From: Verrucomicrobiia bacterium
Lineage (GTDB): Bacteria > Verrucomicrobiota > Verrucomicrobiia > Limisphaerales > UBA1319
Direction: 5' to 3'
Length of the DNA stretch: 64,000 nucleotides
NCBI GenBank assembly: GCA_963664225.1
Contig: OY760937.1
Span: 2,144,001 to 2,208,000 of the forward strand
The translations under genes and the position numbers were made by a program. This document shows, one piece after another, positions 1 to 64,000 of the stretch (the first letter of the stretch is position 1; each line of letters begins with the position of its first letter). The notes beneath the pieces were generated by a model, which searched no databases, was not told where the DNA came from, and was given only the letters and a program-made list of their open reading frames with translations.

Positions 1-179
1 AGACGCTTGCGGACGTTCTTGAAGGCGTCCGCAAAGGTCCAGCCGATGCGCACGGATTTCTCGGCGAGGCGCAGCGGCGAATCATCGAGAATCCACGCGC
101 GTTGATAGGGCAGGAAATAGCGGCGGAGCGCGGCGGATGAGTCTATTGAGTGGGTGGATTGGATGGATTGGGCACACAT
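1..179 (-). CDS. Mu-like phage terminase large subunit, 5' part (continues off the window)
   Basis: Not in the ORF track. Manual translation from ATG 179 gives ...YFLPYQRAWILDDSPLRLAEKSVRIGWTFADAFK, matching the Mu gp28-type N-terminus (LPYQ..W; EKSxRIGxT Walker A). Start codon uncertain. Confidence 0.85.
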   Translation of the reverse strand, partial: MCAQSIQSTHSIDSSAALRRYFLPYQRAWILDDSPLRLAEKSVRIGWTFADAFKNVRKR

Positions 180-727
180 GGCGGTGAAGGGGGTAAAGGT
201 TGAGATTGCGTGGCGGGTTCCTGGGAGATTCCAAAGACTTCGTCCACCTTGCGGATCACGGCCTGGCGATCCTGTTCGGACCATTCGGACTGTGACGGGA
301 GCGCAGACAAACTGGCCCGGGCCTGGGTCAAGCTCTGGAGACGCTGGCGCGCGATATCGATGGTCGTGTCGCGTTGACGGAGCTTGCGCAGGCTCACAAA
401 CGCCGCGAGGTCCTGGCGCTCGATGGCGGCCAGCTCGAAGGCCAATTGGGCGGCCTCGTGTATGCGTTCGCGCTGGGTCGTGTCGAGGTCGCCTTGATCG
501 AGGCGTCCCCTCAGAGTGTCCGCAAACTCAGCGGCCAGTTCCAGCGAACGCGTCATGTGCCACCAGGCGGGGAACCGGCCCACCGTGCTCTCTGAAACCT
601 TGAGGCCAAACTCGGCGGCAATGCGCTCCGCGGTTTCCTTCTTGGTGCTGTTTTGCAGCCACCGGATCACCTGGCGTTGTTTTTCGAAGGGCAATGCGCG
701 CAAGGGGGATTCGTTATTATTACTCAT
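143..727 (-). CDS. Mu-like phage protein, probable small terminase (gp27/DUF3486-like)
   Basis: N-terminal HTH-like segment (LPFEKQRQVIRWL...GLKVSESTVGRF) followed by helical C-terminus; sits directly upstream of the terminase large subunit. Confidence 0.65.
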   Translation of the reverse strand: MSNNNESPLRALPFEKQRQVIRWLQNSTKKETAERIAAEFGLKVSESTVGRFPAWWHMTRSLELAAEFADTLRGRLDQGDLDTTQRERIHEAAQLAFELAAIERQDLAAFVSLRKLRQRDTTIDIARQRLQSLTQARASLSALPSQSEWSEQDRQAVIRKVDEVFGISQEPATQSQPLPPSPPCVPNPSNPPTQ

Positions 728-751
728 GGTCGAATGCGGTTAGTAATGTGC

Positions 752-1009
752 TTAAAACATCTGCTGCTCGAACTCGGCCCGGCCCGCGTCCGTGAGCCGC
801 CACTTGACGGGACCGCCCAGGCCGTCCCGCGCGCCGATGATCAGATGGGCGGTGTCCAACTCGCGCAGAGCGGCCTGAAACTCAAACTCGCCGGGAGCGG
901 GCCGCAGGAGCAGGCGCAACTGGTGATGGAGCGTGGGTTCGGGCAGCAGGTAGCCCCGGCACTGGGAGAGGGCGCGGAGGATTTCGCATTTCAATGGGTA
1001 GTTTTGCAT
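752..1009 (-). CDS. Mu gp26-like small winged-helix protein
   Basis: 85 aa, ILRAL...W-x-LTDAG ending; position matches the Mu gp25-gp26-gp27-gp28 order. Confidence 0.6.
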   Translation of the reverse strand: MQNYPLKCEILRALSQCRGYLLPEPTLHHQLRLLLRPAPGEFEFQAALRELDTAHLIIGARDGLGGPVKWRLTDAGRAEFEQQMF

Positions 1010-1014
1010 GGGGT

Positions 1015-1476
1015 TTAGATTTTGGTTAAACGGGCGATCTTCTCGGGCACTTCGCCGATGCGGGCATGGAGGCCCTCGATTTTTTCGTGCATGCCGTTGA
1101 TGAGTTCATCAATGCGCCGATGCAACTGGGCGTCGCACTGGGTGCGGATTTTCTGGGATTCGTCGCGGTCGGCGCGCATCTCCATGCGCAGCGATTCGAG
1201 GCGCTCCTGCAGGCGTTGGACGCGTTCCTCCCCGGCGAGCATGAGAGTCTCGCGGTCGTCGCGGATTTGGTCGCGCAGTTCCTCGAAACAATCCTCCAGG
1301 CGCTCCACGCGGCTGCAGACCGAGGCGAGCTCGGCGCGGTGGGCGTAGGCGTCCGCAAAGCTGACCTCGCGTTTTTGCGGGAGGAACATTTTCACAAACG
1401 AGGCGATGTTCAGGGCGAGCAGGAGGTAAAAACCGAATTCGACGATCCAGCGACCGTGACTGGCTAATTCATTCAT
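1015..1476 (-). CDS. Phage membrane-anchored coiled-coil protein (Mu gp25/DUF2730-like position)
   Basis: N-terminal TM helix followed by a long coiled coil; synteny with the Mu late genes. Confidence 0.55.
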   Translation of the reverse strand: MNELASHGRWIVEFGFYLLLALNIASFVKMFLPQKREVSFADAYAHRAELASVCSRVERLEDCFEELRDQIRDDRETLMLAGEERVQRLQERLESLRMEMRADRDESQKIRTQCDAQLHRRIDELINGMHEKIEGLHARIGEVPEKIARLTKI

Positions 1477-1544
1477 GTGTGTGTGGGTTGATGGTTTGGT
1501 GCGATTGAGTTGAGTTGATTTTGACCGGGATGAATGCAGGAGTA

Positions 1545-2459
1545 TCAGGCGCGGACCACGGCGTTGCGGCGGGCGCGAACGAGGGCCTTATGCGAGGTGT
1601 CCATGGACTGGCTCAGGGCGTTCAACAAGGCAGGCTGTGGCGCGGCGGTTGGATTTGGACTTGGAATTGGGTTTGGACTTGAACTTGGGCCTGGGGACGG
1701 AGCCGAAGCGGTGGATTGTTTCCAGGTCTCGATGCCTTTCACAGTGGCGTCGAAGGCGTTCGTGCTCACCACGCCGACGTAGCCTGCGAGGGTCGGCAGC
1801 TTCCCCACCAGCCATGCGAGAAGGCGGCCCAGAATGGGGATCACGGCGGGCACAAACACCATCAAAGCAATCAAACCCGCGACGGGCAACGCGAGGCGAC
1901 CGACCCAGCGCGCCCAGAAGGAAATCCGGGCGTTGCGTGTGGATTCGGCCTCGGCGCCCATTTGGGTGAGGCGCTCGACGACGGCGCGGTGCCGACCCAG
2001 AACGCGATCCTGCGCGGCGAACGGTTCCCGCAAGGCGTCGGATACGGCGGTTTGCAGGACGATTTCAGGCGCGACGTGAGGGCTGTTTGACGCGGCGCTG
2101 GAGCGGGCTTGTTCCACCTGCGCGAGCATTTCCGGCACGGGCAACGGGTGAACCGGGGAGCCGAGGACGCGCTGGTTCTGCGAGACGAACGCGCGGGCGG
2201 TTTCCGAGCAGGCGTCCCGGTTGGTGAGGGGCTGGAGGTCCAGGGCCTGACGGGCGGCCTCGTTATTGACGCGGGCGGCCTCGACAAGTCTGGCATCGAG
2301 TTTCTGGCGCGTGGCGACGCGATACGTGCAGCCTGTCATTGCGAGGCACAGGGTCAATGCGATGACTGATAAAAGCCACAAAGTCAGGGCTGCGGAGGTT
2401 TGGTGCGGGATGGTTTGCGGATTAGTGAGTTGGGTGGATTGGACGTTTTTAGCATTCAT
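1545..2459 (-). CDS. Putative phage lipoprotein/membrane protein (lysis-module position)
   Basis: Hydrophobic stretch with lipobox-like LAMTGC, C-terminal TM helices and a PS/PN low-complexity tract; co-oriented with the phage genes. Confidence 0.5.
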   Translation of the reverse strand: MNAKNVQSTQLTNPQTIPHQTSAALTLWLLSVIALTLCLAMTGCTYRVATRQKLDARLVEAARVNNEAARQALDLQPLTNRDACSETARAFVSQNQRVLGSPVHPLPVPEMLAQVEQARSSAASNSPHVAPEIVLQTAVSDALREPFAAQDRVLGRHRAVVERLTQMGAEAESTRNARISFWARWVGRLALPVAGLIALMVFVPAVIPILGRLLAWLVGKLPTLAGYVGVVSTNAFDATVKGIETWKQSTASAPSPGPSSSPNPIPSPNPTAAPQPALLNALSQSMDTSHKALVRARRNAVVRA

Positions 2460-3079
2460 GGTGGTGGTTGTTCATGGGTCATGGACACGCCGAAGAAGGG
2501 GGCCGTGACAGGTGCCGGGCTGGAACTCCAGGCGGGAGCGGACGGAGGGGAGCGCACCCGTCACGGCCCGGGGCGGGCGTGTTCGGTGGGTTGTGGGATC
2601 GCGGAGGTGTCGCCGCAATTAAAGCGCGGCGTTCATCCGTCCATTCCATCCACTCGCGATGCCAATTGCAGTTCATGCGGGCGCAGAGTGGCAGGAATGC
2701 GATGGAAGGCGTGAGGCCGCGGTCGGCGGCATCGGCTGGATCGGCAAAAAAATGTCACGCGAAGACGCGACGACACGAAGAAGAAAGGGGGGCTGGAAGG
2801 GACAGGATGACAAGATGACAGGATAAGAAAAACCGTTCTAAACCACGAAAAGCGCGAAAAGGAGGAAATCCGGGGCTGGCGGGTTTTCGCGCTAAGAGGC
2901 CTGATATATTTCTTGACCAATATCACAAAACCCCCTAATCTAAGGGTCCAATCACAGATAAACAGGCAAATGCATGACCGAAGTTAACCTTTGTTAATTT
3001 TTGCCAGCGAACACCCATACGCTCATGGAGAATTACAGACGCATAGCCGGGTTGCTGGCGGGGAAGAACCGCCCGTCGT

Positions 3080-3460
3080 TTGATCAAAGTCAGACTGCTT
3101 AAGCGTATGCCTGCATTCAAAGTTCATCTCAACCGCAAGAAGGTTTGCACAGCCAGTCTTGATGGCATCGGCGTGTTTGGCGCTCATGTCAGTTATGTCT
3201 GCCGTAAGGATGCCCCCGAGCAAAAGACTTTATCGCTTCATGTTGGCGGCTGGGATGCCACCGCAGGCGAGCACATTATCTGGCAAGAGGCTCATCCCAT
3301 TTGTGTTGGCGACAGGTTGAGTATTGAGGTGGTGGAGTCTGCGAAAGCAGACAAACCGGTAATCCGTAAGAAACCCGACCCGGCTGCAGATTTGCGCGCC
3401 CGGAAAAAGTATGTGCGTAAGTTGGCCAAAGAACTCGGATGGAAAATACAGGCGAAATGA
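3080..3460 (+). CDS. Hypothetical protein
   Basis: Compact ORF in a lower-GC patch; alternative start ATG ~3107 (MPAFKVHLNRKKVC). Confidence 0.55.
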   Translation: MIKVRLLKRMPAFKVHLNRKKVCTASLDGIGVFGAHVSYVCRKDAPEQKTLSLHVGGWDATAGEHIIWQEAHPICVGDRLSIEVVESAKADKPVIRKKPDPAADLRARKKYVRKLAKELGWKIQAK

Positions 3461-3596
3461 CGACGATGCCTGATAATTCGCGTGACGCAACCACCGTTGG
3501 CAGCAGCTTTCTGGCGACAAGCGTTGGGTTTGCCACGCCGTCGTTTGGAGGGGAATCGGTTATTGGCCAGCATGCAACATTTCGTCTCCTAAATTT

Positions 3597-4187
3597 ATGA
3601 TACCGATCAAGATTGAGTGTGGATGCGGCCAGCGATACGCGTTTGACGTGGAGCCGGTCAATGGGTTCATGCCAAGTGCGGTGGCCTGTCCCACTTGCGG
3701 TGTGGATGGCACCTCTGCCGCCAATGAATTGATCGCCCGGACTGTGGTGGCGGAGCCGGAAGCGCCGCCCATCCCCATCCCAAAAGCGCGGCCAGCCCGC
3801 ATCCCCGCCCCGGCACAACCCGCCCCACCGGCCGTTTCAGCGGCAGCGGCAACGACAACGGGAAATGCGACCTCGGAATTCAACATGGGTCTTGGCGTTT
3901 TGGGGGCGTTTCTGGGCGCATGCATTGGCGTGGGGTTAATGTATTTCTTCTACGAATTGGCGGGAGTCCGTTTCCCGTTGCTGGGCATTGGCATTGGATT
4001 TTTGACGGGTTATGGAGCGAAAATTCTCTTCAAGGGCAATGACATCACGCTGGGCGTCATTTCGGGAGTCATTGCGTTGCTGGCGATCGTCGGAACGCTG
4101 TATTTGATGTATGGATCGTTTCCCATGATGAGCATCATCTCTGTGATCGTCGGCACGAGCGTGGCCTACAACAGGGCTTCCAGTTAG
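3597..4187 (+). CDS. Membrane protein with N-terminal Zn-ribbon
   Basis: CxCG...CPxCG, Pro/Ala-rich linker, about four C-terminal TM helices. Confidence 0.75.
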   Translation: MIPIKIECGCGQRYAFDVEPVNGFMPSAVACPTCGVDGTSAANELIARTVVAEPEAPPIPIPKARPARIPAPAQPAPPAVSAAAATTTGNATSEFNMGLGVLGAFLGACIGVGLMYFFYELAGVRFPLLGIGIGFLTGYGAKILFKGNDITLGVISGVIALLAIVGTLYLMYGSFPMMSIISVIVGTSVAYNRASS

Positions 4188-4317
4188 GCACTTCTGTAGC
4201 CAACTGAACGCGGGGGGCAGAAACTAACTTACCACTTTTTGCGCTGCGGAAGGATCCTCCATCACCGCCTGAATAAAGGCGGACGAAAGCGAAAAGCGTT
4301 CTTGGATGGCCGGTCTC

Positions 4318-4767
4318 CTACGACGGATACCTGCCCGAAATGTAATCCTCGAGATGGCCGATGGTGGCGTTCTGCGCGGAGATGATCCAGTTGACCAGGT
4401 TGCCGATGGAGACGACCCCAACCACCCGGTCCCCTTCCAGAACGGGCAGATGACGCACGCGGTTGTCATTCATCAGGCGCATGCAATCCTGAACCGTGTG
4501 GCGGGGAGTCACGGTAACCAGTTTCGTGGTCATGATTTCGCGAACAAACGTCTCTTTGGATGATTTCCCCTTGATGGCGATTTTGCGGGTGTAATCGCGC
4601 TCTGAAAGCATGCCGACCAATCGAACCTGCTCCATGACCAGCACGGCGCCCAGGTTTTTCGCCGCCATGAGGCCGATGGCTTCAAACACGGTTTGATCCG
4701 GGGTGACGCTCCATACGTCGCGCCCTTTGAGGTTCAGGACGGCATCAATTGTTCCGTTTGCATTCAT
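4318..4767 (-). CDS. CBS-domain protein
   Basis: Tandem CBS pair (GMLSERDY, VREIMT, VRHLPV, GVVSIG). Confidence 0.92.
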   Translation of the reverse strand: MNANGTIDAVLNLKGRDVWSVTPDQTVFEAIGLMAAKNLGAVLVMEQVRLVGMLSERDYTRKIAIKGKSSKETFVREIMTTKLVTVTPRHTVQDCMRLMNDNRVRHLPVLEGDRVVGVVSIGNLVNWIISAQNATIGHLEDYISGRYPS

Positions 4768-5185
4768 AAGTCGTTGCCACTTTCAGCCTCTCCCTGCCTG
4801 CCCCGCGACACGGCGCAGCCCTTTGGGTGAACCGACCCGTGACGCGCGCTGTTTTACGAACCGTAACCTAAGCGATCCCGGGGGAATTTGCGAGTTTTTC
4901 GGCGGGACAATCCGGGTGCATGACAAAATTCACGCGTGCGGAAAACAGCCATGGCCGAGGCTGATTTGAAAGAGTGAATTGCGTTTTGAAGCGCCCTTTT
5001 GTCATGCAGGCGTCACGCAACGGCCGTTTACAGCCGCGTTGACCCTATCAGGGTCTTGAGAATCAAGGCGATCTGCCAATCCCTGACGTGACAGACGGAG
5101 ATATAGCCGCTGACATGCGAATCGGGGTGCTGAGTTGCGCTGCCATCGTTTCATAATAGAATCACCCCGTAGCGGAGACCTTTTA

Positions 5186-7160
5186 GTAGAGTAGGCGAAA
5201 TGGACGGATTGAATGGCCGTGGCCAATGACCGTCGCATTTCGCCCCTCATCGAACCGGACAGGCGGTTTTCCCGCATCCGGCTCTCCGGGGATCATACGT
5301 TGCATCGCTTCGACGTCATCGTTTCCATGCCGCATATTCCGGCATTTGGTATAAACCATAACGCTCATAGAGATCCTCCTTGGGGTATGTGGACCATTGC
5401 GCCCGACTACATCCGTGTTTGCGCCACAACCATCGTTGTAACTTGCTGCTGACGTATTCGTTCATCTGGCCCATCACCTTGGTGCTGTTCCCGTAGTGAA
5501 AGTAACCCTTCCAACCTTTGAGTTTCTTGTTGAGCTCGGGAATCACCTCTCCGATATCACGCCATAGCGTGCTTCGGTTGAGTTTCTCCCGAATCCCGTC
5601 TCGAAACTTCTTCTGGCTCTTGGGATGGGGTTCCACATGCGGATATTTCCATTTCCCCTTCCCCTGTCGCATTGTTAGCGCGAATCCCAAGAATTTGATG
5701 CCATCCTGGCGGAGGTCCACCAAGCGGGTCTTCTTCTCGTTGAGCACTAACTCGCGTTGCTTCAGCCATCGTTCCAGTCGTTCCATCAGTTCCCGTCCCT
5801 GCCCCGGCTGTCCGAGTATCACGAAATCATCCGCGTATCTCACCATCACGGGTTTGAGTTCGCAGCGTTCGTTGACTTCCCAATCCAACTGGTTGAGGTA
5901 TGCATTGGCTAAAATCGGCGATACAACCCCGCCTTGCGGAGTCCCCCGTCGATTCTGACCTTGCCCCCCCTTTGTCCCGCCTTTCCCTGTGTCGCTTTGC
6001 GGTTCATTCACGGGCGCGCGCAGCCATCCTGCGATCAGCTTGAGAATTGTTCCATCGCTGACCCGCTTGGCCACTATGCGCAACAAACGCCTGTGGGGAA
6101 TGCTGTCAAAATACCCGCTTAAGTCCGCGTCTATAACTTCGACGCGTCCTGTCAGCGTAGCCTTCTTGATCGCCTCCATTGCTTGGTGGGCATTGCGTTT
6201 GGGATGATAGGCGTAACTGTTCGGATGACTATCGGCTTCCAGAATCGGCAGCAATACAATCACCACCGCTGTCTGCACCACCCGGTCTTTCACTGTCGGG
6301 ATGCCCAGGGGTCGCAGCTTCCCGTCTCCTTTTGGTATATACACACGCTTCACCGGGCTTGGCCGATACTTCTTCGTGCGTAACTCCTCCAGCAGTTGGT
6401 TCCGCCATTGGTCCCAGGCTTCGTCGCTGGCAAGATAGACGTCGCATGTCTGCCCGTCGATCCCAGCCGCGCCATTGTTGTGCGCCACGGAGGCCATTGC
6501 CGTTTCCAGCACGTCCTTCCGCAGCAGTTCTCCGTAGAGGCTGTAAAACCGATACTTCGGCTCAGCCTTGGCTTTGCAATATAGCGCTCGCTGCAGCTTT
6601 TGAACTTTTATCGGGGTTGTTATCCGTTGAAAAAGTGTTTCCACTCCCTCAAGGCCATCTCCCTGTCCCTCGCTGTTTTGATTCGCTTCGATCCAAGTGC
6701 CTTCCCTTGGCTCCGCCGGGGTTTTGGTCGCCCCAGCTTCTTCGCTACTATGGAAGACTCCGACTTCTCTGGCTGCCCGTGCGGCCTCGGAGGGTGTTCC
6801 TCCTTGCACCGGCGGTTGAGGCTTTATCGCCCCGCCTCCAGAGATCTCCCAGCTTACCTTGGTTTCCCTTCCTGTCGTGTCGCCCTCGCTGACTCCGCCG
6901 GAATCAACAGCGCCCATTTGACGATTTGATGACGCCGCGTTTCTGCCTTCGCCGTTCGGGTAGCGGCTCGGCTTACCGGTTATTTCGGTTTCGGAGCTCA
7001 TTTGATGAGGTTTACTTTCGTTACGACCCGACAGTTCTTTCAGCGTCCCGCTTGTGGTTCGGCCTCACGGCCTCGTCCCGGACGCTGCATTTCGGTCGTG
7101 AACCGTCTAATTCGACCGGCGGGACTTTCACCCACGAGGCTACCAATTTCACTGGCGCAC
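5186..7160 (-). mobile_element. Group II intron, copy 1 (1,975 nt; class E/F-like, no endonuclease domain)
   Basis: 5' GUGCG at 7160; domain V GAGCCGGAUGCGGGAAAACCGCCUGUCCGGUUC; 3' end ...CCUACUCUAC at 5186; internal RT ORF; boundaries agree with the second copy. Confidence 0.95.
5316..7001 (-). CDS. ltrA: Group II intron reverse transcriptase/maturase (true start probably near 6640)
   Basis: RT0 GAAGIDG, RPLGIPTVKDRVVQ, GTPQGGVVSPILAN, YADD, thumb/X domain (LKGWKGYF); no HNH C-terminus. Confidence 0.95.
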   Translation of the reverse strand: MSSETEITGKPSRYPNGEGRNAASSNRQMGAVDSGGVSEGDTTGRETKVSWEISGGGAIKPQPPVQGGTPSEAARAAREVGVFHSSEEAGATKTPAEPREGTWIEANQNSEGQGDGLEGVETLFQRITTPIKVQKLQRALYCKAKAEPKYRFYSLYGELLRKDVLETAMASVAHNNGAAGIDGQTCDVYLASDEAWDQWRNQLLEELRTKKYRPSPVKRVYIPKGDGKLRPLGIPTVKDRVVQTAVVIVLLPILEADSHPNSYAYHPKRNAHQAMEAIKKATLTGRVEVIDADLSGYFDSIPHRRLLRIVAKRVSDGTILKLIAGWLRAPVNEPQSDTGKGGTKGGQGQNRRGTPQGGVVSPILANAYLNQLDWEVNERCELKPVMVRYADDFVILGQPGQGRELMERLERWLKQRELVLNEKKTRLVDLRQDGIKFLGFALTMRQGKGKWKYPHVEPHPKSQKKFRDGIREKLNRSTLWRDIGEVIPELNKKLKGWKGYFHYGNSTKVMGQMNEYVSSKLQRWLWRKHGCSRAQWSTYPKEDLYERYGLYQMPEYAAWKR

Positions 7161-7324
7161 ACCCGAAATCCGAAATAGGAACGGCCCATCTGACGCAATC
7201 ATTTGGCCATCCATGGTTTGAAACCGGCTGTGGAGTATTGGTTTAATACACCTTCGCCGATTGCAAATCATGGCTGACTCAAAGCATTGCATCGTCTTGA
7301 CCATTCTTATTTCGGATTTCGGGT
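7161..7324. mobile_element. 164-bp palindromic MITE, copy 1
   Basis: TIR ACCCGAAATCCGAAATA...TATTTCGGATTTCGGGT; flanked by TTA (5183-5185, beyond the intron) and TTA (7325-7327); reverse complement of copies 2 and 3. Confidence 0.85.
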
Positions 7325-7387
7325 TTAAATGCCTTTTTTAATTTGCAGATCCGGGGCTGCCGCCGCCAACGCTTCAGTCTGTCAGAA

Positions 7388-10117
7388 TCATTTTTCCACA
7401 CGCTGGATGCGCAGGTTGTCGAGGTAGAATGCGGTGTCCGCCTCCGCCGTGCTGCTGAAGCCCAGCCACTGCAATTCCCGGAAATCCTGGCCGCTCATCG
7501 GGAGAGCCTCAAAGGTTTTGGGTTGTTTACCTTCGGGCCTCAGTGTCAAACGAAACACGCGGGCCGCACTCTTTCCCAGTGGTGCCTGTATCTCCACATG
7601 AATCCATTGACGGCTCGGCACGGTTGCCAGAAGCCTGCCGCCAGCACTGACGTTCCCATTTCCTTCGAAGCGCAAGCTCGGGCCGATGTTCTGCGGGTAT
7701 GAACTGGTGTCGCGCCACTCGGTGATGAACTGCGCGTTGGTTTCAAACCAGACATCGAAGCTCTGGCACACCATGCCGGAGACAAGGTGCGGTTCGTAGT
7801 AGAAATGCGGTTGCCAGTTGGGCCGGAGCGTCGCGGAATCCGTCACTTTCAAACTCCGCTGGCCGCTGGCCGCGCGCTCTCCTGTCACCCGGATCGACGC
7901 CCCCTGCTCCTCGCCGCTAACCCGGGCCTGTTCGGGCGCTGCGCCGACCGGCGTTGTCTCAAATCCATCATCCACCTCCAAAGGTTTTGGGGGCGCAGGT
8001 GGTGGAGGCAGCGCGATCCTGGGGCAGCGCGCGTGGCTGGCCTCGTTCACCCAGGCGGAATCGCCATAGAGTCCGACCTGACTGATATCAAACTCCCCGA
8101 ATCCGAGTTCCAGGGCTGGCGAAGTGCTTTGGAGCCGGAAATCGTGTCCGTCAGCATTCACAAACTGAGGATCCGCAATCCGCGAGTGTGTATCCAGCCC
8201 GATGGCCTGCCATTCTCCAATGGTCCGGCGGAAGAACCGGAGCGCCTCGGGCCCCGCCGTATGCCAGTAAACGTTCTCGTCCCAGTCCCCTGGCGATTCT
8301 TTGGCGGCGAGACGTTCGCCAAGCGATTTTTCGCCGTAGTCCACCATGAGTTGGCCCTGCGTGAGGTAAACGATGTTGCGACGGAAGGCATTGGGACGCT
8401 TTTCGAAATAAGGCCACAGCGCCTGGTTGGCGGAGCAGGCGAAGATGTTATTCCGGATGACATGCTCATGGCCCCCGTTGTTGAACATCAGACCGCCACT
8501 CAGCGTGTTATAGACGAGGTTGCTTTCAACGAGGTAATTCCCGCACTGCGCATCCAGGTAAATTCCCCAGCCCAGAGCCGGCGCGGAGTATGGCCAGAGG
8601 TCGTGAAAGACATTGTTGCGAATGACGCTGCCGGGTGAAACCCCGAGGCAGTAAATCAAGCCGGCGTCACTCATGACCCCATGACCCAAATCGTGAACGT
8701 GGTTGAACTCGATGAGGTTGTTGGTCGTGCGATTCGGCTCCAGGCCCCAGTTCCAGCCGACGCTGATCCCGGTGTAGTAGAAGTCGTGAATGTCGTTGTG
8801 CGAAATTCGGTTTCCGCTGCTTTGGGCAACCCAGATTCCGACGCAGCCGGGATAAATCCGTCCACCGTCGAAGAGGTGGTTATTGTCCACAAGAGTGCGA
8901 CTGGTTTCCGCCACGTCCGAACTGGCCATGCGGTCCTCCCCCACCCGGATGCCGCCCGCACCGAGATCGAAGAGGCGATTGCGCTGGATGCGGCAGTCCT
9001 TGCAGCCCCGCCGGAACCAGATCCCATAGGTGCCGATGTGGGCCACTTCACAACCTTCGATGGCGCAGTCCATGGCCCCATCCGCCGTGATGGTGGCCGG
9101 GACTTCCACGGCCGCCTGGGTGCTGCTGTTACCCTTGGCGTCGAGCACCCAGTCCGCGTGATGAAAGGCCAACCCCCGGAGGGTCACGTGCCTCACGAAC
9201 TGGCCCTTCCCGGGATCGCCAGCCAGGGACACAAAGTTGGTCAACACAGGAGCCATAATCGGCGTGTCGCCCAGCCGTTCCCCAGGCATCGGCCAATAGG
9301 TCAGCACGCCCGTTTCGCGGTTGAGATACCATTCCCCCGGGGTGTCGAGCAATTCTCGCGCGTTCTCCACAAAATAACGCTGATGCTCCTCCCAGTATCC
9401 CAAGCCCCACCACTCCTTCATCGGGGCGGCCAATTCGACGATATTGGAAACCGTGTCCACCGACTTGAGCGGGTGGATGGAGTTCTCCCATGAATGCATG
9501 AGCACCAGGTTCACATCGTTGAGCCGTGGCCAGGGCTGAAGATCCCCGGGCGCAAATACGAACCGTTCGCGCGCCACGGGTTTGGCGTTCGGAATCGGCG
9601 GGCCGGGAATCAGCCGCGCGATGCGGTAATAACCGGTGTTCGGGGAACGCGCCCGCTGGCGCCGCTGCCCATCGACAAATAATTGCCGGAAATACCACTG
9701 CCCCGATTTTACTTCAGGGAGGGTGGTCTCCCAAAGGTTCCCGGTCCGATGAAACCCCGTGATGGATCGTCCGCCGGAGAAAACCGGCTTCTCATTCTGG
9801 AACGCGGCATATACCACCGGCCCCTCGGTTGTCCCGGAGTCTTGGGGCTGGAGCACTAACGGTGCTTTCAGGAAATAAGTTCCGCCGCGCACAAAGACCT
9901 GCACCGGCCGACTCCCAATCTCCGACCGCTGCTCCCGGATCCGGTCGCGGGCTCCCGCCAACGAAGACAACGGCCCGTCTGTACGCGCCGCGTTGGGAGC
10001 GGCCAGACGGCCGGACCAACCGTCCTCGCCATTGGTGGAGATGTAGAGCGTGAAAGGTGCCGGGGCGGCGGCTGTCGCGGTGCAGACAGCCAGAAAGAGG
10101 GCCAGAATCAGGTTCAT
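7388..10117 (-). CDS. Secreted right-handed beta-helix glycan-active protein (GH141-like) with C-terminal beta-sandwich
   Basis: Signal peptide from ATG 10117, YISTNGEDGWSG N-terminal motif, parallel beta-helix repeats, WGIYLD, ADPQFVN. Confidence 0.8.
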   Translation of the reverse strand: MNLILALFLAVCTATAAAPAPFTLYISTNGEDGWSGRLAAPNAARTDGPLSSLAGARDRIREQRSEIGSRPVQVFVRGGTYFLKAPLVLQPQDSGTTEGPVVYAAFQNEKPVFSGGRSITGFHRTGNLWETTLPEVKSGQWYFRQLFVDGQRRQRARSPNTGYYRIARLIPGPPIPNAKPVARERFVFAPGDLQPWPRLNDVNLVLMHSWENSIHPLKSVDTVSNIVELAAPMKEWWGLGYWEEHQRYFVENARELLDTPGEWYLNRETGVLTYWPMPGERLGDTPIMAPVLTNFVSLAGDPGKGQFVRHVTLRGLAFHHADWVLDAKGNSSTQAAVEVPATITADGAMDCAIEGCEVAHIGTYGIWFRRGCKDCRIQRNRLFDLGAGGIRVGEDRMASSDVAETSRTLVDNNHLFDGGRIYPGCVGIWVAQSSGNRISHNDIHDFYYTGISVGWNWGLEPNRTTNNLIEFNHVHDLGHGVMSDAGLIYCLGVSPGSVIRNNVFHDLWPYSAPALGWGIYLDAQCGNYLVESNLVYNTLSGGLMFNNGGHEHVIRNNIFACSANQALWPYFEKRPNAFRRNIVYLTQGQLMVDYGEKSLGERLAAKESPGDWDENVYWHTAGPEALRFFRRTIGEWQAIGLDTHSRIADPQFVNADGHDFRLQSTSPALELGFGEFDISQVGLYGDSAWVNEASHARCPRIALPPPPAPPKPLEVDDGFETTPVGAAPEQARVSGEEQGASIRVTGERAASGQRSLKVTDSATLRPNWQPHFYYEPHLVSGMVCQSFDVWFETNAQFITEWRDTSSYPQNIGPSLRFEGNGNVSAGGRLLATVPSRQWIHVEIQAPLGKSAARVFRLTLRPEGKQPKTFEALPMSGQDFRELQWLGFSSTAEADTAFYLDNLRIQRVEK

Positions 10118-10190
10118 GGCCGCAAAGCTATGGCCCGCTCTGATGCGGGTCAACGGGGAAAAGTCCTCGCGCCGGGGCATCGGAAATGGT

Positions 10191-11708
10191 TTACAGCAAT
10201 TCAGCCGCGCGAGCCGCCATTTCGCTGCGTTCGCACTTGCAGAGCGGGATTACGGCCGTAAACGGCTCCCGACCCAGCCGGTCGGCTGCGTAGGTCAATC
10301 CATTGCTGAGTTTATCGAGGTATGGCACATCGATTTGATCGGGGTCGCCGGTCAGCACCACCTTGCAGTTCTTGCCCGCGCGCGTGATGATGGTCTTGAT
10401 TTCGAGCGGCGTGGTGTTCTGGGCCTCGTCGATGATGACGATGGCGTTATTGATGGAGCGCCCGCGAATGAACTGCAGGGGCTGAACTTCGATGGTCCCA
10501 TCCAACAGGAGCGATTCGAAACGGCCGGAACCGAGGATGAGCTTGAGATTATCGACGATCGGCTGAATCCATGGGCGCATCTTCTCATTGACATCCCCTG
10601 GTAGAAAACCCATTTCCCGGCCAAGGCTCACCATTGGCCGGGCGATGAGTATCTGCATGTCGTTTCCATTTCGCGGCTGGAGCGCGGCTTCATTGGAGGC
10701 TTTTTCGGCGGAGTGGAATTTGCGTTCATGACGAGGGGTTCCCTCCTGTTTTTCAGCGCCATGATAATGTAATTGATTGATCCGCTGAACCTCATCCAGC
10801 GCGGCTGCGATGGCCAGCAGCGTCTTTCCAGTTCCCGCAGGGCCCGTCATGCACACCAGGGTTTTCTTCTTGTCCAGAAGCGCGTCCACGGCGGCGCTCT
10901 GTTCGGTATTCCTGGCCTGAATTCCCCTGTGAGACTTGCCGTTGCAGAGCACTGGCATCTTCAATATGGTCCGGACCCTTTCATCGTGGTCGATGCAGAG
11001 GAGCGTTTCCATCTGGCTCTGCTCGTAGTTCATCACATAGTAACCCGGTATGATGGGCCGGGTCTGGTCGCCGTCCAGGTAAGTCTTGGAAAGAACGCCT
11101 TCCAATAGGATCCCCTGGCCGTCGCTTGAGAACAAAGCGTTGATGGCCTCGTTGGAAAATATTTGCACGTTCAAATGCGGCAATTGCCTGAGTTGCGTTT
11201 TGGCCTGGTCGCGCCGGTAATTCTGCTGCCCGAAACCGCGGCCGATGGCCTTGATCCCCATGAGCGTGTCCTTGGTGACGACGATGATGGGTGTTTTGAA
11301 GGCCGCGCGATGCTTGTAGAGCAAACCAAGGATCTGGTCGTCGCGGGTTTCGCCCTGGACCCGGTCATCGGGGTCATCCATGAGCAGGATGAGTTTGCCA
11401 TTGGTTCCGGGGATTTGAAGTTCAGGAAACGTTTTCCCGTTTGAGCGCGCTTTTTTGCCCTTTGACAAGGGCGTGCCGGCGACCGGAACGGATTGCATGG
11501 AAATGACCTTTTCGGAAAGCCCCCTGCTGATTTCCCGCAGCAAACGGCCGGCTTCCCGCGCATTGCGGTTCTTTTCCTCATTACCTTCCTTGAGCTGATC
11601 CAATTCCAGAATCACGTATTCGGTGACGACAATGACGTTCTCCTCGAAGGAAAACAGGGCCCGGGGATCGTGGATAAGGACGTTGGTATCGAGACAATAA
11701 GTTTTCAT
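10191..11708 (-). CDS. PIN-PhoH fusion (PhoH2-type ATPase/RNase)
   Basis: PIN LDTNVL..DP..ELD and LVTKD-like motifs; PhoH GPAGTGKT, MGFLPG, IRGRS, DEAQN, GDPDQID. Confidence 0.92.
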   Translation of the reverse strand: MKTYCLDTNVLIHDPRALFSFEENVIVVTEYVILELDQLKEGNEEKNRNAREAGRLLREISRGLSEKVISMQSVPVAGTPLSKGKKARSNGKTFPELQIPGTNGKLILLMDDPDDRVQGETRDDQILGLLYKHRAAFKTPIIVVTKDTLMGIKAIGRGFGQQNYRRDQAKTQLRQLPHLNVQIFSNEAINALFSSDGQGILLEGVLSKTYLDGDQTRPIIPGYYVMNYEQSQMETLLCIDHDERVRTILKMPVLCNGKSHRGIQARNTEQSAAVDALLDKKKTLVCMTGPAGTGKTLLAIAAALDEVQRINQLHYHGAEKQEGTPRHERKFHSAEKASNEAALQPRNGNDMQILIARPMVSLGREMGFLPGDVNEKMRPWIQPIVDNLKLILGSGRFESLLLDGTIEVQPLQFIRGRSINNAIVIIDEAQNTTPLEIKTIITRAGKNCKVVLTGDPDQIDVPYLDKLSNGLTYAADRLGREPFTAVIPLCKCERSEMAARAAELL

Positions 11709-11847
11709 GCAATTATCAAGGCATCGACCATTGCTGTCATACATGTTTAATCGGCGGAGCAATTTGCGTTCATTGATATAGGACTACAGCCCTCGCCGCT
11801 TTAATCAAGAATTCACATCCAGTTTTTTCGAAGGGGCGATCGCCTCG

Positions 11848-11867
11848 ATTTTGATAATTTTTTAACG
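11848..11867 (+). promoter_or_regulatory. Probable KdpE-binding T-rich site
   Basis: TTTTGATAATTTTTTAACG upstream of the kdp operon resembles the T-rich KdpE box. Confidence 0.4.
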
Positions 11868-12047
11868 CTGGCAGCCCTCACTTTAACTACCACAATTTGA
11901 AGATGGTCCTACGTTGGATCTCGTGAAGAGACACTCTGACAATGATCGGGTGGCGGGAGGTTCAATTTCATTGCACCGAACGCAGGCTGTGTGGCGCAAC
12001 GGCTTTAGACAAACATGCAAACCCACTCGATTTGCCGGAGATAAAAT

Positions 12048-12131
12048 ATGAATGATCTGATTTATATTGGCGTGATCATCGCTTTTTTTGTGGTGTGCGG
12101 TTTGTACGCACGCTTCTGCGAAATGCTTTAG
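12048..12131 (+). CDS. 27-aa hydrophobic micro-protein upstream of kdpF
   Basis: GGAG RBS; MNDLIYIGVIIAFFVVCGLYARFCEML*; its stop overlaps the AGGAGG RBS of kdpF. Confidence 0.7.
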   Translation: MNDLIYIGVIIAFFVVCGLYARFCEML

Positions 12132-12139
12132 GAGGACTC

Positions 12140-12223
12140 ATGGAAAACCTGATTGCGGGCTTTGTCGCCCTGTTGCTGTTTGGCTATCTGATCGTGGCCA
12201 TGGTTCGGCCGGAAAAGTTTTAA
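12140..12223 (+). CDS. kdpF: K+-transporting ATPase subunit F
   Basis: MENLIAGFVALLLFGYLIVAMVRPEKF*, with the diagnostic YL..A...PEKF end; AGGAGG RBS. Confidence 0.92.
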   Translation: MENLIAGFVALLLFGYLIVAMVRPEKF

Positions 12224-12240
12224 GGATTTCAAGGATACAT

Positions 12241-14157
12241 ATGCGCTCCACCGATTGGTATCAGCTTTTACTTTACGTAGTCGCCCTTGCATTGCTTACA
12301 AAGCCGATGGGCCTCTACCTGTATCGTGTCTTGGACGCGAACGGAAGAACCTGGCTGGATCCGGTTCTAAAACCATTGGAGCGGCTCACGTATCGCGTGA
12401 TGGGAGTGAAGTCCGACAGCGAACAAGACTGGCGGCAATACACCTTTGCCATGCTGCTGTTCAGCCTGACGAGCTGTCTCTTCACCTATGCGATCCTGCG
12501 CCTGCAGAATCTCCTGCCGCTGAATCCCCAGGGCTTTGGGCCGATGTCCGCGCATCTGGCCTTCAACACGGCTGTAAGCTTCACCACGAATACCAACTGG
12601 CAGAGCTACAGCGGCGAATCGACGCTTTCGTATCTCTCCCAGATGGTCGGCCTGACGCTGCACAATTTCACTTCAGCCGCAACGGGCATCGCCCTCGCGG
12701 CGGCGCTCGTTCGTGGCATTGCCCGGCATTCGGCAAGGACGATTGGCAATTTCTGGGTGGACCTCGTGCGCACGACCTATTATCTCCTGTTGCCCTGCTG
12801 CGTTGTGTTCGCGGTCGTCCTTGTCTCGCAAGGCATGGTTCAGAACTTCAAGCCCTATACCAAAGCCAGGCTGACCGAATCCTTCACCATCCAGGTTCCC
12901 AAAACTGATGAAAAGGGTCAGCCAGTCATGACGAATGTGGCGATCATGGTCCAAGCTCCCAAACTGGATGCGAAGGGTCAACCGCTGATGGCCAACGGAG
13001 TGGCCGTGATGGTGGATCTGCCCAAGCTGGACGGTAAAGGCCAGCCGATGACGACCAATGTCCCGGTCATGATCGATCAAGTCGTGGACGAACAAACCAT
13101 CGTCCAGGGACCGATGGCCTCGCAGGTGGCCATCAAGATGCTGGGCACCAACGGCGGCGGTTATGCCAACGCCAATGCCGCGCATCCATTTGAGAATCCC
13201 ACGCCTCTCGCCAATTTCCTGCAAATGCTCTCGATCTTCGCCATCGGCAGCGGCCTGACCTATTACCTGGGGCTGATGACAAAGAATCAGGCGCATGGCT
13301 GGTCCGTATGGGGTGCCATGATGGTGCTCTTCATCGCGGGCGCTCTCGCTTGCTGGTGGGCGGAAGCTGCAGGCAATCCGATTCATCAACAGCTTGGATT
13401 GGTGGTTGCCGACGGCAATATGGAAGGGAAGGAAGTCCGGTTTGGAATCTTTAATTCCGCCTTGTTTGCGACCGTCACCACGGACGCCTCCTGCGGCGCG
13501 GTCAATTCGATGCACGATTCGTTCACCTCGCTGGGAGGACTCGTACCGCTGTTCAATATGCAACTCGGAGAAATCGTCGTTGGCGGCGTGGGGGCCGGGC
13601 TTTATGGGATGCTCGTGTTTGTTGTGCTCGCGGTGTTCATCGCCGGACTCATGGTGGGACGCACTCCAGAATATCTTGGCAAAAAGATCCAGTCCTACGA
13701 GGTGAAAATGGCGATGCTGTCGCTGCTGGTGCTTACGCTTTCCATTCTTGGATTCACCGCCTGGGCCGCGGTCAGCGACTGGGGTCTGGCCGGTCTGAAC
13801 AACGCCGGGCCGCACGGTTTCAGCGAGATATTTTACGCCTACAGTTCCGCCAACGCCAACAACGGCAGCGCTTTTGCAGGCCTCACAGCGAACACTCCCT
13901 GGTATGACACGACACTCGGCCTGGCGATGTTGATTGGAAGGTTCCTGATGATCGTTCCCATCATGGCGCTGGCTGGATCGCTTGCGCAGAAAAAGATTTC
14001 TCCCCCCAGTGTGGGCACCTTCCCAGTCGCAGGATTCACCTTCATCGTGTTGTTGGTAGGCACAGTGTTGCTGGTGGGAGCGTTGAATTACCTCCCGGGT
14101 TTGACACTGGGACCGATTGTGGAGCATTTCCTCAACGCCCAGGGAAGGCTGTATTAA
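12241..14157 (+). CDS. kdpA: K+-transporting ATPase subunit A
   Basis: FNTAVSFTTNTNWQSY, LGTNGGG, SCGAVN, NNGSAFAG; start taken at ATG 12241. Confidence 0.97.
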   Translation: MRSTDWYQLLLYVVALALLTKPMGLYLYRVLDANGRTWLDPVLKPLERLTYRVMGVKSDSEQDWRQYTFAMLLFSLTSCLFTYAILRLQNLLPLNPQGFGPMSAHLAFNTAVSFTTNTNWQSYSGESTLSYLSQMVGLTLHNFTSAATGIALAAALVRGIARHSARTIGNFWVDLVRTTYYLLLPCCVVFAVVLVSQGMVQNFKPYTKARLTESFTIQVPKTDEKGQPVMTNVAIMVQAPKLDAKGQPLMANGVAVMVDLPKLDGKGQPMTTNVPVMIDQVVDEQTIVQGPMASQVAIKMLGTNGGGYANANAAHPFENPTPLANFLQMLSIFAIGSGLTYYLGLMTKNQAHGWSVWGAMMVLFIAGALACWWAEAAGNPIHQQLGLVVADGNMEGKEVRFGIFNSALFATVTTDASCGAVNSMHDSFTSLGGLVPLFNMQLGEIVVGGVGAGLYGMLVFVVLAVFIAGLMVGRTPEYLGKKIQSYEVKMAMLSLLVLTLSILGFTAWAAVSDWGLAGLNNAGPHGFSEIFYAYSSANANNGSAFAGLTANTPWYDTTLGLAMLIGRFLMIVPIMALAGSLAQKKISPPSVGTFPVAGFTFIVLLVGTVLLVGALNYLPGLTLGPIVEHFLNAQGRLY

Positions 14158-14169
14158 CCATTTTTACTC

Positions 14170-16209
14170 ATGACTCAAAAATCCACTCATCTCTTTGGTT
14201 GGAATATCGTCGGGCCAGCCATCGGAGACGCGTTCCGGAAGCTCAACCCGCGGTTGATGATTAGAAACCCGGTTATGTTCGTCACCATGGTTGGAGCGGC
14301 GATGACCACTGCGGCCATTTTCACCACGACAACCGGCCACGGCTTCATCCTCCAGCTCGCCATCTGGCTCTGGTTTACGGTGCTGTTTGCGAATTTCGCC
14401 GAAGCGGTGGCTGAAGGCCGGGGAAAGGCGCAGGCTGAAAGTCTGCGAAAGGCCCGCAAAGACACCATGGCCCGGCGCCTGCGCGACGGGCGCGAGGAAA
14501 AAGTGGCCGCCCCGGATCTGCAAAAGGGCGATCTCGTGATCTGCGAGGCGGGGGACATCATTCCGGCGGATGGAGACGTGACTGAAGGAATTGCCAGCGT
14601 GGATGAAGCGGCCATTACCGGCGAATCCGCGCCGGTCATCCGCGAAAGCGGCGGCGATCGCAGCGCCGTCACTGGAGGCACACGAGTGCTCAGCGACCGC
14701 ATTGTGGTGCGCGTGACCATGGAAAAAGGCAACGGCTTCCTGGATCGCATGATTGCGCTGGTCGAGGGCGCGAGCCGCCAGAAAACGCCAAACGAAATCG
14801 CACTAACCATCCTTCTGGCAGCGCTGACGGTCATCTTCCTGCTGGTCTGTGTGGCGTTGAAGCCATTCGGTTTGTATGCCGCCACGGAATTCTCGATTCC
14901 CGTTCTGATCGCCCTGCTCGTCTGCCTGATCCCCACGACCATTGGCGGGTTGTTGAGCGCCATCGGCATCGCGGGCATGGATCGCGTGCTCCAGCGCAAC
15001 GTGCTGGCCATGAGCGGACGCGCGGTCGAAGCCGCCGGGGATGTGGATGTGCTGCTGCTCGACAAGACCGGCACCATCACGCTCGGTAATCGCATGGCCA
15101 CGGCGTTCATTCCCGCGCCCAATATCAAGCCTGAGCACCTGGCGGACGCCGCGCAACTGGCCTCGCTCGCGGATGAGACACCCGAGGGCCGCAGCATTGT
15201 GGTTCTCGCCAAGGAAAAATATGACCTCCGCGCGCGTGAAATGGCCTCTTCCCACGCATTTTTTGTCCCGTTCACCGCACAGACGCGAATGAGTGGTGTG
15301 GATTTTCCATCGCTCAACAACCAGCCATCCCGGGTCATTCGCAAGGGTGCGGCCGAAGCCATTCGGGTCCATGTCGATCGATTGGGAGGCCGGGTTCCGC
15401 AAGCTGTGGAACAACAGGTTGAGGAAGTCTCCCGGCTGGGCGGAACACCCCTGGTGGTTGCGGAAGGCCGTGATGTCCTGGGGATCATTCACCTCAAAGA
15501 TGTGGTCAAAGGCGGCATCCGCGAGCGGTTTGCACGGCTGAGAACCATGGGCATCAGAACGGTGATGATCACCGGGGACAATCCATTAACCGCCGCGGCC
15601 ATAGCCGCTGAAGCGGGTGTGGACGATTTCATGGCACAAGCCACGCCGGAAGACAAACTAAGGCGCATTCGCGATGAACAGGCCGCGGGCCACCTCGTGG
15701 CCATGACCGGCGACGGCACCAACGATGCCCCGGCACTGGCGCAGGCGGATGTGGGCGTGGCCATGAACACGGGCACCCAGGCCGCCCGTGAGGCGGGCAA
15801 CATGGTGGACCTGGACAGCAACCCGACCAAGCTCATTGACATTGTCGAGATCGGCAAGCAGATGCTCATGACACGCGGTTCGCTCACCACGTTCAGCATC
15901 GCCAATGACGTGGCCAAATATTTCGCCATCATACCGGCCATGCTCATGGTCACGTTCCCGGCCATCTCCCCTCTCAACATCATGCGCCTGCATAGTCCCG
16001 CCAGCGCGATCCTGAGCGCGGTGATTTTCAACGCCCTCATCATCGTCGCATTGATTCCACTGGCGCTTCGCGGTGTGAAATACACCCCAATGGGAGCCCT
16101 GGCCACGCTGCAACGCAACCTGCTCGTTTTCGGCCTGGGTGGCGTCTTCATTCCCTTCCTGGGTATCAAGCTCATTGATGTCCTCATCACCACTTTGAAA
16201 CTCGTTTAA
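14170..16209 (+). CDS. kdpB: K+-transporting ATPase subunit B
   Basis: [29 protein letters not shown]. Confidence 0.98.
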
Positions 16210-16212
16210 GCC

Positions 16213-16806
16213 ATGAAAGATCTATTAACTGGCATTCGCAGCGCCCTGGCCGCCACTCTGGTCCTTGCGCTGGTTTGTTGCGGGCTTTATCCATTGATTG
16301 TATTTGGGATCAGCCAGGCTCTCTTCCCACACAAAGCCAACGGCAGCCTGGTCCTTGATTCCAAGGGCGTGGTCCGTGGTTCGGCCCTCATCGGCCAGGG
16401 TTTCACAGGCGCGAAATACTTTCACTCGCGCCCTTCGGCTGCTGGCAATGGGTATGATGCCACCAGCTCCGGCGGCAGCAACCTGGGGCCGACTTCGCAG
16501 AAATTGAGGGATTCGATCGCCCAAAATATCGCCGACTACCGCAACCAAAACGAGTTGGCGTCCGATGCCCCCGTGCCCGCCGACGCGGTAACCGCCTCCG
16601 CCAGCGGTCTTGATCCGCATATCAGTCCGGAATCGGCGCGGCTGCAAATCGAGCGTATTGCAAAGGCCCGCGGCTTCAATGCCGAGCAGAAGCTGTGCCT
16701 CGCGGCACTTGTGGAACAGTTCATTGAACCGCCACAACTGGGCCTTCTTGGCGAGCCGCGGGTCAATATTTTACTTCTGAACAGAGCCGTGGATGAGTTA
16801 CCATAA
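16213..16806 (+). CDS. kdpC: K+-transporting ATPase subunit C
   Basis: GSALIGQ, YFHSRPSA, SGGSNLGP, TASASGLDPHIS, GEPRVN. Confidence 0.97.
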   Translation: MKDLLTGIRSALAATLVLALVCCGLYPLIVFGISQALFPHKANGSLVLDSKGVVRGSALIGQGFTGAKYFHSRPSAAGNGYDATSSGGSNLGPTSQKLRDSIAQNIADYRNQNELASDAPVPADAVTASASGLDPHISPESARLQIERIAKARGFNAEQKLCLAALVEQFIEPPQLGLLGEPRVNILLLNRAVDELP

Positions 16807-19489
16807 GGTTGTGCCGGACGAACGCCCCAATCCAGATCTGCTGCTGGCAGCCATCCAGAAGGAGGATGCCAGACGGCAGCGTGGCGTATTACGGGTGTTT
16901 TTTGGCATGGCGGCGGGCGTTGGCAAGACCTATGCCATGCTGGAAGCCGCGCAAAAACAAAAAGCCGCAGGGTGCGACATTGTCATCGGCTACGTGGAAA
17001 CCCACGGCCGGAAAGAAACAGATCGGCTGACAGAAGGCCTTCCATTGGTTCCTCGCAAACAGGTGGAGTATCGCGGGGTGACCTTGAGCGAAATGGATTT
17101 GGATGCGGTGCTTGCACGGCATCCCCGGGTGGCTCTGGTGGATGAACTCGCCCATACCAATGTGCCGGGTTCGCGCCATGTCAAACGGTATCAGGACGTG
17201 CAGGAGTTGCTCGAGGTCGGCATTGACGTTTACACCACTCTAAACGTCCAGCATGTGGCCAGCCGCGCCGATACCGTTCGTGCAATCTCCGGTTCCGCCA
17301 TTCAGGAAGTGGTGCCCGACACCGTGCTCGATGCCGCCGAAATCGAGCTGATCGACATTGCGCCCGAGGAACTGCTCAAGCGGCTCGATGAGGGCAAGGT
17401 CTATCTGCCGGACCGGGCGGAGGCGGCCCTGTTCAATTTCTTCCGGGAGGGAAACCTCACCGCCTTGCGTGAAATGGCGCTGCGCCTGACTGCGGAGAGG
17501 GTTGGGCAGGACGTGCGGGATTACATGCAGGCCATGCAAATCTCAGGCCCGTGGAAGTCAGGACACCGCTTGCTCGTGGCGGTCAGTCCCAGTCCATTGT
17601 CCGCCCAGTTGGTCGGGTGGACCCGCCGCCTCGCCGACAGCCTGGACTGCCCCTGGGTCGCGGTTTACGTGGAGTTGCCACGGATCCTCAATGAACCGGA
17701 ACAGACCCGTCTGACACGCAACCTCGCGCTGGCCCGTGAACTGGGGGCTGAAGTGATCACCACCACGGATGCCGATGTGGTGCGCGGTGTCCTGCGGGTG
17801 GCCCGGCAGCATAATGTCACCCAAATCGTGGTGGGCAAATCGGGTGAGCATCCCATCCGGGAATTTCTGCGGGGCGGCTCAATGCTCCTCCGCATGGTCC
17901 GCGAGAGTGGTGACATCGACATCCACGTCGTCCGCGCCGAGAAAATCGACAAGCCCGCCGCGCATTCATTGTGGCGATTTCCTTCGCAGCCCGATTGGCA
18001 TCAATACCTGGCTTCTCTCGGAGTAATCGCCACTGTGGGCCTTCTGAATGCCTTGCTCGATCCATTGCTCGGGCACAGGGTGGTGGGGCTGATTTTCTTG
18101 ATGGCTGTGGTGGGCCTGGCGCTGTTTGTGGGGCGCGGACCCGTGGTCGCCGCCGCCACGTTGAGCGCCCTGGTCTGGAACTACTTCTTCCTGCCGCCGC
18201 GTTTCACACTTCGCGTCAGCAGTTTCGAGGATGTGCTGATGCTGGCGATGTACTTTGTGGTCGCGCTCGTTCTGGGACAACTCATCGCGCGCATCCGCAC
18301 CCAGGAACAGGCGGAACGCGTGCGGGAGGAAAGAGCCATCGCCTTATATCTGCTGACACGGGAACTGGCCGACGCCGCGAGTCTGGAGGAACTCGTGCGT
18401 CGTGTGGTTCAGCATGTCACCGAGGCCTTCAAGTCACCAGTTGCCCTGTTGCTCGCCGAGACACCGGGCAAACTCGCGCCCCAGGCCCATCCGCTCAGCA
18501 CCTTTGCGCCTTCGGAAAAGGAGCACAGTGTCGCGGCCTGGGTTTTTCAGCACAAACAGCCCGCAGGAAAGTTGACCGATAATCTGCCACTGTCCGAGGC
18601 ATTGTATCTGCCGCTGACAACCACCAGCGGCAGTATCGGCGTCATCGGAGTTCGCCTGAACCAATCCTCTCCCCTCTCCATGCAGCAACGCAATCTGCTC
18701 GATGGCTTCACGCGTCAGATTGCCCTCGCCCTGGACCGGCAGCGCCTCCAGGAAAGCTCTGAAAAGTCCAAGGTGCTCGCGGAATCCGAACGCCTGAGCA
18801 AGACGTTGCTCAACTCCATCTCCCATGAGATGCGCACCCCCATCGCGGCCATCACCAGCGCCGCCAGCAGTCTGGGCGACTCCGCGGTATCGGGGGAACC
18901 TCGGTTGCAGCGAACCATGCTGGCCGAGATTCAGGAGGCGGCCCGCAGGCTCAACCGGCTCGTGGGCAACCTCCTCGACATGTCACGCCTGGAATCTGGT
19001 CATGTCAAACCCAGGCTCGATTGGTGCGAGGTGTCGGATCTCGTCAACGTTGCGATGAGGCAATCGGAAAAGGAATTGGTCTCGCATCCCGTAACCGTCG
19101 ACATCCTGCCGGGCCTGCCCCTGGTGAAGATGGACTTTGTTTTAATGCAGCAAGCCTTGACCAATCTGCTCTTGAACGCGGCGGTCCATACTCCGCCAGG
19201 CACCGCCATTCATTTGAAGGCAATGGTTGAGAATGGCGCCCTGGCCTTGTCCGTCTCGGACCGCGGTCCCGGATTGCCTGCCGAAGACCTGGCGCGCGTG
19301 TTTGAAAAATTTTATCGCGCCCCCGCCGCTCCGGCCGGAGGCACGGGCCTGGGCTTGTCGATCGTGAAGGGATTTGTTGAAGCCCAGGGCGGCACCGTAA
19401 GCGCGGAGAACCGTCCCGGTGGCGGAGCCGCATTCGCTTTGCGCATCCCACTAAATGAGCCCCCGCCTCCGGTTGAATCTGACACATGA
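16793..19489 (+). CDS. kdpD: Sensor histidine kinase KdpD
   Basis: GVGKTYAML, VDELAHTN, Usp domain, four TMs, GAF, SHEMRTP H-box, GTGLGL. Confidence 0.97.
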   Translation: MSYHKVVPDERPNPDLLLAAIQKEDARRQRGVLRVFFGMAAGVGKTYAMLEAAQKQKAAGCDIVIGYVETHGRKETDRLTEGLPLVPRKQVEYRGVTLSEMDLDAVLARHPRVALVDELAHTNVPGSRHVKRYQDVQELLEVGIDVYTTLNVQHVASRADTVRAISGSAIQEVVPDTVLDAAEIELIDIAPEELLKRLDEGKVYLPDRAEAALFNFFREGNLTALREMALRLTAERVGQDVRDYMQAMQISGPWKSGHRLLVAVSPSPLSAQLVGWTRRLADSLDCPWVAVYVELPRILNEPEQTRLTRNLALARELGAEVITTTDADVVRGVLRVARQHNVTQIVVGKSGEHPIREFLRGGSMLLRMVRESGDIDIHVVRAEKIDKPAAHSLWRFPSQPDWHQYLASLGVIATVGLLNALLDPLLGHRVVGLIFLMAVVGLALFVGRGPVVAAATLSALVWNYFFLPPRFTLRVSSFEDVLMLAMYFVVALVLGQLIARIRTQEQAERVREERAIALYLLTRELADAASLEELVRRVVQHVTEAFKSPVALLLAETPGKLAPQAHPLSTFAPSEKEHSVAAWVFQHKQPAGKLTDNLPLSEALYLPLTTTSGSIGVIGVRLNQSSPLSMQQRNLLDGFTRQIALALDRQRLQESSEKSKVLAESERLSKTLLNSISHEMRTPIAAITSAASSLGDSAVSGEPRLQRTMLAEIQEAARRLNRLVGNLLDMSRLESGHVKPRLDWCEVSDLVNVAMRQSEKELVSHPVTVDILPGLPLVKMDFVLMQQALTNLLLNAAVHTPPGTAIHLKAMVENGALALSVSDRGPGLPAEDLARVFEKFYRAPAAPAGGTGLGLSIVKGFVEAQGGTVSAENRPGGGAAFALRIPLNEPPPPVESDT

Positions 19490-20187
19490 ACGAAAATCCC
19501 GCTGTAAAGTCCACGGTGCTGGTCGTTGACGACGAACTCCAGATTCGCCGCCTGTTGCGCGTCACCCTTGAGGCCCATAACTACCGGGTTCTGGAGGCCG
19601 CGAGTGGCCAGGAGGCGATCACCGAGGCCGCCCAGCGCCGGCCTGACCTGGTCGTGCTCGATCTGGGCCTTCCCGATTTGGACGGTGTGGCGGTGCTCAA
19701 ACGGCTCCGTGAATGGAGTCGCGTTCCTGTCGTTGTGCTTTCGGTGCGCGATCGCGAAGAGGACAAAGTGGCTGCACTGGATAACGGGGCGGACGATTAC
19801 GTGACCAAACCTTTCAATACCGCAGAGCTTCTGGCGCGGCTGCGGGTCGCCCTCCGCCATGCCCAGCCAATGCCGGAGCAGAGTCTGTTTCGGTCTGGGG
19901 CGCTTGAAGTGGACCTGACCACTCGTGTGGTCAAACGCAACGGCAGCGAGGTCAAGCTCACCGCCACTGAATACGGACTCTTGCGGTTGTTTGTACAGCA
20001 CGCCGGAAAAGTGCTCACCCACAAATTCATACTTCGCGAAGTCTGGGGGCCCAACAATGTGGAACACACGCACTACCTGCGGGTGTACATGACCCATTTG
20101 CGCGAAAAGCTCGAAACCAACCCGGCGCAGCCTGAACTATTCATCACCGAATCGGGAGTGGGCTACAGGCTGATCGAGAAGGAATGA
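19486..20187 (+). CDS. kdpE: Response regulator KdpE
   Basis: Receiver (LDLGLPD) plus OmpR-type wHTH (HYLRVYM..LREKLE, GVGYR). Confidence 0.96.
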   Translation: MNENPAVKSTVLVVDDELQIRRLLRVTLEAHNYRVLEAASGQEAITEAAQRRPDLVVLDLGLPDLDGVAVLKRLREWSRVPVVVLSVRDREEDKVAALDNGADDYVTKPFNTAELLARLRVALRHAQPMPEQSLFRSGALEVDLTTRVVKRNGSEVKLTATEYGLLRLFVQHAGKVLTHKFILREVWGPNNVEHTHYLRVYMTHLREKLETNPAQPELFITESGVGYRLIEKE

Positions 20188-20238
20188 GCCGACATGCGCA
20201 TAAGGGGTGCGTGTTTGATAACTTTTGCAGCAGGGAAA

Positions 20239-20276
20239 GCATCCACACCCAATGTTATTCCATTGGGTGTGGATGC
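20239..20276. terminator. Perfect 16-bp stem hairpin between convergent genes
   Basis: GCATCCACACCCAATG-ttattc-CATTGGGTGTGGATGC; no strong U-tract. Confidence 0.65.
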
Positions 20277-20312
20277 CTGGAAGTTCTGCGGTTTAAATAA
20301 TTTGTGTGGCGA

Positions 20313-21059
20313 TCAGTCGCCGCCGTGCTTTCGCACGTTCACGCCAGGTTGGTCCCCCCGGTTTTCGCCCCTCTCATTTTCGCCGAGTTGCAGGCTCGTG
20401 CCCAGCAGTGGGATCGTCGTTGTTTTGGCGGACGCACTGTAGTTTTTGACCAGCCCATACGTCCATGTGCCGAGCATCAGGAGCACCAAAGCAGCCACCA
20501 TCGGACGTGCCGATGCAATGGCGAATGAGGAATCGCAGTCCTTCTTCCCGCTGATCATGCTCATGGTGATGTTTTCCCGGTGGCGGATACTATGGAAGAT
20601 CACCCCCGCCACATGCGCTACAACCACGGCAATCATGGAATAAGTCATCAACTCATGGGCTTCTTTGAGATCCTTGTAACCCAGAGACAACATGATGCCG
20701 CTGATGGAGATTCCGAGCACCAGCGCGAGCATCGCGAAGATAGCATAGGCGGAGCCTGGGTTATGCCCAATATGGCGCTTACCACCTCCACCGAAGGCTT
20801 CCTTCAAATACGCAATAACCGCACCTGGTCCGAAGAGGAAGGAGGTGAAGCGCGCGTGCCGGGTGCCGAAGAAGCCCCACATCACGCGAAGAACGACCAT
20901 CAACGCAAGGGCAAGCCCGATGATGGCGTGCCAGGGGAACAGGCTGCCATCCCCCTCAGTCAATAATGCAATCATGGCCGCGGCGATGAAGCCCGCGGTG
21001 AGCAGCCAGTGAAAGAGTCGAGTTGGCAGGTCCCAAATGAGGGTGAGCTTGGGATTCAT
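20313..21059 (-). CDS. Cytochrome b/b6-domain membrane protein (Ni-hydrogenase cyt b family)
   Basis: IWDLPTRLFHW, GHNPG, heme-ligating His residues in four TMs, RENI..MISG. Confidence 0.9.
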   Translation of the reverse strand: MNPKLTLIWDLPTRLFHWLLTAGFIAAAMIALLTEGDGSLFPWHAIIGLALALMVVLRVMWGFFGTRHARFTSFLFGPGAVIAYLKEAFGGGGKRHIGHNPGSAYAIFAMLALVLGISISGIMLSLGYKDLKEAHELMTYSMIAVVVAHVAGVIFHSIRHRENITMSMISGKKDCDSSFAIASARPMVAALVLLMLGTWTYGLVKNYSASAKTTTIPLLGTSLQLGENERGENRGDQPGVNVRKHGGD

Positions 21060-21061
21060 GA

Positions 21062-22336
21062 TTAAATTCCTTTTACATCATAGCACATCAAAGCGCCGCC
21101 ATGCCGGAGATAGAGCCTGCCGTTGGCCACGACCAAATGAGCCCAATGCGATCCCTCCCCCTGGGTCACATCGAAAGAACCCACCACCTCGCATTTCTCG
21201 GGTGATGCCTTCATCAGACCCACCTTGCCGTCCTCGGAGTAACAATACAACATTCCATCGGCATAGATAACTGAGCCGCCCTTTCCAACTCCCGGAGATT
21301 CCCATGCCAGTTTGCCCGTCTTCAATTCGACGCACGACCACTTGCCGCCCGCCTTCTGGTGGCTGGAGGCGAAGACGTATCCATCCACCAGGACAGCCTG
21401 TCCGTGAATGGGATCCTGCCGGGGTTGTTCCCACAGCGGTCGAACACTGTTTCCATCGTCGGCAATCTTCAGGCCGATGGCGCCTTTGCCATAGCCGCTG
21501 GTGACGTAGAGCAGACCTTCGTGGTAGATCGGCGTAATGGGATGATTCTGCCGGGGGTTTTCATACGGATACTGCCAAAGCACCCTGCCCGTCTCAGGGG
21601 AGAATGCGACCACGCCCGATTCCGTCATTGTCACTACCATGCGCTTGTTTCCGTGATTTATCAGCAGTGGGGAGCAAAAACTCGATCCCTGCCCCAGTGC
21701 CGGACTGACCCACACCTGCCTGCCGGTTTTGCGGTTCAGGGCAACCATTGTCGCCTTCTTGCCGCAGGGTGTGCAGAAGAGATTTTCCCCGTCCACCAAC
21801 AGGCTTTCCGCATATCCCCACTGGACTTGTGACGCGTCGTATTCCGCGAATAGCTTTTTGGACCAGACTGGCGCTCCGGTGGCGGCGTCAAAACAGGCCA
21901 CGTTTCCCACGCCGCTGGCAATATAAACCAAACCCTCGTAAACGGTGGGAATACTGCGCGCGCCCGGATGGCTGGTGCTCCACTCCGGTCCATAACTGGC
22001 TTTCCACTTCTCCCTGCCATCCAAGGTTAAAGCGCGAAGGATGCCTGACTTTCCCTCCAAGCCGGACACGTAGATCAGACCGCCTGAGACAGCGACATGG
22101 GAGAATCCCGCCCCCAGGTCTTGCACGCTCCAAAGGAGTTTTGGGCCGGCTTCAGGCCAGCGCGCCAGCAAATTCCGCTCAGTGCCTTTGCCATCGCGGT
22201 TTGGACCCCGGAATTGAGGCCAGTCACCCGCCTTGGTGGAATACTGGATCACGATCAAGAATGTGACGATCAGAAGTGAAAGGCGCCCGAGTATGGGCGC
22301 ATCGATTGGTTGGGATCCTCGATTCATTGTATTCAT
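21062..22336 (-). CDS. PQQ-like beta-propeller repeat protein (BamB-like)
   Basis: DWPQFRGPNRDG and repeated TG..xW blades; ATG 22336 overlaps the upstream stop (ATGA). Confidence 0.88.
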   Translation of the reverse strand: MNTMNRGSQPIDAPILGRLSLLIVTFLIVIQYSTKAGDWPQFRGPNRDGKGTERNLLARWPEAGPKLLWSVQDLGAGFSHVAVSGGLIYVSGLEGKSGILRALTLDGREKWKASYGPEWSTSHPGARSIPTVYEGLVYIASGVGNVACFDAATGAPVWSKKLFAEYDASQVQWGYAESLLVDGENLFCTPCGKKATMVALNRKTGRQVWVSPALGQGSSFCSPLLINHGNKRMVVTMTESGVVAFSPETGRVLWQYPYENPRQNHPITPIYHEGLLYVTSGYGKGAIGLKIADDGNSVRPLWEQPRQDPIHGQAVLVDGYVFASSHQKAGGKWSCVELKTGKLAWESPGVGKGGSVIYADGMLYCYSEDGKVGLMKASPEKCEVVGSFDVTQGEGSHWAHLVVANGRLYLRHGGALMCYDVKGI

Positions 22337-24936
22337 ATGGTTGATTTTATTGGCCTTCGGTAATAGCAATACTTAAGCAATTCGAAGCTGGCGACGCAAC
22401 CCAGGCCTGCTGCCAGACAGATGGCAATATCCCGGGGATGCAACGGCGCAAATAGGAAGATTCCGCGCAGGGCAGGCAGCGACAGCACCACTGATAGGAA
22501 GAGGGTCGCGCCACCCAGAACCCACCACATCGCTCCATTGGCAATCCGCAAGGTGGTGAAGATGCTTTGGATTCGCGAACGGTTGCTCAGGATCAGTCCC
22601 AGATTGCCGATGATGAGCGTGGTGTAACACATGGCGCGGGCCTCCTTCTCTCCGCCACCCTGTGAATGGAAGATGCCGAAGACCGCCAGCACAATGGCCA
22701 GCATTATCATGCCCTGGATGACGCTGAATCCGATGCTTCTGCGGCTGAACAGCGGCTCGCGCTGATTACGCGGATGGCGTTGCATGAGGCCGGGCTCCTC
22801 TTTTTCGGCCTCGAAAATGGTGGAACAGGCCGGATCAATGATCAGCTCCAGAAACAGGATATGCACCGGCAGCAGAACCATTGGCCACTGAAACAGCACC
22901 GGCAGCAGGGACATCCCGGCGATCGGCACATGAATCGCGAAGATATAGCCAATCGCCTTCTGGATGTTGTCATAAATCCTCCGCCCCAGTTTGATCGCAT
23001 GCACGATGGATGAAAAATCGTCATCCAACAGGACCAGCGATGCGGATTCCCTGGCCACGTCCGTGCCCCGGCCGCCCATGGCAATTCCAATGTGCGCGGC
23101 CTTCAAGGCCGGTGCGTCATTGACGCCATCGCCTGTCATGGCCACCACCTCTCCGTTCGCTTTGAGAGCCTGGACGATCCGCAACTTCTGTTCCGGCACC
23201 ACTCTGGCAAACACGTTGACGTCTCCAATGCGCTTGCGCAGTTCGGTGTCATCCATGGCATTCAATTCCGGCCCGGTCATGACCTCGCCATTGGGCAAAC
23301 CAATTTGGCGTGCGATGTTCAGCGCCGTGCCCGGATAGTCGCCTGTGATCATCACCACCCGGATGCCGGCGGTGTGACACTCGCGGATTGCCTCGGCCAC
23401 CGTGGGTCGAACCGGGTCCGCCAAACCTATCAGGCCGATGAATTCAAACGAAAAATCATGTTGCGCCCCCGGCAGTTCATTCTGGTGGTTAAAGCGCGCC
23501 CGCGCCACGCCAAGCACCCGTAGCCCATCCTGCGCCATGGCTTCAATTTGCCCCGCGAGTTCCCGGGTTTGCACCTCTGTGAAATGGCACAAATCTGCGA
23601 TGGCCTCGGGCGCGCCCTTGGCCGCGATCAGATAATCGTCTCCCGTCCGGGCCTTCCAGACTTGGGAAAGAGCCAGAAGTTTGGGCGATAGCGGGTATTC
23701 GCGAATGAGTTCCCAGTCTCCGTGCAGATGTTCCGTTTTTCCCAGGAAAGTATTGCCCACTTGGTGGATGGCCTTTTCCATGGGATCGAAAGGATCGCGC
23801 TGGCTGGACAGAATGCCAAACTCCACCAACTCGTGAAAGGACTCCGGCAGATCGCCAACCGCACCGGCATTCTGTAAATCAATGGTCCGGCCGTGCCCGG
23901 CCAGACGACCCACGGTCATTTGGTTCAGCGTGAGCGTGCCCGTCTTGTCAGTGCATAATACGGTGGCTGAACCAAGGGTCTCGATGGCAGGCATGCGGCG
24001 GGTCAGAACACGCTTGCGCGAGATTCGCCACGCGCCCATGGCCAGGAAAATCGTCATCACTACCGGAAACTCCTCCGGCAGCATGGCCATGGCCAGGGTG
24101 ATGCCCGCCAGAAAGCCCTGGAGCCAATCCCCCCGTGTCAGTCCAAAGACCACCACCACGATGGCGCATAAGCAAAGGGCCACAATCGTCAGCAGTTTGA
24201 CCATCCGCCCGGTCTCTGTCTGCAAATGCGTCCGTTCCTGTTCAACGGTCTGGAGGGCCTTGCCAATCTTGCCAATCTCAGTCTGCGCGCCAATGGACTG
24301 CACTTCCGCAATCCCCTGCCCCTGCACCACCAGCGTGCCGGAAAAAATGAACGGCGTGTCATCGCCTCCGGGACGGGCCATCGCCGGGGGATCTTTCTCG
24401 CCGCCTTCCCCCGCCTGCTTGCGCACCGGCACGGATTCTCCAGTCAACAGCGATTCATCGACTGCAAGGTTGGTGGACTGCCTTAGCCAGCCATCCGCAG
24501 GCACGCGATCTCCCTCCCTGACAATCAACACATCCCCCCGCACGACATCGCGCCCCGCGATGCGTATCTGTTGGCCGCCGCGAATGACCGCGGCGCGCGG
24601 GCTGGAAAGATCCCGCAGGGCCTCCAACGCTCTTTCTGTCTTTCGTTCCTGATAGAGTGTGATCCCCATCACCACAAACACAAACCCCATCAGCATCAAG
24701 GCTTCTTCCCTGTCCCCCAAAAGCAGATAGATCACCCCGCAGGCAACGAGCAGCAGGAACATGGGCTCCCGGACCACCTCCCAGGCAATGAGTAAAATGT
24801 TGCGGGGCTTTGCGGACGGCAACTCATTGGCGCCTTCGGCCTTCTGTCGGGAGGCGGCCTCGCTCTCCGAAAGCCCCTGCAGGTGCTGGGGAACGGCATC
24901 GGTGGAGACGATTTCTTTCATGCTTGCGGCTGTCAT
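22333..24936 (-). CDS. Cation-translocating P-type ATPase (type II-like)
   Basis: LTGES, PEEFP, DKTGTLT, KGAPE, MITGD, GDGVND. Confidence 0.95.
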   Translation of the reverse strand: MTAASMKEIVSTDAVPQHLQGLSESEAASRQKAEGANELPSAKPRNILLIAWEVVREPMFLLLVACGVIYLLLGDREEALMLMGFVFVVMGITLYQERKTERALEALRDLSSPRAAVIRGGQQIRIAGRDVVRGDVLIVREGDRVPADGWLRQSTNLAVDESLLTGESVPVRKQAGEGGEKDPPAMARPGGDDTPFIFSGTLVVQGQGIAEVQSIGAQTEIGKIGKALQTVEQERTHLQTETGRMVKLLTIVALCLCAIVVVVFGLTRGDWLQGFLAGITLAMAMLPEEFPVVMTIFLAMGAWRISRKRVLTRRMPAIETLGSATVLCTDKTGTLTLNQMTVGRLAGHGRTIDLQNAGAVGDLPESFHELVEFGILSSQRDPFDPMEKAIHQVGNTFLGKTEHLHGDWELIREYPLSPKLLALSQVWKARTGDDYLIAAKGAPEAIADLCHFTEVQTRELAGQIEAMAQDGLRVLGVARARFNHQNELPGAQHDFSFEFIGLIGLADPVRPTVAEAIRECHTAGIRVVMITGDYPGTALNIARQIGLPNGEVMTGPELNAMDDTELRKRIGDVNVFARVVPEQKLRIVQALKANGEVVAMTGDGVNDAPALKAAHIGIAMGGRGTDVARESASLVLLDDDFSSIVHAIKLGRRIYDNIQKAIGYIFAIHVPIAGMSLLPVLFQWPMVLLPVHILFLELIIDPACSTIFEAEKEEPGLMQRHPRNQREPLFSRRSIGFSVIQGMIMLAIVLAVFGIFHSQGGGEKEARAMCYTTLIIGNLGLILSNRSRIQSIFTTLRIANGAMWWVLGGATLFLSVVLSLPALRGIFLFAPLHPRDIAICLAAGLGCVASFELLKYCYYRRPIKSTI

Positions 24937-25094
24937 AACTTTACTAAACTAAAAATGGAACGGTCACTGGTCGGAATGCCGCAAACAACTGGATGCGGCT
25001 GGCAAAATTGGATTCGAGATGGGAACCGGACGAACTCTGGCGCCCAACTCTTTGACAGAGAAAGCGGCAGCTCAACAGTGGAACTCAGCTCGAG

Positions 25095-25481
25095 TTAAGC
25101 GTGGAAGGACGGAGCGCGTGGAGCCAGCGCCGTGCGCCAATGAAACTGCCAGCCCCGGGGCAGCAGTGAAGACTCCGCATCCAGTTTGGAAACCTCCGGT
25201 GATGGAGCCATCGCATGTTGCGCCGAAACAAAGAAATCTTCTTTCGCTTCCGCCCTGAATTCCTGCGCCGCGCAACCATTACAACCGTTTGGCAAACGGA
25301 ACTTGACCTCGTACGAACAACCCGATTTGGGTGTTGAGGAGGGATCGTCCTGGGCAACGGAAAACGAAGCGCAGCAACCATCCTGTGGCATGATCCCCAA
25401 GACCTCCAGCGGGCAAAGCATCCCGTTGGCCACGGTAAGGACGGCCCACAATGCAACCAGGATTAACTTTAGCTGAAGCAC
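25095..25481 (-). CDS. Small exported Cys-containing hypothetical protein
   Basis: Signal-like N-terminus, CC and CxxC motifs, RAPS C-terminus as in metal-associated DUF2946-like proteins. Confidence 0.5.
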   Translation of the reverse strand: MLQLKLILVALWAVLTVANGMLCPLEVLGIMPQDGCCASFSVAQDDPSSTPKSGCSYEVKFRLPNGCNGCAAQEFRAEAKEDFFVSAQHAMAPSPEVSKLDAESSLLPRGWQFHWRTALAPRAPSFHA

Positions 25482-25867
25482 GCTCTCAACATGCAGGACC
25501 CCTGCAAAATATTCAACCCCTTATCCACCATTGGCGGTCAAACTCTTGTTTTCTCGATTATTCTCGGGGATGAAACCTTGCTTCCAGCGCCACCAAACCA
25601 CCGTGCGGATGACGCACGGTGTCAATCCCCGGTTAAGTTGTCGGTTGGTTAAGCCCCGTGGTTCCATTGGCTGGCCACCGTGCGGCATTGACCCCGCCCC
25701 TTGAGCCGGAGTTGATGCTGGGTCATTCTGCGCTGGAACTGCTTCTTGAGGTTCCCGGCGAGCTTGCGCCATGCAGCCGTGAGCGTGTGGTCACGGGCAG
25801 TGGCGTGGATATCCGGCCCAGGCACAGCCAGATGGGCGGAAACAGAAAAAGCGGGTGCCGCTGCGTG

Positions 25868-25978
25868 CTGCCGCTCCAGAGGATGGAGGTTGGGCCGGGG
25901 CAAGAGTTGCAGGTCGATTTCGGCCAGGGAGCGTGGATGATTGAGAACGGCCACCGTCGCAAAACCCATTTGTTTCGC
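25868..25978 (+). pseudogene. IS21-family transposase (IstA) fragment
   Basis: RMEVGPGQELQVDFGQG...RRKTHLF matches the IstA PGxxxQVDFG motif; the rest of the gene is absent. Confidence 0.7.
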
Positions 25979-26015
25979 TCCGCTCCTGTGTCCGTCAAAT
26001 CGGGGCAACCTCACC

Positions 26016-27137
26016 TCAATCCCCAAACGAAACGTCCAGTGTGCGCGCGGTCATCACGCCGTAGTCGTCCGCAGCAACGAGTTTGAGCTTTGCGGTCGCC
26101 ACTCTCAGTGGAACATAATCAAGTCGCGGCGGGTTGACGGCGACCATCACGCCATCGTGACCTTCAACCAAAGCACGCACCGCCGCCGCGCCGAAGATCA
26201 AGCCAAGTGACCGGTCGAGCGAAGTGGGCTGGCCGCCGCGCAACAGATGACCGAGCACCACTGTGCGCGTTTCCTTCCCGGTCAATTCCCCCAATTGACC
26301 GGCCACGATCTCGCCCACGCCGCCGAGCCGTTCGACGTGCCCTGCACTTGCCGCTTCCTTCAAAGTCACCCCGCCGCCGGACGGCTTCGCGCCCTCGGCC
26401 ACGACGACGATGGAGTATTGCCGGTCGCTGCCCGCTGTCTTGCGTTTGATGTGCGCGGCGACTTTGGCGATGTCATACGGGATTTCCGGAATGAGAATCG
26501 CATCGGCCCGGCCGGCGATGCCGGCATGCAGCGCAAGCCACCCCGCATACCGGCCCATCACTTCCACCACCATCACCCGCCGGTGCGATTCGGCGGTGAA
26601 ATGCAGGCGGTCAATGCACTCGGTCGCAAACGACACCGCGCTGTCAAAGCCGAACGTCGTCATCGTGGACTCAAGATCGTTATCAATCGTCTTTGGCACG
26701 CCGATGACGCGCAATCCCTTTTTGTGCAAGCCGCACGCAATGTTGAGCGACCCATCGCCGCCGACGGAAATGAGAGCGTCGAGCCGGCGTTCCCGGAAAC
26801 GGCGCAACACTTCTTCGCTGCGGTCGATTTCCGTGAACGAACCATCCGGCTGCGGCACGCGCGTCTTGAATGGATTACCGTAATTGCTCGTGCCCAGAAT
26901 GGTGCCGCCAAGGTGCTCGATGTTGCGAACGAGCGGGCGCGTCAGTTTTATCACTCCGCCATCGGGATAGTTTTCGGGATGCAGCAATCCATCGAATCCG
27001 TCCCGGATGCCGTGGATTTCCCAGCCGTGAGTGTGCGCGGCGTGGACGGCGGCATGGATGACAGCATTCAATCCTGGCGCATCACCGCCTCCGGTGTTGA
27101 TGGCGATTCGTTTAAAGGTGTTCATGGTTTTGTTCAT
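26016..27137 (-). CDS. pfkA: 6-phosphofructokinase (group III-like)
   Basis: TGGGDAPGLN, GGTILG, GGDGS, PKTIDND, EVMGR; start at ATG 27137. Confidence 0.93.
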   Translation of the reverse strand: MNKTMNTFKRIAINTGGGDAPGLNAVIHAAVHAAHTHGWEIHGIRDGFDGLLHPENYPDGGVIKLTRPLVRNIEHLGGTILGTSNYGNPFKTRVPQPDGSFTEIDRSEEVLRRFRERRLDALISVGGDGSLNIACGLHKKGLRVIGVPKTIDNDLESTMTTFGFDSAVSFATECIDRLHFTAESHRRVMVVEVMGRYAGWLALHAGIAGRADAILIPEIPYDIAKVAAHIKRKTAGSDRQYSIVVVAEGAKPSGGGVTLKEAASAGHVERLGGVGEIVAGQLGELTGKETRTVVLGHLLRGGQPTSLDRSLGLIFGAAAVRALVEGHDGVMVAVNPPRLDYVPLRVATAKLKLVAADDYGVMTARTLDVSFGD

Positions 27138-27139
27138 GG

Positions 27140-29626
27140 TTATTCGGTTAAAAATGGTTCGGCGTGCCAGATCTCCCTGGCATAATCGGTAATCGTGCGA
27201 TCGCTGGAGAACCTGCCGGACGCGGCGATGTTCAGGATCACCTTTCGTGTCCACGCCGACTGGTCGGAATACAATTCCCCCAGTCGTTGCTGGGCCTGGG
27301 CGTAACCGGTGATGTCGGCCAGATGCCGGTAATGGTCGCCGTGTTGCAGCAGCGCATCGAGAATGGGTGTGAAGATGCCGGGCTCGTTTTGGCTGAAATG
27401 ATTACTGGCAATCAGGTCGAGCGCGGCGCGGGTTTCCGGCTCGTTCTCGTAGTGCCAGCGCGGATTATACCAGCCGCGACTTCCCTCGACCTGCTCCGCA
27501 GTCTGGCCGAACAGGAATAAGTTTTCCTCGCCGGCTGCTTCGGCCATTTCGATGGTCGCACCGTCGCGTGTCCCAATGGTCAGCGCGCCGTTCATCATGA
27601 ATTTCATGTTGCTCGTCCCGCTGGCTTCGTAGCCGGCCGTCGAGATCTGTTCGGAGACATCGCTGGCCGGGATGAGATACTCCGCGACGGAGACGCGATA
27701 GTCCGGCACAAAGACGACATTCAACCGGCCTTTGGCGATCGGATCGCCGTCGAGCGTGGCAGCAAGGTTGTTGATGAACTTGATGACGAGCTTGGCGAAG
27801 TGGTAGGCGGGCGCGGCCTTGCCGGCGAAGAAAAAGGTGCGCGGCGGAACGTCGAGATGCGGGTTTCCGCGCAGGCGATTGTAGAGCACGACGATGTGCA
27901 GCGCATTCAAAAGTTGCCGTTTGTATTCATGGATGCGTTTGATTTGGGTGTCGAAAATCGTGTCGGGATCGATCCCCGGTCTTCCCAGCCACTTGATGAA
28001 GCGCGTCTTCGCGTCGCGTTTGGCTTTGCGGACGGCGGCGCAAAACGAACTATCGTCGGCGAGCGGTTTTAATTTCTCCAACTGTGCCAGGTCGGTGATC
28101 CAGCCATCGCCTATGGCCCCGGTGATGACCGCCGCCAGCGACGGGTTTGCCAGCAGCAGCCAGCGGCGTGGTGTGACGCCATTGGTTTTATTGTTGAAGC
28201 GTTCGGGAAACAGGGCTGCGAAGTCCGGCACAACCCTCTGCTTGAGTAACTCCGAATGCAACGCAGCCACACCGTTGGTGCTGTGCGAGCCGACGATGGC
28301 CAGATGTGCCATGCGAACCTGGCGAACCGGGCCTTCTTCGATCAGGCTGACGCGCTCGACCCGCCCGGTGTCGCCGGGGCACCGCGCGCGCACATCGTCG
28401 AGGAAACGGCGATTGATTTCGTAAATGATTTCGAGATGGCGCGGCAGCAAATCCTGAAACCACCGCACCGGCCATTTCTCCAACGCTTCAGGCAGCAGCG
28501 TGTGATTCGTGTAAGCCAGGGTGCGTTGCGTGAGATTCCACGCGTCGGGCCAACTCAGTTTCGCTTCGTCCAGCAGCAGCCGCATCAATTCCGGCACGGC
28601 GATGGAAGGATGCGTGTCGTTGAGTTGGATGGCGACCTTCCCGGGCAGCGCGGACCAATCATTGCCGTCGGCCCGGAAGCGGCGGACCAGATCGGCCAGC
28701 GAGCAGGCGACGAGAAAGTATTCCTGCAAGAACCGCAGACCTCTGCCTTCCGTCGTGTGATCGTCGGGATACAACACGCGCGTAATCGTCTCGGCGGTGA
28801 GCGTTTCGGCCAGGGCGCCGACGAAATCACCGCTGCTAAACTGGGAGAAGTCGAAATCATTCGAAGCCTTGACGACCCACAGGCGCAGCGTGTTGATCGT
28901 TTTGCCGCCGTAGCCGACAACGGGCCGGTCGTAGGGAATGCCAATGAGGGTGGACGGTCGCCCTTCGACAACGCGCAGCGCGCCGCCGCGAATCTCGAAC
29001 GACACGTCGAGCTTCACCTCCACGGCTTCGTTGGGCCGGGCCACTTCCCACGGATCGGGCCGGGTGAGCCAGTGGTCGGGTTGTTCGGCCTGCCAGCCGT
29101 CGCGGATACTTTGCCGGAAAATGCCGTAGTCGTAGCGCAAGCCATAGCCCATGCCGGCAATGCCGAGGGTTGCCATGGAATCGAGAAAACACGCCGCCAA
29201 CCGTCCCAGGCCGCCGTTGCCGAGACCCGCGTCCGGTTCCTGCTCGATGATTTGCAGCGGATCGAGTTGGTGATGCTGGCAGAATTGCCGCACCTCGGGG
29301 TCAATGAGGAGATTGGCGATGTTGTTGGCCAGAGCGCGACCGAGCAGAAATTCCATCGAGAGGTAGTAAACGCGCTTGGCGTTGCGTTGCCGGTAAGTCT
29401 GCCCGGTCTTCAGCCAGCGTTGCGAAAGCACGTCGCGCACGGAATGGGCGATCGCTTCGAACTTGTCGCGGTCGGTGGTCTCCGCTTCCGCGACGACCTG
29501 GTCGAACGTAACGTGCCGCTCATAAAAAGCGTCGGAGTCACCGAATAGCTTAATTGGCCCGCAGTCGTAATGTTCGACAAGAGCCTTCTTTGTTCCAGGG
29601 CTGCTTTTCATACTTTTGGTGTTCAT
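27140..29626 (-). CDS. glgP: Glycogen/alpha-glucan phosphorylase
   Basis: GLGNGGLGRLAAC, QLNDTHP, KRIHEYKRQ, EASGTSNMK (PLP lysine). Confidence 0.97.
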   Translation of the reverse strand: MNTKSMKSSPGTKKALVEHYDCGPIKLFGDSDAFYERHVTFDQVVAEAETTDRDKFEAIAHSVRDVLSQRWLKTGQTYRQRNAKRVYYLSMEFLLGRALANNIANLLIDPEVRQFCQHHQLDPLQIIEQEPDAGLGNGGLGRLAACFLDSMATLGIAGMGYGLRYDYGIFRQSIRDGWQAEQPDHWLTRPDPWEVARPNEAVEVKLDVSFEIRGGALRVVEGRPSTLIGIPYDRPVVGYGGKTINTLRLWVVKASNDFDFSQFSSGDFVGALAETLTAETITRVLYPDDHTTEGRGLRFLQEYFLVACSLADLVRRFRADGNDWSALPGKVAIQLNDTHPSIAVPELMRLLLDEAKLSWPDAWNLTQRTLAYTNHTLLPEALEKWPVRWFQDLLPRHLEIIYEINRRFLDDVRARCPGDTGRVERVSLIEEGPVRQVRMAHLAIVGSHSTNGVAALHSELLKQRVVPDFAALFPERFNNKTNGVTPRRWLLLANPSLAAVITGAIGDGWITDLAQLEKLKPLADDSSFCAAVRKAKRDAKTRFIKWLGRPGIDPDTIFDTQIKRIHEYKRQLLNALHIVVLYNRLRGNPHLDVPPRTFFFAGKAAPAYHFAKLVIKFINNLAATLDGDPIAKGRLNVVFVPDYRVSVAEYLIPASDVSEQISTAGYEASGTSNMKFMMNGALTIGTRDGATIEMAEAAGEENLFLFGQTAEQVEGSRGWYNPRWHYENEPETRAALDLIASNHFSQNEPGIFTPILDALLQHGDHYRHLADITGYAQAQQRLGELYSDQSAWTRKVILNIAASGRFSSDRTITDYAREIWHAEPFLTE

Positions 29627-31050
29627 GGATTTTGCAATTGAATGGCATTTTTCGCGGCTGCTGCGGCGGGTTGGGCTGGTGAATCCGATTTGATTGACTG
29701 GTCCCGAAGGTCAGACACCAACCGTCTGAATTCCTCGTTGCCGGCAAGTTGGCGGGCGGCCAACTGGCGCAGGCGGTCCACTGTCTTTGAAGGAAGCCGA
29801 AGCGAAGTGGGCACGGAATTAAAGAATCGGCGTTCCGACTCATCGGCCAGTTGATTGAAATGCAGCTCGATAACGTAGGGGGTGATTTCGGGCGGCTGGG
29901 AATCGCCGGAGCCGGTCCGCTCACGCGAAAGACGCGCCATGGTTTCCTGAAACAATTCAATGGTTTCAAAGGAGTAATGGCTCACGGCAGCTCCGCTAAC
30001 CGAACCGATCAGCGATCCCAAACCAAGCGGGTGCTCTTTGGAATCCCAGCCGTAGTCCCGGTCCGTGTGCGCATCAACGACGATAAGTGCAACGCGGCGA
30101 GGCAACTTCGAAGGCGCGCTTGGGAGGAGAGTGGACTGTTCGTGCGCTATAGCCCTGTCAAGGGCGCCGCGCAATCCGAGATTGTCGGACAGTCCGCCGT
30201 CGAGCAAATGAATGAAGTGCCGATGCCCGTCCACATATGAGCGCGCCTGCAAAGCGACGTATTTCATGCGGGTCGAGGCGGCCGGGTCCTTCAATATAGC
30301 CTGTACCCATTCCGGCTCGGCCTCCGCCTTCCCCGCCGAATAGTTCTTGAGCACCACCGGGGTTAGACAAATTGGGAACGCAGAGGAGGCGGCAACAGCG
30401 CGGGAAATCGGGAATTGCGAAAGGTCCGATCCGATCAGATCAAATTCGTCCTGGGTGAATTCGAACCGCGCGCCGGAGGCGACATCCGTGGCATTGATGC
30501 TGAGAAATGGCCGGTTGCTCTGTGTCATCAAATCCGCAAACGTTGCGCCTTTGAAAAGCAGGCGATCATAATACTTCGCCGCCAGGTCGCTCCGGCTGAA
30601 TTTTGGCGAAGCCAGCCTGACTTGATTACAGGGTGACAAAACGCGAAGCAGCAAATCGGTCTGGACATCCTTCTTGAGAAACTGAGATTCGAAGTCAGAA
30701 AAAATGCGATCGCCCCAGAGCGCATAGTAGGCCGCGGTAAAACTGCCGCCGGACACCGAGGAGATGGTGTCCACCTCATCGAGCATCCGGTGTTGCTTTC
30801 CCTTTGCGCACACTGGCGTGCGCGCGAGTTCCTCCAGCACGCCGTACGACAGCGCTGCGGCGCGTGTGCCGCCGCCAGAAAACGCCAGCATCAAGAGCAA
30901 GTCGGAGGAATTTGTGGACGGCGCAACATGGCCAAACCGATAACCAGCGGATGCGTCACCTGATTTCAACCGTGCGTTTTGCGGATAATGGGCGCAGCCG
31001 CTGACGAGCAGCAGAACCGCCAGAAATATTGAAACAGGTTTTAAGACCAT
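29623..31050 (-). CDS. Patatin-like phospholipase lipoprotein
   Basis: Lipobox VSGC, SGGGTRA, SVSGG nucleophile, DGG. Confidence 0.9.
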   Translation of the reverse strand: MVLKPVSIFLAVLLLVSGCAHYPQNARLKSGDASAGYRFGHVAPSTNSSDLLLMLAFSGGGTRAAALSYGVLEELARTPVCAKGKQHRMLDEVDTISSVSGGSFTAAYYALWGDRIFSDFESQFLKKDVQTDLLLRVLSPCNQVRLASPKFSRSDLAAKYYDRLLFKGATFADLMTQSNRPFLSINATDVASGARFEFTQDEFDLIGSDLSQFPISRAVAASSAFPICLTPVVLKNYSAGKAEAEPEWVQAILKDPAASTRMKYVALQARSYVDGHRHFIHLLDGGLSDNLGLRGALDRAIAHEQSTLLPSAPSKLPRRVALIVVDAHTDRDYGWDSKEHPLGLGSLIGSVSGAAVSHYSFETIELFQETMARLSRERTGSGDSQPPEITPYVIELHFNQLADESERRFFNSVPTSLRLPSKTVDRLRQLAARQLAGNEEFRRLVSDLRDQSIKSDSPAQPAAAAAKNAIQLQNP

Positions 31051-31529
31051 GATTGTTCTCCACAGAGATGTTTTGGTTCGGCAGCGTCCGGCACGAGATC
31101 GTCGGGGAAATACTCCTGAATTGCCGAAAGAAGCCGCCGCGCGAGATTCCCGTCTTTCACCAAAAAAGCGTCAGCACCTGCAGCCATGCACCTGGCCCGG
31201 GCCTCTGGCGTGTCGTCGCTGGTCACAACGAATACGATGGGCGGATTCGGCAGTTGTTTTAGGCGGCGCGCGGTTTCCGCGCCGTCCATCCGAGGCATAT
31301 GCAGGTCTGTAACCATCAAGTCCAGTCGAAGTGTTGAAGCGTTACAGAGCGCTTTTCGGCCATCCGGCGCGGCGCCCACGATGAATATCCGCGGGTTCTT
31401 GGACACAATCCTGGCCATCAATGCCATCAGGAATGGACAGTCCTCCGCCAGAAACGCACGTATAGTGCGGGTGGGTAAACTGTCATTCTCCGGCGCGGAA
31501 CATTGTGATTTTTCAATACATGCTTTCAT
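31041..31529 (-). CDS. Stand-alone response regulator receiver
   Basis: AED, TDLHMPRMDG, T, GADAFLVK; no output domain; TAATG coupling to the upstream gene. Confidence 0.85.
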   Translation of the reverse strand: MKACIEKSQCSAPENDSLPTRTIRAFLAEDCPFLMALMARIVSKNPRIFIVGAAPDGRKALCNASTLRLDLMVTDLHMPRMDGAETARRLKQLPNPPIVFVVTSDDTPEARARCMAAGADAFLVKDGNLARRLLSAIQEYFPDDLVPDAAEPKHLCGEQSWS

Positions 31530-32209
31530 TAACGCTTTTCCTCCGGGGCATTCGCCGGGCTTTTGATTCGAGACGGAGTCCACCGCAGCAAGTCCATTGG
31601 CAGCGTGGTTTCGGGCATCCCCTCTGGCGTTGGAAAGGCGCTGACTCGGGTGATGTTGTTGGGATTGATGAAGCCAATGCCGCCCCCCTTCAAGCAGAAT
31701 GGAATGACCGGCAGGTCGAACAAGTGCGCAAACGACTGACGCTGATCGTGGACCGTGCCCCGAGTCATCGCCACCACCTTCAGTGTGCTAACCCATCCGC
31801 CGAGAGTGTGAATTTCCACCTTTGAAACGAGCGGGTTTAATGGATCAATACAATCACTGTCTGAGAGATCATTACCGGCGACCGTCTCTTCGCCCGATTG
31901 CTCATTCTGGAACTCGGTAATATTGATCGGTCCCAGAGGAGACTTCAGTGGGAAAATCACCGGAACCTGAACGGATGTGTGGGCGAGGATAATGTCAATC
32001 GCCCGGCAGGGAATCATGCTGGTGCCGCCTTCCGAGGCCAGCAGCAATTGCGGCTGAGTCAGCAGGCGCGGCGTGAAAAGCAAGCGCAATGTTTTACCGA
32101 TGCGTTCCTCGTCGGCCTGGTAATACTCGGTGGATGTTCCGTCTGAAGAACGAATTTCAAGTGTGAGATCAGTTCGGTTTGTGGTCATATCAACTAGGTG
32201 GGGGTTCAT
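31529..32209 (-). CDS. Hypothetical protein
   Basis: 226-aa ORF tightly coupled within the operon; two halves each begin with a similar EI(R/H)xxxG segment. Confidence 0.65.
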   Translation of the reverse strand: MNPHLVDMTTNRTDLTLEIRSSDGTSTEYYQADEERIGKTLRLLFTPRLLTQPQLLLASEGGTSMIPCRAIDIILAHTSVQVPVIFPLKSPLGPINITEFQNEQSGEETVAGNDLSDSDCIDPLNPLVSKVEIHTLGGWVSTLKVVAMTRGTVHDQRQSFAHLFDLPVIPFCLKGGGIGFINPNNITRVSAFPTPEGMPETTLPMDLLRWTPSRIKSPANAPEEKR

Positions 32210-32211
32210 AT

Positions 32212-32421
32212 TTAGGCTCCTCGGGATTGATTTGCGAGTCTTCGATTTACTTCCTGCTCCACATCAAGCCAATCGTTCAATGTCATCTGCCCGGAACCGG
32301 CTCGCGCAGCACAAGCCGCATCGATCAACTGGCGAATTCGCAGGATTGTCGGTCGTCCGGCGGAACGCTGTGAAACAGCGGGACGACAGTGGTGGCATGG
32401 AACTTCGTTACTCGTTTTCAT
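32212..32421 (-). CDS. DUF2934-like small protein
   Basis: RIRQL...R...LNDWLDVEQE resembles the DUF2934 DWxxAE motif. Confidence 0.55.
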   Translation of the reverse strand: MKTSNEVPCHHCRPAVSQRSAGRPTILRIRQLIDAACAARAGSGQMTLNDWLDVEQEVNRRLANQSRGA

Positions 32422-32452
32422 TTCATCCTTTTTCATTGCCTTCGTCGCCGAA

Positions 32453-33505
32453 TCAGAAGAAGTAGCCGAGGGAGATTGAGCCGAACCCTTCATGTCCCTG
32501 CTGACCCTCGAATTCCTTGCCCAAGAAAATGTAGGTGAAGGAAGCCTGGAAGCGTCGATTGCCCACACACATGCCGACGCCAGTCATTGGCACAAAGAAC
32601 TCCTTGTCCACACTCGGGCTGTTCCTAAACGTATTGCCATCAAGCGTGATGTCCCGCAGCACCAGGTTGGCAAAGCTGCCGCCGAAAACCGAGAACCCCC
32701 AATCAGAAGACCGGCTCAGCGCGTCGCGCCTTGGCGGCGGCATGTGCCCCATGTCGCGCACCAGTGTCGGGCCGAAATCATCGGGCATGTTGTAGCCGGC
32801 GCGCACCAACCCCCCAACCTGGCCCTGGGTGAGGACATTGCCCAGCCATCCGCCGCCCACAGGCAATGCTTGCAGGGACCATTGTTCACGGTCGCCTGTC
32901 AGTTGGAACCTGTGCCGGTATTCGTAGGCGAGGTTAAAGATGGGCTCGTTGTGCAATTGGTAACCCCAGCCTTCCGACGTGTCGTTGCCGATGAGACGAT
33001 GCACTGTGTTCTGTGATTCCTCCGCCAATGACCCGGGGCCGACAACGCCTGTCATGAACTTCAGCCCGTGATAAGAGTTCTCCTTCTCCACATGCAATGT
33101 AAGCCCAAAGGAGAGAATTCCGGCATAAGGGCGATCATTTGGGTCCGGGATGCTCCGTTGCGTATCTGCCGGAGTGAACATTCCTTGCGTCACGTCGTAA
33201 CCCACTGTGCGGCGTCCTTCACCCCACGACAGCCAGTTCGCGAATGGGTCTATCCAACTGGGACCAGTGTGGGATACGCCCAATGAGACGCCATCGGTGT
33301 AGAACCGGTCCGTTCCGCCAAACGTATCGTTCTCCCAGCGCACTGACATGGCCCATTGCCGCGGCTCAGCGGCGAGTTGACAGGGAGGATTGTTGGTGGA
33401 TTCAGCCATGCCGCCGGCGGGCGCTCCCATCAAAAGGCTCAACACAATCATTTTTGTGCGGTTTATCCGGGAGTGACCTGATGGATGGGACTCGTGTGGT
33501 TTCAT
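32453..33505 (-). CDS. Lipid A 3'-O-deacylase LpxR-family outer-membrane protein
   Basis: WEND, DRFYTDG, FTP...DRPYAG, GWGYQL, DITLDGNTF, C-terminal Phe. Confidence 0.88.
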   Translation of the reverse strand: MKPHESHPSGHSRINRTKMIVLSLLMGAPAGGMAESTNNPPCQLAAEPRQWAMSVRWENDTFGGTDRFYTDGVSLGVSHTGPSWIDPFANWLSWGEGRRTVGYDVTQGMFTPADTQRSIPDPNDRPYAGILSFGLTLHVEKENSYHGLKFMTGVVGPGSLAEESQNTVHRLIGNDTSEGWGYQLHNEPIFNLAYEYRHRFQLTGDREQWSLQALPVGGGWLGNVLTQGQVGGLVRAGYNMPDDFGPTLVRDMGHMPPPRRDALSRSSDWGFSVFGGSFANLVLRDITLDGNTFRNSPSVDKEFFVPMTGVGMCVGNRRFQASFTYIFLGKEFEGQQGHEGFGSISLGYFF

Positions 33506-33521
33506 GGAGGAAATAGATTGA

Positions 33522-33752
33522 TTATTTAACGCAAAGGTGATCTCGACGTTGATGCTGGTCCGGCGGCATTGACCTCCGCGCTGTGCCCCGTGGTCGGATG
33601 GGACCGAGGGCGACCTGGAACGATTCGCCGGGATGATCGTCACCCTGCGCAGGGTTGTGTTCCCGGGCGGGCTGGTTGTGCCAGAAGGAGCCATACACCA
33701 TGGCCAAAAGGACGGTTCCGATTATGAGAGGAAGCATTGACATGGCGCTCAC
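33522..33752 (-). CDS. Small hypothetical membrane protein
   Basis: Single N-terminal TM; GTGA overlap with the upstream stop; fills an operon gap. Confidence 0.35.
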   Translation of the reverse strand: MSAMSMLPLIIGTVLLAMVYGSFWHNQPAREHNPAQGDDHPGESFQVALGPIRPRGTARRSMPPDQHQRRDHLCVK

Positions 33753-34015
33753 TGATTGGCACTTCGATTAGTTGTGGTCTCAGATCCACGCGCAGAAAGT
33801 TGAAAGCGGCTGCCGGTCGTGTTCGGGTCCAGGGGCTTGTGTCCTGGCGGAGGCGCGTGCCGATCGAGATACTCCATGGCACAGGATGGACTACAAAGCG
33901 AAACCCGGCCTTGGGTTCCGGGAAAATGCGCGAACCAATGCTCTTTTACACTACAACCGCAAAAGCAGCAGATTTCGTTTTCCGTGGCGGGTGCGATTAG
34001 AATTTCAGCCTTCAT
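33749..34015 (-). CDS. Small Cys-rich metal-binding protein (TRASH/YHS-like)
   Basis: CCFCGC...LCSPSC from ATG 34015. Confidence 0.55.
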   Translation of the reverse strand: MKAEILIAPATENEICCFCGCSVKEHWFAHFPGTQGRVSLCSPSCAMEYLDRHAPPPGHKPLDPNTTGSRFQLSARGSETTTNRSANQ

Positions 34016-34023
34016 GGAAGTAT

Positions 34024-34338
34024 TCAACTGACGGCCAGGAGCGAAACCCGCTCGTTGCGGTCGTTGCAGGCAATGCCACTTGCATTCGGATCGAGCGTCG
34101 GCCGACCATCCACAAGGAATACGTACCGATGGAACCCGTGACTCAGCTCCAAGCTGGCCACCCATTGGTCGTCGGGTCGGCGGATCATCGGGGTTGCGTT
34201 GGTCTCCCAATTGTTAAAATCGCCAACGATTGAAACCTGTTTTGCTTCCGGCGCCTGACAAGAGAAGTGCGCATGATGAAGGTTTCGTTTTGCGGAGTAG
34301 CGTGACAGGGTGTCGCAAGTGTGGAATTCCGTAAACAT
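34024..34338 (-). CDS. Glycogen-binding CBM48/AMPK-beta-like protein
   Basis: APEAKQVSIVGDFNNW, YVFLVDG...DP. Confidence 0.88.
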   Translation of the reverse strand: MFTEFHTCDTLSRYSAKRNLHHAHFSCQAPEAKQVSIVGDFNNWETNATPMIRRPDDQWVASLELSHGFHRYVFLVDGRPTLDPNASGIACNDRNERVSLLAVS

Positions 34339-34342
34339 GGTT

Positions 34343-34747
34343 TCAATTCTCCTTTCCAGGCTGGCAGCCATCGTTAGTAAGGCCCTTCGCTGACACGACC
34401 GTTTCATTCACGACCCCGAGCGGTTTGAGCTTGGCTAGAATCGCGTCCTTCGTGGCCGTGCCAACGATTCGGAGGCGAGGGATTCCTTCCACAAAGTAGA
34501 GCAAAGTAGGGATGGACTTAATGTCATACAAAAGACTCAGATCAATGCTGGCGTCCGCGTTGATCGTGACCACTTTGACTTTTCCTGCCAGCTCGCAGGC
34601 CAGTTCCTGAAGCACGGAATGGAGGATCTGACACGGTCGGCTCCATGGAGTCCAGAACTCGGCCAGCACCGGCTGTTTGGACTTTAGGGCTTCCTCCTCG
34701 AAGGCCACTTCCGTGATGGTTGCGTTCATATTCATATTTTCATTCAT
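34343..34747 (-). CDS. Thioredoxin-fold protein with atypical WSRPC site
   Basis: PVLAEFWTPWSRPC, IKSIPTL (cis-Pro motif); exact start uncertain. Confidence 0.85.
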   Translation of the reverse strand: MNENMNMNATITEVAFEEEALKSKQPVLAEFWTPWSRPCQILHSVLQELACELAGKVKVVTINADASIDLSLLYDIKSIPTLLYFVEGIPRLRIVGTATKDAILAKLKPLGVVNETVVSAKGLTNDGCQPGKEN

Positions 34748-34769
34748 TCGTTCAGAGCGACAGGACTTG

Positions 34770-34785
34770 AGCACGCCCTGTGCCA
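34770..34785 (-). promoter_or_regulatory. Sigma54 (-24/-12) promoter of the left operon
   Basis: Minus strand TGGCAC-AGGGC-GTGCT; adjacent to a bEBP gene. Confidence 0.75.
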
Positions 34786-34929
34786 CGAGGCTTTATTCGC
34801 GTTATGGCGTTGAATACAAAAGGCTTGCAATCATCGCTGCGTGGCCTTCCCCTATTACGAAAAATCGAATTCTCGAAAACCCGTAATTTGCGATTTGCCC
34901 CGCATCGAAGGGGTCAATATATTCGGGTA

Positions 34930-36570
34930 ATGGAACCAACCAGCGACAGACGGTTCGATTCTCATATCGGAGCGCAGTTGCTTCTGGAGATTGCCCGGGA
35001 GCATTCGGTGGAGCCGATCTTGAAGAAAATTGTCGAGAGCGCGGTCGAGAGCGCGGAGTTTGTTTTCTCCCAGGTCTGGTTGATTAAGAAAGGCGACCTC
35101 TGCGCGACGTGCAAGTATCGGCCTGATTGTCCTGACCAGACCCGCTGCTTGCACCTGGTTGCGGGAAGAGCCAGATCGCTTCCGGAGCACGGAAAGGGGC
35201 CGCGGCCGTGCGAGGATCTCAATGCTCGCCTGCCACTGAATTTCGGTCCGCTTGGAGAGGCTGTGGCCAGCGGGCAGTTGAAAGTGGTAAGAAGCCCGGA
35301 CAAGCAGCCGGTATCCGTTGCCGGATTCGAGTGGTTGCGGGAAGAGGGCATCCTTGAATGCGGAATCCGCCCTATTGAATTTAAGGGAGATGTTTTGGGA
35401 GCTACTTTGGGTTTTGCCCGCGAGTTCATTCCGGAGTCCTTCACGCCATGGGGACGGATCTTTGCGGATTATGTGGGAGCCGCCATCGCCAACGCGCGCG
35501 CCTTTGAGGAAATCCAACACCTCAAAGCGCAACTTGAGCTGCAGAATTCTTACTTGCAGGAGGAGGTGGTGGAGGCCAAGGCCTTTGGCAATCTGGTCGG
35601 CCAAAGCGCGGCCCTCAAATACATCGTCAGTCAGATTGACCTGGTCGCGCCCACGGAAGCTTCGGTGCTCATTCTCGGCGAGACGGGAACTGGCAAGGAA
35701 TTGGTCGCCCACGAAATCCACCAGCGCAGCGCCCGCAAGGATGGCGCGCTGGTTCGAGTCAATTGCGCCTCGATTCCACGGGAGTTGTTCGAAAGCGAGT
35801 TTTTCGGCCATGTTCGCGGTGCTTTTACCGGGGCGCTGAAAGATCGGGCCGGACGTTTTGAAACGGCTGAGGGCGGGACCATTTTTCTAGATGAAGTGGG
35901 AGAAATTCCATTGGACATCCAGAACAAGCTGCTTCGCGTTCTCCAGGAGAAACGATATGAACGCGTTGGCGATGACCGAACCCGCCGCGCGGATGTGCGC
36001 GTTGTGGCCGCGACAAACCGCAATTTGAAAAAGGAGGTCGCCGCCGGACGATTCCGGGAGGACCTCTTCTACCGGCTGAACGTTTTTCCGATCCAGGTTC
36101 CACCGCTGCGAGAGCGAATGGACGACATTCCGTTGCTGGCAAAACATTTTGTCGAATTCTCTGCCAAAGACTTGAAATGCGCGAAACCCCGGCTGACCCG
36201 GGCGGCGGTGGCCAAGCTCCAGAGTTACGATTGGCCGGGCAATATCCGTGAATTGCGCAACGTGATCGAGCGCGCCATCATTTTAGCCCGTGGCGGAGGA
36301 TTGGATTTCGACCTGCCTGTCGCCGGTCCAGCGCCGCTTGTTCCCAGGCCAGGTGTTCAGCCGGATGCCTCGACCAGCAGCCCGGCGCAACCCAAGTTTC
36401 TCACTGAAGCCGAACTTCAACGCCGCGAACGTGAAAACCTCGTGCAGGTGTTGGAGGCGGCGAATTGGAAAATCAGCGGATCCGATGGCGCGGCGGAACT
36501 TTTGGGCGTGAAACCAACCACTCTGCTTTCAAGGATGGACAAGTGGGGTCTCAAGAAACCCGACCGTTGA
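34930..36570 (+). CDS. Sigma54-dependent activator (GAF + AAA+ + HTH; FhlA/HyfR-like)
   Basis: GETGTGKE, GAFTGA, FLDEVGE, WPGNIREL, C-terminal HTH; start taken at ATG 34930. Confidence 0.95.
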   Translation: MEPTSDRRFDSHIGAQLLLEIAREHSVEPILKKIVESAVESAEFVFSQVWLIKKGDLCATCKYRPDCPDQTRCLHLVAGRARSLPEHGKGPRPCEDLNARLPLNFGPLGEAVASGQLKVVRSPDKQPVSVAGFEWLREEGILECGIRPIEFKGDVLGATLGFAREFIPESFTPWGRIFADYVGAAIANARAFEEIQHLKAQLELQNSYLQEEVVEAKAFGNLVGQSAALKYIVSQIDLVAPTEASVLILGETGTGKELVAHEIHQRSARKDGALVRVNCASIPRELFESEFFGHVRGAFTGALKDRAGRFETAEGGTIFLDEVGEIPLDIQNKLLRVLQEKRYERVGDDRTRRADVRVVAATNRNLKKEVAAGRFREDLFYRLNVFPIQVPPLRERMDDIPLLAKHFVEFSAKDLKCAKPRLTRAAVAKLQSYDWPGNIRELRNVIERAIILARGGGLDFDLPVAGPAPLVPRPGVQPDASTSSPAQPKFLTEAELQRRERENLVQVLEAANWKISGSDGAAELLGVKPTTLLSRMDKWGLKKPDR

Positions 36571-36766
36571 CCCTTTCTGCGATGAGTTCCCTCTGATCTG
36601 CTGGAAACCTTCTTGCCAAAGCCGAATCCTCAATCGTTGGGCTGTTGCTTGAACCAACGATCATTCTTCGATTTTTCGGAAATTCGAAATATCGAATGCC
36701 GTCCCGCGAGTTGCCTCTTTGATGTTAATCGCTGAACTCCAGCTATTTCCGAGCCTATTTGAGGGT

Positions 36767-36782
36767 TGGCATCTGTGTTGCT
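36767..36782 (+). promoter_or_regulatory. Sigma54 (-24/-12) promoter of the efflux operon
   Basis: TGGCAT-CTGTG-TTGCT, near consensus. Confidence 0.8.
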
Positions 36783-37070
36783 TAGCTCATGTCTCGTATG
36801 CGAATGGAATTCGAAAGCATGAAGAAGTACCGAGAATGGACGCAAGCGACCGTCCTGAGTGGGATAGGGAATTTTCAAGTTTTATGAAAATCTCAATCTC
36901 ACCAAGCAAAGGGGCGGAGGCGGTGACCAATTCCACAGGAGGCCACTTATCCACTCCCGACCGCGCGCACCCGGAACCGATTTTCTGAGACTTCCAGTGG
37001 GAGCCGTGATTCTCAAGACTTTTAACAAACACCGATTATTCCAGCGATAACAGCGAAAATACAACACAAC

Positions 37071-38237
37071 ATGAAATCCATAGATCATAATCATAACGAA
37101 ACGAGGACGATCGAAGAACTGCCGCAAGTCGACACACATCAGCCCCGGATGGGAACTGACTCGCAGGACCGGATTAAACACGATGGCGATGGGCCTCCAA
37201 ACACGCAGGAAGTTCCGAGCCGGTCAAAAACAAAAAGGCGCATTGCCTTGGTGGTTCTCGCTCTGCTGGCTGGAGCCGCCGCCGCGCTGTATTACTTCCG
37301 GTATGTCGTACCTTTCGAGTCCACCGACAACGCGTTCATTGAAGGTTATGTCGTGCCGATGGCATCGCAAGTGCCGGGACGCGTCGGAGAATTGTTGGTA
37401 AAAGACAACCAGGCGGTCAAACAGGGCGAGGTGATCCTGAAAATTGACCCGCGTGATTACGAGGCAAGCCTCGCACAAGCGCGCGCCGATCTGGCGGCGG
37501 CACGCAGTCGAGTGGAGCAAGCCAAGGCGCAAGTCAATGCAAGCGAAGCTAAAGTCGCGCAGGCGCAGGCTGCAATCATTGCCGCCGACGCGGAAAACCA
37601 ACGCGCGGCGGACGATCTCAAGCGTTACGAATCTGTCGAAAGCCGGGCGGTTTCCAAGAGCGCGTTTGACCTGGCGAAGTCCCAGGCGCGCGCGGCCAGC
37701 GCCAATTTGGAGGCGGCGCGCAGCCAGGCCAGGGCCGCCGAGGCGGAAGTGGCTTTGAGCGCGGCGGGAGTTGAAACCGCGAGCGCCGCCGTGCAACAGG
37801 CTGAAGCCAGACTCAGGCAGTCCGAGTTGAATCTTTCCTACACACAAGTCACCGCGCCCGAAGAAGGCAGGGTCACGCGCCGCGTCGTGGAAAAAGGCGC
37901 GTATATCCAGCCCGGCCAGGCGCTCATGGCGATTGTGCCGCGCCATTATTGGGTCGTTGCCAACTTCAAGGAAATACAACTGACCCGCATGCGCGTCGGC
38001 CAGCCGGTCGAGGTCGTTGTGGATGCCTATCCGGACCGCGTTTTCAAGGGTCATGTGGATGGCATTCAAAGCGGCGCAGGCGCGCGATTCAGTCTGTTCC
38101 CGCCGGAGAACGCCACCGGCAACTATATCAAGGTGGTGCAGCGCGTGCCCGTAAAAATCGTTCTGGATGACCTGCCCGGAAACGACCTCGCCCTTGGCCC
38201 CGGAATGTCCGTGGTTCCCAAAGTGCGCGTGAAGTAA
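37071..38237 (+). CDS. emrA: EmrA/HlyD-family membrane fusion protein
   Basis: STDNAFI, coiled coil, WVVANFKE, FSLFPPENATGNYIKVVQRVPV. Confidence 0.93.
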   Translation: MKSIDHNHNETRTIEELPQVDTHQPRMGTDSQDRIKHDGDGPPNTQEVPSRSKTKRRIALVVLALLAGAAAALYYFRYVVPFESTDNAFIEGYVVPMASQVPGRVGELLVKDNQAVKQGEVILKIDPRDYEASLAQARADLAAARSRVEQAKAQVNASEAKVAQAQAAIIAADAENQRAADDLKRYESVESRAVSKSAFDLAKSQARAASANLEAARSQARAAEAEVALSAAGVETASAAVQQAEARLRQSELNLSYTQVTAPEEGRVTRRVVEKGAYIQPGQALMAIVPRHYWVVANFKEIQLTRMRVGQPVEVVVDAYPDRVFKGHVDGIQSGAGARFSLFPPENATGNYIKVVQRVPVKIVLDDLPGNDLALGPGMSVVPKVRVK

Positions 38238-38279
38238 CCAAATTCACCCTGCCGAGAAACAATCAATTGCCCGCAGCTT

Positions 38280-39836
38280 ATGAATGGCGATTCGAACCAG
38301 CTTAAAATCAATCCGTGGATCATCGCGATTGCGGTGATTCTGCCGACCTTCATCGAAGTGCTCGACACCACGGTCGTCAGCGTCGCGCTCCAAACCATCG
38401 CGGGCAATCTCGCGGCCACAGTGTCGCAGGCGACGTGGATTCAGACGGGCTACCTCATTTCAAACGCCATCGTCCTGCCTGCCAGCGCGTGGTTTTCCGC
38501 GAAGTTTGGGCGAAAGCGGTTTCTCATGGTCTGCATCGGCATTTTCACAGCGGCTTCGTTTGCTTGCGGCGCCGCGCCGAATCTTCCCTTCCTGATCTTT
38601 GCGTCCATCGTGCAAGGCGCGGGCGGCGGCGCCTTGCAGCCCATCTCCCAGGCCATCTTGATGGAGAGTTTCCCGCCTGCCAGGCGCGGCGCGGCCATGG
38701 CGGCCTATGTGTTGGGCGTGGTGCTGGCGCCCGTGCTGGGACCGGTTGTGGGGGGCTGGCTCACGGAGAATTATTCCTGGCGCTGGATTTTTTACATTAA
38801 CATCCCCTGTGGATTGTTCGCCCTTTGGATGATCCAACAATTCGTCTTTGACCCGGAATACATTCGCAACATCAAGCCTGGGCGCATTGACACCATTGGC
38901 TTCAGCGTCCTGGCGATTTGGCTCGGCACTCTGCAAACAGTCCTGAACAAGGGGCAGGATGAAGATTGGTTCAATTCCCAATACATTTGCTGGCTTTCGG
39001 TGATTTCCATCATTGCGTTTGTCGCGTTTATCGTGAGGGAGTTTTCGACCCGCGAACCGCTTTCCAATCTGCGGGTCTTCGGCGACCGGAACTTTCTGTT
39101 CAGCTCGATTCTGATCTCGATCATCTTCTTCCTTCTCTATGGCATCATGAATTTGCAGCCGCTGATGGCGCAAGGACTGATGGGTTACACCGCCTATGTC
39201 AGCGGATTGACGCAGATGTCACGAGGCTGGGGTATGCTGGTCTTCACACCCCTGGTGGGGGTGTTGACCGGGAAAGTGGATAATCGTTTTCTGGTCGGCC
39301 CCGGAATCCTCATCACGGCTGCGGCGGCCTTTATGATGGGCAATTTCAACCTCGACATTTCCAGCGCCGCGTATTTTTGGCCCAACTTTCTCCAGGGAAT
39401 GGGAATCGCGCTGACCACCGTTCCGCTGATGACCATCGCCGTATCCACCGTTCGCAACGAGGAGATGGGCAATGCCACCGGGCTGTTCGCGCTGGTGCGC
39501 AACCTGGCAGGCAGCATCGGCATTGCCGTTGCGATTGCCATGGTCTCGCGCGGCGCGCTGCGACACCAGGCCTATCTGGTAAGTCATCTGACTCCTTATG
39601 ATCTGCCTTGCCAGAATGCGGTGCAAATGGGGCAAATTGCCCTGACACCCGCGATGGGAGCCGCTCAGGCGCAGCCCGGAGCCTTGGGCGCGATCTACAA
39701 ATCACTGCTGCTGCACTCCAACATGCTCGGCTTTGTTGACGAGTTCCGCTGGCTGGCAACAATCTGCCTCCTCTCTGTGCCGCTTGTGCTTCTTTTGAAA
39801 AAGGCCCAGGCCAGAAAAGACGTAATGCTGCATTAA
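38280..39836 (+). CDS. emrB: DHA2 (EmrB/QacA) MFS efflux permease
   Basis: EVLDTTVV, QGAGGGALQP, WRWIFYINIP; about 14 TMs. Confidence 0.93.
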   Translation: MNGDSNQLKINPWIIAIAVILPTFIEVLDTTVVSVALQTIAGNLAATVSQATWIQTGYLISNAIVLPASAWFSAKFGRKRFLMVCIGIFTAASFACGAAPNLPFLIFASIVQGAGGGALQPISQAILMESFPPARRGAAMAAYVLGVVLAPVLGPVVGGWLTENYSWRWIFYINIPCGLFALWMIQQFVFDPEYIRNIKPGRIDTIGFSVLAIWLGTLQTVLNKGQDEDWFNSQYICWLSVISIIAFVAFIVREFSTREPLSNLRVFGDRNFLFSSILISIIFFLLYGIMNLQPLMAQGLMGYTAYVSGLTQMSRGWGMLVFTPLVGVLTGKVDNRFLVGPGILITAAAAFMMGNFNLDISSAAYFWPNFLQGMGIALTTVPLMTIAVSTVRNEEMGNATGLFALVRNLAGSIGIAVAIAMVSRGALRHQAYLVSHLTPYDLPCQNAVQMGQIALTPAMGAAQAQPGALGAIYKSLLLHSNMLGFVDEFRWLATICLLSVPLVLLLKKAQARKDVMLH

Positions 39837-39850
39837 ACCGTCCGCAAACA

Positions 39851-41356
39851 ATGAAAACTATTCCTGATAATTACCACTTTATGAAACACTATCCTCAAGT
39901 CCTCATTCCGGGCGCGGCCCTGGCTCTCAGTCTTTTCCAGGGCTGCGCCGTTGGTCCCAATTACCAGCAACCGAAAACCGCCGCGCCCGCCCAATGGAGC
40001 GCGCCCATGGCCGGCGGCGAAACGAACCTTGCGCCGTCCCTCGCCGGGTGGTGGAAGGGCTTTAACGACCCGCAACTCGACTCCCTAATCGAGCGGGCCG
40101 TGAAAGCCAACCACGATCTGCAAATCGCCGGGGCTCGCGTTCGCGAAGCCCGGGCCCAATACCGCATAGCCTCCTCGCAACTCTGGCCCACGGTAAATGC
40201 CGGCGGCTCCTACGCGCGTCAAAACCAAAGCAAGAATCAGCCGCTCATCGGCTCTCTCCCCGTGCCCCCGGGCACTCCGTTTGAAAACAACGTCTATCAG
40301 GCAGGATTCGATGCCTCCTGGGAAATCGATGTTTTCGGCGGAACACGCCGAGAGGTTCAGGCCGGAAAGGCCGAAGTTGCCGCCGCCGAATTTGGCCGAC
40401 GAAACGTGCTGGTGACGTTGCTGGGCGAGGTTGCGCGCAATTACGTCGAGACCCGTGGTCTCCAGCGCCGGTTGGAAATTGCGAACAAGAACCTCAAAAC
40501 GCAGGAAGAGGCTTTGGCCATTACGGAGAACCGGTGCAAGAACGGACTAACCAGCGACCTCGATGTGCAGCAGGCCGCCACGCTGCTGGCGAATACGCGG
40601 GCGGCTATTCCCATGCTGGAGAGCGGCATTCAAGGTTATATCCACCGCCTTGGCGTGCTCCTGGGCCAGCCGCCCGAAGCGCTCCTGGCGGAGTTGTCTG
40701 CGCCGGCCCCCATTCCTGCCGCCCCGCCTGTCGTGCCGGCTGGACTACCATCCGACCTGCTGCGCCGCCGCCCGGACATTCAACAGGCTGAACGGCAACT
40801 GGCCGCATCCACCGCGCGCATCGGGGTTGCCACGGCGGACTTGTTTCCGAAGTTCTACCTGACGGGTCTGGCCGGATTCCAAAGCACCAGCGCCTCCGAC
40901 TGGTTCACCGGGGATAGCAAGTTCTGGTCAGTCGGGCCGACCGTACAGTGGAGGATCTTCGACGCGGGGCGCATCCGGGCCAACATCCGGGTGCAGAACG
41001 CCCGCCAGGAGCAGGCCCTGGCGGCCTATGAAAAGACCGTGCTGATGTCATTCGAAGACGTCGAAAATTCGCTGGTTGCCTATGCCAAGGAACAGATCCG
41101 ACGGCGTTCGCTCGAGGACGCGGTGAAGTCCAGCCAGGATTCGCTGCGCCTGGCCAGCCAGCTCTACTCCAACGGCCTCGCCAGCTTCATCAACGTGCTC
41201 GATGCCGAGCGATCTCTCTACCTGGCCGAAGACGCGCTGGTCCAGAGTGACAGGGCGGTGACCCAGAATCTCATAAGTCTCTATAAAGCCCTGGGCGGCG
41301 GATGGGAAGCACTGGAGCGGCCGTCTCAACTCGCGCAGACACAAACAACCAAATGA
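39851..41356 (+). CDS. Outer-membrane efflux lipoprotein (NodT/OprM family)
   Basis: GCAVGPNY lipobox, WWxxFNDPQL, LLRRRPDI, LYKALGGGW. Confidence 0.95.
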   Translation: MKTIPDNYHFMKHYPQVLIPGAALALSLFQGCAVGPNYQQPKTAAPAQWSAPMAGGETNLAPSLAGWWKGFNDPQLDSLIERAVKANHDLQIAGARVREARAQYRIASSQLWPTVNAGGSYARQNQSKNQPLIGSLPVPPGTPFENNVYQAGFDASWEIDVFGGTRREVQAGKAEVAAAEFGRRNVLVTLLGEVARNYVETRGLQRRLEIANKNLKTQEEALAITENRCKNGLTSDLDVQQAATLLANTRAAIPMLESGIQGYIHRLGVLLGQPPEALLAELSAPAPIPAAPPVVPAGLPSDLLRRRPDIQQAERQLAASTARIGVATADLFPKFYLTGLAGFQSTSASDWFTGDSKFWSVGPTVQWRIFDAGRIRANIRVQNARQEQALAAYEKTVLMSFEDVENSLVAYAKEQIRRRSLEDAVKSSQDSLRLASQLYSNGLASFINVLDAERSLYLAEDALVQSDRAVTQNLISLYKALGGGWEALERPSQLAQTQTTK

Positions 41357-41427
41357 TCTTCGCAGAGGCGAACTGGATGAACCCGTCAGGCGCGGAAGCG
41401 AGGCCATGCAAGCCGGGTGGGAAGGCA

Positions 41428-42047
41428 TGAACGCAATTACTCAATTCCTTATTTCACACGGTGGCTTGATTTTGTTCGCGATCGCCTTCGCGGAACAGTT
41501 TGGCTTGCCGTTGCCGGGAGCGCCGTGGCTCATGGCGGCGGGCGCTCTCTCCGCCAGCGGGAAGTTTGGTCTGCCCGCAGCCATCGGATGGGCGGCTGCG
41601 GGCTGTGTCGTTGCCGACGCGGTTTGGTATTTCCTGGGACATCGCGGCAAGGCGCGCGTCTTCCGGATGTTTCCTCATTTGCATTCAGTGCAGGTCCGGC
41701 TTGAGCGCGCCACGCTCGCCAAAACCGTCCTCCACGGCACGCGGATGCTCACGCTGGCAAAATTCCTGCCGTTCGGCACGGTCATTCTCATGCAAGCCGG
41801 CGCGTTGGAGGTCGATCGGCAGCGCTTCCTGCTCGTGGACGCTTTCACCTCGGTGGTTTATGCGTCCGTGTATGCCGCGTTGGGATTCGCTTTTCACAAT
41901 CAACTCGAACAGGTCGTGGCATTCACGCAAAAGCTGAGCGCCGGTTCTTTGCTGCTGATTGTGATTTTGGCGGGAATATACATCGTTTATCGTGTTCTCA
42001 AGCTCCGCCCGAAGAGGGGGACCGCTATTGTCGAAAACGAAGCATAA
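41428..42047 (+). CDS. DedA/VTT-family membrane protein
   Basis: EQFGLPLP, AAGAL, DxxWYFLG, AKFLP. Confidence 0.88.
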
Positions 42048-42104
42048 GCGGAGGAAGCGCCGGGCGCAGGACAAAATTCTTCAGCATGCCGAAAAAGGCT
42101 TTTA

Positions 42105-44079
42105 GTAGAGTAGGCGAAATGGACGGATTGAATGGCCGTGGCCAATGACCGTCGCATTTCGCCCCTCATCGAACCGGACAGGCGGTTTTCCCGCATCCGG
42201 CTCTCCGGGGATCATACGTTGCATCGCTTCGACGTCATCGTTTCCATGCCGCATATTCCGGCATTTGGTATAAACCATAACGCTCATAGAGATCCTCCTT
42301 GGGGTATGTGGACCATTGCGCCCGACTACATCCGTGTTTGCGCCACAACCATCGTTGTAACTTGCTGCTGACGTATTCGTTCATCTGGCCCATCACCTTG
42401 GTGCTGTTCCCGTAGTGAAAGTAACCCTTCCAACCTTTGAGTTTCTTGTTGAGCTCGGGAATCACCTCTCCGATATCACGCCATAGCGTGCTTCGGTTGA
42501 GTTTCTCCCGAATCCCGTCTCGAAACTTCTTCTGGCTCTTGGGATGGGGTTCCACATGCGGATATTTCCATTTCCCCTTCCCCTGTCGCATTGTTAGCGC
42601 GAATCCCAAGAATTTGATGCCATCCTGGCGGAGGTCCACCAAGCGGGTCTTCTTCTCGTTGAGCACTAACTCGCGTTGCTTCAGCCATCGTTCCAGTCGT
42701 TCCATCAGTTCCCGTCCCTGCCCCGGCTGTCCGAGTATCACGAAATCATCCGCGTATCTCACCATCACGGGTTTGAGTTCGCAGCGTTCGTTGACTTCCC
42801 AATCCAACTGGTTGAGGTATGCATTGGCTAAAATCGGCGATACAACCCCGCCTTGCGGAGTCCCCCGTCGATTCTGACCTTGCCCCCCCTTTGTCCCGCC
42901 TTTCCCTGTGTCGCTTTGCGGTTCATTCACGGGCGCGCGCAGCCATCCTGCGATCAGCTTGAGAATTGTTCCATCGCTGACCCGCTTGGCCACTATGCGC
43001 AACAAACGCCTGTGGGGAATGCTGTCAAAATACCCGCTTAAGTCCGCGTCTATAACTTCGACGCGTCCTGTCAGCGTAGCCTTCTTGATCGCCTCCATTG
43101 CTTGGTGGGCATTGCGTTTGGGATGATAGGCGTAACTGTTCGGATGACTATCGGCTTCCAGAATCGGCAGCAATACAATCACCACCGCTGTCTGCACCAC
43201 CCGGTCTTTCACTGTCGGGATGCCCAGGGGTCGCAGCTTCCCGTCTCCTTTTGGTATATACACACGCTTCACCGGGCTTGGCCGATACTTCTTCGTGCGT
43301 AACTCCTCCAGCAGTTGGTTCCGCCATTGGTCCCAGGCTTCGTCGCTGGCAAGATAGACGTCGCATGTCTGCCCGTCGATCCCAGCCGCGCCATTGTTGT
43401 GCGCCACGGAGGCCATTGCCGTTTCCAGCACGTCCTTCCGCAGCAGTTCTCCGTAGAGGCTGTAAAACCGATACTTCGGCTCAGCCTTGGCTTTGCAATA
43501 TAGCGCTCGCTGCAGCTTTTGAACTTTTATCGGGGTTGTTATCCGTTGAAAAAGTGTTTCCACTCCCTCAAGGCCATCTCCCTGTCCCTCGCTGTTTTGA
43601 TTCGCTTCGATCCAAGTGCCTTCCCTTGGCTCCGCCGGGGTTTTGGTCGCCCCAGCTTCTTCGCTACTATGGAAGACTCCGACTTCTCTGGCTGCCCGTG
43701 CGGCCTCGGAGGGTGTTCCTCCTTGCACCGGCGGTTGAGGCTTTATCGCCCCGCCTCCAGAGATCTCCCAGCTTACCTTGGTTTCCCTTCCTGTCGTGTC
43801 GCCCTCGCTGACTCCGCCGGAATCAACAGCGCCCATTTGACGATTTGATGACGCCGCGTTTCTGCCTTCGCCGTTCGGGTAGCGGCTCGGCTTACCGGTT
43901 ATTTCGGTTTCGGAGCTCATTTGATGAGGTTTACTTTCGTTACGACCCGACAGTTCTTTCAGCGTCCCGCTTGTGGTTCGGCCTCACGGCCTCGTCCCGG
44001 ACGCTGCATTTCGGTCGTGAACCGTCTAATTCGACCGGCGGGACTTTCACCCACGAGGCTACCAATTTCACTGGCGCAC
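42105..44079 (-). mobile_element. Group II intron, copy 2 (apparently identical to copy 1)
   Basis: Same GUGCG start, DV/DVI end and internal ORF translations at a constant offset of 36,919 nt. Confidence 0.95.
42235..43920 (-). CDS. ltrA: Group II intron reverse transcriptase/maturase
   Basis: Protein identical to 5316..7001. Confidence 0.95.
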   Translation of the reverse strand: MSSETEITGKPSRYPNGEGRNAASSNRQMGAVDSGGVSEGDTTGRETKVSWEISGGGAIKPQPPVQGGTPSEAARAAREVGVFHSSEEAGATKTPAEPREGTWIEANQNSEGQGDGLEGVETLFQRITTPIKVQKLQRALYCKAKAEPKYRFYSLYGELLRKDVLETAMASVAHNNGAAGIDGQTCDVYLASDEAWDQWRNQLLEELRTKKYRPSPVKRVYIPKGDGKLRPLGIPTVKDRVVQTAVVIVLLPILEADSHPNSYAYHPKRNAHQAMEAIKKATLTGRVEVIDADLSGYFDSIPHRRLLRIVAKRVSDGTILKLIAGWLRAPVNEPQSDTGKGGTKGGQGQNRRGTPQGGVVSPILANAYLNQLDWEVNERCELKPVMVRYADDFVILGQPGQGRELMERLERWLKQRELVLNEKKTRLVDLRQDGIKFLGFALTMRQGKGKWKYPHVEPHPKSQKKFRDGIREKLNRSTLWRDIGEVIPELNKKLKGWKGYFHYGNSTKVMGQMNEYVSSKLQRWLWRKHGCSRAQWSTYPKEDLYERYGLYQMPEYAAWKR

Positions 44080-44243
44080 ACCCGAAATCCGAAATAAGAA
44101 TGGTCAAGACGATGCAATGCTTTGAGACAGCCATGATTTGCAATCGGCGAAGGTGTATTAAACCAATACTCCACAGCCGGTTTCAAACCATGGATGGCCA
44201 AATGATTGCGTCAGATGGGCCGTTCCTATTTCGGATTTCGGGT
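44080..44243. mobile_element. 164-bp palindromic MITE, copy 2
   Basis: Same TIRs; inverted relative to copy 1; TTA at 42102-42104 and at 44244-44246. Confidence 0.85.
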
Positions 44244-44286
44244 TTAACCAACATGGAAGTATATAGGCCGAATGAACACTGTCGGC

Positions 44287-44592
44287 TCAAAAAACTGAAC
44301 GCGCGATCTTCCCTCTCGCCCTGCGACGCACGAGCGGGGAGCGGACAGGATTACTTCTATCCAAACCGTCCCAGCCGCCTGCTTTGATCTCCTTTTTTAG
44401 TTTTGCGGCACAGCCATCTGCTGTCGCATAAGTGGAGTATCGCCGCCGATGGCGGCTGCACGCAGCGTCATAATAAAAAACCATGGAACGGCTTTCCCCG
44501 TCGTGGGTTTCTTTGTAAATGGTGATGTTTGTGGGATCGCCGGTGACATGCACCAGAAACTCCTCTGGTTCAGTGATCGCATTTTTTTTCAT
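44287..44592 (-). pseudogene. Possible remnant of an integrase N-terminal (arm-binding) region
   Basis: TIYK...YYDA..RHRRRYST...A pattern just 3' of a tRNA; no catalytic domain follows. Confidence 0.4.
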
Positions 44593-44733
44593 ACGACCTC
44601 CAGAAAAGACTTTTTTGAGCTTTGCGAGATTCCTTCGGTCACATTTTTGTCACACGGAGCGATGGGACGAATGTGTACCATTGGAAGACCGTTGTAATTC
44701 GTTGCGGCTGAAGGAGTTCCACTTTTTGAGGAA

Positions 44734-44810
44734 TGGAGCGAGCGAAGGGATTTGAACCCTCGACAATCACCTTGGCAAGGTGACACTCTACCAGGCTGAG
44801 TTACGCTCGC
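44734..44810 (-). tRNA. tRNA-Gly (GCC)
   Basis: GCGAGCGTAACTCAGCCTGGTAGAGTGTCACCTTGCCAAGGTGATTGTCGAGGGTTCAAATCCCTTCGCTCGCTCCA: full cloverleaf with encoded CCA. Confidence 0.98.
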
Positions 44811-44947
44811 ACCCGTAATTCGGAGACCAATCTACAAACCGCTCCGGCTTTTGCAAGCCCCGATTTCGATATTCTTTTTGCCGCCTCTGAAAAGGTCCGT
44901 CGGCGGGTTGTCGCCTCGCGGAGTTGCTCAGGCCTCGTGCGGTTGCC

Positions 44948-45871
44948 CTACGACGCCAGGGCGCGGTTGATCCGCTCGATGGCTTCGTCGATTTCCGCCG
45001 TGCTTTTGAACCCGATGACCACGGCGTCCAGCAAACCCAGCCCCATGGCGAATCGGATGCTTTTCTCGCGGTCCTCGGCCTTGGTGAATTCGCCGTTGCC
45101 GATGATTTTCATGCCAATGATGCCCCGTCCCTTGTCGTGCATGGCCTGCAGTTCCTTCAGAACCTCAGGCAGCGTCGTTTCGTTGCCGGACTCGTTCCAA
45201 TTGCTGCTGTGGCCGTCGATGTGCCGCCCCTGGGGATTGACGCGCGCCAGGTGAATGTCCACCCAGGGCACTTGTGTGGCGCGGGTCAGCGCGGGCAGGC
45301 CGTGGCAGGAAACGCCCTTGGCGCGGATGATCTTCTTCTCTTTGGCCTCTTCCATGGCGTCCATCACGCGCTTCTGCTGATCCTGCCAGCCGTTATCGGT
45401 CATGCAGTGAATCAGCAGGCTGTCGATATAATCGGTGTTCAATTCCTTCCGGTAGCGGTCGATCGTTTCCAGTGGTTTTTGGGCGCCGCCCGACATTTTG
45501 GTCTGAATGAAAAGTTTTTCGCGAGGCAATCCCTTTATGGCTTCCGCGATCCACGTGTGTGTCTGGTAACCATCGGCGGTATCGAAAAAGGTGATGCCCT
45601 GGTCGTAGGCGTAACGAATGAGTTTGTTGAATCCCTCATGGCCCAGCGCGCGCTGAACGTTGCCGCTGTTGCTGCCCGCGCCCAGGCCCAGACGGCTCGA
45701 TTTAATGCCCGTCTTCCCCAAATCGACCTGGTCCGCCGCGGTTCTCTTGCCGGGTTGCGCCGCACGTGCGGCCACGGGGAACATTGGTGCCAGTGGCGCC
45801 AACAGGGCCGCTCCGGTGAGCACCGCGCTTTTGCTGATGAATTGCCGACGGTTGAGATCGTAGGTCTGCAT
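44948..45871 (-). CDS. Aldo/keto reductase with Tat signal
   Basis: NRRQFI, LGKTG, FDTADGY, TDYIDSLLIH, GVSCH. Confidence 0.92.
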   Translation of the reverse strand: MQTYDLNRRQFISKSAVLTGAALLAPLAPMFPVAARAAQPGKRTAADQVDLGKTGIKSSRLGLGAGSNSGNVQRALGHEGFNKLIRYAYDQGITFFDTADGYQTHTWIAEAIKGLPREKLFIQTKMSGGAQKPLETIDRYRKELNTDYIDSLLIHCMTDNGWQDQQKRVMDAMEEAKEKKIIRAKGVSCHGLPALTRATQVPWVDIHLARVNPQGRHIDGHSSNWNESGNETTLPEVLKELQAMHDKGRGIIGMKIIGNGEFTKAEDREKSIRFAMGLGLLDAVVIGFKSTAEIDEAIERINRALAS

Positions 45872-46101
45872 AATGTCCTCTGATGGTTTGTGGAGGCCAT
45901 TCTACACCATGACTGACGCGTTGAACAGTCCCCGGTGCACTTTTTTGGCGAGGGTCTGCGAATCCATAAAAATATTTTCGCGCCTCTTGTCGTTGGAAAG
46001 TAACAAATGGACTCACAGGATGCCGCGCCGGATTACTTGTTTTCATTGCGCCAATTCGAGCGTATCTTCGCAGTCGCCTGGACTATTCCATTAATCAAAA
46101 G

Positions 46102-46494
46102 GTGACGGTTGGAGAGTTTCGAGAACTGCTTCTCCGATCAACGCTCGCGGCCCGGCGTCCGATCGATGACACGCCCTGCCTGGAGGGCATGCTTGCGCAC
46201 TCGAACCTGATGGCTGCATGCCGCGATAACGGCCTGCTGGTGGGCCTGGCGCGCTGCGTGACCGATTTTCATTACTGCTGCTATTTGTCCGACCTCGCGG
46301 TCGATGCGGCTTATCAGCGGCGCGGCATTGGCCGGAGGCTTGTGGAGCTCGTGCGCCAGGCCCTGGGACCGCGCTGCCAGATCGTCCTTCTGGCCGCTCC
46401 TGCGGCTGTGGAATACTATCCCCGACTCGGTTTCGAACACCATGATCAGGCCTGGATTTTGCCCCCTGGAAAAGCCCTTCCAAATTCAGTTTGA
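46102..46494 (+). CDS. GNAT-family N-acetyltransferase
   Basis: YLSDLAVDAAYQRRGIG motif A, YYPRLGF; start uncertain (frame open further upstream). Confidence 0.9.
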   Translation: MTVGEFRELLLRSTLAARRPIDDTPCLEGMLAHSNLMAACRDNGLLVGLARCVTDFHYCCYLSDLAVDAAYQRRGIGRRLVELVRQALGPRCQIVLLAAPAAVEYYPRLGFEHHDQAWILPPGKALPNSV

Positions 46495-46598
46495 ATTGTC
46501 ACTTGACAACTCACGCATCATGGTGCATTTTTTGTAGGAAATCCCGGCGAAGTGATTATGCTGTGGATCTCCAAAACAGCAGTGAAAGGAAAAAAGCT

Positions 46599-46721
46599 AT
46601 GGGCGACAAATCTCCGAAGTCCGTGAACAAAAAAGTGACACAGAAGCAGACCAAGGCCACCGCGGTGGTGCAAAAGAAAAAACAGGCCGTAGCCGCAAAA
46701 GCTGTGGCAAAAAAGAAGTAG
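46599..46721 (+). CDS. 40-aa Lys/Ala-rich basic protein
   Basis: GAAAGGA RBS; MGDKSPKSVNKKVTQKQTKATAVVQKKKQAVAAKAVAKKK. Confidence 0.65.
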   Translation: MGDKSPKSVNKKVTQKQTKATAVVQKKKQAVAAKAVAKKK

Positions 46722-47205
46722 GACTGCCTTCTCAAGAGTTGCCGCGCGCTTCATGCCGGCGGACTCAATTTCCAACCCGGTTCCGGGGATTGCAAAGTTC
46801 CCGAAACCGGCAGTAGTTTTTCGCCGGGCAGCCTTCTGACAAACCAAGTGGAAGGCTGTTGAGGCTCTTTTCAGGCGCGGAAACGATCGCGCCGGAGCGC
46901 CTCCTTTCTGGCGCATCGAATGGTGATGGATCGCCGCTGTGATCTGTTGCCTTGGTGGTGTTTCCTCTCCAGTCATCCATTATCGATTGTCCAATGTCGA
47001 TTGGTGCCCGGGTGCGCAGCGATGCTCCCCGCCAAATCGCTGTCATACTCATTTTGGCCTCATTTCCACATATGCCCGTCCTATCTGTCGTGGCGATCAC
47101 TTCGGTCGCAGCTGCTCCACCCTGCAATAATAAGAAGTTCGATCGCTTGACGCATGAATTTCCGGTTTCTTAAGATCCCATGAATCTGACATCGAAAGGT
47201 CACGG

Positions 47206-48128
<923 letters not shown>

Positions 48129-48132
<4 letters not shown>

Positions 48133-48806
48133 ATACCATCCTCAAGCTCCTCCTCAACGATCTCAGGCGCGACTGGAAGCGCCCTTGGTCGATGCTCCTC
48201 CTCTCCGCGCTACCGTTGATTATGACGGTGATGATCGCCTCGGTCTTCGGCGGCGGCGGCCGCTCCGGCATCATGCCCGTGATTCAGGTGGCCGTCCTGG
48301 ACCAGGACAAGGATATGCTCACCGACCTGTTGCGTTCGCTGCCCGCCCAGGGGGATGCCGCCAAAAACCTCCGTCTTCACTTTGTGGAAACCCGGGACGA
48401 AGGCCTGCGACTGGTCGAAAAGGGCAAAGTTTCGGCCCTCGTGGTCTTGCCCAAGAACATGACCGATGATTTGCTCAAGGGGCAGACCAATACCATTGAG
48501 CTTTACGAGAACCCCGCGCAGCAAATCCTGCCCAAGATCGTGCGCCAGGGCGTCTCCCTGATGGCGGTGGGACTTTCCGGAGCCGCCGAGATTCTTGGCG
48601 ATCCGCTCCGGGACCTTCGGGGCATGATCAAAGGCAACGGCTTTCCAGTCGAAACCGCCGTGACCGGCGTCGCCTCTGCGTCCTTTCAGAAGCTTAAAGG
48701 CATTCGGACTTACGTGTTTCCTCCGCTGGTGAAAATCGAGACGGTCGCCGCGGCGGATTTCGTGCCATTCACCAATAACGCGTCCGTGACGCCCCAGACG
48801 CCATGA
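48129..48806 (+). CDS. ABC-2 permease, N-terminal half (TM1 plus extracytoplasmic domain)
   Basis: DLRRDWK, one TM, VAVLDQD. Confidence 0.8.
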
Positions 48807-49414
48807 ATGACATCGTTTTAATGCTATTGCCCGGGGCGATGTACTTTTGGGTCCTGTTCATCGGGCAGGGACCGCTGCAGGAAATATTGCAGGAAAAGCA
48901 GAACCTGATTCTGCCGCGCCTCCTGGCCAGCCCGGTCACTCCGGGGCAATATGTAATGGCCAAAATGCTCCGCTGCATGGTCCTGTGCAGCCTTGCGCTG
49001 ATCCTGCTCCTGATTTGCAGCACCTTGATCTTCGGAATCAAATGGGGGAACCCCTTCAAGCTGGCCGGAGTTGTCGCGATCTGGGCGGTATCCATGACCG
49101 GCCTGTTGGCCCTGATCTATTCCCTGGCCCGGACACGCGAGCAGGCCAATGTTCTCTCGCCGCTGGTGCTCATGCTTTTTGCGATGCTCGGAGGCAGCAT
49201 GTTCCCTTACGAGAGCCTGCCCCCCTTTCTGCAATTGATCGGCCAGTATTCCCCCAATCGCTGGGGAGTCCTCGTTCTGCAAGGGGTGGCCCGGTCCAAG
49301 CCGCTGATCGATGTGGCACGTCCGTTCCTGGGATTGCTTGCGCTGGGCGTCCTGGGAACAGGATTCGCCTTCTTTATGTTTCAACGAAAACTGGCCACCG
49401 GAGACCGCAAATGA
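48803..49414 (+). CDS. ABC-2 permease, C-terminal membrane half
   Basis: EKQxxILPRLLASP, LGGSMFP, PNRW. Confidence 0.85.
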   Translation: MNDIVLMLLPGAMYFWVLFIGQGPLQEILQEKQNLILPRLLASPVTPGQYVMAKMLRCMVLCSLALILLLICSTLIFGIKWGNPFKLAGVVAIWAVSMTGLLALIYSLARTREQANVLSPLVLMLFAMLGGSMFPYESLPPFLQLIGQYSPNRWGVLVLQGVARSKPLIDVARPFLGLLALGVLGTGFAFFMFQRKLATGDRK

Positions 49415-50571
49415 AGGTTCTGCGCATCATCCTCGGTGATTTGAAGCGGGTGGCCAAAGACCGCATGGCCCTGATGTGGATGCTCGCCATGCCGCTGATC
49501 ATGGCCTATGTCTTTGGCAGCGCCATGCGGGGCGGAGGTCCGCAATCCACCTGGATTCCCGTGATCGACCTGGATCGCCACGAACTTACCGCCCTCTTTG
49601 TGGAGCAACTCCGCGAGGACGGTTATTACATCGAGATGATGGACGCGGGCACGCAGGAAGTGCTCAAGACCAAATGGCCCTACGGCGTGGTGATCCCGCA
49701 CGGGTTCGGCGAAGCCATTTTGAAAGGCCAGTCCATCAAGGTTCCCCTCGTCAAAGGCAACGGCAGTCCCGAGAAAATCATGGAGGTGCAATCCCGCCTG
49801 CTCCACGCCATCGTCAAGTTCACCAAGGGCCTGGCCATCGCGGATGTGAGCCACCGGCCCTGGGACGACGCCTCCCGGGCCGCGCTGAAGGAGGCCCTGG
49901 CCCGTCCGCAGCTTCTGACCATGACACGCCAGAGCCATCGCACACTCCGCCCGCCACCCATGGGCTTCAACCAGAGCCTGCCGGGAATGCTCGTCATGTT
50001 CGTGCTCCAGATGATCCTCACCTATGGAGGGGTCACACTCGTCAACGATCGCATCGGCGGTCAAATGCGCCGTTTGCTCGCCGCTCCATTGCACCCCTAT
50101 GAAGCCTACGCGGGCAAGGTTCTCGCCCGGGTGGTCCTCGGCTGCATCCAGGCATTCGTGCTCCTGGCCTTCGGCGCCATTGTCTTCAAACTTCCAATGG
50201 GCGACCACCCGCTGTTTCTCGTGCCGGTGGTGATCTCGCTGGCGGCGGTCGCAGGCTCCCTCAGCATCCTGGCCGGCCTCCTCTGCAAGGTGGAAAAACA
50301 GGTCATCCTCGTGGCCATATTCGGATCGATGGTCCTCTCCGCGCTCGGCGGCTGTTGGTGGCCGATCGAGATCGTTCCCGAAACCTTCAAGACCATCGCA
50401 TCCTTTACCCCCAGCTACTGGGCCATGCACGGCCTCCAAAGCGTCCTTTACTTTGGCCGCTCCTACGATGTCCTCCTGCTCGACTGCCCGATCCTCCTGG
50501 CTTTCGCCGCCCTCATAGGCCTCGCCGCAGTCCTATCCACACGGTTGCTCTCAAAGGGCCGGGCGGAGTAA
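49411..50571 (+). CDS. ABC-2 permease
   Basis: Start ATG 49411 (ATGA overlap); VIDLD, LGGCWWP, PSYWAM. Confidence 0.9.
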   Translation: MKVLRIILGDLKRVAKDRMALMWMLAMPLIMAYVFGSAMRGGGPQSTWIPVIDLDRHELTALFVEQLREDGYYIEMMDAGTQEVLKTKWPYGVVIPHGFGEAILKGQSIKVPLVKGNGSPEKIMEVQSRLLHAIVKFTKGLAIADVSHRPWDDASRAALKEALARPQLLTMTRQSHRTLRPPPMGFNQSLPGMLVMFVLQMILTYGGVTLVNDRIGGQMRRLLAAPLHPYEAYAGKVLARVVLGCIQAFVLLAFGAIVFKLPMGDHPLFLVPVVISLAAVAGSLSILAGLLCKVEKQVILVAIFGSMVLSALGGCWWPIEIVPETFKTIASFTPSYWAMHGLQSVLYFGRSYDVLLLDCPILLAFAALIGLAAVLSTRLLSKGRAE

Positions 50572-50593
50572 GAGGGGCTTCAGATTTCCTCCA

Positions 50594-51052
50594 TCAAGTG
50601 ATCAGGCGATCATCGAAAGTGAATCGCACGGGCGGGCCAATGGTGTTTTTTTTGAAATCGGGATGGGCCGGATTCAGCAGGTAATTGGTTTCGTCCGGGA
50701 TGATGATGCTCGGAACCGCGAGAATTGCCGAGCGCAATGACCGTGCCCAGTCGTCTCCAATTCGCCGGGTGGAGGGAGTCGGCGGCTCCATTCTCCAGTC
50801 GGATGGCAACGCCGCCATTGTGAAACGTTCGACCAAACGCTCCTCGAATTCGATGCGTCTGATGCTGTAACGGAACCGCATCGGAGGATTGAGATGAACC
50901 AGTATTTCCAAAGCCGCCAATGAGCGGGTCGCACTGGTATAGACCATGGCCACGCCACGGGAGTTCCAGCGACCACCAGTCTTGGCGGCTCCTTCACCGG
51001 TGAATGCCGTGGCAGCGAACTTCTCCCGGACCATGCGCCAGGCTTCCAGCAT
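50594..51052 (-). CDS. RES-domain toxin (NAD+ phosphorylase-like)
   Basis: WR, GGRWN, VYTS..LAALE, VPS, NYLLNPxHPDF. Confidence 0.93.
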   Translation of the reverse strand: MLEAWRMVREKFAATAFTGEGAAKTGGRWNSRGVAMVYTSATRSLAALEILVHLNPPMRFRYSIRRIEFEERLVERFTMAALPSDWRMEPPTPSTRRIGDDWARSLRSAILAVPSIIIPDETNYLLNPAHPDFKKNTIGPPVRFTFDDRLIT

Positions 51053-51561
51053 CAGGAATACACTCCGTATTCAATGCGTCCGAGCAAGTCTTCCACTTCC
51101 CGCGCGCCCACTTCGGTTTCCGCGTAATCCAGTGGGACCGCCCCACCCAAACCCACCTGGGCTGAAGCAAGCCAGAGCCGGGCATTTTCCTCTCCTTCCA
51201 TCACTTCCACCGCCCTGCCCATCAACCGGGCATACCGGACCACACGGTCGGACTCCTCCGGTCCAAGCCGCCCCTGGGCCTTGCGCCTGTGCAGTGTGGC
51301 CTTGGACATTCCAAGTTTTGGAGCCAATTTTTCCATCGGGATATCCAGGCTGGTCTGCAAATCGTCCAATTCCCGCATGGGCAGGCCGATGCGGATGATC
51401 TCAATCAATTTGCCCGCGGACAGATCGGCGGCACCGGTTTTGGATTTCAGGCTGTGAATCTGGCCGCTCACCACCCCGGAAAAGCGCATGGCCTTTGTGG
51501 AACCCACCCCGCTTCGTCCAGGCTTGGACGCCAGCTTCGCTTTTGTCACCGCAGTACTCAT
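51052..51561 (-). CDS. Xre/MbcA/ParS antitoxin (DUF2384)
   Basis: TLHRRK, EESDR, ARLWL, PLDY, LGRIEYGVYS; coupled to the RES gene. Confidence 0.93.
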   Translation of the reverse strand: MSTAVTKAKLASKPGRSGVGSTKAMRFSGVVSGQIHSLKSKTGAADLSAGKLIEIIRIGLPMRELDDLQTSLDIPMEKLAPKLGMSKATLHRRKAQGRLGPEESDRVVRYARLMGRAVEVMEGEENARLWLASAQVGLGGAVPLDYAETEVGAREVEDLLGRIEYGVYS

Positions 51562-51570
51562 ATGATACTA

Positions 51571-51599
51571 ATAATGGTCTCAAATGAAACCAATGTCAA
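51571..51599 (-). promoter_or_regulatory. Sigma70-like promoter with palindromic operator for xre-res
   Basis: Minus strand TTGACA-N17-CATTAT; inverted repeat TGGTCTCA-aa-TGAAACCA (51575-51592) in the spacer. Confidence 0.6.
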
Positions 51600-52228
51600 A
51601 TCAATCCCCGGCGCCGCGCAATGTCCGCCGCTTCGGTGCGGTTCTGGGCCTGGAGTTTGCCGAGGATATTCGACACATGGTTTTTGACCGTGCCCTCGGC
51701 GATGTGCAGTTTGTCGGCGATTTCCTTGTTTGGAATTCCCTGCGCCAGCATGACGAGGACCTCCCGCTCCCGGTCGGAGAGCGGCTCAATCAAACCGCCT
51801 TCGGGCCTCAACGCCGCACGGAGGGTACGCGACGCAATTTCGGGCTGGATGAACACCTCGCCGGCATGCACGCAGCGAATCGTTTCCACCAGTTTCCTGG
51901 CTGGAACATCCTTCAACAGATAACCCACCGCGCCCGCCCGCACGCCGTCGAAGACGTAATCGTCACGGTCGAAGGTGGTCAGGATGATGACCCGGGCCTG
52001 CGGCCATGCGCGGCAAATGGCCGCCGTGGCTTCCACACCGTTCATCTGCGGCATCTGAACGTCCATGAGGATGATGTCCGGGTGCAATTGCAGGGCCAGC
52101 TTCACGGCGGATTTGCCGTCCTCGGCCTCTCCGGCCACTTCGAAGCCGGCCTCCAGCTCAAGGATGGTTTTCAATCCCTGCCGCATGAGGGTCTGGTCTT
52201 CCGCGATCAATATTCGGATCGGTTTCAT
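51596..52228 (-). CDS. NarL/LuxR-family response regulator
   Basis: Start ATG 52228 MKPIRILIAEDQ; MDVQMP; LSDREREVL..GTVKNHVSNI. Confidence 0.95.
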   Translation of the reverse strand: MKPIRILIAEDQTLMRQGLKTILELEAGFEVAGEAEDGKSAVKLALQLHPDIILMDVQMPQMNGVEATAAICRAWPQARVIILTTFDRDDYVFDGVRAGAVGYLLKDVPARKLVETIRCVHAGEVFIQPEIASRTLRAALRPEGGLIEPLSDREREVLVMLAQGIPNKEIADKLHIAEGTVKNHVSNILGKLQAQNRTEAADIARRRGLI

Positions 52229-53526
52229 CACGCGATTACGGGAATGCGTGCGGTAATGGCGGTACCTGTGGCTCCCGCCAGCGCGACCGTGAAGGTGCCG
52301 CCAAGCCCTTCCACGCGCTCGCGCAATCCGCGCAAACCATAATGCCCCGGCTTGTCTTCCGCACCCGATGGCAGGCCAATGCCATCGTCGTTTATGCGCA
52401 GCACGATTTCTTTGGTTTGCACGGCGAGATTCACTTCCACGTGGTGAGCATGGGCGTGTTTTTCGATATTCGTCAATCCTTCCTGAGCCACACGCCACAG
52501 GGCCTCGGCTACGGCGGGCGGCAGGGAGTCGGTGCATCCGGCAATCTGGCAGTCGATGTCCGCCCCGAATCGCTTGCCTGCTTTCGCACACAGGGTCTGG
52601 AGCGCTTCGGCAAGCGAACGGTCCCCCAAACCGGCGGCGCGCAGGTTGGCCAGTGACCGGCGCAGGTCCTCCATGCTGGAACGGGTAAGCATCTGCATTT
52701 CCGCCAGCATTGCCGTCACCCGCGCCGGATCGGCCGCCTGCAATCGTTGCGCCGCCTCCAGTTGCACCGTCAGCGTCACCAGCGAGTGACCGAGATTGTC
52801 GTGCAGGTCGCGGGCGAGGCGTTCCCGTTCGCGGAGTGTGGCCAGTTCGATTTCGCGATCCCGGGCCTGTTCCAGTTCGCGTTTCGTCGCCTCCAGCTCC
52901 ATGATTAGTTTTCCTCTCTCGACACTGGTGACAACCATCCGACCCACAAAAAGGACAAGCGCCGCCATGGGAATCACCTGCACCAGAAAGTCGAGCCAGG
53001 CCCCGGGTCCCCACATGGCGAGTGCGCTCCAGCCGAAACGGTTCAGGAGGTAGGCGCCCAGGATTGCAATAGTGGCAGGCACGGTGATCCTGAATCGCAG
53101 GGCGGAAATCTGCCCCACGTATGCGGCCAGTGCCCACGCAAATACAGGGTCTATCCGGCTTTCCGCCAGCACCACCGCCACGCTTGCCCCAATATACACG
53201 CCCCAACAAATCAACGCCGGCCTGTAATAGCCGTCCTGGGGCTGATGTAATCTCCCGAGAACTTCCCGAAACCATCGTGTGGCCGGCCAGCCGGCAAGGC
53301 TTGGGAGCGCAAAGAAAAACAGGTACAAAAGTCCCTGAACCACTGCCAGGAGCAGGAGCGTGATATCGGCTGACGCTGGCGGTCCCTTCAAATTGCGCAT
53401 GTGCGTATAGGACAACAGCACGAGAGCGCCCAGAAACACACCATGAAAGAACAGCAGAAACCCACGAAACTGCCGGTCAGGCAATGGAGAATGAAAATCG
53501 CCCGCTCCTGCTATTTTTGAATTCAT
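52228..53526 (-). CDS. Membrane sensor histidine kinase (HisKA_3)
   Basis: ERERLARDLHD, QEGLTNIEKHA, DDGIG, GLRGLRER. Confidence 0.95.
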   Translation of the reverse strand: MNSKIAGAGDFHSPLPDRQFRGFLLFFHGVFLGALVLLSYTHMRNLKGPPASADITLLLLAVVQGLLYLFFFALPSLAGWPATRWFREVLGRLHQPQDGYYRPALICWGVYIGASVAVVLAESRIDPVFAWALAAYVGQISALRFRITVPATIAILGAYLLNRFGWSALAMWGPGAWLDFLVQVIPMAALVLFVGRMVVTSVERGKLIMELEATKRELEQARDREIELATLRERERLARDLHDNLGHSLVTLTVQLEAAQRLQAADPARVTAMLAEMQMLTRSSMEDLRRSLANLRAAGLGDRSLAEALQTLCAKAGKRFGADIDCQIAGCTDSLPPAVAEALWRVAQEGLTNIEKHAHAHHVEVNLAVQTKEIVLRINDDGIGLPSGAEDKPGHYGLRGLRERVEGLGGTFTVALAGATGTAITARIPVIA

Positions 53527-53639
53527 AAGATGTTCCGAGACGATGGTCTCATCCTGATTGAACCGGACTTTTCGTTCCAGCGATTTTTATCGGACGCACC
53601 TCGGCCGAAGAGTTTTATTCCATCACGCATCCTGAGTCG

Positions 53640-54491
53640 TCATTTGCCGGAAGGCTGCGCCAACCGCTTCGGGAGTGCCGAATCGTTCGGATAGATGGCC
53701 GCGCCCCGCTGCCACACTTGTCTGGCGTAATCGGATTTCCCGGCCTTCTGGTATTGATCGCCGAGCCAGACATAGCTCTGCGCGAATTGCGGCTGCGGCG
53801 CCTGTCCCTCCTGTTGGGTGATCAACTGCGTAAAGTTTTCAATCACCTCCTGCCCTTTGTTCAATTGCGGCGGCCAGTAGGACATGGCAACAGCCTTGGT
53901 GAAGCGCGCATCCCAGTTTGACGGATCGAGCTGCAAAGCCACGTCGAATGTCTGGTCCGCTTTCATCGCCAGAATGCCTTGCTCGCGCACGTCCTGCAGC
54001 GTTCCTGCCTTTTCAAGATAAGCCTGGCCGAGCACTGCGGAATACTCCGCCGTCTGCGGACTCCCCGCCACCCGTTGCTCAAGATCGGCAATGGCATCGG
54101 CGAGCTTGCCTGCGTCGCGCAATTGCTTCCAGGCCGCCTGCCTTTCCGGGTAGCTGGCCTGCGGTGACACCAAAGTATCCACAGCCAGTTTCACACCGAT
54201 GGCGGCGGGAGCCGTCGTGTTCACCGCCACAGCAACCGGCCTTGGTCTCGCCTGTTCCGAGGGATTACCCGCAGGCGTCCTGGTGGGTCGGGGCGGACGT
54301 TCTTTTACGATGACATCGTTTTCAGCCTGGCCGGTGCCGGTCGCCTCGATGGAGACTGCCCCGCTCACAGTTTGAGCCGGAGGTGTAACCGGACTTTTTG
54401 GGTGAATTTTATAAAATCCGACTCCGGCACTCAGTAAAACGACTGCAATGATTGCGTAAATCCATTGTTTCATAGTTTCCTTTCCATTCAT
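53640..54491 (-). CDS. Membrane-anchored TPR-like protein
   Basis: N-terminal TM, Pro-rich linker, TPR-like helices (ALQLDP, YVWLG.Y...G). Confidence 0.75.
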   Translation of the reverse strand: MNGKETMKQWIYAIIAVVLLSAGVGFYKIHPKSPVTPPAQTVSGAVSIEATGTGQAENDVIVKERPPRPTRTPAGNPSEQARPRPVAVAVNTTAPAAIGVKLAVDTLVSPQASYPERQAAWKQLRDAGKLADAIADLEQRVAGSPQTAEYSAVLGQAYLEKAGTLQDVREQGILAMKADQTFDVALQLDPSNWDARFTKAVAMSYWPPQLNKGQEVIENFTQLITQQEGQAPQPQFAQSYVWLGDQYQKAGKSDYARQVWQRGAAIYPNDSALPKRLAQPSGK

Positions 54492-54921
54492 TGCCGCTCA
54501 TGCGGCGCATTTGGTTTCTTGATGCGTTGGGATTTAAACCACTCGGTTCTCCCATCACATGCCGCCAGTTTGCGCCATTACGCCGTCGATCCAACAGACC
54601 CCAAAGTCACGAATTGAATAGGTCGAAGGACATGGGCGAATACCTGCCTGAAGTTACAGTTTGCATTTCGGTTTGCCGTTTTCTTCTTTTGGAGGCGAAC
54701 GTTACTGACACCATCTCTCATTTCGCTTACTCGCTCCTCTTTCGCATGATCCCGACAATCGTGGAAATCGTATGACGCTCTTGCTGTAACAGGATTTGGC
54801 GATAAGTTACCGCACGTGGAAGCAAGAAATCTCCGTGAATATTTGTCGATGGCGGAATTTCTCAACAGGACCAGAACGGCCAGTCCGCGAATCGAAAACC
54901 GCATGGAAATTCATTTATATT

Positions 54922-55470
54922 ATGCCCATCCACATGGCCATCACTCGTAATGTGCGCCCTGGCTGCGAAGCTGAATTCCAGCAGGCGCTCCGCGAATTCT
55001 TTCAGACCTCCTACGCTCACGGCGCCGTGCTGGGCGCGACCATGCTCGTGCCGTCGCCCGGCTCTGACTCGCGTGAATTCGGCATCCTGCGAACGTTTAC
55101 CAATGAAAAAGAGAAGGACGAATTTTACGCGTCGGAGATCTTTAAGGCCTGGGAGGAGCGGTGCAAACCACTGACGGACGGCGGCTGGTCGCATCGCCAG
55201 TTGCACGGGCTGGAAGCGTGGTTTCGTTCGCCCGGCGCGCCGCCCCGCTGGAAGATGGCCATGCTGACATTGCTGGGCGTCTATCCGGTCAGTCTGTTGA
55301 TCGGCATCCTCCTTTCCCCACAGTTGCGCAGGCTGCCATTGGCGCTCAATCTGTTAATCGTTTCGGCGCTGATTGTGGCCTGTCTCACATGGCTGGTGAT
55401 GCCCCGCCTGACGCGTTGGTTCAAACCCTGGCTAAGCTCCCAACCACCAAAGAATGCGGCAAAATATTAA
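54922..55470 (+). CDS. Antibiotic-biosynthesis-monooxygenase-like domain with two TM helices
   Basis: VRPGCEAEF, GLEAWF, PPRWKMA, VMPRLT. Confidence 0.85.
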   Translation: MPIHMAITRNVRPGCEAEFQQALREFFQTSYAHGAVLGATMLVPSPGSDSREFGILRTFTNEKEKDEFYASEIFKAWEERCKPLTDGGWSHRQLHGLEAWFRSPGAPPRWKMAMLTLLGVYPVSLLIGILLSPQLRRLPLALNLLIVSALIVACLTWLVMPRLTRWFKPWLSSQPPKNAAKY

Positions 55471-55901
55471 TCCGGTTCCATTTCAAACGTCCGGACCAGG
55501 TGGATCGACAGGTTGAGTAAATGGCGGAGGGTGCCCCACCCGGCGTCCGGCGTTCGTCATTGCAGCTCGGTTGATTGAGAAACCGCCGCATGCGTCGCCC
55601 CACGGATCGCGACGTCCAAGGCTTCTGTATGGAGTCCCGTCTTTAGACGGCGCAGCGCTCAAAAGCGAGGGGTCATGAATATTTTTAACCCCCTCGATAA
55701 TCCGAAAACCTTCGCGAATTCCCCAAGCTCACCGTTGCTCTGTCTCCCATTCAAACAATCCCCCGCCCATCCCACCTGCTTGCGCGTCCAAACCGCAACT
55801 CGTAGCGCAGGTTTCCAACCGTATCGCAGATTTCCAATCTGCTAACCGTCTCACATTCACAGAGCGCACCACAAAAACCTCCGATCCGCGGAAGCCCTTT
55901 A

Positions 55902-56065
55902 AACCGAAATCCGAAATAAGAATGGTCAAGACGATGCAATGCTTTGAGTCAGCCATGATTTGCAATCGGCGAAGGTGTATTAAACCAATACTCCACAGCC
56001 GGTTTCAAACCATGGATGGCCAAATGATTGCGTCAGATGGGCCGTTCCTATTTCGGATTTCGGGT
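55902..56065. mobile_element. 164-bp palindromic MITE, copy 3 (intron-free)
   Basis: Near-identical to copies 1 and 2; TTA at 55899-55901 and 56066-56068; left TIR reads AACCG instead of ACCCG. Confidence 0.85.
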
Positions 56066-56607
56066 TTAATACCCCATTGAAGCCTCACCCAACCGAACGA
56101 ACCACCCACGCCATTTCGTAAAACCCACATTCTTCCTGTCTCCCATTCAAACGATTCCCTCCAGGCATCCCGGCAGGGATCGCAGACCCTTTTCCAACGA
56201 ACGCCTGCCTCCCGATCCTACAAATCGCAATCAGAAGCTCCATTCGACCGCCAACTCATCGGTTCGCGGCCACCGTGACGTTCGCGGTAGGAGGGCGTGC
56301 AGTCCTCTGTGCGCCGCCCGCCAATCCCACGCGCCCAATAACTCCATGCGCGGGAAAATTACTTCCTCTCCATCGCCAGATGGGTCGGGGTGAGGTGGCT
56401 TTTTCCCCTCTAGGCCATGCGAAATTACCTCCACGCTTGCTTTCACCACCACCATTCCCTTTTCCCATCGTGCGCATCCTGAACATCCATGTAAAATTCT
56501 GCGCCCCTCTGCGGATACCTTTTCCCCCGTGCCCATCCGCCCGGCGCCCGCCCGATTTTACATGATTTTCCTTTGAAATTAACAACCCAACACGCGATGC
56601 TCCCTCC

Positions 56608-57171
56608 ATGTTCTGGTCTAACTTTTTCAAACCCGGTTCGCACCAAACCGTGAAGTCTCCCCAACGGGCTCTTCCGCGTCGCGCGATTCTTGGCGTCGGT
56701 GTGGCACTGCTCCTTGGCCTGAGCGCCTGCGTCACGAACAAAACCGTTCCCATCACAGAAACCGTGGGACCGAAAGAGGCGGCGGGCGGATTTGCGTCCA
56801 AGGGAATGGTGGTGGTCTATTCGGAAACCGAGGACGTCAATTCCGGGAACATCATGTATCATCCCCATACCGGCTATGGCATCTTCACGCCCGAAGGCAA
56901 ACGCGTGCGCTCCGTGGTCAATCGCGTGGGCTCCACCGATCAGGAGCCGATGACCGTGGTGCTGCCCGCAGGCCAATACCTGGTCAAGGCCCGCGCTGCC
57001 GGTTACGGCCTGGTTTCAGTGCCCATCGTGGTCCTTGGCGGCAAGCGCACCATGCTCTATCTCGAGCGGGAAGGCATGCCCGACGCCTCCGAACTATCCT
57101 CCAACGCCGTGGTCCGATTTCCCGGCGGACCGCCCATCGGCTGGCGCGCAAAGGATGTTCCCAAGCCCTGA
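56608..57171 (+). CDS. Hypothetical lipoprotein
   Basis: Lipobox LSAC; LPAGQYLVKA beta-sandwich motif. Confidence 0.75.
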   Translation: MFWSNFFKPGSHQTVKSPQRALPRRAILGVGVALLLGLSACVTNKTVPITETVGPKEAAGGFASKGMVVVYSETEDVNSGNIMYHPHTGYGIFTPEGKRVRSVVNRVGSTDQEPMTVVLPAGQYLVKARAAGYGLVSVPIVVLGGKRTMLYLEREGMPDASELSSNAVVRFPGGPPIGWRAKDVPKP

Positions 57172-57196
57172 CCTCAAGGGGATTTGTACAAAATAA

Positions 57197-57220
57197 ACGG
57201 ACGGGATTGTTCCCGTCCGT
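57197..57220. terminator. Hairpin between convergent genes
   Basis: ACGGACGGGA-ttgt-TCCCGTCCGT preceded by an A-tract, which is a U-tract on the minus strand. Confidence 0.75.
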
Positions 57221-57247
57221 GCGATGGATCAGACTAAACAGACGTTC

Positions 57248-57829
57248 TTACGCCAGTTTGCGACGAAGCGTTTCCAGGCCAATCAAGCTCACGCTCAGAA
57301 GCATCAGCGCGCTGGAACCATCGGGAACCGATGTGCTCTCCCTGACGCCAAAGACCGCCACATGCGAGATGTCGGCCATGTTGTTGGCGTTATTCCAAAG
57401 ACCCTGGTTGTCCACCAGAATATCCGAGAACGTGGAGTTCCATGTGCGGGCGTCCCAGAGCGTCCAACCAGCCCGGCCATCCTTGACGTAGATCGCGGTC
57501 AGGGTCGGAGCAGGCGCGCCCCCGGTGTAATTCAAATCCACGCTTTGAAGATTCTGCAATCCAGTCGTCATGGAACTGGAGAACAGACCTGTGTTGCCTT
57601 CCTCTGCCCCGGTGGATGGAGTCCACTTGTAAAGCAAGGAACCGATTGTTGCCGTGGGATCGCCCAAGGCTGCCTGCCATGCCGCCAGCACCTCCGCATC
57701 GGTCGGGTTGGAGGCCTGAACGATGGGATTATTCGGCAGGAACGTCGGAGTGTAGTTGAGGGCGCTGGCGCTCAACGCGAACCCCAGCGTCAGTGTCGCT
57801 ATCGCTGCTGTGATGAGTTTCATATGCAT
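57248..57829 (-). CDS. VPDSG-CTERM exosortase substrate
   Basis: Signal peptide; C-terminal VPDGSS + TM + RRK. Confidence 0.9.
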   Translation of the reverse strand: MHMKLITAAIATLTLGFALSASALNYTPTFLPNNPIVQASNPTDAEVLAAWQAALGDPTATIGSLLYKWTPSTGAEEGNTGLFSSSMTTGLQNLQSVDLNYTGGAPAPTLTAIYVKDGRAGWTLWDARTWNSTFSDILVDNQGLWNNANNMADISHVAVFGVRESTSVPDGSSALMLLSVSLIGLETLRRKLA

Positions 57830-57894
57830 TTTCAGTAACCGTTCGTAACTTTTTGATGCCGTATTCCGGCACCACCTTTAATAAATCCAAGGAG

Positions 57895-57910
57895 AGCAAT
57901 TAGGATGCCG
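57895..57910 (-). promoter_or_regulatory. Sigma54 promoter of the VPDSG-CTERM gene
   Basis: Minus strand CGGCAT-CCTAA-TTGCT. Confidence 0.65.
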
Positions 57911-58345
57911 CAGGTTGAATTAGGTCATTGAATGAACGCGAAAGCTATGCGTTAGTACCTGCATATAAAACACTTGCGAAGTGTGTTGCGGAACGTAAAA
58001 AGTTCCCTGAGACGGGCCGAATGCCAACGCAGAATTGTAAGGAATTCCATAATTCACCAATAATAACGGTTCTTGAAACTGCTGTAATATATTCAGCACA
58101 AGTGAGTTACAATTTCCGACAACCCTATGGCGAATTGTAATGTTTTCCGACACCTCTCCCTTCAGGCCTGTAAACCATGCTCTAAACTATTGAAAACAAA
58201 CAAGATACGTAACAACGACTCTTGATAGAATTCCTGACATCCCATCGGTAACCCCCTCAATTCACTTCCGCGAAATACCGTCATAAATGCCACGAGATCA
58301 GGTTTTTGCATTAGACATCTTGATATTTTGGCGATGGTTTGTTAA

Positions 58346-59224
58346 TCACTTTTCCGTCCCCACCGCCTCCACCCATATCGCATCGTTCATGTAAGCCCGG
58401 GCGTAGGCGTAAGGCATGAAACCATCGCGGCCGCCATTATTGGTGTTCCGAAAGATCAATACCCCGCCGCCGGGTTGGCTGGCATCCTCGCGATAGCCCA
58501 CGATCAACACGCTGTGGCCGTCGAACACCCCCTCCGGAGGGCACATGCCAAGAACGTCGTCAGTCCACTGAACCTGTTTGGGCCAGCGAAAGCCGCCGCA
58601 GACCGGCCAGCCTTCTTTGAGCGTGCGTTTGATCTCCAGGAACTCCGCATCGGTCAGCCCGGTCTTCACATTCCATTCCTTGATCCAGTGGTGTCGCAGG
58701 CCGAGCGCCGATTGCGCCTTCGCTTCGGTCAATAGATCCGTTGTTGGTGCGAAGGCCGCATCGAACTTGTCACGATAGGGCAGCGATTTCTCCAGGCAGA
58801 TGCCATATTTGGCATAAGCGCTCCAGAGGTCGGAGAAGAATCCGCCGTCCTGATCCTCGCCCACGATCCGGTTCGCGCCCCAGTTCAGGAACTCCACGCT
58901 GAAACGCTCGCCCTGATGCCGTTTGCTCGCGGCGGCATACTCCAGCGCGCCCGTCATCGTAAAGACCGAACACGTCCCGCGCCCGCCCTGATTGCGCCGG
59001 GCAAGTCCCCATTCCTCGAAATGGGAACGCAAGTCCACAGTATCCGGCAGTGCCGCCGCGCCGTTCGTGGAGGCGGCATTCGTGGTGACAGGTGGATCGT
59101 CCGCCCCTGCCTGGAACGTGAAGAGGCCGGGACAAATCAGGGCGACCGCGATAAGGCGGATCGCCCGTTGAATCACCACGCGCCGCCATGCGGGGCGCAG
59201 CGAACATTGCAGGAATAGTCGCAT
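58346..59224 (-). CDS. Secreted papain-like (C1) cysteine peptidase
   Basis: LPDTVDLR, NQGGRGTC, GHSVLIVGY, RNT. Confidence 0.88.
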   Translation of the reverse strand: MRLFLQCSLRPAWRRVVIQRAIRLIAVALICPGLFTFQAGADDPPVTTNAASTNGAAALPDTVDLRSHFEEWGLARRNQGGRGTCSVFTMTGALEYAAASKRHQGERFSVEFLNWGANRIVGEDQDGGFFSDLWSAYAKYGICLEKSLPYRDKFDAAFAPTTDLLTEAKAQSALGLRHHWIKEWNVKTGLTDAEFLEIKRTLKEGWPVCGGFRWPKQVQWTDDVLGMCPPEGVFDGHSVLIVGYREDASQPGGGVLIFRNTNNGGRDGFMPYAYARAYMNDAIWVEAVGTEK

Positions 59225-59231
59225 TTAATTC

Positions 59232-60866
59232 TCAGTTAAAGAGCTTCGGATCCTTGCGCCAGTCGTTGTCCTTGTCGAATCCATATTGCGTCACGCGCGG
59301 ACGCCGCTCCCGCAGACGAACGGACTCGATCCCGAGATAGTTGCCCGTGGATTGCGGGTTCCGGCCCACGCATTCCAGGCGCAGGGTGTATTGGCCGGGC
59401 TCGGGCCAGAAATCGAGCAGGTGCGCTTCCTCGTCAACAACCTTGGCGCTGTAGAGGTCGATCGTCTGTCCCAGTTTCACGCCATTCAGGGACGCCTGGT
59501 ATTGGCCAAAGTCAGGCGCCTTCGCCAGATTCAGCAGCAAGCGCAGGGGCTCCTTTTTCTTCACCTCAAACGGAATCTCGAGCCAGCCGCCCTTGTCCTC
59601 TTTGGGCTTGTAGAGAAGCTGGGGTCCATCGAAAAATTCGAGTGACTGGGGCGTGACCTCGCCGGGGCCATGGTAACGGCTGTCGGCAAACTCCCGCGCG
59701 TAAGCCGTGATGCGTTCCAGGCTGGGCAGCTTGCGTTCTTTGGCGTGCGGCGCGCGGGCGGTGAAGGTCGGCTGACCGGTCTGATACCAAAACGCCACGC
59801 TGGAATAATCATCCTCGCGCTCGTTCCAACTGGTTGTTTTGTGCGCGGGATTTTCATCCGGCGAAATCCAGCCGAAATGCTCGAACGTGACTTTGATCCC
59901 CTTGTTGAAAACCAGCGGATCGTTCAGGTGCCACCGGTAGGCGCTCGTGTGCCCGCCCACAATGCCCCATTGGTCGAAATACGGCACCCCCGCATACGGC
60001 GTGCTCGTGACTTTCAGGCCCCAGGCGGAGAGGAAATAATCTTCCGTGCCCGTGCCCCAGATGGACGCCTTGGCCTCGCCATCGATGTAAATCTTCTCGT
60101 CGCCCTCGCCGAACCAGGCTGGGCTCCGGGTGCGGACGGCGAGAACCGTGCCGACGTAATGGCCTTTGCCCTTGGTATCCAGAACCACGTAATCCTTGCC
60201 GTGCTCAGTGGGATACTCCTGCCTGTATTGCGCGTAGAAGTAAGGAGTGTCCTTTGCGAGCTTCTCCTTCTTGATCCAATCGACGTTGTAATAGAGCAGG
60301 CTGATCTGCTTGTCGCTCTGGTTCACGATCTCGATCCGCGCCGATTTTCGAAACGGCATCTGCCAGAAACAATTGTAGGAATCCGCGTCCTCCACCACCA
60401 CCGGCAGGCTGATCACCTCACGGCGCGCGCCAAAGCAATTCGCGAAAAAGTCGCCCAACGGAACCTCCACCGCTGGCCGGGGATTCCCGTCCCAATACAT
60501 GCGCAGCAGCATTTCCTGGTGATTCGCCGAACCTTCCTTGGCCCAGTCCTGCGGCTCCGGCCCCAGGAACGTGATCCAGATGTGCGTGATCACTCCGGGC
60601 CCTTTCTCATCCAGCAGCACATGCGTCTTTCCGGGCGCCACGCGGTAATTGTCCCAGTTGCTTTGCTCATCGAGATCGCCGCGCGGCTCGGCCTTGGGAT
60701 CGAGCTTTTGTTCGCCCCCGCGCCGCGTCTCGCCCACACGCATGGTTGAGGAAGTGCGCATCGAGCGGCCCTCCTGGGGTTTGGCCAGATCGTCCAGCAG
60801 GCCCGCGCGCGCCGTCGTGGCGCAAATCATTCCCAGGGCCAATGCGAATAGGAGATTTCGTTTCAT
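59232..60866 (-). CDS. DUF2961 / GH172-like glycoside hydrolase
   Basis: GPGVITHIWIT, MPFRKSA, WFGEGDE, GTGTEDYF; C-terminal CBM-like domain. Confidence 0.9.
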   Translation of the reverse strand: MKRNLLFALALGMICATTARAGLLDDLAKPQEGRSMRTSSTMRVGETRRGGEQKLDPKAEPRGDLDEQSNWDNYRVAPGKTHVLLDEKGPGVITHIWITFLGPEPQDWAKEGSANHQEMLLRMYWDGNPRPAVEVPLGDFFANCFGARREVISLPVVVEDADSYNCFWQMPFRKSARIEIVNQSDKQISLLYYNVDWIKKEKLAKDTPYFYAQYRQEYPTEHGKDYVVLDTKGKGHYVGTVLAVRTRSPAWFGEGDEKIYIDGEAKASIWGTGTEDYFLSAWGLKVTSTPYAGVPYFDQWGIVGGHTSAYRWHLNDPLVFNKGIKVTFEHFGWISPDENPAHKTTSWNEREDDYSSVAFWYQTGQPTFTARAPHAKERKLPSLERITAYAREFADSRYHGPGEVTPQSLEFFDGPQLLYKPKEDKGGWLEIPFEVKKKEPLRLLLNLAKAPDFGQYQASLNGVKLGQTIDLYSAKVVDEEAHLLDFWPEPGQYTLRLECVGRNPQSTGNYLGIESVRLRERRPRVTQYGFDKDNDWRKDPKLFN

Positions 60867-61069
60867 AAAGTTCGAAGGATATCTTTCGATACAACGCCCG
60901 CATTATATATCGAGGCATGCATTAATCTCAGCCCTTTGCGCGTGTCGTATGGTTTGAACGTGGTCATGGCAACAATATGTGGACCCTCCGATTCTGCGCT
61001 TCATAAACCGCGTTGGCAATGTGGGAAATGACTTTGACAACGGCCGAATCCGTAGCCAACACTCCCCGC

Positions 61070-62827
61070 ATGAACCCGATCATCGCATCCTTGAACCTCT
61101 TGCCCATGCTCGTTGTCTGTGCCCTCTTCGGCCCCGTGCAGGCCCATGCGGCCACCTACATCGTGGACCAGGCGGCGCCGGGAGCTGCGGACACCAATGC
61201 TGGCACCGAGGCAAACCCCTTCAAGACCGTTCAGCATGCGGCGGACCTGGTCAAACCCGGCGACACCGTCTTTGTCATGCCGGGCCGCTACGATGAGCGC
61301 GTCAAAATCCGCACCGGCGGCACGGAGGGCCTGCCGATCACGCTGCGGGCAATGCCGCGGCGCTCCGCGGTGGTGGGCGGGTTCGACCTTCAGGCCGGTT
61401 ATATCCGCGTCGAGGGCTTCGAGATCACCGCCGCAAAACCCTCCGTCGCGGTCCAGTTGGACGGCAGCCATTGCGAGGTGCTGGACAACTATATCCACGA
61501 CATGATGGTGGGGGTCAACGGCACGAGCGGCAAACCAAATCCCGACGGCAACACGCGGGATTACTCGGCGGTGGAGCATAACCGGATCGCCTTCAACAAG
61601 GTCTATCACAGCGAGTATGGTTTCGTCATGGGCGGGAACGACTGGCTGCTGGAGAACAACGAGGTGGAACGCCTCTTCATGTTCGCCACGGGCAATAAAT
61701 ACGACGATTGCGATTACTCGCGGTTCTTCGGCAGGGGCTGCGTGGAGCGTTACAACTACTATCACGGCAGCACTTCCTCGGAGATTCGCGTGGCCCATGT
61801 CGATTGCCTCCAGACCTTCACCGCCAATGGCGAGATCGCGCAGGACCTGGTGTTCGAGAACAACACCTGCTTCGACTTCCACCAGATGTGCATGGTGGAA
61901 AGCGCCCCGCACATCGGCAGCGTCCGGGGCTGGACCTTCCGGGGCAACATCGTTTCGGCCAATTCTCCGACCATGAGCGGCGGCTGGGGACCGGACATCA
62001 TTCAGACGCCGGACGTGACAATTGCCAACAACACCATCTCCACCGTGCGCTGGGCTGCCATCGGCCTGCGCGGCAAAGAATCGACCAACGGCCGGATCTT
62101 TAACAATATCCTCTGCAACGCGGAACGCGCCGTCATTCACGGCGACAGCGATTTCTCTGCGGCCAATCCGGTGATGGAAGACAACCTCACGTTTTCCACC
62201 TGGGCGATTCCCGGCGCGAACAATATCAACGGCAAAGACCCGCTCCTCGTGGATCCCGCCAAACGTAATTTCCGTCTGCAGCAGGGCAGCCCCGCCATCG
62301 GCGCGGGCAAGGACGGCGTGACCATCGGGGCTCTGGAGTATCCGAACGTTTACTACGTTGATCCGCGTCATCCAGCCGCCACCGACGAGCCCGCGTGGGG
62401 CTATCCCGCCGTGCCGTTGGCAACTCTCGCCAAGGCCTGCGCGGTCGCGAAACCTGGCGAAACGATCCTTCTGCGCGGCGGCGTGTATCGCGAGACGCTG
62501 CGTCCCCAGTGCGATGGCGTGACATTCCGCGCGATGAAAGGTGAGAAGGTTAGCATCAGTGGCGCGGACGTGATCGAGGGTTGGAAACGTGCCGATGATG
62601 GAAGCTGGTCCGCGTCTCTGGAATCCGAACCAACAAAGCCTCTCCGCGATTGTCAGGCGTGGACCGAATTTACTTATGACAAGGCCGCCCGGCGAATTGT
62701 TGTGAAAGACGGCGATCCCAGGCTGCACCGCTTCGAGACCCTCGTCCGCGATCAGGGAGTCGAACTTGGCGACAGGAAGAACGTGAAGATCGAGGGCATC
62801 GCCGTGGAGAACACCTTGAATAAGTAG
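61070..62827 (+). CDS. Secreted right-handed beta-helix (DUF1565-type) protein
   Basis: GTEANPFKTVQHA..PGDTV..PGRY, beta-helix repeats, SPAIGAG, second PGETILLRGGVYRE module. Confidence 0.85.
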   Translation: MNPIIASLNLLPMLVVCALFGPVQAHAATYIVDQAAPGAADTNAGTEANPFKTVQHAADLVKPGDTVFVMPGRYDERVKIRTGGTEGLPITLRAMPRRSAVVGGFDLQAGYIRVEGFEITAAKPSVAVQLDGSHCEVLDNYIHDMMVGVNGTSGKPNPDGNTRDYSAVEHNRIAFNKVYHSEYGFVMGGNDWLLENNEVERLFMFATGNKYDDCDYSRFFGRGCVERYNYYHGSTSSEIRVAHVDCLQTFTANGEIAQDLVFENNTCFDFHQMCMVESAPHIGSVRGWTFRGNIVSANSPTMSGGWGPDIIQTPDVTIANNTISTVRWAAIGLRGKESTNGRIFNNILCNAERAVIHGDSDFSAANPVMEDNLTFSTWAIPGANNINGKDPLLVDPAKRNFRLQQGSPAIGAGKDGVTIGALEYPNVYYVDPRHPAATDEPAWGYPAVPLATLAKACAVAKPGETILLRGGVYRETLRPQCDGVTFRAMKGEKVSISGADVIEGWKRADDGSWSASLESEPTKPLRDCQAWTEFTYDKAARRIVVKDGDPRLHRFETLVRDQGVELGDRKNVKIEGIAVENTLNK

Positions 62828-62854
62828 TCAGAGCCGGAAGCTGAAAGAACCTGC

Positions 62855-63165
62855 CATAGACATGCCGATCCGCTGGGGCTTTGAATTCGACGGGCCTTGG
62901 GCGCTATAAACATCCCGAGCCCCGGCGCTTCTGATGTTGGACTTGGAGATGAACACGCTTCGGATGGGGGACTTGGAGGTGGAAGCGTGTGCGACATGGA
63001 AATGGGCGTGCGCCAGAAGCTCCGTAGGAGCGCCATGTTTATAGAAACGAGACCGCCAAAAGTGACAAGCTCCGTAGGAGCGGCATGATAACGACGACCA
63101 ACACATCGTGGCGGATGATTAATGCGTGTGTTGAGAACATGCCGCCCCTCCGGCGCTGGGGATGG
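62855..63165. repeat. REP-like palindrome cluster upstream of the Y1 transposase
   Basis: AAGCTCCGTAGGAGCG at 63017 and 63067; related CATGCCG..C..C.GG.GCT units in opposite orientation. Confidence 0.8.
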
Positions 63166-63270
63166 GGGATTTGCGCGCCCCAGTTGCCTCATCGGTGGCA
63201 CTTGAAAAAACGGCGAAATCTCAGACAATTCTCAGACTGATTGCAAGGTGCCTGATACACAATTATGTTT

Positions 63271-63732
63271 ATGGCCAATACCTACACCCAAATTTACATT
63301 CATGTTGTTTTCTCCGTGCAAGGTCGCCAAAATCTCATTTGTTCCGAACGAAAAGAGGAACTTCATAAATACATCAGTGGCATCGTCACGCGACAAGGGC
63401 AGAAACTTCTGGCGATTCATTGCATGCCTGACCACGCGCACATCCTCATTGGCCTCAAACCGAACATGTCGATTTCAGACCTAGTGGGCGACATCAAGGC
63501 TGGGTCAACGAACCATATCAACGAAAATCATTGGATGATGGGGCGGTTTTCGTGGCAGGAAGGATATGGTGCGTTTTCATATTCACATTCTCAATTGACG
63601 GATGTAATCCAATACATAATGCATCAAGTGGAACATCACACAAGAAAGGGATTTTGCGCAGAATACCGGGAATTCCTGGATAAGTTCCAAGTTCCCTATG
63701 AGGAGCGATATTTATTTGTGCCCGTCGAATAG
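63271..63732 (+). CDS. tnpA: IS200/IS605-family Y1 transposase (RAYT-like)
   Basis: YIHVVFS, MPDHAHIL (HUH), FSWQEGYGAFS, YIxxQxxHH. Confidence 0.93.
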   Translation: MANTYTQIYIHVVFSVQGRQNLICSERKEELHKYISGIVTRQGQKLLAIHCMPDHAHILIGLKPNMSISDLVGDIKAGSTNHINENHWMMGRFSWQEGYGAFSYSHSQLTDVIQYIMHQVEHHTRKGFCAEYREFLDKFQVPYEERYLFVPVE

Positions 63733-63759
63733 AGTGACATGAGGATGAACACGCACCAA

Positions 63760-64000
63760 AAGCTCCGTAGGAGCGCCATGTTTATAGAAACCGGACCGGT
63801 AAGAGTCCCAAGCTCCGTAGGAGCGGCATGATAACGATGGCCCGCCCCGCGCGACCGATGATCGACATCCACATTGAGAATGTGCCGCCCCGCTGGGGCT
63901 TGGAAATCGGTGGGGGGCTTGCGTTGCTATAAACATGCCGCGCCTCCGGCGCTTCGGAATGGGACTTTGAGATGATCGCACGCGGGACTTGGAGATGGAA
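63760..64000. repeat. REP-like palindrome cluster downstream of the Y1 transposase
   Basis: AAGCTCCGTAGGAGCG at 63760 and 63810, plus inverted related units around 63880-63955. Confidence 0.8.

Follow-up and report, generated by a model that had tools for sequence, protein, structure and literature searches.

The stretch of DNA analysed here, a window of 64,000 nucleotides from a Verrucomicrobiia bacterium, harbours two copies of a group II intron, each of which adjoins a short palindromic MITE, and a third copy of the MITE without an intron (Table 1).

Table 1. Features of the intron and MITE loci (positions refer to the window)
Feature	Position	Strand	Description
Group II intron copy 1	5186..7160	-	1975 nt; GTGCG at 5' end, ...CTAC at 3' end; RF02005 and RF00029
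Intron-encoded protein (IEP)	5316..6645	-	RT and maturase (X) domains; no endonuclease domain
EBS1, ACCCGAA	6955..6961	-	intron nt 200-206, hairpin loop in Rfam alignment; partner IBS1 TTCGGGT
EBS2, CCGAAAU	6982..6988	-	intron nt 173-179; partner IBS2
DNA target in 5' exon	7161..7176	-	IBS2 -16/-14 to -10; linker -9, -8; IBS1 -7 to -1
MITE copy 1	7162..7323	+	162 bp, CCCGAAAT...ATTTCGGG; long imperfect palindrome
Left duplication of MITE copy 1	5182-5185 and 7161		split by intron; TTTAA/TTTAA after in-silico intron removal
Right 5-bp duplication of MITE copy 1, TTTAA	7324..7328	+	intact
Group II intron copy 2	42105..44079	-	100% identical to copy 1
MITE copy 2	44081..44242	-	inverted relative to copy 1; 99% complementary
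Duplication of MITE copy 2, TTTAA	44243-44247 and 42101-42104 with 44080		
MITE copy 3	55903..56064	-	no intron; duplications TTTAA 55898-55902 and 56065-56069

The intron and its encoded protein

The 1975-nt element is a complete group II intron. Rfam model RF02005 (domains I-IV) matches copy 1 at 6883-7128 with 54.9 bits (cut-off 49) and RF00029 (domains V-VI) at 5186-5286 with 49.3 bits (cut-off 40), and the element combines ribozyme domains I-VI with the GUGYG 5' end and AY 3' end of bacterial ORF-containing group II introns; EBS3 was not located in the 1975 nt. In a pairwise comparison the identity of the two copies begins at 5180, taking in 6 nt of the 3' exon. Splicing would be expected to join ...TTTCGGGT to TAAAAGG.

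The IEP matches RVT_1 (1.8e-34) and GIIM (1e-13) in Pfam and TIGR04416 with 356 bits (cut-off 300), and its translation contains YADD. Its start is uncertain: the frame is open to an ATG at 7001, while a GTG at ~6645 fits RT0. No Pfam family beyond RVT_1 and GIIM was found in the protein, which stops ~25 aa past GIIM, and the intron is thus En-minus, lacking a C-terminal HNH/endonuclease (En) domain. The C-terminal motif of class D, to which RmInt1 and RmInt2 belong, is given as LX3AX3PXLF[V/A]HW in the accessible part of the RmInt2 report (PMC4615759); inspection by eye found no such motif in the IEP, which ends in ...DLYERYGLYQMPEYAAWKR. The closest solved RTs come from IIC introns (7uim, 8.1e-53; GsI-IIC, 8.7e-48), but with the non-IIC 6me0 at 6.7e-46 the PDB neighbours do not discriminate between intron classes. 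Against plasmids, tblastn returned merely 39-42% identity, to many introns.

The MITE, the IS1380-family elements and their duplications

The MITE is 162 bp long (CCCGAA...TTCGGG) and is represented in the genome by copies of 92-100% identity, of which 18 are complete and others split or partial. It is short, non-coding and multicopy, with terminal inverted repeats and a target-site duplication, as is characteristic of MITEs, and folds as DNA into a hairpin of -40.2 kcal/mol (z = -7.1) that none of 200 shuffled sequences matched. The same genome carries five copies, identical to one another, of a 1532-bp IS with tips CCCGAACTCCGA. Members of the IS1380 family have, according to ISfinder, terminal inverted repeats starting with CC and a duplication of 4-5 bp. 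The 1532-bp IS belongs to this family, its transposase matching NF033539 (IS1380) with 227 bits (cut-off 180) and DDE_Tnp_1_4 at 2.4e-27. In the outermost 13 bases, the tips of MITE and IS agree at 12, and the two have the same duplication sequence; their interiors share no detectable similarity. The idea that the IS transposase might mobilise the MITE draws on the tips and the common duplication.

Once the introns are removed in silico, perfect 5-bp duplications (TTTAA/TTAAA) flank 21 of the 23 complete elements (16 of 18 MITEs, 5 of 5 IS copies), and the intron splits the duplication in all 17 occupied elements. The intron consequently lies one base outside the element, within the duplication, and arrived after the element, and the IS or MITE is left intact. 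An earlier sequence-only reading of the window had placed the two introns correctly; they lie on the minus strand and are identical over 1975 nt. Its junction (...TATTTCGGATTTCGGGT, intron, TAA) and its claim of an undamaged MITE hold. The adjoining element is indeed present beside both copies, at 162 rather than the proposed 164 bp, and the duplication, read there as TTA, is in fact 5 bp (TTTAA here), with the intron between its first and second nucleotides.

The same reading had also proposed that the intron used different MITE ends at the two loci, which follows from the 99% reverse complementarity of the two MITEs, and that the copies reflect independent homing and not one composite duplication. 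One-ended transposition occurs in some IS1380-family members, and an intron passively carried by such MITE or IS transposition would always have an element beside it and would be present in identical copies, as is the case. Passage of this kind would, however, place the duplication beyond the 3' end of the intron; in 17 of 17 cases it borders only the element and is interrupted by the intron, an intact duplication enclosing both MITE and intron was seen in none of the 17, and the intron occupies either end of MITE or IS with its strand following chromosome position. Passive carriage is hence very improbable, and the use of both MITE orientations together with the split duplications argues for independent homing.

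Target specificity across the genome

A census of the whole genome (5.78 Mb, one contig) yielded 19 intron copies, 100% identical over 1975 nt. All 19 are preceded by the 13-nt motif ...TCGGA[T/G]TTCGGGT, which is far beyond chance, and the 3' exon starts with TAAA in 10 cases and TTAA in nine, with T at +1 in every copy. MITE ends account for 13 of the copies and ends of the 1532-bp IS for four, either end being used in both types of element, while two occupy sites with the motif alone (13-16 nt), one of these being a unique gene's 3' end. Copies at unrelated sites, which the sequence-only reading had named as the observation that would speak against it, were not encountered. Its notion of homing to the end of a hairpin MITE describes 13 of the 19 copies but not the target itself, which is the IS1380-family inverted-repeat tip plus one base of the duplication and not the MITE as such. 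The transposase tier of its proposed transposase-MITE-intron hierarchy does exist, in the form of the five IS1380-family copies with near-identical tips and the same duplication, with the same reservation about the target.

Exact target sites number 51 in the genome, of which 19 are occupied; none of 35 sites with one mismatch and none of 449 with two mismatches is. Intact ends on the permissive strand are occupied at like rates in MITEs (13/16) and IS copies (4/5), and five perfect permissive-strand sites are left empty. On the permissive (minus) strand of MITE copy 3, a C>A change at 55903 turns IBS1 into TTCGGTT, a mismatch at -2. The retrohoming site would comprise 15 nt: 13 nt at the very tip of the inverted repeat of an IS1380-family element (TCGGA-K-TTCGGG) and the first two bases of its duplication, both T, between which the intron inserts.

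Nineteen identical 2-kb repeats pose a difficult assembly problem, and an assembler might have misplaced the repeat beside MITEs. This is extremely improbable, as the genome assembles into one contig of 5.78 Mb in which every copy has unique flanks. In sequencing run X1, possibly the source sample and hence no independent support for the assembly, the intron unitig has a depth of 462 against 25-31 for its flanks, corresponding to ~15-19 copies, and unitigs span from flank to intron (4700-5209) and from flank to MITE (7299-7900). Four contig runs contained no contig that skips the intron, a comparison to which rare empty sites are invisible.

Probable recognition by RNA pairing

The intron RNA would recognise its site by pairing EBS2 (CCGAA) with positions -14 to -10 and, across a 2-nt linker, EBS1 (ACCCGAA) with -7 to -1. 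The base at -1 (7161) belongs to the target-site duplication and lies outside the MITE; IBS2 is TTCGG at all MITE ends and at the right end of the IS, extending to ATTTCGG in the MITEs. Both pairings covary. The loop homologous to EBS1 complements its own 5' exon at 7/7 positions in seven of eight related introns with the anchor, and where the stretch homologous to EBS2 reads CGGCA, CTACA or CCGAA in relatives, the exons read TGCCG, TGTAG or TTCGG, respectively. Another candidate for EBS2, at intron positions 165-170 (CUCCGA), was rejected; it lies in a conserved stem of the Rfam alignment and does not covary in the relative G034.

For group IIC introns, insertion follows the stem-loop of a terminator or an integron attC site; the stem-loop in the 5' exon defines their target, EBS1/IBS1 is short and EBS2 is absent. 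By analogy, the intron might read the DNA hairpin that the palindromic MITE forms, with insertion at the base of this hairpin. The resemblance is considerable: the strong hairpin with the intron at its foot, a location in intergenic or mobile DNA, the missing En domain and the nearest solved RTs are all shared with introns of this group. Recognition of structure is nonetheless highly unlikely. Four copies are located at the ends of a 1.5-kb IS and two lack a MITE, one of them having just a 13-nt match at the end of the unique gene; conversely, the MITEs at 2,199,903 and 3,186,727 are empty with their hairpins intact and one mismatch in the permissive-strand tip, and MITE and IS ends are equally occupied. 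The MITE hairpin is unnecessary for insertion. With an EBS1 of 7 nt, a covarying EBS2 and occupied sites without the hairpin, the intron does not qualify as a member of group IIC, from which it also differs in its larger RNA (~695 nt in an ORF-less relative).

Strand choice and replication

The inverted tips, with a duplication (TTTAA/TTAAA) that presents a T first outward from both ends, give every IS or MITE two equivalent sites, one per strand. Plus-strand introns occupy the intervals 2.99-5.61 and 0.05-0.95 Mb and minus-strand introns the interval 1.66-2.19 Mb, and the genome-wide census found no MITE occupied at both ends. The cumulative curve of gene-strand bias is highest at 1.27 Mb and lowest across 2.8-3.3 Mb. 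The dnaA gene is situated at 2.990 Mb, and DnaA boxes are densest in a window at 2.8925 Mb, equalled in density by a second cluster at 0.783 Mb; GC skew is flat from 1.4 to 3.7 Mb and by itself fails to place the origin. With an origin inferred at 2.89 Mb, which implies very unequal replichores (~1.5 vs 4.3 Mb), the intron occupies 19 of the 26 exact sites that fall on the presumed lagging-strand template and none of the 25 on the other strand (Fisher p = 1.7e-8). An origin just upstream of dnaA (2.9917 Mb) would instead put the copy at 2,986,270 on the wrong strand, leaving 18 of 19 in agreement.

Synthesis of cDNA may be primed by nascent lagging-strand DNA (Okazaki fragments). Because the intron has no endonuclease, it would be restricted to the site on the lagging-strand template, and as this would be the only usable site, one end per element is hit and the replichore decides which. 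In all, it is very likely that we are dealing with an active or very recently active En-less group II intron that retrohomes through RNA pairing to IS1380-type tips on the lagging-strand template, and for which some 20 MITEs, mostly intergenic, would provide the majority of harmless landing pads.

Related introns

Among 40 genomes of relatives, mostly fragmented, neither the MITE (0/40) nor a near-identical intron was found, the best match to the latter being 71% over 508 nt. Related introns were also examined in public genomes; the related MAG lineages include some labelled Chthoniobacter and Akkermansiaceae. At 13 of 31 related-intron junctions (13 from three MAGs) the exon ends in a match of 11-14 of 14 positions to the same tip, and an inverted copy of the tip lies 54-326 nt upstream in 12 of 29. 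One related intron is situated downstream of an IS1380 transposase gene and two downstream of C-termini of DDE transposases, the latter being weak, sub-threshold matches. Three distinct tip families can be distinguished, each with matching EBS1 and EBS2. These observations point tentatively to a Verrucomicrobiota En-less lineage that is specialised on IS1380-like tip/duplication junctions, retargets, always inserts outside the repeat and draws on a MITE reservoir in a three-level chain. The odds of such a specialised lineage are slightly below even; against it, at least six relatives occupy unrelated sites, three in G042 together with G034, L062 and L048. Judging from their coordinates, the three G042 copies apparently begin with a sequence other than GUGYG, after ...TCCGGC.

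Relation to known systems

RmInt1 of S. meliloti has its homing site within ISRm2011-2. Like the present intron it is En-less, homes to a mobile element, recognises its site by EBS/IBS pairing and is primed by the nascent lagging strand; the accessible descriptions name ISRm2011-2 itself as the target, with one site per element and no mention of repeat tips.

The pairing of intron and transposon ends, which had been thought undescribed, has a precedent in principle in RmInt2 of Sinorhizobium meliloti GR4, which homes into the inverted repeats at either end of ISRm17 (Toro laboratory, RNA Biol 2014, PMC4615759). As far as the accessible part of that report goes, the two systems have in common an En-less group II intron in identical copies, all at IS inverted repeats, a pair of candidate sites in each element, one on either replication strand, a preference for the lagging-strand template, as published for the En-less RmInt1 and RmInt2, and a 2-nt linker (-9, -8) between IBS2 and IBS1, with four EBS2 pairs being tolerated (PMC4615759). 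They differ in that RmInt2 is described as lying inside the inverted repeat (PMC4615759), whereas the present intron is found a single base beyond it, within the duplication of an element that stays whole; in the host, here a member of the Verrucomicrobiota; in the IEP, here without the class D motif; and in the targets, here mostly MITEs rather than IS copies, the IS family being IS1380. Literature searches outside subscription journals yielded no account of group II introns that home to the ends of MITEs or to IS1380. The concept having been published for RmInt2, the advance is incremental; what is new with respect to RmInt2/ISRm17 is that MITEs serve as a reservoir, that insertion falls outside the repeat and that the arrangement recurs in related introns of the Verrucomicrobiota.

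Implications

The genome amounts to a natural experiment on target choice by an En-less group II intron, with dozens of identical sites in strand-symmetric pairs on one chromosome, and with the all-or-none use of strands the other strand acts as a built-in control for the model of priming at the replication fork. With a short, fully defined target of 15 nt and covarying EBS1 and EBS2, the intron is an easy candidate for retrohoming assays. Here a retroelement takes advantage of a DNA transposon that it does not disable, and non-autonomous MITEs give most of the landing pads. If the lineage-wide reading is true, EBS1 and EBS2 would be retargeted as the inverted repeats of transposons diverge, insertion one base outside the repeat would keep the host transposon mobile and thereby making new sites, and MITEs would be the main reservoir of the retroelement in a stable three-level chain of parasites.

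Structure of the intron and support for the assembly

The host genome is a single contig of 5.78 Mb with a GC content of 56%, of which the window covers positions 2,144,001-2,208,000, and the two copies that the sequence-only reading had placed in the window proved to be identical group II introns (table). On the minus strand their termini read 5' GTGCG and 3' ...CCTACTCTAC; domains I–IV match the Rfam family RF02005 (54.9 bits) and domains V–VI match RF00029 (49.3 bits), both above the gathering score. The intron-encoded protein (IEP) passes the TIGR04416 model (356 bits, cut-off 300) and its domains are RVT_1 and GIIM only; it is therefore devoid of an endonuclease (En) domain. Its frame stays open for 561 codons, through ribozyme domains I–III up to an ATG at 7001, a long upstream extension that is probably due to chance since RT homology begins only at about residue 120.

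In run X1 (contigs, possibly from the source sample) the intron unitig has a depth of 462 compared with 25–31 for its unique flanks; each of the two outer junctions is spanned by unitigs, and no unitig bypasses the intron. A contig of metagenome run X6, aligned to window positions 5254–7164, carries the same intron with seven base differences at a depth of 36, and a close variant therefore exists in an environmental sample.

Coordinates of the intron copies and associated features
Feature	Reference	Position	Strand	Remark
Group II intron copy 1	window	5186-7160	minus	identical to copy 2
Group II intron copy 2	window	42105-44079	minus	identical to copy 1
IEP open frame	window	5316-7001	minus	
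Third MITE	window	55903-56064		without intron
Direct repeat pair	window	62993-63119 / 63736-63862		127 nt, 80% identity, spacing 743 nt
Split MITE	genome	264,553-266,581		1858-bp insertion
Nested MITE, IS and intron	genome	828,002-831,676		
Nested MITE, IS and intron	genome	2,984,654-2,988,329		just ~2 kb away from dnaA
dnaA	genome	2,990,068-2,991,396		

Genomic distribution of the intron

A BLAST search of the whole genome returned 19 full-length copies, each 100% identical across 1975 nt, besides four short matches of 76% identity elsewhere. The 5' exon ends in TCGGA[T/G]TTCGGGT in all 19, and the 3' exon begins with TAAA (10 copies) or TTAA (nine copies). Thirteen copies are located at the end of a MITE, a 162-bp hairpin element of which both ends are in use, and four at the end of a 1532-bp insertion sequence (IS) that is present in five identical copies and whose ORF of 474 aa scores 227 bits against the model for IS1380 transposases, NF033539 (cut-off 180). 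One copy lies beyond a unique gene's stop codon, with a motif match of just 13 nt, and another follows 16 motif-matching nt beside an unrelated repeat family. That family (genome 3,973,869-3,974,258 and at least five others, at 5,343,422; 1,258,449; 4,905,264; 616,998; 129,478) has the end ...CGTTTTCGTCATTAATAATTCCGAT and resembles an upstream region common to these places, and one of its copies stops precisely at the start of the 16-nt intron target.

Both window introns adjoin one MITE each, and either MITE is 99% identical to the reverse complement of the other; in single-stranded form the MITE is predicted to make a single long hairpin (-40.2 kcal/mol, z = -7.1). A requirement for this hairpin was rejected because IS ends and two MITE-less sites are also occupied. 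Two MITEs with an intact hairpin and one mismatch in the usable-strand tip are empty, among them the intron-free MITE at 55903-56064. Occupancy is similar in the two kinds of element, at 13 of 16 intact usable ends in MITEs and four of five IS copies. The exact motif, with 12 specified bases, occurs at 51 genomic sites, 19 of them occupied; occupied near-motif sites number 0/35 with one mismatch and 0/449 with two.

Insertion point and order of events

In-silico removal of the intron yielded 18 complete MITEs (162 bp) and five complete IS (1532 bp), and perfect 5-bp direct repeats flank 21 of these 23 elements (TTTAA 13 times, TTAAA seven times and TTTAT once). The element limits are CCCGAA...TTCGGG. 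The sequence-only reading had counted an A and a T as the first and last bases of the element; both belong to the duplication, because in the TTTAT and TTGAG (split MITE) cases a base other than A adjoins CCC. The insertion point of the intron is between nucleotides 1 and 2 of the duplication, and in 17 of 17 occupied elements this duplication brackets nothing but the element and is interrupted by the intron, which therefore arrived after the element and was not co-transported. Once the element limits and the duplication are corrected in this way, the proposal that the intron homes to the MITE end is essentially right, and the feature itself is real and was rightly observed.

Two IS copies are inserted in the central TTTAA of a MITE and carry the intron at one IS end (table), so that the three tiers are physically nested. 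A further MITE is split by an insertion with inverted-repeat-like ends, GCACTTTACCCC...GGGTAAAGTGC, that probably represents a different IS family; no matching duplication was found at this split MITE.

Proposed target recognition by the intron RNA

The sequence ACCCGAA (intron nt 200-206), a hairpin loop in the Rfam alignment, is the complement of TTCGGGT. Relatives gathered by a conserved intron 23-mer, one genome per species, comprise 37 loci, almost exclusively from Verrucomicrobiota MAGs; 11 of them include sufficient sequence to either side of the junction, and the conserved anchor is present in eight of these 11. In seven of the eight relatives the homologous loop and the last seven exon bases of the same intron are complementary at 7/7 positions, with six different sequences, and in the relative from genome G034 the loop likewise complements its own exon end. 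The stretch directly 3' of a conserved CGAAA behaves as an EBS2: it reads CCGAA here against the exon TTCGG, CGGCA against TGCCG at the related locus L054 and CTACA against TGTAG at L032, and it matches its own exon at 5/5 positions in three of the eight relatives, at 4/5 in three and at 3/5 in two. It follows from both complementarities that the target consists of IBS2 (-14 to -10, and in MITEs as far as -16), IBS1 (-7 to -1), the 2-nt linker between these two, and a T at +1. Position -8, which varies between MITEs (T) and the IS (G), belongs to the linker; EBS3 was not located in the intron. On the sequence evidence, the proposed homing mechanism is well supported.

Strand preference and replication

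Intron strand varies with position on the chromosome, plus at 2.99-5.61 and 0.05-0.95 Mb and minus at 1.66-2.19 Mb; the six minus copies are contiguous around the circle, for which we calculate a chance of 19/27132 (~7e-4). No MITE carries introns at both ends. Replication-direction markers that are independent of the introns agree with this pattern: positive GC skew extends from 3.7 Mb across position 0 as far as 1.3 Mb, the cumulative bias in gene strand reaches its maximum at 1.27 Mb and a flat minimum over 2.8-3.3 Mb, dnaA lies at 2,990,068-2,991,396, and DnaA boxes are densest in windows at 2.8925 Mb and at 0.783 Mb, with two boxes immediately upstream of dnaA. If replication starts at 2.89 Mb, the putative origin, and ends near 1.3 Mb, all introns would be co-oriented with the fork and the target strand would therefore be the lagging-strand template. 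With this origin, introns occupy 19 of the 26 exact sites on the lagging-template strand and none of the 25 on the opposite one (Fisher p = 1.7e-8); if the origin is placed immediately upstream of dnaA instead, the copy at 2,986,270 is exceptional and the counts become 18/26 versus 1/25. Gene-strand bias and dnaA point to an origin at ~2.9-3.0 Mb and a terminus at ~1.3 Mb, and the replichores that this implies are very unequal. The replication asymmetry of the genome is itself odd, with strong positive skew in the part given above and flat skew over 1.4-3.7 Mb, and may reflect a recent large rearrangement.

Related introns in other genomes

The 5' junction is visible in 31 of the 37 related loci, many of which come from the same few MAGs. 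At 13 of these 31 junctions, from three MAGs, the exon end matches the same tip at 11-14 of 14 positions (14/14 at L055). An inverted copy of the locus's own tip lies 54-326 nt upstream with at most three mismatches in 14 at 12 of the 29 loci that have at least 60 nt upstream; we estimate the chance expectation at ~0.01 per locus. L041 is located downstream of an IS1380 transposase C-terminus (56% identity), and L063 and L064 downstream of weak, sub-threshold DDE_Tnp_1 C-termini (two of eight upstream ORFs tested). A second tip family (CCTAAAAACGG...) has C, T or A as the single base that separates tip from intron, which is the same one-base-outside geometry. Three copies in genome G042, as well as those in G034, L062 and L048, occupy unrelated sites. 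Because of these relatives and the concentration of many loci in few MAGs, a lineage-wide specialisation on transposon tips is plausible but not established. Among the relatives, L003 (G034:C102:13087-13781) is an ORF-less derivative, ~695 nt long, of a related intron, and L059-L061 (G042) are three full-length copies with an apparent non-GUGYG start right after a common ...TCCGGC exon end.

Comparison with known systems

Bacterial group II introns that home into other mobile DNA are well known. The specific idea is already in the literature for the S. meliloti GR4 intron RmInt2: every IS has two sites, one on either replication strand, the lagging strand is preferred for insertion, and the target has a 2-nt linker at -9/-8 (PMC4615759). 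The lagging-strand bias is published there for RmInt1 and RmInt2, both of them En-less, and the strand bias of the present intron is the same (PMC4615759). Unlike RmInt2 as described there, the present intron leaves the element intact, since its insertion point is one base beyond the repeat; its chief target is MITEs (13 of 19 copies), its IS family is IS1380, and its IEP is without the class D C-terminal motif in the form given there (PMC4615759). A literature search returned no group II intron reported at MITE ends or at IS1380. The present case varies a strategy that was already known and does not constitute a new type of system.
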